Below, in pieces: positions 1 through 25,029 of a stretch of 25,029 nt of DNA. The position numbers were made by a program, and so were the translations under genes. Numbering within the stretch: position 1 is the stretch's first letter; every line of letters begins with the position of its first letter. The notes below the pieces were generated by a model. It saw only the letters and a program-made list of their open reading frames with translations, searched no databases and had not been told where the DNA came from. Origin of the DNA: a virus (lineage: Duplodnaviria > Caudoviricetes); the IMG/VR virus record IMGVR_UViG_3300006851_000022, positions 1-25,029 of that record. The stretch is one strand, 5' to 3'.

Positions 1-180
1 GAGGCCGGGATTAACACCTGGCACTCGGAAAATATTGAGTTTATGACTTTGCAGTTTGATGACGGCGGCGGGTATCCGAACGCCCATTCGGAGTGGCAGG
101 TAGAGATTGACCCGCCCATTGAAAAAACGGATGAAGACAAGCTGACAATGGAGTTCAAGTTTTCCTGGGCGCGCCGATGA
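1..180 (+). CDS. Partial (3' end) tail/virion structural protein, paralogue of 241..1122
   Basis: Frame 1 is open from base 1 to TGA at 178-180. It ends ...WQVEIDPPIEKTDEDKLTMEFKFSWARR, matching the C-terminus of the next ORF (FQMEFDPPLPKTDDDILTFETLVSYQR). Confidence 0.8.
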   Translation, partial: EAGINTWHSENIEFMTLQFDDGGGYPNAHSEWQVEIDPPIEKTDEDKLTMEFKFSWARR

Positions 181-240
181 TTGATGATGACGTGACCCCC
201 CGCGTAAAGTTTATACGCGTGAAGCTGCAGCGAGGTAAGC

Positions 241-1122
241 GTGAAGGTACCGGTAACGATAAACGTAACGGGTGAGTACCGTGTGCAGTGCATACGGCCT
301 GACGGCTCTGTGCGTGTCGATACCGGGTGGTTCCCGAACCATATTGTTGTCGGCGGTCTTGCGGCCATCGCCAGGATGGACTGGGACCGCGCCCAGCTGG
401 GCGCAGGCAGCACCCCGCCCAGTTCGTCGGATACCAACCTGGAAAGCCCTGTAGGGCAGCGAGGGGCGCGCCTGGCGGGTTCTGAGGTGCGGCGAGAAGC
501 CAGCGAGCCGGATTACGTAGCCCGTGGGGCTTGGTTCATGCAGGTGCCGTCATACGAAGGCGAGCTTCGTGAGGTAGGCCTATTCACCAGCGACGGTACC
601 TTGGTCAGTCGGGCGTTGATTCTGGACGGCGACGGCAACCCCACAACTGTGGAAGCCCTGGCCGACGATACTTTGCTGGTGTGTTACCAGATACGGCAGC
701 ACGTGCCAAGGTCCAACACCCTGTTCACTGTGGTTGACGCCGGCCAGGCCGGCACACAACACCAGGTTATGTTGACAGCGGCGTCCGCCACGTCAAACGT
801 GTGGTGCATGACCGGCAGGAACCTGAGCGCCGGGACCCCCGTGGTGCGCGCGTGGGACGGGCCGCTGGGGACAATTGAACAGCTGCCTTCGGGCGTCCCC
901 AAAGCGGCCACAAAAGTTTCCCGAAACCCGATGTACGACGGCGTTTCCGTGGTGGCCGAGTGGGATTACAACGCAGGCAACTACCCCGATGGGATTCAAA
1001 GCATATCGGTTGAAGACAACACTTACAGGTTTCAGATGGAGTTTGACCCGCCGCTGCCCAAGACCGACGACGATATTCTGACCTTTGAAACGCTGGTGTC
1101 ATACCAGCGAACGGACGTTTGA
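241..1122 (+). CDS. Putative tail fibre/tail-tip structural protein (293 aa)
   Basis: GTG start after GAGG. Motifs DTGWFPNHI, LGAGSTPP, LREVGL, SRALILDGDGNPTT and QMEFDPPLPKT recall a family of ~300 aa phage tail proteins. Lies in the structural operon. Confidence 0.7.
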   Translation: MKVPVTINVTGEYRVQCIRPDGSVRVDTGWFPNHIVVGGLAAIARMDWDRAQLGAGSTPPSSSDTNLESPVGQRGARLAGSEVRREASEPDYVARGAWFMQVPSYEGELREVGLFTSDGTLVSRALILDGDGNPTTVEALADDTLLVCYQIRQHVPRSNTLFTVVDAGQAGTQHQVMLTAASATSNVWCMTGRNLSAGTPVVRAWDGPLGTIEQLPSGVPKAATKVSRNPMYDGVSVVAEWDYNAGNYPDGIQSISVEDNTYRFQMEFDPPLPKTDDDILTFETLVSYQRTDV

Positions 1123-1123
1123 C

Positions 1124-2227
1124 ATGCTGCCAGGCGCAACTCTGAGCTCCAAGCCCAAGCCGGCACCGTTTTTGTACCCGGACGCGCACGTTGTGTCCCC
1201 GCTGCAGGACTTTGAGTTGGGAGGCGTTGCTCTTAACGACCCCAGCCTGGGCCTGGAATATACCTGGTGGGTTGCCTACGTGGAGTTTGGCGACGAAGGC
1301 GCTGATGACAAGGTGTTCATTCGCAGCGCCAACGGTGACCCGGTGCTGATACACGAAGGGCCGAACATTACCGAGGTGGCCCTGGCGTTCGACAGTAACA
1401 TGCGCGAACAGGTGGCCTGGACCGAGGACGGCCTGTGCCGGTTCCGGTGGTACGACACCCAACAGAACCTGCAGGTGATAACCGACTACCCCCAGGCGGA
1501 CAACCTGCGGCTGGGGCTGGATGACAAGCGTGAGGCGCAAGGCGCCCGGCGGGACGTTATTCTGGCCTACACCCGCGATGGCAACCTGTGCATACGCGCC
1601 CAGCGTGACCGGTACAACACCGAGTACGTGCTGCGGCGTGTCGGCCCCGGGCGGCTGCTGCGCGTGGGCATGAACGAAGGCTTGCGGTTTCAGTTCCAGT
1701 TCGACCCGGAGGTGCGCAACGACGACCCCGACTGGCCGTCGCACCAGGATACGTGGTCCATACCGCTGGACGCCGGGTTCTCGCCGGGCGAGATGGTGGG
1801 GCTGTGGGCAAAAAACTGGGGATTCTTGGGGTTTCGCCAGATTGAGTACCGCGAGTACCGCACCGGACCCCGGCTGGTGGTCCACGTAGACGCGCCCGGG
1901 GAGGACCGAATCATTGCCGGTTACCCATACAACGCGCGCTACCAGCCCTTGCCGCTATCACAGCCTGACGAACGTGGCGCGATACTGGGCCGTAAGAGGC
2001 GGCTGGTTCGGGCCATTCTGTCTGTTGAAGACGCCGCCAACTTGATGGTCAACGAAATTCCGGCCTTGCCGGAGACCGGTGAGGACATGAGCCATGAGCA
2101 TACGGCCAGGTCCGGTGAGTTTGAGGTTCGGATGCTGGGGTGGACAACCGGTGACGAGGTGGTGGTTGAGGCCGTTTCGCCGTATAGTGCTATTGTCCGT
2201 GCCTTAATTCGGGAGTACAACCAATGA
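1124..2227 (+). CDS. Chimeric tail protein: ~200 aa tail-fibre-type domain fused to a tail tubular protein B (nozzle)-like C-terminus
   Basis: ATG at 1124 lies 1 nt after the upstream stop. N-part has MLPGATLSS..DFELGGVALNDPSLGL..LAFDSNMR..LDDKR..DVILAY. C-part has IIAGYPY..PLP..GRKRRLVR..SGEFEV..LGW..SPYSAIVRAL, like podovirus nozzle C-termini, and sits directly before the ejection genes. Confidence 0.65.
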   Translation: MLPGATLSSKPKPAPFLYPDAHVVSPLQDFELGGVALNDPSLGLEYTWWVAYVEFGDEGADDKVFIRSANGDPVLIHEGPNITEVALAFDSNMREQVAWTEDGLCRFRWYDTQQNLQVITDYPQADNLRLGLDDKREAQGARRDVILAYTRDGNLCIRAQRDRYNTEYVLRRVGPGRLLRVGMNEGLRFQFQFDPEVRNDDPDWPSHQDTWSIPLDAGFSPGEMVGLWAKNWGFLGFRQIEYREYRTGPRLVVHVDAPGEDRIIAGYPYNARYQPLPLSQPDERGAILGRKRRLVRAILSVEDAANLMVNEIPALPETGEDMSHEHTARSGEFEVRMLGWTTGDEVVVEAVSPYSAIVRALIREYNQ

Positions 2228-2688
2228 GCAGTGCCTGGGTGGTTGCCGCTTCACAACTGGCCGGTGCCGCGTTGGATTTGTTCAGCACCCGGACCCGCGC
2301 CAAAAGCCAAAAAACGATGGCGGGCGCCATTGGGCGTGTTGAGCGCTCACAGATCGCCCTGTCATCCTACTTGGATTCACAGCAAAGGATTCGACAAACA
2401 GGGTCCTTGATAAGCGCCCAACGTGCTGGCTTGGCGGCGTCCGGCGTTGCGGGCGGGCGTACCAGCAGGCTGCTGGAAGCCCAGGCGCGAATGGCGGCCA
2501 GCCGCGAGCAGTTCCAGGCGGACGCCAGCGCGATATATCAGCGCGGCGCAAGTCGCCTGCGCGAACAGCAGCAAAGGGCTGCGGCCAGCGAGGCCGTGAC
2601 CCGCTCGACGGTGAACCTGTTTCAGACCGGCCTGGACACCGCATCATGGTTAATCAGCCAGCCCAAGAAGGAGGAAACGGATGGCTAA
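2224..2688 (+). CDS. Small internal virion (ejection) protein, T7 gp14-like
   Basis: ATGA overlap with upstream gene. Ala/Gln/Ser-rich and helical, hydrophobic N-terminus, QRAGLAASGV motif. First gene after the nozzle-like gene. Confidence 0.7.
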   Translation: MSSAWVVAASQLAGAALDLFSTRTRAKSQKTMAGAIGRVERSQIALSSYLDSQQRIRQTGSLISAQRAGLAASGVAGGRTSRLLEAQARMAASREQFQADASAIYQRGASRLREQQQRAAASEAVTRSTVNLFQTGLDTASWLISQPKKEETDG

Positions 2689-5398
2689 GATACCGTTGGC
2701 TGAAGACCGGGTGGTTTTTTCCGGCGCGCAGTTTCAGCAGTCTCAACAGCAGGATGTGACCCAGCCCATGGTGGAGGCGCTTCATCAGTGGGGTGTCCGC
2801 CGGCGCGAGGAATACGAAGCTGCGGCAATGGAGCGCGTGACCCAGGCCGCGACGCGGCGCCAGCAGGAGGCCGGCCTGGACAGCGTAGTGACAGCCCCGT
2901 CGCGGTGGGCGCGCGGCTACCAGGAAGCATTCAACAAACAAGCCCAGGCGGTGTTCACTGCCGACCTGTCCCTGGACGCTGCCCGTGCGGTGCGCGCCTT
3001 ATCGCAGGAACATGAGGGCGACCCGGAGGCGTTCGCAGAAGCATGGAACTCGTACATGGTGGGGCAGATAACCCCGCTTGAGGAAACTGACCCCACGGCA
3101 GCGCAGCAGGTGCGGGAAAAGATGGACGCGCTGGGCCTGCGTACCCAATTCAAGATGGAGGATGAGCTGGCGGCGCGTGCGCACCGGGCGACACAAGCGG
3201 CTTACCTGCAGGATGTGAACCGGCAGATTGCTGAAATACAAGACGAGCTGCTGCGCAACGGCGATGAAGAGGCGTTCGCTGGGTTCATTGATGAGATTGA
3301 TGAGCTGGTAGCCGCTGGCGTTGATGGCGACCTGATAACCCCGGCGCAAGCCGCGAGCCTGGCGACTGAGGCCCGGACCCGTGGCGCCGAGGAGCTGGCG
3401 CATGGCCTGTTCAACCAGGCCATCGAAGCCGGCGACGTTGGTGGCGCGCAAGGTGTTATTGACCAGGCGCGTGATGGCGTGTGGTTTGAGAACAACCCGC
3501 ACGGGCGGTCCGTTGCCGACCGTTTGGAGCGTGAGCTTGTGTCCATGTTGGGCGCGGGCGAGGATGCGCGCAAGGAAAGCGTGGTGCGTTCGTTCCGCAC
3601 CCTGGACGCGCTGGTGGCGCGGCAGCAAGCAACTGGTGTTGGTGTGCTGGATGACCCTGCGGCAGAAGAAGCTATTGAGCACGTGCAGCTGTATGGAAAT
3701 GAGAATGACCTAGACCGTTTGGAGCGCTTGTTGGTAGCGTCGCACCTGCGGCAGCAATTAGGGGACCGCCTGGAGTTCCTGAACGCAGGGGAGCTGGCTG
3801 ACGCGTCCGCCGCTGTAGATAGTGTGGCGGCCAACATGCCTGCCGGCGCTGTTTCTGAAATCCACAAGATGCTGGAGGACCGCGCAGCGGCGCTGGATGA
3901 TGCGCGCCAGGCCCTGGACCCGCTGCGAGCTGCCGGCCCCATGGTTCTGCAGGAACCCCCTTCCAGCGACAGCGCCCGGGCCAGTCTCATGCAGCAGCTT
4001 GAACAGCGCCGGGCCAAGGCGGCGCGCGCTCTGGGCGTTGACCGGTCGGCCATCGGGTACTGGTCCGATGATGACCTGAAGGTTCTGCGCGACCGCTTCC
4101 AAGACAGCCTGGCCAGCGAGGACCTGGAGGGCGCTATAGCGACCCAGGAACAATTCTTCCTGCCGGCCCAGGGCGACCTGGGCAAGGCCGTTGCCATGGC
4201 CATGGACGCGAAGGAGCCTGACTTTGCAGCGGCCATGACCATGAGCGCCGTGGCTGGGCCGGAAGCGGCGTCGCAGCTTTGGGTGCTGGCCACCCAAGGG
4301 CGGGACGCGGACCGGGCGATTCGTGAGAAGGCTGATGACTTGCTAGAGAACCGCTCTGTGCAGCGGCGCCTGCGCGACATGGCAGAATCGATGAGCTTCG
4401 GCTCGCCCAAGGTCCGGGACGCCACCTATAACATGCTGGCCGACGCCTACGCGGGGCTGGTGGTGGAGTTGGAGCCGACCCGGCCACAAGGCGGACTGTT
4501 CCGCTCTATCTGGCAGTCGCTGCCCGGGACCGGCAGCTTGCGCCGGGACGTTGCCAGGGCGTTTGAGACGATGACGGAGCCCATGGCCGAGTTCCATACG
4601 TTCAGCAATGGAGCGAAGGTGCCCAAGGTGTTGGTGGACGACAACCCGAACCGGGCGCGCCGCATCGGCGAGGCCATCGACCGCATGATGGACGACCCCA
4701 CGAAGCTGGGGTATTCGCCCGGCGACAGCCTGCACACCATCCATCCGCTGTTCACGCCTGAAGGTGAAATTTACTTCCGGGACAGCCGGCGCCCGCGCGC
4801 TGTTCTGCGGGACCCGGATTCCGAGCAAGGTGACCCCAGGCCCTTGGTGGTGGACCCGGTTGAGCTTGTGCCGGAAAGCCCTCGCCGAGAAATGGGCTGG
4901 GCGCAGCGCGCATCGGAAGCGTGGAGCCGCACTGTCAACTCTATGCGGCTGAAGGGTTATGAGCAGGGCACGTTGCGGCACGTGGCTGATGCCACCAACG
5001 GCAACCAGGGCGTGCTGTCCGCAGTGTTCATGGCCAGCCGGGAAAACGCCCAGACCACCAACGCCATGTCGCTGACCCCGGAGGCACTGGAAAGTCTGGA
5101 TACGGACCGTTATGAGCGCGCCTGGGATACCTACCGGGTTCACCTGGAAAACGTCGTGGGCCAGCCGACAAAGCGCCGTGCGCCGAACCCCGTGACCAAC
5201 TCGGAGGGCGCCGCCGTGGCCGCCAGCATGTTGCTGGACCAATTCGCCAATAAGTACGGCAGCGTTGACCAGGCGTTGGCCGCTTATTGGCTAGGTGAAG
5301 ATGTAGTGGATAGTATGGGCGATGACTGGCGGGCGCTGATAGGTGTCGAAGCACGTCAGTTCATAGCCAGGGTTAAGAACAGGTTCGACAATGGCTGA
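2681..5398 (+). CDS. Large internal virion (ejection) protein with C-terminal transglycosylase-like domain
   Basis: 905 aa, Ala-rich helical, GGAGGA RBS, MAKIP start. C-terminal LLDQFANKYGSVDQALAAYWLG..EARQFIARV resembles SLT motif III. Confidence 0.75.
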   Translation: MAKIPLAEDRVVFSGAQFQQSQQQDVTQPMVEALHQWGVRRREEYEAAAMERVTQAATRRQQEAGLDSVVTAPSRWARGYQEAFNKQAQAVFTADLSLDAARAVRALSQEHEGDPEAFAEAWNSYMVGQITPLEETDPTAAQQVREKMDALGLRTQFKMEDELAARAHRATQAAYLQDVNRQIAEIQDELLRNGDEEAFAGFIDEIDELVAAGVDGDLITPAQAASLATEARTRGAEELAHGLFNQAIEAGDVGGAQGVIDQARDGVWFENNPHGRSVADRLERELVSMLGAGEDARKESVVRSFRTLDALVARQQATGVGVLDDPAAEEAIEHVQLYGNENDLDRLERLLVASHLRQQLGDRLEFLNAGELADASAAVDSVAANMPAGAVSEIHKMLEDRAAALDDARQALDPLRAAGPMVLQEPPSSDSARASLMQQLEQRRAKAARALGVDRSAIGYWSDDDLKVLRDRFQDSLASEDLEGAIATQEQFFLPAQGDLGKAVAMAMDAKEPDFAAAMTMSAVAGPEAASQLWVLATQGRDADRAIREKADDLLENRSVQRRLRDMAESMSFGSPKVRDATYNMLADAYAGLVVELEPTRPQGGLFRSIWQSLPGTGSLRRDVARAFETMTEPMAEFHTFSNGAKVPKVLVDDNPNRARRIGEAIDRMMDDPTKLGYSPGDSLHTIHPLFTPEGEIYFRDSRRPRAVLRDPDSEQGDPRPLVVDPVELVPESPRREMGWAQRASEAWSRTVNSMRLKGYEQGTLRHVADATNGNQGVLSAVFMASRENAQTTNAMSLTPEALESLDTDRYERAWDTYRVHLENVVGQPTKRRAPNPVTNSEGAAVAASMLLDQFANKYGSVDQALAAYWLGEDVVDSMGDDWRALIGVEARQFIARVKNRFDNG

Positions 5399-6953
5399 CG
5401 CGTACCCAGTTACCCAACCCCGAACGTTTGGAGGTTACGAGCTTTCAGACAACCCGGCGCGCATGGGAGATATTGAGCGCGGGTTCTTTGCTACCGCCTG
5501 GGACAATGCGCGCGCCTATTGGGAATTGGAGACCATGGAGCGCTGGCGAGCGCTGTTTGAGGATGCGCCCGAAATCAGCCAGGACGAGTTCGACGAAATG
5601 GTGGGCGACAGGCCCATTGAGAAGCGTCCGTTTCAAACCGTTGCAGAAACTGAGCGGGCTATCGCCATTCACGATTGGGAGCAGTCACAGCAGGAATACG
5701 AAAAGCGCGGGATAGCGTCGTTTGTGGGCACGGCCCTGCCGCTGATGCTGGACCCGGTGTCCGTGGCCACCATGCCCGTGGGGTGGCAGAACTTTGCCCG
5801 TGCCGCCGGCGCCAAGACCATGCGCCAGGCCCTGCTGCAGTCTTCCATTGGTGGCGCGAAAGTCGGCGCCGCGACTGTCCCTCTTGAGGTCGGCATGCAG
5901 ATGCGCACCCGCGGCGAGGTGGACCCCATGACGGTGGCGGCTGCCGGCGTTGGCCCGGCGGCCCTGTCGCCCATGTTGGCCGCTGCAGGCCGTGGCGCCC
6001 GTGCGGCGTTCCGGCGTTCGCCGGACAACACCTTGGCGGACGCGGCCAACCGGTCAAAAATCAAACGCCCTGAAGCTGCTCCCGAGGACGTAGCCAAGGC
6101 GGTGCATGACCACCCGGACGCGCGCCCCCCGGCACCGTACGTGCGTGAATCCGAGGCGCTGTCCCCGACCATGAGATTGAACGAGGCGTTTGAGCGCTAT
6201 GACGGTGGTTCTGTTCGGTGGGTGCAGGATATGGCCGCACAAGACCCCCGTGCAGTCCAGTTTGCGCGTGACCTGGGAATCGACCCCGAAGCATCCACGG
6301 TCCTGCGAGACTTCATGCGTGAAGTTAAAAGCGCGTCAGATGCCGTGGCAGGGACGCCGACAAGGGTGAACATGGACCAGGCCCGTGCGTTCCACAAGCT
6401 GGACCGGGGCGAGCCTTTGACGGTGCGTGAGGCCAACGGCCTGCGCGTGGTGGGGCTGATTGAGCGCGCCGAAGGTCCGCCCGCAAGCCGGTTTGCCGAC
6501 ATATCCACGTTACGCGAAACCCGGCCTTACCGGCGCACGGTGCTGGGAGAGCGGCTAGCCAAAGCAATTGAGGCGCCGCAGGTGCCGGCCAACCGAGCCT
6601 TGTTGGACGATTTTTACGCGCGAGGTGCTGGCGCCATTAAAGACCGCCTGGCTCGTGAAACGGGCGCCCCCGATGCTGTGCAAGACCTGGCCAGTGTTAT
6701 TGCGCCCATTGACGAGCCCAACAGGTTGATGAATGTGTTGGAGGCGGCGCGGGCGGAGACCCGCGGCAAACCCGACCCTGCGGCTGGCCGGACCACGCCG
6801 GAGGTGGAGCAGCACAGCCCCGAAGTGCAGTCAAGCTTTGCGCGGGAGGCGGACAGTGCCCGGCAGCAGTTGCTGGACCTGGGCTCCGATGATGAGGACG
6901 TGCGCGCGCTGGCCCGGGCGATGATGGAAGGCTTGGAGGTGTGCCGTGTCTAA
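5391..6953 (+). CDS. Internal virion (ejection) protein, 520 aa
   Basis: Overlaps both neighbours. Gly/Ala-rich hydrophobic stretch (LMLDPVSVATMPVG..GGAKVGAA) typical of ejection proteins. Confidence 0.65.
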   Translation: MADAYPVTQPRTFGGYELSDNPARMGDIERGFFATAWDNARAYWELETMERWRALFEDAPEISQDEFDEMVGDRPIEKRPFQTVAETERAIAIHDWEQSQQEYEKRGIASFVGTALPLMLDPVSVATMPVGWQNFARAAGAKTMRQALLQSSIGGAKVGAATVPLEVGMQMRTRGEVDPMTVAAAGVGPAALSPMLAAAGRGARAAFRRSPDNTLADAANRSKIKRPEAAPEDVAKAVHDHPDARPPAPYVRESEALSPTMRLNEAFERYDGGSVRWVQDMAAQDPRAVQFARDLGIDPEASTVLRDFMREVKSASDAVAGTPTRVNMDQARAFHKLDRGEPLTVREANGLRVVGLIERAEGPPASRFADISTLRETRPYRRTVLGERLAKAIEAPQVPANRALLDDFYARGAGAIKDRLARETGAPDAVQDLASVIAPIDEPNRLMNVLEAARAETRGKPDPAAGRTTPEVEQHSPEVQSSFAREADSARQQLLDLGSDDEDVRALARAMMEGLEVCRV

Positions 6954-9291
6954 CTTTGCCCGTTGCGTTCGCGGCGTCCTGGATGAGTTGAGGAAGCTGG
7001 ATAGTATTGATGAAGAGCTGCGCGCCGAGATAGCGGACCAGCTTGAGGCCATCATGACGCTGGACGTTACCGACAACGCCACCGGCATGGCTCGCGCGAA
7101 GTTGGCCATTGAGGCGTCGGAGGCCAGCATGCTGAAAGCCAAGGTCACGACACTGCAGCAAGAGCGGTTTGAGGCCATGTACCGAACCGGGCGCTTCAAC
7201 GAAGATGAGGTGGGAGCCCTGGAAGCCGCGGACAACCTGCGCCGCGCCGTGTCGCCCAAGTGGGGCAATCGCGGGGACCGTGAGGTGGGCAGCTGGGCCA
7301 ACCACGTTGAATCCCTGGCGTCCGAACTGAAGGGCCGCCTGGACCCGGTGCTGAAATACATATCAGACACCCGGATGGGGCTGAACCGAGAAGGCGACAT
7401 GGCTATGGACTTCCGGGCAGCTGCGGTTGGTGCGGACTACAAAAACCCCGAATCCAAGGCCATGGCGGAGCTGTTCCACAAGACCACCAGCGACATGATG
7501 AAGCGGTTGAAGAAGGCCGGGGTGCCGGTGGCTGAGATGGAGAATTGGTTTCCAAGGGACCCGGACCTGGGGCGCATCCAGGCAGACCTGGACGGATTTA
7601 AACGATGGATGGCTGGCGCCCTGGACCCGGACAACCACCCGGACCCCCAGGCCAGCGTAGAGGCGTATCTGAATACGCAGTACCGGGTCGTGGCCGGGAC
7701 GCTGAGCTCGCCCAACTTCACGTTCGGGCGGCAGATGGAGTTCCGTTCGCCGGAGATGGAGCTTGAGTTTTTCTTGCGGTGGGGGAAATCCAACACGGTA
7801 TCTCAGGTGGCCAAGGTGATAAATCGCATGGCGGTGGCGGTGGCCAGCGCGGAGCAGTTCGGGCCCATGGGTACCCGCATGTTAGGAAAGCGCGTTGATG
7901 AGATTCGCGCGGCAGCGGTGCGCCAATACGGTGCCGACAGCCGCGAGGCGAGACGCGCCCTGCGGGACGCTGAACGTGCGCGTGACCTGGTGACCATGGA
8001 GCTGGACTTTACCGACAGGCCCGAAAGCCAAACCTGGTCAAACTGGGTGGCGGCCAGCCGCCTGTTTGCCAGTGCCGTGGCCCTGGGCAAGACCGCCATC
8101 AGCCAAATCGGTGAGGATTCCATGAACGCGCTGATACAGGGGCGTTTCATTGCCGGCGGGTTTGGGCGCAGTTTCGGGACAGCGCTGAACGCCATGTTCG
8201 ACGTGGCCACGAACAATAAGGGGGTGCGGGACATGATGGTGGAGCAGGGCGTGTGGCTGAACGCCATCAGCGCCAACGGCGCCAGCCGGATGCCCATCAG
8301 CTTCGATGCCGCCAACGTGGTGGGCGTGCTGGCCCCGGCAACCACTGCCAGTGAGCGCGCCCGGCACCTGGCGCAGCAGGCGGCGATATTCACACAGCGC
8401 GCCACCTTGAGCCAGCGCATTGAGGTGTTCCAGCGCTCGTCGGTACACCTGCGCAACCACCGGGCAATGGCGCGCTGGGTGAAAAACTACTCTTGGGATG
8501 AGCTGCCGTCCAGGGTGCGTACGCACATATTTGAGAACAACGGCCTGGGGCGAGCGGACTTCCAGGCGCTGTCGAAGCTGGACGTAGAGGAGCACGGGGT
8601 GCTGGCGTTGAGCCAGCTGCAGGACAACTTCGCGCTGAACAAAAAGTACATGAGCGCGCTGCATCGTGAAAGTCAAATTCAGATAGTGAAGCCGGACGTG
8701 GATGCGCGCTGGGTCCTGTCCATGGGGATTGACCCCGGGACGCTCGGAGGGCGCGCCATGCAGCTTATGACCCAGTTCCTGCCCTGGCCCACCGCCGTGT
8801 TCCGAAACAGTCTTGGGCGCGACGTGCTGGGGGGTGGCGTGGGAATTGTAGGGTGGGCAGCGGGCCGGGTCATTGCGGCCATGATGACCATACAGATTTA
8901 CCAGTTTGTGGCCGGGCGGCCAGTGTTTGAAATGGATTCACCCACATTGTGGCGGAACAGCATTGCGCGGTCCGGCATCTTGTCTCCGGTGGGTGAGATG
9001 TTGCTGGACGCTGCGGACCCGGCAACGTCGCCAACGCTGCCTGGCATAGTTCCGTCCACAGTGTCCGGCTTGTTCCGCACTGGCGGTCAGTTCACTAAAA
9101 GCACCTTTGACGGCGACACGGACAAGGCCGCCGCACAGGTTTTGAGGGGCGTCAAGCCGGTGACCCCGAACTGGTGGTGGTCGGAGTGGTTCACGAATGC
9201 AATAATGGATAACGTGATTGAGGAATTGGACCCTGGATACGCCAGCCGCATGGAGCGGATGTATGAGCGGCAGGGTCGGGTGGTGGATTGA
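6946..9291 (+). CDS. Large internal virion (ejection) protein, 781 aa
   Basis: GTG start after GGAGG. Motifs ENWFPR and GTLGGRAMQLMTQFLPWP plus a hydrophobic C-terminal region resemble large podovirus ejection proteins. Confidence 0.7.
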   Translation: MSNFARCVRGVLDELRKLDSIDEELRAEIADQLEAIMTLDVTDNATGMARAKLAIEASEASMLKAKVTTLQQERFEAMYRTGRFNEDEVGALEAADNLRRAVSPKWGNRGDREVGSWANHVESLASELKGRLDPVLKYISDTRMGLNREGDMAMDFRAAAVGADYKNPESKAMAELFHKTTSDMMKRLKKAGVPVAEMENWFPRDPDLGRIQADLDGFKRWMAGALDPDNHPDPQASVEAYLNTQYRVVAGTLSSPNFTFGRQMEFRSPEMELEFFLRWGKSNTVSQVAKVINRMAVAVASAEQFGPMGTRMLGKRVDEIRAAAVRQYGADSREARRALRDAERARDLVTMELDFTDRPESQTWSNWVAASRLFASAVALGKTAISQIGEDSMNALIQGRFIAGGFGRSFGTALNAMFDVATNNKGVRDMMVEQGVWLNAISANGASRMPISFDAANVVGVLAPATTASERARHLAQQAAIFTQRATLSQRIEVFQRSSVHLRNHRAMARWVKNYSWDELPSRVRTHIFENNGLGRADFQALSKLDVEEHGVLALSQLQDNFALNKKYMSALHRESQIQIVKPDVDARWVLSMGIDPGTLGGRAMQLMTQFLPWPTAVFRNSLGRDVLGGGVGIVGWAAGRVIAAMMTIQIYQFVAGRPVFEMDSPTLWRNSIARSGILSPVGEMLLDAADPATSPTLPGIVPSTVSGLFRTGGQFTKSTFDGDTDKAAAQVLRGVKPVTPNWWWSEWFTNAIMDNVIEELDPGYASRMERMYERQGRVVD

Positions 9292-9292
9292 A

Positions 9293-9628
9293 ATGGCTTC
9301 GATTGTTCAGCAATACGTTTTGGATGGCACCAAGCAGTTCTTTTTCCCGTTCCCGGTGCGAGTGCCGGGCAACATCAAGTTGGAGGTGGAGGGCGCTGGT
9401 GAGGTCCCCAACGACCAGTATGAGGTTGAGGGCATCGGGCCGGCCAGCACCGCCGTGACGGTGCGTTGGCGCAACGCGCCTTCGGACGGTTCGGTGCTGA
9501 GGATTTACCGTGAAGTGGCGGTTATGCGGGTGACCGACTTCCGTTCGGACCGGCCCATTACCGCCGATGACCTGAACGCGGAGTTCGACAACATATACCG
9601 AATCATGCAGGGGGCAGGGTTGCTGTGA
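9293..9628 (+). CDS. Stand-alone T7 gp17-like tail-fibre N-terminal adaptor (111 aa)
   Basis: ATG at 9293. DGTKQFFFPFP..YEVEG..APSDGSVLRIYR..RVTDF..ITADDLNAEFD matches the Phage_T7_tail anchor pattern; the protein stops right after it. Confidence 0.75.
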   Translation: MASIVQQYVLDGTKQFFFPFPVRVPGNIKLEVEGAGEVPNDQYEVEGIGPASTAVTVRWRNAPSDGSVLRIYREVAVMRVTDFRSDRPITADDLNAEFDNIYRIMQGAGLL

Positions 9629-10872
9629 AACTGCAAACGCCACAAAACCTGCGCCTGCAGGCCGTGGGCGACGGCACCACCATCGTGGGGTTCTGGGACC
9701 CCGTGCTGGCGGCCCTGGGCTACCAGGTGGAGATTAACGGCACCATCGAAATGACCGTGCCGGAGGCCAGCTTTGTCAAGTTCGGGGCGTCGCTGGATAC
9801 CACCTACAACGTGCGCGTCCGCGCGCTGCCAGATGTTGGCAACGAGCGCAGCGACTGGTCCGCGGTGGCCACGATAAAGACCGGCACGGACGTCATAGAC
9901 CCGCCGGACCCGCCGGACCCGGATGAGCCTAACCCGCTGGACCCGCCGGAACTGTCGCTGGCTCAGCGCGGCCTGGACGCTGCGCGGGCCACGTGGACAG
10001 TGGTGCCGTTAGCAACCGGGTACGAGGTGCAGCTGGACGGCGGCGCAATTCAATCAGAATCGACAGTAGCCAAAACCTTCACCGGGCTGGCAAACGGCCA
10101 GACAATAGCTGTACGGGTGCGCGCCGTCAACGCAGCGTCGGGGGTGAAGTCTGACTGGTCAGATACCAAAACTTTAACCATAGAGGGGTTGTCGCCGCCG
10201 GAGAACCTGGAGGCGATGGGCGCCAGCGAGAACGTCATTCACGTGCGGTTCGACCCCGTGCCGGCAGCTGAAGGTTATGACGTGGGGTATGACCAGCACG
10301 GTGAGGGCGCCGACTACCTTGTGGACGCGCCGGCAACCGAGGTGAATGTTTCTGGACTGCTGCGAGCCACCAGCTACACGTTCTGGGTTCGTTCACGGGC
10401 GGGCGATGCCGTCAGCGACTGGTCGGAGCCGGTGTCAGCATCAACGCTGCGGTCCGGCCCGTTGCTGGTGAGCGCAGAACCGAACAGGGTGAGTAGCTTC
10501 CCGGGCGACCACCACATAACCGCCAGGGCGCTGAACGCCGAATTTAACAATATCCTGGTACTGCTCGCAGGGGGGAGCGCTGATTTGACCCAAGGCTCCA
10601 GGGCGCCAGCGCCCAGCCCGGCCCCACCGGTGCCGGCGCCGATGGAGCCGCCAATACGCGTGACCCCCTACGACCCTGGGTTCCAGCCGTCGCCGCCGGA
10701 GATACCGGGGTTCCCCGACGACCCGCCTGTGGACCCACCGGAACCACCCGACCCGCCGCCCGACCCGGGCCGCCCACCGGAAGAGCCTCCGAAAAGGCCG
10801 CCAGAAAAGCCCCCCAGGGACCCCAGGCCCCCGCTGCCGGACCCAGTAGACCCGCCGGTCAAGCCGCTGTAA
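9625..10872 (+). CDS. Fibronectin type III repeat virion protein with Pro-rich C-terminus
   Basis: Three FN3-like units (PQNL..WDPV..GYQV..YNVRVRA..SDWS; WTVV..GYEV..VRVRAVN..SDWS; PENL..FDPV..GYDV..YTFWVRS..SDWS), then a ~90 aa Pro-rich tail. Confidence 0.8.
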   Translation: MKLQTPQNLRLQAVGDGTTIVGFWDPVLAALGYQVEINGTIEMTVPEASFVKFGASLDTTYNVRVRALPDVGNERSDWSAVATIKTGTDVIDPPDPPDPDEPNPLDPPELSLAQRGLDAARATWTVVPLATGYEVQLDGGAIQSESTVAKTFTGLANGQTIAVRVRAVNAASGVKSDWSDTKTLTIEGLSPPENLEAMGASENVIHVRFDPVPAAEGYDVGYDQHGEGADYLVDAPATEVNVSGLLRATSYTFWVRSRAGDAVSDWSEPVSASTLRSGPLLVSAEPNRVSSFPGDHHITARALNAEFNNILVLLAGGSADLTQGSRAPAPSPAPPVPAPMEPPIRVTPYDPGFQPSPPEIPGFPDDPPVDPPEPPDPPPDPGRPPEEPPKRPPEKPPRDPRPPLPDPVDPPVKPL

Positions 10873-11122
10873 CAGCGTCCCAAATAATCTTGGCGAGCCC
10901 CAGCACCACCAGGCCGACGATGGCCAGAAGTGCGTGGGCCGTGCTGCGCTCGGTAGCCCGGCGCAGCTTGCGGGAATATATCAGGTCTGACCGCAGTTCG
11001 TTCAGGTCTTTCTGGTCGTGTATATCCACACCCAAGGTGCGGAATAGGCTGGTTACAGTTTCTTCGGCAGACAGGCGCGCCAATTCTTGCGCGTCATCGC
11101 GCGTCAGGGGTTCTTGAGCCAT
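10859..11122 (-). CDS. Small membrane protein with C-terminal TM helix (lysis-region accessory)
   Basis: 87 aa from ATG 11122 (TGATG overlap). Soluble N-terminus, then ALLAIVGLVVLGLAKIIW. Confidence 0.65.
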   Translation of the reverse strand: MAQEPLTRDDAQELARLSAEETVTSLFRTLGVDIHDQKDLNELRSDLIYSRKLRRATERSTAHALLAIVGLVVLGLAKIIWDAVTAA

Positions 11123-11580
11123 CACTCAACCAGCAGGTCAAACCAGATGGTGCCCGATTGCTCAAGGCCGCGGCGCAGGATGATGGAGCGGTCCACCTTG
11201 CCGTCGGCGCCCCTGCAGTTCGGCGGGTACGGCCCCGGCAGCACCGCGCAGGTCAAGGGTTTGATGTTCAGCGCGTAGTCCAGCAGCAGGGTGCGGTCCA
11301 TAAGCGTGGGGTGTACGTCGCCGGCAGGCACCAGGCGACTGCCCAGGGCGGGGAACCCGATGGCGTCCACAGTCCAGACGTCACACAACGCACCGTTGTC
11401 GCACACATCGGAGACCACCCAGCGGGTAGTGTGGCCATCGTGGAAAAACCACTGCAGGACAAACGCGTCCTCGGTGACCTGCTGGACCGCCACCCCGTGG
11501 CCGGGGTGTTCTGCTTCGTAGAATTGCTGGGCCGCCAAAGGGGCCGCAAGAAACAACGCAAAGATAAACAACGTTCTCAT
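11122..11580 (-). CDS. Putative secreted/periplasmic protein (152 aa)
   Basis: GGAG RBS. Sec-type signal MRTLFIFALFLAAPLAA, beta-rich mature part, four Cys. Confidence 0.7.
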   Translation of the reverse strand: MRTLFIFALFLAAPLAAQQFYEAEHPGHGVAVQQVTEDAFVLQWFFHDGHTTRWVVSDVCDNGALCDVWTVDAIGFPALGSRLVPAGDVHPTLMDRTLLLDYALNIKPLTCAVLPGPYPPNCRGADGKVDRSIILRRGLEQSGTIWFDLLVE

Positions 11581-11583
11581 GAG

Positions 11584-11856
11584 TTACTCCTGGTAGGGGG
11601 CGCCAACACAAAACCTGTCCCGCAGCTCGTTGTGGACAAAGATAGCACGGGCGACGTCCGGGCAGCAATCAACCAGGGCGTCAATCTCGGAATCGGCCAG
11701 GATGATGTACCGGGTCCAGGCGCACTCACCGACGACGGAGACGCTTGGCTTGTGCGCGCAAGCGGTCAGCAAGCTCATGGTCAGCAAGCTCATCGGCAGC
11801 CATATGCTCATCAAGGGCCGCCTGCTTGAGCCTGTCTTGTTCTTTACGTGCTTCAT
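11584..11856 (-). CDS. Outer-membrane spanin (Rz1-like lipoprotein)
   Basis: ATG 11856 with GGAGGA 6 nt upstream. Lipobox LLTA-C, Cys-rich mature part with typical C..W..I..HNE..C pattern. Overlaps the i-spanin 3' half in another frame. Confidence 0.75.
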   Translation of the reverse strand: MKHVKNKTGSSRRPLMSIWLPMSLLTMSLLTACAHKPSVSVVGECAWTRYIILADSEIDALVDCCPDVARAIFVHNELRDRFCVGAPYQE

Positions 11857-11980
11857 GGTCAATCCTCCCACGTTCACGGTGGGCGCCCTGGCGCTCGCCA
11901 CGGCGCAAAGTGTGTAGATATCCCAGCACCAGCGCCAGAACGCTGGCCAGGGCCGCCACAATTCCTGCTACGACACTCAT
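11726..11980 (-). CDS. Inner-membrane spanin (Rz-like)
   Basis: N-terminal TM helix then a charged helical domain. Follows the holin and overlaps the lipoprotein gene. Confidence 0.7.
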   Translation of the reverse strand: MSVVAGIVAALASVLALVLGYLHTLRRGERQGAHRERGRIDHEARKEQDRLKQAALDEHMAADELADHELADRLRAQAKRLRRR

Positions 11981-12207
11981 GGGTCACCGCTTTGGTCTAT
12001 TAGGCGTCCCACGACACCCAAAACCAAGATGGCCATCACCAAGATGGTGCGAACGTCATCGGAAATGTGCTGCAACAAGTCTTTGGGCAGTGTCACCCAT
12101 GCGCCCTGCAGGGCCGCGGCGGCCAACATGGCCTGGACGCTGAACCAACGCCACGAATGCCGCCAGTTCGTTACCAGCTTTCGCTTTCTGTGCTTACTTC
12201 CTTTCAT
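11977..12207 (-). CDS. Holin
   Basis: 76 aa, two hydrophobic segments, LVTNWRHSWRWFSVQA..GRLIDQ pattern. Lies between endolysin and spanins. Confidence 0.75.
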   Translation of the reverse strand: MKGSKHRKRKLVTNWRHSWRWFSVQAMLAAAALQGAWVTLPKDLLQHISDDVRTILVMAILVLGVVGRLIDQSGDP

Positions 12208-12664
12208 GATTCCTCCATAGCGTTAAAAAAGTCATCAGCTTGTGCCGTGCGGCCAGGTCGGAGTTCGGGTAAAAGTATTCGCCGCGCTCGCGGAACCAGG
12301 TGGTGGGTTTTTCACGCAGGTCCACGTGCAGCATGGGGTGGGGATGGCCGTTGTATGTCGTGTCGAAGTAGATACCGACGCCGCTGAAGGTCAGCAGGGC
12401 CGCATGGTAGGCGAGTACCGGGCAGCCCATGGGGAAAATATCACCGGCGTCGGCATGGTTAATGTAGTGGCGGGACGTTTTGGAGCCGTCGGTTCGAACC
12501 CAGGCCCCCGGCACCGGTGAGGGATGGATGGGGTAACCCAGGATGGAGCGCATCTCATCCAGCTTGTGAATCAGGTCCGGCTTGCAGTGCCGGACTGTAT
12601 CAGGGAATTCAGAACGCTGGAACCAGCGAGCGCCGTCAATGGCGAGTAGTGCGGGAGTTGTCAT
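12194..12664 (-). CDS. Endolysin, peptidase M15 family (Zn peptidase)
   Basis: ATG 12664 with GAGG RBS. WF..SEF..LIHKLDEMR, SRH..AGD and GVGIY..LHVDLR fit the M15 His/Asp/His ligands. Confidence 0.8.
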   Translation of the reverse strand: MTTPALLAIDGARWFQRSEFPDTVRHCKPDLIHKLDEMRSILGYPIHPSPVPGAWVRTDGSKTSRHYINHADAGDIFPMGCPVLAYHAALLTFSGVGIYFDTTYNGHPHPMLHVDLREKPTTWFRERGEYFYPNSDLAARHKLMTFLTLWRNHERK

Positions 12665-12770
12665 TATGGTGCCACCTCGCGTTGCCCCAGGGATACTCGA
12701 AAACCTGCGCGCGGGGGCAGCGCGTCTAAGCCGGGTGGCGCGGCTCAACCAAAGCGCGCGCAGTTAGGAG
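12665..12770 (-). ncRNA. Candidate structured RNA / cis-regulatory leader of the lysis cassette
   Basis: 9-bp outer stem (12763-55/12713-05) and 7-bp inner stem (12747-41/12733-27). Also a 10/11-bp pairing of 12724-14 with 12688-78, and a loop GCCACC complementary to GGUGGC at the endolysin RBS. Confidence 0.5.
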
Positions 12771-12772
12771 TT

Positions 12773-12781
12773 TTTATATCA
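12773..12781 (-). promoter_or_regulatory. Possible extended -10 promoter (TG-A-TATAAA)
   Basis: The only AT-rich patch between primase and endolysin. Would start RNA near 12765, at the 5' end of the outer stem. The last -10 base is non-consensus. Confidence 0.3.
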
Positions 12782-12789
12782 TCGGCGGG

Positions 12790-15423
12790 TCACGGTTCGA
12801 AGTCAACCGCTTCGTTGCGGATGACGTAAACCCATACGGGGGCGGTCCCTGGCGCCAACATCAAGCGCGCCTCACGCAGTAAGGCTGGCGCTGATATGAC
12901 GGACGCCGCGGCCTTCCTGCTGATGTTCTTTTCAACCAGATGTTCCTGCAGCCGCTGGCGATGGATGGCAATGGTCCCGTCGCCGAGCGAGCGGGCAATT
13001 GGGTCCCGGACCAGGGTTGAACCCAGCTTGGAATCCTTGTCCCAGTAAACGATGTGTTCGTTGTGCTCGGTCAACCACTCGCTGATGACGTCGCGCGCGG
13101 CTTCGTCAGTGGCAGACAGCGCTAGCGACTGCGCGGCCACTTCGTTGGCAGCGGCGTAAACAGCAGCGACGGGGTCCCAGGGAATCAGCCCCAGGGACTT
13201 GGCGGCGGCGCCGGCCACCAGGGTCACTGCCAGGGTCCACAATGCAAAACGATGGCTATCAGCTATGGCGTACCGAGACAGGATTTGCTTTTCAGCCTGG
13301 TCAACCAGGTCGGGGATAGCTTCTTTGTTGCGCACAGCCCACTCCAAGAACGGGACCGCCGCATGGCCAGCGTTATCAACAACGCACAAGTCATGGACGG
13401 CCACGCCATCCTCACGCGGCATTGGGACGTCCAGGGACAGCTCAATCAGCCTGGCGCGGTGCGCCTCAGTGAACAGGTGCGTAGGGTACTCCAGCAGCGG
13501 CCTGTTGCTGGTGACGTAGGGCACCAGGCGCCAGAACCCGGTGTCATGGTCTGTGCGCGAACTGGTCAATTTGGCGCCGCCTTGGCCGTTGGCGGCCATG
13601 TAGCAGAACCTGCCGGCGCGGTCGGCGCGCCATTGCGTAATTTCGTCAATCAGGTAAGGCACGTCACGGTTGCAGGATAGCTGCCGCTCGGACGCCTTTG
13701 GTGATGAATCGGCGCCCTGGCGCAAGTGTTCCGGGTTTCCGTATATGCTCAAGGCAACGTCAGCCATCAAGGTCTTGCCGGTGCCGGGGGGCCCCACCAG
13801 GGACACAACGGCGCTGCGCCTGTCGGCAGGTGTCAACAACGCGGACCCGAACCCCGCCTGGACTGCGAACTGGTGCAGGCTGTACTGGGGGCTGTCCAGG
13901 CGCGACAGACCGCGCAGCCAGCCGTCCAGGTTGCCTTCGGTCCCGCGCAGGTTCTGTATCTGGTTGGACGTTTGGACCTCGACCTCATCAACACCGTCGG
14001 CGGTGACCATGCGGTCCCCCAGGACAAAGCCGCCTTCGCACCAACCCAGGGTTTCGTGGTACTTACGGACCCCGAGTTCCTTGATTGATTCCAGTGTGTA
14101 TTCGCTGATGTATCTCACAAATCTTTTCCAGTCCACAACGGCGGACGCCAGGTTTTCACGGGCAGCCCAGCGCTTGAGTGCATCTGTAGAATACACTTCC
14201 TCTTGCAGCGCCACAGCGCGCTTGGTGGTGCCGTCGATGGCTACCCATTCAAATAATAATGACGAAGCGTCGGATTCTTGCGCCTGGCGCTTGGCGCGTT
14301 CGCGCACTTCAACAATCCAGAGCGGGACCCGAAGCGTTGGTTTGGGCTTCTCGCCCTCAGTGTGCAGCCATACACCTCCGCTGGATACCAGGAATTGGCC
14401 AACGTGCGCCCGGCGCCAGTCATCCGGGCCCTCGGCGATGGCCGGCGCGGCGGTCACAGACACGGCGATTTGAATCGGGGACGTGACCCGACCGGCGAAC
14501 GGGCAGCCGCGGCAAGTGTCTGGGTTGAGCTCCGCAAAGTGGGCACAGGTGGCAGGCCCTGCGGTGGCCGACGCCTTGTTCTGGGTCTGCTGGGGCGAGT
14601 ATCGCGGGTCACCCTTGGACCACTCGTGAATCCACTTGTCGCGGTCGTCGCAGCGCCATAGAACGGATAGTCCGGCGCGCCACAATGGTTCGGGCATGGC
14701 GTTGCCGCGCGTGTCTCGCATGTGGCGTATCTGTGCGCAGCCTTCGGCAATCTTTTCAGCGTCGCCAGGCGGCATCGGCACGTCCACGGCCCATTCATCG
14801 TCGGGGCGGACGGTTCGCTGCGGCCCCAGGCTGGGCAGTTTATCCAGCAAGTCATCCAGCCGGACCCGGTGTTCTGCCCGGTGCAGCAACCGCACGGGTT
14901 TGCACTTGCCGCCCTTGTGGTTGTGTGTGCCGGGGACCCGCAGTATCCGGGCTGCATCGCCGGACACGCCGGGGTCATCAACGACCTTGGACACAGCCAG
15001 CGCCCGGCGGAACCGGGACGCCGCGTCACGCCAGTCATCAATAGGGACTGGCGCATCAAACAACCAATACACGTGCAGGCCATAGCCAGAGTGTACTACG
15101 TGCGTAGGCGCTGGTAGACGGTGTTGTTTGGACCACGATAATAGGCCGGCCAGGGCCTCTTGTTCGTTTTCGTATTGCTTGCCGGGGCCGCAGTCCAGGT
15201 CGGCCCACAACCCCGGCGCAGTTATCGCGTTGTCCGCCAGCCGGCGGTCACCGTCGAACGATGCCGGCGCGTAGTACACGTCCCACTTGTCGCTGTCCAG
15301 GCGCTGGACCAGGGCTTCGGTTTCATCAACACCCCCCACGGGGTAGTGCTTGACTACCCCGTCACGGATACCTACAATGAACCTCGACCCACGTTTCTGA
15401 CGGCCCCAAACCTCATGAAGCAT
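12790..15423 (-). CDS. Primase-helicase (RepB-like AEP primase, Cys cluster, DUF927-type helicase)
   Basis: ATG 15423 with GGAGG. WADLD, SGYGLHVYW and RILRVPGTHNHK primase motifs; Walker A GPPGTGKT; Walker B YLIDE; VTSN. Confidence 0.85.
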   Translation of the reverse strand: MLHEVWGRQKRGSRFIVGIRDGVVKHYPVGGVDETEALVQRLDSDKWDVYYAPASFDGDRRLADNAITAPGLWADLDCGPGKQYENEQEALAGLLSWSKQHRLPAPTHVVHSGYGLHVYWLFDAPVPIDDWRDAASRFRRALAVSKVVDDPGVSGDAARILRVPGTHNHKGGKCKPVRLLHRAEHRVRLDDLLDKLPSLGPQRTVRPDDEWAVDVPMPPGDAEKIAEGCAQIRHMRDTRGNAMPEPLWRAGLSVLWRCDDRDKWIHEWSKGDPRYSPQQTQNKASATAGPATCAHFAELNPDTCRGCPFAGRVTSPIQIAVSVTAAPAIAEGPDDWRRAHVGQFLVSSGGVWLHTEGEKPKPTLRVPLWIVEVRERAKRQAQESDASSLLFEWVAIDGTTKRAVALQEEVYSTDALKRWAARENLASAVVDWKRFVRYISEYTLESIKELGVRKYHETLGWCEGGFVLGDRMVTADGVDEVEVQTSNQIQNLRGTEGNLDGWLRGLSRLDSPQYSLHQFAVQAGFGSALLTPADRRSAVVSLVGPPGTGKTLMADVALSIYGNPEHLRQGADSSPKASERQLSCNRDVPYLIDEITQWRADRAGRFCYMAANGQGGAKLTSSRTDHDTGFWRLVPYVTSNRPLLEYPTHLFTEAHRARLIELSLDVPMPREDGVAVHDLCVVDNAGHAAVPFLEWAVRNKEAIPDLVDQAEKQILSRYAIADSHRFALWTLAVTLVAGAAAKSLGLIPWDPVAAVYAAANEVAAQSLALSATDEAARDVISEWLTEHNEHIVYWDKDSKLGSTLVRDPIARSLGDGTIAIHRQRLQEHLVEKNISRKAAASVISAPALLREARLMLAPGTAPVWVYVIRNEAVDFEP

Positions 15424-15440
15424 GGTGTTACCTCCGCATT

Positions 15441-15468
15441 GCCCCCGGGAGCCCGGGGGCTTTCTTTT
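15441..15468 (+). terminator. Rho-independent terminator-like hairpin, U-tract on + strand
   Basis: GCCCCCGG-GAGC-CCGGGGGC followed by TTTCTTTT. Confidence 0.5.
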
Positions 15469-15769
15469 ACTCGTCGGGACTGATGGATTCCAGGTAATCT
15501 TGCTGCACGGCACCTCTCGATGCCGACAGCGGCAACGACCCATCAGCCAGCCCTTCCTGCAGCCGCTCAATCCCCCAAAGAAGATTCAGGTAATTGTGGG
15601 CCTGGAGCATGAACTGGTCCTGTTGGATTAGCTGCGCGTACCTGGAGCGTGAAAGCCCCAGCATATTCGCTGCGGTGGTGTTGTTCAAGTTTGACTGCTC
15701 GGCCAGGGTGCGGAAGTGCCCCATGAGCGCGCCACAGTTGGCGCGCACCGCTTCGTCGCTGAACCTCAT
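15467..15769 (-). CDS. Putative HTH DNA-binding protein
   Basis: 100 aa with LNNTTAANMLGLSRSRYAQLI, an XRE/Cro-like helix-turn-helix. ATGA coupling to the upstream gene. Confidence 0.6.
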   Translation of the reverse strand: MRFSDEAVRANCGALMGHFRTLAEQSNLNNTTAANMLGLSRSRYAQLIQQDQFMLQAHNYLNLLWGIERLQEGLADGSLPLSASRGAVQQDYLESISPDE

Positions 15770-16818
15770 GCCCCACCTCCCAGCAGTTTGCGAACGTCGT
15801 CCATGATGTCATCAGAAACAGGCTCAGCTTTGGGCTCAGCTTTGGGCTCAGCTTTGGGCTCAGCTTTGGGCTCAGCTTTGGGCTCAGCTTTGGGTTCGGA
15901 CGGGGCTTCTGCTTCGCTCCCGGCTGTCACCGCGCCCAGCAGCGCTTCTAGGTCAACAGCGGGCTCCGGCTCCGGCTTAGGCTCCGGCTTAGGCTCCGGC
16001 TTAGGCGGGGGAGACGCCTGGGGAGACGCCTGGGGCGACGGGTGGCGCGCAGGCGGCTGGGGCGGCGCCAGTTCCTCAATCGGGCCGGGTTCCTCCAAGC
16101 CGTCCAGGGCTTCGTGTACCAGGTCATCCTCGCGCAGCTGCAGAACCTCGGCGGCTTCGTCCTCGGTCAGCAGGCGGTCCATGGCCATGCAGACTTGCGG
16201 ATACTCCGCATCGGTGAACTCCAGGCGGGTGACAACCGCATACGGCGGGAGGCCGTGACGGTGCAGCGCGCCGGCGTATTCCTGGGCGAACATGATTTCA
16301 CGCGTATCGCCGCGCATCTTGCGCAGGGACGTGATGGACAGGTCCATGACCACGGGCTGGCTGGTCATGCGGCCATCCATGACCGGCAGGATGACAAACC
16401 GCTTGTAATCGCTGCATTCCTTGCCGGGCTTGCCGGACGGGGTAATGCGCGAACCGAACTGGTTGTGCGGGCATGTGCTGCACTTGTCTGACTGTGGCTC
16501 AGCCACGGAAGGGTCGGGGCGGTGGCCGTCCAGGGACCAGCAGGTAGGCATTTCGACACTGCCGGGGCTGTATTTGTCCTGGTAGTACCGCTTGCTCACC
16601 GCGGGGCGAGCACGCAGCAGCACACAATCCAGCGTGCGGGACCGGGTGCTGGTCTCGTTGCCCTGGTAGCGGAAGCGGAACTCTTTGCCGCGTATACTCA
16701 GCACGGGCATGTCCAGGCCACCGGAACTGATGCCGGCGCCGAACTCGTCGGTGGACTGCATGTTCTTGATGTGGCTGGGCAGGTTCTGCAGGTTGATGTT
16801 GATAAGATTCTTGCTCAT
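15766..16818 (-). CDS. Putative ssDNA-binding/annealing protein with Cys cluster and PKAE repeats
   Basis: LSIRGKEF, PTCWSLDG..PD, CSTCPHNQFGS..GKEC pattern of phage SSB-like proteins in PolA/SNF2 modules. Low-complexity C-terminal linker. Confidence 0.65.
   Translation of the reverse strand: MSKNLININLQNLPSHIKNMQSTDEFGAGISSGGLDMPVLSIRGKEFRFRYQGNETSTRSRTLDCVLLRARPAVSKRYYQDKYSPGSVEMPTCWSLDGHRPDPSVAEPQSDKCSTCPHNQFGSRITPSGKPGKECSDYKRFVILPVMDGRMTSQPVVMDLSITSLRKMRGDTREIMFAQEYAGALHRHGLPPYAVVTRLEFTDAEYPQVCMAMDRLLTEDEAAEVLQLREDDLVHEALDGLEEPGPIEELAPPQPPARHPSPQASPQASPPPKPEPKPEPKPEPEPAVDLEALLGAVTAGSEAEAPSEPKAEPKAEPKAEPKAEPKAEPKAEPVSDDIMDDVRKLLGGGA
15821..15892. repeat. 12-bp tandem repeat GGCTCAGCTTTG x6 (encodes PKAE x6)
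   Basis: Six perfect copies read directly. Nearby GGCTCCGGCTTA x3 at 15968-16003 encodes PKPE. Confidence 0.95.
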
Positions 16819-17186
16819 TACGACCTCCTAACGTTGACTTTTTGAATGACACTGGTCTCGATGCCGGGCAGCTCTTTGCCCGAATCCAGGAACGCGCGCT
16901 TGGCGACGTTCCGGTACAGCAGGTCCCACTGCTGGGTGTTGATAATCTGCTGCAGGGCGGCCTCCCAATCAGTCACCTTGATGTTGGTGATTTCCGATAT
17001 ATAGGGGGTGCCGGCCTGGGTCTTGAGTGACTGCACGCCCTGGTCATGCATGTGCTTGTGCAGGGCAGCCTCAATCGTGGCCATGTCCGCCTGCATCGGC
17101 GCCAGCTCTTCTTTGTGGCGCTCGCGCAGTGCTTTTATTTCGTCACGCAACTTGATGTAGTGCGCAACAACGGCGTTTATATCCAT
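16818..17186 (-). CDS. Conserved phage replication-module protein (122 aa, coiled-coil N-terminus)
   Basis: ATG 17186 with GGAGG. YIKLRD..SLKTQAGT..VTDW..DLLYRNV..LPGI pattern. Confidence 0.75.
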   Translation of the reverse strand: MDINAVVAHYIKLRDEIKALRERHKEELAPMQADMATIEAALHKHMHDQGVQSLKTQAGTPYISEITNIKVTDWEAALQQIINTQQWDLLYRNVAKRAFLDSGKELPGIETSVIQKVNVRRS

Positions 17187-17188
17187 GT

Positions 17189-18706
17189 TCAACCTCCGCG
17201 TTGAAGTAAATGGAGAACGGTGTCTTGGAGCCGCTCTTTGGTTTCCAGGGCAACGTACCTGCGTTTGGTCAGTTCCCCCAGGGTTAAGTGAGTGATGATT
17301 ATACGCTTGCGGGAAGCCGCTTGCAACACCCGGCCATTGGCCTGGGCGTAGGTTTCGGGCTTGAACGGCGGCAAAACCCACAGTATGTAGTTGGACCGGT
17401 CCAGGGTGATGCCGTGGCTCATTGTGTCAGGCACGGCCACCAGGGCCTTGAGGTGGCCGGCCTGGAACCGGTCCACCAGGCGCCGGCGTTCGGCTGGCTT
17501 TGTGTCGCCATAGTACAGGGGTGCTTTGAGTTCATCGGCAACGGTTTCGGCGACAGCCCGGAACGGCGCAAACACCAGCACCGGGGTGTCCGCCTGGTCC
17601 ACGTATTCGCGGATAGCGTCGTACAGCGGCTTGGCGTCCAGCTGGCGCACGGTCCGCTCGCCGGCCTCATCATGCACGTACACGCCCCCGCCCTGGACCT
17701 GCAGCAGCTTGCTGACCAGGACGCCGGCGTTCACCGCGTTCACTTCCTCGCCGGACTCAAACTGTGCCACTGCTTCGTTTTCCAGCTTGGTATAGACCCG
17801 GATTTGCTCTTTCGTCATCGGCACTTCCAGGTACTCTTTCTGGACCGCCGGCACGTCACCGCAATCGTCCAGGGTGAACCGGATTGCCGGCTGTAGCCAA
17901 CGTGCCACCGTCGCTTCGGCGTCGTCCTTGGGAATCCACTTGAACCGCGTGACCTGTCGCATGGTCATGCCGCGCCAACGATGCTTGCTCATGTATTCCT
18001 TGTGCAGCAGGCGGATGAGACCAAACGCGTCCTCAGGCGAGTGTTGCGTGGGGGTGGCCGTCAACAACCACAGCGGCAGGTCATCGCCGACAATGGCCGC
18101 CAACGCTTTCCAACGCCGGCTGGACGGGTTCTTCATGCTGGTGGCCTCATCAACCACCACCAGGTCAGGGCCCACCTCATCGATAACCAGGTGCAGGCTT
18201 TCAGGGTTGACTATCACGAAGTCCACGTCCCTGGCCGCATCCTGGCGCTTGCGGTCCGCGCTGCCTGTCAGGATTGTCCAGCTCTTGTTGTTGCCCCAGG
18301 TGCGCATGATGGACCGCTCCCACACCAGTTCCAGCGTCGATTTGGGCGCTACAATCAAAACTTTCTTGACGGCGCCCTCTTGCTGCAGGTAATCAGCGGC
18401 CCACAGCGTGGCCATTGTCTTGCCGGTGCGCATCCCATTCAGACAAATCGCTCGGTTGTGCGTGGCCAGAAATTCGGCCGTAGCTATCTGGTTGTTCCGG
18501 GGCGTGTACGGCGGCGGCCAGCGGTATGTGTAGCGTAGGGGGTGCGGGGCACGGTGGCCAGCGGCGCGCAGTTCCTGCCAGGCGCGGAACGTCAGTGGGG
18601 CGACAGACACCCGGCCATCGGTGCGCACCTGGGGAACGTCGGTAACCGCGCGCGGCGTGTAGTAACCCCGCACCCGTGCTTCGTTCAGGACCTGCCAGGC
18701 GGTCAT
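17189..18706 (-). CDS. SNF2-family DNA helicase
   Basis: MRTGKT, IVAPKS, VVVDEAT, LLTATP, SHGITL and QANGRV superfamily-2 motifs. Confidence 0.9.
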   Translation of the reverse strand: MTAWQVLNEARVRGYYTPRAVTDVPQVRTDGRVSVAPLTFRAWQELRAAGHRAPHPLRYTYRWPPPYTPRNNQIATAEFLATHNRAICLNGMRTGKTMATLWAADYLQQEGAVKKVLIVAPKSTLELVWERSIMRTWGNNKSWTILTGSADRKRQDAARDVDFVIVNPESLHLVIDEVGPDLVVVDEATSMKNPSSRRWKALAAIVGDDLPLWLLTATPTQHSPEDAFGLIRLLHKEYMSKHRWRGMTMRQVTRFKWIPKDDAEATVARWLQPAIRFTLDDCGDVPAVQKEYLEVPMTKEQIRVYTKLENEAVAQFESGEEVNAVNAGVLVSKLLQVQGGGVYVHDEAGERTVRQLDAKPLYDAIREYVDQADTPVLVFAPFRAVAETVADELKAPLYYGDTKPAERRRLVDRFQAGHLKALVAVPDTMSHGITLDRSNYILWVLPPFKPETYAQANGRVLQAASRKRIIITHLTLGELTKRRYVALETKERLQDTVLHLLQRGG

Positions 18707-19053
18707 CTCAAGGTCCGGGCCAGGTCCACAGCCGCCCGGTGCAGCGTACGCAGCCCCGTCAGGCGGTCCAGAAGCGCTTCCAGGGCCTCCAGGCCATGCT
18801 CATTGATGACCAAGGACACGCCTCCGGCGCGGTCAATGGCTTCAATCTGCCGGCGCTGCCAGGCCGTCGGCTTACCCTTGGCAAACTTGGCCTCGATGCC
18901 GACAAAATACCCTTTGTAGCACACCACGAAATCAGGTATCCCATGCTGCCCGTAGCCAGTCTGAACCGGCATGTAATACCAAGCCCCACGGCGCTTTAGG
19001 ATGGACTTGATAGCGTCCTTTACATCGGCTTCCTTACGAAACTTTTTTGTCAT
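18703..19053 (-). CDS. VRR-NUC domain nuclease
   Basis: EADV..GIPDF..GIEAK..KPTAWQ..AGG PD-(D/E)xK signature. GGAGG 6 nt before ATG 19053. Confidence 0.85.
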   Translation of the reverse strand: MTKKFRKEADVKDAIKSILKRRGAWYYMPVQTGYGQHGIPDFVVCYKGYFVGIEAKFAKGKPTAWQRRQIEAIDRAGGVSLVINEHGLEALEALLDRLTGLRTLHRAAVDLARTLR

Positions 19054-19243
19054 CATCAACCTCCGCTTTTGCAACAATTTTTAGGCACTCCGTCAGGCTG
19101 CCGACCGCTTGAGACAGCGCTTCGCGCGCCTTGTCCTTTGACGCCACGGTCGGCAATCCGGAGACCCGCTCCAACAGGTCCAGCAAGCCCAGCAAGTCCG
19201 ACATGATGCGCAGGATGGCGTCGGATTCGTCAAAACTGTTCAT
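19034..19243 (-). CDS. Hypothetical protein (69 aa)
   Basis: Tightly overlapped in the - strand operon; helical. Confidence 0.55.
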   Translation of the reverse strand: MNSFDESDAILRIMSDLLGLLDLLERVSGLPTVASKDKAREALSQAVGSLTECLKIVAKAEVDDDKKVS

Positions 19244-19554
19244 TCTTCACCCCCCATCGGGCGCCCAAAGGGATGCGCCTCAAGGTATTTTTCCTTGGCC
19301 TTGATGCAGTCATCGTATTCCTGCATCACCTTGTCCAGCAGGGCGTCCAGCCAAGTGCTCAGAAACGCAAGCTCCAAAGCAGTGTCATCGCTACAGTGGC
19401 GGTCAGCAGAAGCCTCTATCGAAACCAGGCGGGATCTGGTCTCGGCTATGACCCGAAGCAGGATGGGCCGGTCGTCCAACAGCCGGTTGAGCTTCAACAC
19501 CGTGCCGAAGCGTTCGTCCGGCATGGGTGCCGGCTTGATGCGTTTAGTTTTCAT
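19240..19554 (-). CDS. Hypothetical protein (104 aa)
   Basis: GGAGG RBS; ATGA overlap with the downstream gene. Confidence 0.6.
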   Translation of the reverse strand: MKTKRIKPAPMPDERFGTVLKLNRLLDDRPILLRVIAETRSRLVSIEASADRHCSDDTALELAFLSTWLDALLDKVMQEYDDCIKAKEKYLEAHPFGRPMGGEE

Positions 19555-19747
19555 CAGTTACCTCCAGTTTGTTTGCCAGGGCCCGGCTTTCAGCCAGGAC
19601 CTGGTTGTATCGGCGTTTGGATTTGCAGCGCTCACAAAAGTCCGCGTCACACTGACACCAGACCCACCGGTCAACAGCCTCGGACAGGGTCAGGCGCAAG
19701 AGGGTTATGTGGGCGAGCAGCGTCCGGATGTTTTCGTCGGCGGTCAC
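19544..19747 (-). CDS. Hypothetical protein with Cys motif (CQCDADFCERC)
   Basis: GTGA overlap; four Cys suggest Zn binding. Confidence 0.5.
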   Translation of the reverse strand: MTADENIRTLLAHITLLRLTLSEAVDRWVWCQCDADFCERCKSKRRYNQVLAESRALANKLEVTDEN

Positions 19748-19998
19748 TTCGACGGCACCCGGACGCCGGACGGGTCCAGTTCAACCAGACCGTCGTCGCA
19801 CATCCACACCAGCCCTTCGGGGACCCGGTAACCGCGGCAGCGGCGGTCCAGGGTGTTGTAGTTCACGTCAGCAGCCGCCCAGGCAGGCGGGTTCAGGCCG
19901 TCCAGCCAGGGCTGGACCACGCGGTCCAGAAACAACCCGCCGGCAACCAGGCCAATCAGCAGGGCCAGCAGGAACAAAAAAACATGCAATCGCTTCAT
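19744..19998 (-). CDS. Small membrane-anchored/exported protein (84 aa)
   Basis: GGAGG RBS; N-terminal hydrophobic helix; two Cys in the C-terminal part. Confidence 0.6.
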   Translation of the reverse strand: MKRLHVFLFLLALLIGLVAGGLFLDRVVQPWLDGLNPPAWAAADVNYNTLDRRCRGYRVPEGLVWMCDDGLVELDPSGVRVPSK

Positions 19999-21719
19999 GG
20001 GTTACCTCCGTACGTTTCCATGACAGTTACCTCACAATCCACCGGCAGACCGGCGGCCCATTCAGGCAGGTCCAACATCACGCTGGATACCTGTTCCTCA
20101 ATCGTCACGTGGCCCCCCGCATCACGCGGGACCACCAAAACAACCTCATCGTGGACCAGCAGCGCGGGACGCCCCGGCATGCGCAGCGCCGCGTGGTAGA
20201 TAACGTCACGCGCAACCGCTTGTGTCCAATTCTGCGCCACCAGGCCGGGCCACAAATTAACCTCCTGCCGGCCAGCGCCGCGGCTGAAAAGATGGTGACG
20301 CCAGTATTTGACGTCCCTCCCTTGCCGCTGCATGTCAGGATACGTCAGCAAACGGCCCGACGGCAACTTCAGGTGACCGTCACGCAGTAGACGCTCAAAC
20401 ATTGTGCGCCAGAATGCCACCAGGGCGGGTCGCTGGCGACGGAAAACCGAAACTATCCAGTTAGCGGTCCGTTCGTCCATGTCGATTTGATACCCCTGGC
20501 AGTAGCCCAGGAATCCGTTTGCAGACTGGCCAAACCCCAGGGCCAACACAGCCGCTTTGGCCTGGTCCCGCTGCAGCGGCGACACTTCGTCATAGTCCAC
20601 GTGGAAGATGGCGGTGGCGGCCTCTTTGTACGGGTCTCGGCCAGACACAAAAGGCCCCAGGGCGCCGGCACAGTCCGCACCCCAGGCAATCACACGCGCT
20701 TCAATCTGTGAATAGTCCGCAACCACCAGCACGTGACCATCAGGGGCGCGCAGCGCCCGGCGTAATGGACCGGACGGCAGGTTCTGCATGTTCAGGCCGT
20801 CAGCGCCGCTGGCGCGGCCTGTATGCGCCCCGTAGTACCACAGTGGCGCCGGCAGCGGTGACCCCACGTCCAAAAACCGCTGCGCGCGCGTCGCCTCGAT
20901 GGTGCTGCCACCCATGGTTTTGAGCTCGCGCAGCTTGCGGACGCGCGGGTCAGGGTGGCGCGCCAGCGACTGCATGAACGGGTCGGTCTTGGCGAACGCG
21001 TATGTCGGTCGCCCCCGCGCGCCCTGTTTCGTCCCGGGCTCAACGCCGCACTTGCGCAACACCGCCGCGAATGTATCCCGGCTGCGCAATGCTTCGGCCT
21101 CGGGCAGCGGCCCCGTGGCCAGCGATTCCAACAGCGGCGTGTCCAACTCCAATACCGGATTTGCCGCCATCCGAACGTGCAGGTCCGATGCCCGGCATTC
21201 ATGCAGCGGCCAGGGGCAGACTTTCCGCAACCAGGCGAACACCCGGCGCAATAGCTCAATGTCCCGTTCCGCGTACGTGGCCAACTGTTGGCCACCGGCA
21301 GCGACCGCGGCGGCGGTGTCCCCCTTGCGGTATTCCAGGAAACTGCCCCACCAGGCCAGCCCGGTGCGAGCGTCAGGCGGCAGCGCACCCTGGCTGATGG
21401 CGTACCGGGTCCAGTTCATCGTGCATAGCCACAGGGCAGGCGTGACCCCCGGCAAAAGTCGGTCCAGAACAGCGGCGTCAAACGCGGCATTGTGCGCCAC
21501 CACCACGGCCCCCGGTATCGCCGTGCGCAGGACGTCCAGCCCGTCGCCGGACTCGTCGAACGTCAGCCAGGCGGTGTGCCCGTGACCCGCAGCAACAGCA
21601 GCGCCCAGGGCCTGGAAGCGCTCGTCGCGCACATATTGCGCCGTCGGCAGGTTCTGCAGGCTGTAGCCCTGGTCATAGTACGTCTCAAAGTCCAGATAAA
21701 TCACGGGCGCACCGGTCAT
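19995..21719 (-). CDS. polA: Family A DNA polymerase with 3'-5' exonuclease
   Basis: ExoI LDFET, ExoII AHNAAFD, ExoIII YAERD; NMQNLP; motif A DYSQIEAR, motif B RDQAKAAVLALGFG, motif C LVHDEV. Confidence 0.92.
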   Translation of the reverse strand: MTGAPVIYLDFETYYDQGYSLQNLPTAQYVRDERFQALGAAVAAGHGHTAWLTFDESGDGLDVLRTAIPGAVVVAHNAAFDAAVLDRLLPGVTPALWLCTMNWTRYAISQGALPPDARTGLAWWGSFLEYRKGDTAAAVAAGGQQLATYAERDIELLRRVFAWLRKVCPWPLHECRASDLHVRMAANPVLELDTPLLESLATGPLPEAEALRSRDTFAAVLRKCGVEPGTKQGARGRPTYAFAKTDPFMQSLARHPDPRVRKLRELKTMGGSTIEATRAQRFLDVGSPLPAPLWYYGAHTGRASGADGLNMQNLPSGPLRRALRAPDGHVLVVADYSQIEARVIAWGADCAGALGPFVSGRDPYKEAATAIFHVDYDEVSPLQRDQAKAAVLALGFGQSANGFLGYCQGYQIDMDERTANWIVSVFRRQRPALVAFWRTMFERLLRDGHLKLPSGRLLTYPDMQRQGRDVKYWRHHLFSRGAGRQEVNLWPGLVAQNWTQAVARDVIYHAALRMPGRPALLVHDEVVLVVPRDAGGHVTIEEQVSSVMLDLPEWAAGLPVDCEVTVMETYGGNP

Positions 21720-22084
21720 GACGGGTCCTCGACGTGGCCATGGTGCGCCGCCAGGTAACGCTCCGCGTCCACCCGCAGCAGTTCCACCTGGTCCCAGGCG
21801 TCATCAAGACCCGCTGCGGCCGCTTCAGCTGCAGCTGAAGCGGCAACGGTGGCAGATATGGACGCGGGGGTTTCCGGCTGTCCCAGGGACGCGCGGATGT
21901 CCCGCATGGCCGCATCCATACGCGTTCGATAGTGTGCCAGGGCGTTGGCCAGGTCAATCAGGCCCAGCGCCCACAGGACGCCCTGGGCAAATTCGGGCCC
22001 ACGGTCCGCAATGACCAACAGGGCCAGCGCAGCAGGGCGGGTCATTTCGAGGGACGCCGGGCGGGTAAGTTTGATGGTGTTCAT
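21716..22084 (-). CDS. Hypothetical protein (122 aa)
   Basis: GGAGG RBS; ATGA overlap with polA. Confidence 0.6.
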   Translation of the reverse strand: MNTIKLTRPASLEMTRPAALALLVIADRGPEFAQGVLWALGLIDLANALAHYRTRMDAAMRDIRASLGQPETPASISATVAASAAAEAAAAGLDDAWDQVELLRVDAERYLAAHHGHVEDPS

Positions 22085-22086
22085 GG

Positions 22087-22242
22087 TTACCTCCAGGCCC
22101 GGCCAGCAGCTGCCAGCCGGGCGTTTGTGAATTGATGCGGCAGCCGCTCAAGTGCGGATAACGGGCCACTCAAGCACCGGGACGGCCCGGAACTCCGACC
22201 GTCAGCAACCGGGCCAAATTCAACAACGAATGATGCAGCCAT
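22087..22242 (-). CDS. Small hypothetical protein (51 aa, below ORF-track cutoff)
   Basis: GGAGG then ATG 22242; reads MAASFVVEFGPVADGRSSG..AGRAWR to TAA at 22087. Fills the gap exactly. Confidence 0.5.
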   Translation of the reverse strand: MAASFVVEFGPVADGRSSGPSRCLSGPLSALERLPHQFTNARLAAAGRAWR

Positions 22243-22256
22243 GTCTAAACCTCCGT

Positions 22257-22973
22257 TCAGGCTTTCTGTTCAGCAGCACGCGCCAACACGGCGCGATACC
22301 AATCACCCAGGCGGGACTCCAGGCCACGGGCGCGCTTGTCGATACTCAACGCGGCCTGCAGGCCCACAAAATCGCGGTTACCGTGCAGCAGCACCAGGGC
22401 GGGGAGACCGTCGCGCACCTGGAACAGGCGGACAGAGCCAGGACGCAGGCGGCCCGGCGACTTGCCGGCAAAATCGGCGGCGGCCTGCTGGAAACGCCAC
22501 AGGGTGCCTAGGTCGTACTCATCGCCCCAAACGGGCAACCCGTCATCAGGCAGCGGCGGCAGGACCCAGGACCAGCGGACAGCACCGGGACCCGGCGGCG
22601 CACTCATGGGGTACACCTCGCCATCAGCCACCAGGCGCGCTTCATCGGGTTCACCGGGCGTCAAATAAAGCACGGTTTCCACAGCTGCAGATTTCGGCAG
22701 CTTGCGCGCCACGACAGCCGGCAGGAAAAAGGAATAATCCGCGCCGGCACGGTCCAGGTCCGCCAGGCGGTAAACGCCCAGGCTGGTGCCGTCGGTAGCC
22801 ATGGCAAACACGCCAACGCCGGGGATTAACGACACATGGACGCCCTGCAGGTTATCCCGCGCATCATGCGGGTCCACCAGGCGCGCCAGGCCGCGCAGGA
22901 CCCGGCAGTTATCCAGGACGACAACTTCCATATCGGCCTGGGTGTTCTGGATGTTCTGTGTAACTGTGTTCAT
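22257..22973 (-). CDS. DNA polymerase III beta-clamp-like protein (238 aa)
   Basis: DARDNLQGVHV..AMATDGTSL..FFLP..VRWSWVLP parallels the clamp middle domain (RyyLnGv..vATDGhrL..viiP..pdyrrViP). AGAGG RBS. Confidence 0.65.
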   Translation of the reverse strand: MNTVTQNIQNTQADMEVVVLDNCRVLRGLARLVDPHDARDNLQGVHVSLIPGVGVFAMATDGTSLGVYRLADLDRAGADYSFFLPAVVARKLPKSAAVETVLYLTPGEPDEARLVADGEVYPMSAPPGPGAVRWSWVLPPLPDDGLPVWGDEYDLGTLWRFQQAAADFAGKSPGRLRPGSVRLFQVRDGLPALVLLHGNRDFVGLQAALSIDKRARGLESRLGDWYRAVLARAAEQKA

Positions 22974-22979
22974 AGTGGT

Positions 22980-23025
22980 TCCTCTTTGGTTGAGCGGCAC
23001 CGGACCGAAGCCCGGCGCCTGGTGG
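22980..23025 (-). repeat. Intergenic module copy A: stop-CCACCA-hairpin-CTCAACCAAAGAGGA
   Basis: GGCGCCGGGC-TTCG-GTCCGGTGCC hairpin followed by the RBS motif; near-identical to 23538-23587. Confidence 0.9.
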
Positions 23026-23532
23026 TCAAATAACGCCCTGTTCGGCCAGGCTTGTAGGCAAGCCAGAGCCGATTATGAAATGGTCCAGCAGCCGCACGTC
23101 CACGACGTCCAGAATTTCCTTTAACTTTACGGTCATGCGCTCATCAGCCGCGCTGGCGCGACGGGTGCCGGACGGGTGGTTATGGTAAACAATGACCGCG
23201 GCGGCGTTATGCGCCAGGGCCTTCTGGACGATGACGCGCGGATACACGCACGCTTCGTCGATGGTACCGGAGAACAAAACCTCATGCGCCAGCACGTAGT
23301 GCTGAGAGTTCAGGAACAAGGCGCCGAAGTGTTCACGTTCGGAGCCGGCAATCTGCAGGCGCATAAAATCGGTTACCAGCTTCGGGCTGGTGAGCCGGTG
23401 GGTTTTGCCGCACACCTCCAGGCGGCGCGCGTCCAGGCGACGTTCCAGGATGATAAGCGCCTGGGTTATAACTTCGTCGGCAGTCCAGCCGTTATATTCC
23501 GCGGCTGGTTCGGTTTTGATGTGGTTAGTCAT
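23026..23532 (-). CDS. radC: RadC-like JAB/MPN domain protein
   Basis: EREHF..FLN..GTID..VYPR..HNHPSG..S..D..LLDHFIIG, an intact JAMM motif. Short form with no N-terminal HhH domain. ATG 23532. Confidence 0.9.
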   Translation of the reverse strand: MTNHIKTEPAAEYNGWTADEVITQALIILERRLDARRLEVCGKTHRLTSPKLVTDFMRLQIAGSEREHFGALFLNSQHYVLAHEVLFSGTIDEACVYPRVIVQKALAHNAAAVIVYHNHPSGTRRASAADERMTVKLKEILDVVDVRLLDHFIIGSGLPTSLAEQGVI

Positions 23533-23537
23533 GTTAA

Positions 23538-23587
23538 TCCTCTTTGGTTGAGTTAATGGCGCCGGACCAGGGCCCGGCGCCTGGTGG
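23538..23587 (-). repeat. Intergenic module copy B
   Basis: GGCGCCGGGC-CCTG-GTCCGGCGCC hairpin followed by CTCAACCAAAGAGGA. Confidence 0.9.
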
Positions 23588-24016
23588 TTAGACGGCGCCC
23601 AAACGGACGGCCAGGGCCTGCAAATCGTCGTCCGCCAGGTCGTGCAGGGCGTCCAGCCCGCGGGCGAACAGGTCGCCGGCTGATACACCCTTCAGGACAT
23701 GGAGCAGCCGGGCCCGGCGCGGAAGGACGGCCAGGGCCAAGGTGCGAACCCGGCCACCAGGACCGGCGCAGCCCCGCACAAGGCAAAGCCCCATATCCTG
23801 CAGGGCCTGGACCGCGGCGCTTATTGCCGCGTCGAAGGCCGGGCCGTCCGAACGCAGGCCGTCCAGGACCCCCTGGCCGACCCCGGCGAACCGCAGCACG
23901 TCCAGGACGAGCGGCGCGCGAAAGAGTGATTCGTAGATACCGAAGCAGCCGCGGGCCGCTTCGGCCCGGGCAAGTTCGACGCCGGCGGCGGGCAGGTTGT
24001 TGATTATCTGGTTCAT
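23588..24016 (-). CDS. Hypothetical early protein (142 aa), first gene after the promoter
   Basis: AACCAAAGAGGAG RBS; the stop is followed by the repeat module. Confidence 0.7.
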   Translation of the reverse strand: MNQIINNLPAAGVELARAEAARGCFGIYESLFRAPLVLDVLRFAGVGQGVLDGLRSDGPAFDAAISAAVQALQDMGLCLVRGCAGPGGRVRTLALAVLPRRARLLHVLKGVSAGDLFARGLDALHDLADDDLQALAVRLGAV

Positions 24017-24057
24017 TGTGGCTCCTCTTTGGTTTGGTCAATCGCGAATACACCCTA

Positions 24058-24086
24058 ATTATAAACCCGACTGGCGCATAATGCAA
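24058..24086 (-). promoter_or_regulatory. sigma70-type early promoter
   Basis: TTGCAT-17 nt-TATAAT on the - strand, about 40 nt upstream of ATG 24016. Confidence 0.8.
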
Positions 24087-24187
24087 CACTTGAAGCGGGT
24101 TTATTTTGGCCCCGGCGCAGCTGCAGGACCGGGCACCAGGGCAGCACGGAACACAGACACCAGGACGGCAGGCGGAGGACACTGTAA

Positions 24188-24350
24188 GATTGTCTGATAC
24201 TCAGATTGTCAGATTGTCATGGCAATTTTAGATGGTCCCGCTTTTTGCCCCTACCGCACACCCAAAATATTTGTACGTTCTATTCACAAACACTGACATT
24301 CTGACATTCTGACTATATAACAACTAAACAATATTATTATTATTATTATG
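24188..24350. other. Putative replication origin (iteron-like 8-mers plus AT-rich tract)
   Basis: TCAGATTGTCAGATTGTCA (24201-19) is inverted to CTGACATTCTGACATTCTGAC (24293-313). A (TAT)n tract lies at about 24333-49 in an otherwise GC-rich genome. Confidence 0.5.
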
Positions 24351-24463
24351 CATTTCATGCAGTTACACCAACACCGCCCGGCAACTGTCCAACATGCGCA
24401 TATTTGTAAGTCATTGATAAATTCGCGCAGATTGCCTTCTTGATGCCTCCACGCGTGCAGCAA

Positions 24464-25029
24464 CAACCGGCGCAAGCCTGGACGTTTGGAGCAACCGGCG
24501 CAAGCCAGGACGGTACAACCGGCGCACGGCAAGCCGGTTAACTAACTGTCCAACTATGCTTGCACGTTTGCCCGGCTAACCGTCCAACTATGCTTGCACG
24601 TTTGCCCGGCCCGGCGCGGCGCAGATCGCGCACAGTATGGACACTAACAACCGCCCGGCAGCAGGTCACATACAGCCGCGCAAGTCAGGGCCCTGCAGGC
24701 CGCACAGCTGGCCAGCTTGTAGGCACTAACAACCGGCGCAAGCCAGGACGGCACAGGCAGGCCAGGACAGCCCGGCAGCCCGGCACCCTGGCACCCTGGA
24801 CCGTGGACGGCAGGACGCGCGCGCCAGCTCGTCGAGGTGCCACGTTCAAAATAAGGTGCCACGTTCACAAGAAGGCGTCTTCGTTCACAGGGAGGCGCAG
24901 GGAGCCAGTAGATAGGTAGTCCTTAAAACCACAGGGACCCCGGGGGGTTCAGCCCTCGCCCCGCTCGTCTAGCACCCCATTTCACCAAGTGTCTAATGTC
25001 AGTGCAGTCATGCAGTCATGCAGTCATGC
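24464..25029. repeat. Repeat-rich non-coding region (several direct-repeat families)
   Basis: CAACCGGCGCAAGCCWGGACG at 24464, 24492 and 24730; a 34-bp tandem pair at 24542-24609; AGGTGCCACGTTCA at 24835 and 24854; CAGTCATG x3 at the window end. Confidence 0.85.

What the first reader, a model, noticed from the sequence alone, without database searches (positions are those of the whole stretch)
12743..12754. Lysis-leader RNA is antisense to the motif repeated at the early-gene ribosome-binding sites: candidate RNA-RNA early/lysis switch
Seen: the - strand RNA upstream of the endolysin contains CUUUGGUUGAGC, the exact reverse complement of GCUCAACCAAAG. That motif abuts the SD (AGAGGA) of the clamp-like gene (12/12, near 22984-95), radC (11 nt, near 23542-52) and the first early gene (8 nt, near 24027-34), all on - strand mRNA about 10 kb away. 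In the predicted fold CUUUGGU is an unpaired junction (toehold) and UGAGC is one strand of the hairpin whose loop carries the anti-SD. Inference: either a ~65-nt sRNA (about 12765-12700, closing stem plus UUUU) shuts off early-gene translation, or early mRNA leaders invade the structure like a natural toehold switch and set lysis timing. A chance 12-mer match is unlikely in 25 kb (about 0.003 under a uniform model), and both partners are intergenic, but the match was found post hoc.
Basis: partly seen in the sequence, partly recalled or inferred. Interest (0 to 1): 0.85.

Follow-up and report, generated by a model that had tools for sequence, protein, structure and literature searches.

The report
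Phage RNA mirrors early-gene ribosome sites
Just ahead of this phage's cell-bursting genes lies a short stretch that is the exact mirror image of a signal repeated where ribosomes land on its first three genes, so it is likely made as a small RNA that would turn those early genes down, while a role in timing the bursting is not backed by folding predictions.

Summary
The match is real: 12/12, 11 and 8 nt to the three early ribosome-binding sites, hard to get by chance (0.01-0.02 expected anywhere, far less intergenic). It sits in a predicted 67-73-nt unit: sigma70-like promoter, 9-bp closing stem, U4 tail, directly after the primase and ahead of a lysis cassette that is inverted relative to relatives. 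Best reading (0.5): a trans-acting small RNA that dampens translation of the first early genes. The lysis 'toehold switch' is not supported: target binding changes the cost of opening the endolysin RBS by only 0.2-0.3 kcal/mol. No close relative's DNA and no RNA data could be reached, so this unit itself is untested for conservation or expression. Indirect support is strong: 65 of 95 distant relatives carry a promoter-to-terminator unit at the same place whose sequence matches their own RBSs better than other phages' (0 of 20,000 permutations). The window's RNA is not a detectable member of that family, nor of C4. This scan noted similar anti-RBS phage RNAs on other DNA before (unchecked notes).

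The parts
12778..12806 (-). sigma70-like promoter, -35 TTGACT, 17 nt, -10 GATGAT, overlapping the primase stop; predicted +1 near 12771
   Evidence: 9 of 12 consensus matches; 7 such sites found versus 3.1 in shuffles; start site inferred
12773..12781 (-). alternative extended -10 TGATATAAA (predicted +1 near 12765); same TGATA start as the promoters of the distant family
   Evidence: 32 of 50 family promoters begin TGATA
12766..12771 (-). 5' tail ACUCCU, anti-SD-like; present only if transcription starts near 12771
12755..12763 (-). closing stem, 5' arm
   Evidence: pair probabilities 0.74-1.0 in the terminated RNA
12743..12754 (-). seed CUUUGGUUGAGC, antisense to the early RBS motif
12727..12747 (-). 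inner hairpin (7 bp, loop CGCCACC at 12740-12734, complementary to GGUGGC of the endolysin SD)
   Evidence: pair probability 0.58-0.66
12714..12726 (-). second linker, 10 of 11 complementary to 12688-12678 just upstream of the endolysin SD
   Evidence: -28.6 kcal/mol with the loop; best of 29 RBS regions
12700..12713 (-). closing stem 3' arm (12713-12705) and U4 tail (12703-12700); weak, non-canonical terminator
   Evidence: not called by the terminator scan
12194..12678 (-). SD GAGGUG (12678-12673) and probable endolysin (ATG 12664, 156 aa, M15-peptidase-like)
   Evidence: homologues start at the same Met; only a weak Peptidase_M15_3 hit, E 0.17, in 1 of 6 members; holin next to it
10859..12207 (-). 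rest of the lysis cassette (holin 12207-11977, spanin-like ORFs, two further ORFs), read in the primase direction
   Evidence: holin phrog_1356; spanin-like by eye
12790..15423 (-). primase-helicase (DUF927), last gene of the replication operon
22974..23026 (-). leader of the beta-clamp-like gene: 10-bp hairpin with UUCG loop (23019-22996), motif 22995-22984, SD AGGA 22983-22980
   Evidence: protein resembles DNA_pol3_beta_2 clusters, no Pfam/PHROG hit
23533..23588 (-). leader of radC: same hairpin (23581-23558), motif 23552-23542, SD AGGA
24017..24086 (-). early promoter TTGCAT-17-TATAAT (24086-24058) and leader of the first early gene with AACCAAAG (24034-24027) and SD AGGAG

Best explanation
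The stretch 12771/12765-12700 carries the exact reverse complement of the motif beside the ribosome-binding sites of the first three early genes and is likely transcribed by host RNA polymerase as a 67-73-nt small RNA, whose seed would pair in trans with those sites and lower translation of the early proteins as the RNA builds up. Shown: the complementarity, the repeated leader, promoter-like sites, the position right after the primase. Predicted: the fold, an end at the U4 tail for part of the transcripts (the rest reading on into the lysis cassette, so that the unit doubles as its leader and attenuator), nucleation at CUUU, unzipping of the inner hairpin to 11-12 bp, and possibly opening of the closing stem so that the 5' tail also covers the SD (16, 15 and 13 bp). 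Inferred: a delayed, negative feed-back on early, probably host-takeover, genes.
For: Exact match and its low expectation. Seed ranks the clamp-like and radC RBSs first and second of 29 (-20.0, -17.4 kcal/mol) and is the best of all 14-mers of both strands for the three early RBSs summed. The target motif is largely unpaired in its own mRNA. The three early genes share an RBS class that the later genes (GGAGG-type) lack. With the 12771 start the 5' tail pairs the SD directly next to the motif in all three targets. Control: of 136 other phage loci, 25 had a repeated RBS 11-mer and 1 had an intergenic antisense copy, which is a palindromic DNA site. Distant relatives: 65 of 95 have a terminator 150-520 nt after the primase, 56 of these 65 with CTCC/TCCT just before it (background 1003 of 5000); longest match to own RBSs 9.27 nt versus 7.4 to others' (59 loci, 0 of 20,000 permutations), also with 41, 27 or 13 clusters and GC-binned, while a coding control segment is null (19,125 of 20,000). 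The window RNA matches its own RBSs with 12 nt and those of 58 other loci with at most 10.
Against: No transcript data and no close relative: 0 hits for the RNA or leader patterns in viral contigs, no CTCAACCAAAG in 206 loci, and the nearest reachable relatives (primase 35-61%) have no such unit after the primase. The family model does not hit the element, so the family evidence is analogy. Net pairing energy after opening costs is modest: -8.5 (clamp-like, second of 29, behind a tail gene at -8.8), -5.7 (radC, fifth), and the 8-nt match of the first gene is not its best helix; by the plain seed energy that gene ranks ninth. A coding 14-mer at 15584 scores within 0.1 kcal/mol of the seed, and a longer antisense match to the leader's hairpin part lies inside the SNF2 gene (17473 on), so chance matches of this size occur. 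U4 behind a 41-nt loop is a weak terminator; fold z-score -0.61. The finding was picked post hoc from a very large scan.
Confidence: 0.5

Rival explanations
1. The unit is only the promoter and attenuator of the inverted lysis cassette; the match to the early motif is chance, or a relic of an inverted copy of the leader cassette with no present function.
For: Lysis genes face the primase in relatives but follow it here, so the cassette needs its own control region; the + strand reads as the early motif, 11 inserted bases, then AGGAG, with 16 of 18 identity to the clamp-like leader, as an inverted copy would; chance antisense matches exist in coding DNA; not conserved in reachable relatives.
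Against: The match covers just the part shared by all three leaders, falls in a 125-nt gap, and starts at the predicted open CUUU; 0 of 25 control loci with repeated RBS 11-mers had a non-palindromic intergenic antisense copy; distant relatives keep RBS-matched units at this position.
Confidence: 0.25
2. Reciprocal RNA-RNA switch: early mRNA leaders bind the lysis leader, open the inner hairpin and let its loop and second linker pair over the endolysin SD, so lysis would stay off while early mRNA is abundant and early translation is blocked in the same duplex.
For: Loop plus linker pair the endolysin RBS at -28.6 kcal/mol, best of 29 RBS regions; 53 and 19 of 2000 shuffles do as well; the SD-paired and closing-stem folds lie within about 1 kcal/mol; holding the seed bound lowers SD access from 0.34 to 0.20 in one of the fragments folded.
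Against: Opening cost of the endolysin RBS is 3.6 kcal/mol without the element, 3.7-4.1 with it and 4.0-4.3 with the seed bound, and is lower than for 11 of the 14 other genes measured; the shift in SD access is 0.03 or less in the other fragments shown; 257 of 12,486 genome windows pair the loop and linker as well. The direction proposed as a toehold that frees the SD is not seen.
Confidence: 0.12
3. The motif is a protein-binding site: an asymmetric DNA operator or stoperator (three copies one way, one reversed beside a promoter), or an RNA operator of a translational repressor in the early leaders with a chance reverse copy.
For: Non-palindromic motif in intergenic gaps; in MabJ prophages the promoter-overlapping operator is reversed relative to the stoperators (PMC9934374, passages); Aca2 blocks translation through a leader RNA motif (PMC13551039, passages); the two leaders also share a hairpin.
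Against: Only four copies against 14 in the MabJ example; no repressor family among 29 proteins, though the record is 68% complete; copies shorten from 12 to 8 nt at the end away from the SD and are fused to it, as an RBS class would be; the reversed copy sits inside a predicted fold.
Confidence: 0.08

Closest known systems
C4 antisense RNA of phages P1/P7 (Rfam RF01695)
   Same: About 70-80 nt, 5' and 3' ends closed by a stem, encoded in the leader of a phage operon, pairs with its own phage's mRNA at the ribosome-binding site (PMC5320573 and PMC12197685, passages).
   Different: No match to the model at E up to 10; two stems predicted, not three; no GGW start; targets lie 10-11 kb away in early genes, not in an antirepressor operon; no ant/icd gene seen.
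StxS small RNA of lambdoid phages
   Same: A short RNA made by early termination of the transcript that leads into the lysis genes, acting in trans and on its own downstream transcript (PMC7547250, abstract and start of introduction).
   Different: StxS targets are rpoS and a late gene, and read-through needs Q; here the predicted targets are the phage's early RBSs and no Q-like protein was found among 29.
Uncatalogued anti-RBS unit after the replication operon of distant relatives
   Same: Same position after the DUF927 primase, promoter starting TGATA, single-stranded part matching the phage's own RBSs.
   Different: Those units cover the SD itself (42 of 59 best matches hold an SD tetramer) and end in a short-loop terminator; the window RNA pairs just upstream of the SD, is closed by a long-range stem, and is not hit by the model.
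PAK_P4as15 and other cis-antisense phage RNAs (sar, OOP, aQ)
   Same: RNA control of phage timing; PAK_P4as15 is proposed to delay endolysin translation (PMC12197685, part 2 of 6).
   Different: These are encoded opposite their targets; this one has a short seed for several distant sites.

Membership tests
C4 antisense RNA (RF01695) | Match to the covariance model | tested here: not met
   0 matches at E up to 10; no Rfam match at the element above noise
C4 antisense RNA (RF01695) | Three stem-loops P1-P3 | tested here: not met
   predicted closing stem plus one hairpin
C4 antisense RNA (RF01695) | RNase P processing at a GGW start of the closing stem | tested here: not met
   stem begins CUG; processing itself not testable
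C4 antisense RNA (RF01695) | Unpaired parts pair own phage mRNA at the RBS | tested here: inconclusive
   complementarity present; seed only partly unpaired; binding not measured
C4 antisense RNA (RF01695) | Lies in an antirepressor (icd/ant) operon | tested here: not met
   lies between primase and probable endolysin
StxS-type leader-derived sRNA | Short terminated transcript from the promoter of the lysis operon | tested here: inconclusive
   promoter-like sites and U4 present; terminator not called by the scan; no RNA data
StxS-type leader-derived sRNA | Q-type antiterminator gives read-through | tested here: inconclusive
   none among 29 proteins; record 68% complete
StxS-type leader-derived sRNA | Hfq binding and RNase E processing | not testable with these tools
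   needs experiment; host unknown
Anti-RBS unit of distant relatives (R1) | Position directly after the primase end of the replication operon, with a TGATA-type promoter | tested here: met
Anti-RBS unit of distant relatives (R1) | Matches own RBSs better than other phages' RBSs | tested here: met
   12 nt versus at most 10 in 58 other loci
Anti-RBS unit of distant relatives (R1) | Sequence model match (GTTCTCC body, short-loop terminator) | tested here: not met
   no hit at 12700-12790 at E up to 10, filters off; the model has no base pairs
Stoperator system | Ten or more asymmetric sites plus a repressor | tested here: not met
   4 copies; no repressor family found

The most novel reading that the evidence does not exclude
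One 70-nt phage RNA couples both ends of the lytic programme: its seed and 5' tail shut the early RBSs in trans while its loop and linker lock the endolysin RBS, and it arose anew, from an inverted copy of the early leader when the lysis cassette flipped, at the very position where a widespread, uncatalogued family of phage RNAs tracks each phage's own RBSs.
Probability: 0.14. Interest if true: 0.85.

Novelty: new variant of a known kind. Interest (0 to 1): 0.62.

Why it matters
How phages that use only the host polymerase turn their early genes off is poorly known; the small phage RNAs in the parts of the review that I read (PMC12197685, parts 1-2 of 6 and passages) act on host genes, on antirepressors or opposite their own gene. 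A small RNA that reads an RBS class as an address would be a protein-free early shut-off, testable with two plasmids. The family found on the way (65 of 95 distant relatives, co-varying with their own RBSs, no Rfam match in 17 loci) suggests that this is a common device in a large group of uncultured phages, whatever the window's own unit proves to be.

Tried and rejected
Rfam on the window and on the element: only noise; C4 model: none. Single-protein and pattern scans for close relatives in viral contigs gave none; the SNF2 scan gave only 32-42% relatives; the endolysin scan gave unrelated-looking loci whose upstream DNA showed no such unit by eye (16 of 26 printed). The 15-mer RBS motif scan gave 87 single-copy hits, none with an 11-nt antisense copy. 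Cofolding ranked the clamp-like leader fourth and radC seventeenth of 29, but it must break the closing stem, so I gave it little weight. My first control script missed the window's own case through wrong start calls and was redone. The 184-aa TTG extension of the endolysin over the element was rejected because homologues start at the Met at 12664. No solved structure matched the endolysin alignment. Cultured relatives Rollin and RHph_TM3_14A gave no hit with model R1. The toehold that frees the endolysin SD was rejected. Literature searches returned 0 papers; others returned listings with nothing on this arrangement by title and abstract start. Look-ups of earlier notes by place and sequence were empty.

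Full report
Setting. The window is the 25-kb, 68%-complete record of a phage. Virion genes lie on the + strand to 10872; the - strand carries, from the right end, three early genes (a 142-aa ORF, radC, a beta-clamp-like gene), DNA polymerase A, VRR-NUC-like nuclease, SNF2 helicase and a DUF927 primase-helicase, then a lysis cassette. The endolysin call is probable, not firm: it rests on position next to a holin and one weak M15 hit among 6 homologues. The host is unknown.

Observation. Two of the leaders also share a 10-bp hairpin. Markov models give 0.0014-0.0027 expected copies of the 12-mer on that strand and 0.011-0.023 when any 11-mer of the shared RBS motif is allowed; the hit lies in one of few non-coding gaps. 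Against this: the GC-rich hairpin part of the leader has a longer antisense match inside the SNF2 gene, which outscores the element in local alignment (32 versus 26), as does one same-sense coding match (28).

Anatomy. A TTGACT-17-GATGAT site (12806-12778) and an overlapping extended -10 (12781-12773) point to a start near 12771 or 12765. The RNA up to the U4 at 12703-12700 is predicted to close a 9-bp stem (probability 0.74-1.0) around the seed, a 7-bp hairpin (0.58-0.66) and a second linker. Only CUUU of the seed is reliably open, and the fold is no more stable than shuffles. The seed ranks the clamp-like and radC RBSs first and second of 29 and the first gene's ninth; summed over the three it is the best 14-mer of both strands, 0.1 kcal/mol ahead of a coding window. 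With opening costs the energies are -8.5 and -5.7 kcal/mol, ranks two and five. If the RNA starts at 12771, its tail can pair the SD next to the motif in all three targets, for 16, 15 and 13 bp, but only with the closing stem open; that calculation ignores intramolecular structure.

The lysis arm. Loop and second linker are complementary to the endolysin RBS (-28.6 kcal/mol, best of 29; 53 and 19 of 2000 shuffles; 257 of 12,486 genome windows as good), and this fold competes with the closing stem (output partly cut). Yet the cost of opening SD to AUG is 3.6 kcal/mol without the element, 3.7-4.1 with it and 4.0-4.3 with the seed held bound, lower than for 11 of 14 other genes. Equilibrium folding thus shows neither a lock nor a switch; pseudoknots and folding during transcription were not modelled.

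Near relatives. Proteins 65-84% identical exist but their DNA was not in the collections I could scan. The nearest loci reached (primase 35-61%) have no such unit: lysis-type genes face the primase from the other strand (5 of 10 ORFs tested hit PHROG lysis families; the other five read by eye), and 0 of 12 have a terminator within 1500 nt on the primase strand (that scan would also miss a long-loop stem like the window's). The window's cassette is therefore inverted and the unit is a local feature. No expression data were obtained.

Control and distant relatives. Among 136 other de-duplicated loci of 10 kb or more, 25 had a repeated RBS 11-mer and 1 an intergenic antisense copy, a palindrome (crude gene caller; these loci were fetched for other reasons). 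At 10 nt, 5 of 38 did: that palindrome, two that look like RBSs of opposite-strand genes at locus edges, and two (L057, L087) lying just after the replication operon. Following these, 65 of 95 distant loci (primase about 24-29%) have a terminator 150-520 nt past the primase, 56 of the 65 with CTCC/TCCT before it, against 20% background; 30 lack it or were missed. A promoter pattern was found in 50 of the 65. For the 58 loci that also had three or more SD-bearing genes, plus the window (48 of 107 dropped), the longest match of the unit to its own RBSs averaged 9.27 nt against 7.4 for others', 0 of 20,000 permutations; without the window, and with 41, 27 or 13 clusters and GC bins, the result held, and a coding control segment was null. 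Host-specific 16S tails could add to this signal and were not controlled. Rfam had nothing on the unit in 17 loci and only sub-threshold hits on L057. A sequence-only model of 38 units finds further members but not the window's element. So the window's RNA works like this family by position and by matching its own RBSs (12 nt, against at most 10 in 58 other loci), but fails the membership test.

Mechanism. Most likely (0.5) a small RNA from the promoter at the primase stop pairs in trans with the early RBS class and lowers early translation with a delay; read-through would supply lysis mRNA. Rivals: lysis promoter/attenuator with a chance or relic match (0.25), reciprocal early/lysis switch (0.12), protein-binding site (0.08).

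Comparison. Closest in working are C4 of P1/P7 (PMC5320573, passages; PMC12197685, parts 1-2 of 6 and passages) and StxS (PMC7547250, abstract and start of introduction); it belongs to neither family. P4 CI RNA is recalled as a further analogue and was not checked. Searches found no paper with the terms of this arrangement, and listings 45, 46, 48, 49 and 66 showed none by title; the library lacks most subscription papers, and the motif lists in the supplements of PMC5737381 (main-text passages only) were not read. Earlier notes of this scan describe similar anti-RBS phage RNAs on other DNA; they are unchecked and were not counted as evidence.

Verdict. Real and probably functional complementarity; small-RNA arm plausible and backed by analogy, lysis-switch arm unsupported. 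New variant of a known kind; interest 0.62.

Noticed in passing
window 15350-15470 (+): Promoter TTGACT-17-TACAAT, about 85 nt, then a terminator, on the strand opposite the primase start: a candidate cis-antisense RNA over the primase AUG and SD. A promoter-like site (8-10 of 12) on that strand was found in 11 of 13 near relatives, most with a terminator by eye; conserved codons may force part of it. Its GUUACCUCC also matches the GGAGGUAAC RBS of three other genes.
   Followed up: partly
L057 12888-12980, L087 13012-13132, L142 12942-13041 and some 60 more loci: Uncatalogued promoter-to-terminator unit after the replication operon, with a pyrimidine-rich part that matches each phage's own RBSs.
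   Followed up: partly
window 10859-12790: The whole lysis cassette is inverted relative to relatives, where it ends the late operon and faces the primase; no inverted repeat at its borders was among the 25 longest listed.
   Followed up: partly
window 17326-17298 and 17245-17235 (-): Twin of the early promoter (GTGTTGCA-like -35, 17 nt, TATAAT) inside the SNF2 gene, followed about 50 nt on by an 11-nt copy of the early motif that is not at an RBS.
   Followed up: no
window 12000-11987 (-): The RBS region of the spanin-like gene pairs the seed third best of 29 (-15.8 kcal/mol).
   Followed up: no
L140 2876-2942, L149 3926-3992, L156 5261-5327, L170 110-175: int-alpA RNA (RF02996) above the gathering score in four related phage loci.
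   Followed up: no
L016 near 1190, 3760 and 5770: Repeated palindromic site TTCTACA-N-TGTAGAA before several genes, probably a DNA operator.
   Followed up: no
window 24460-25029: Non-coding end with 34-nt and 28-nt tandem repeats and a GCATGACT array at the very end.
   Followed up: no
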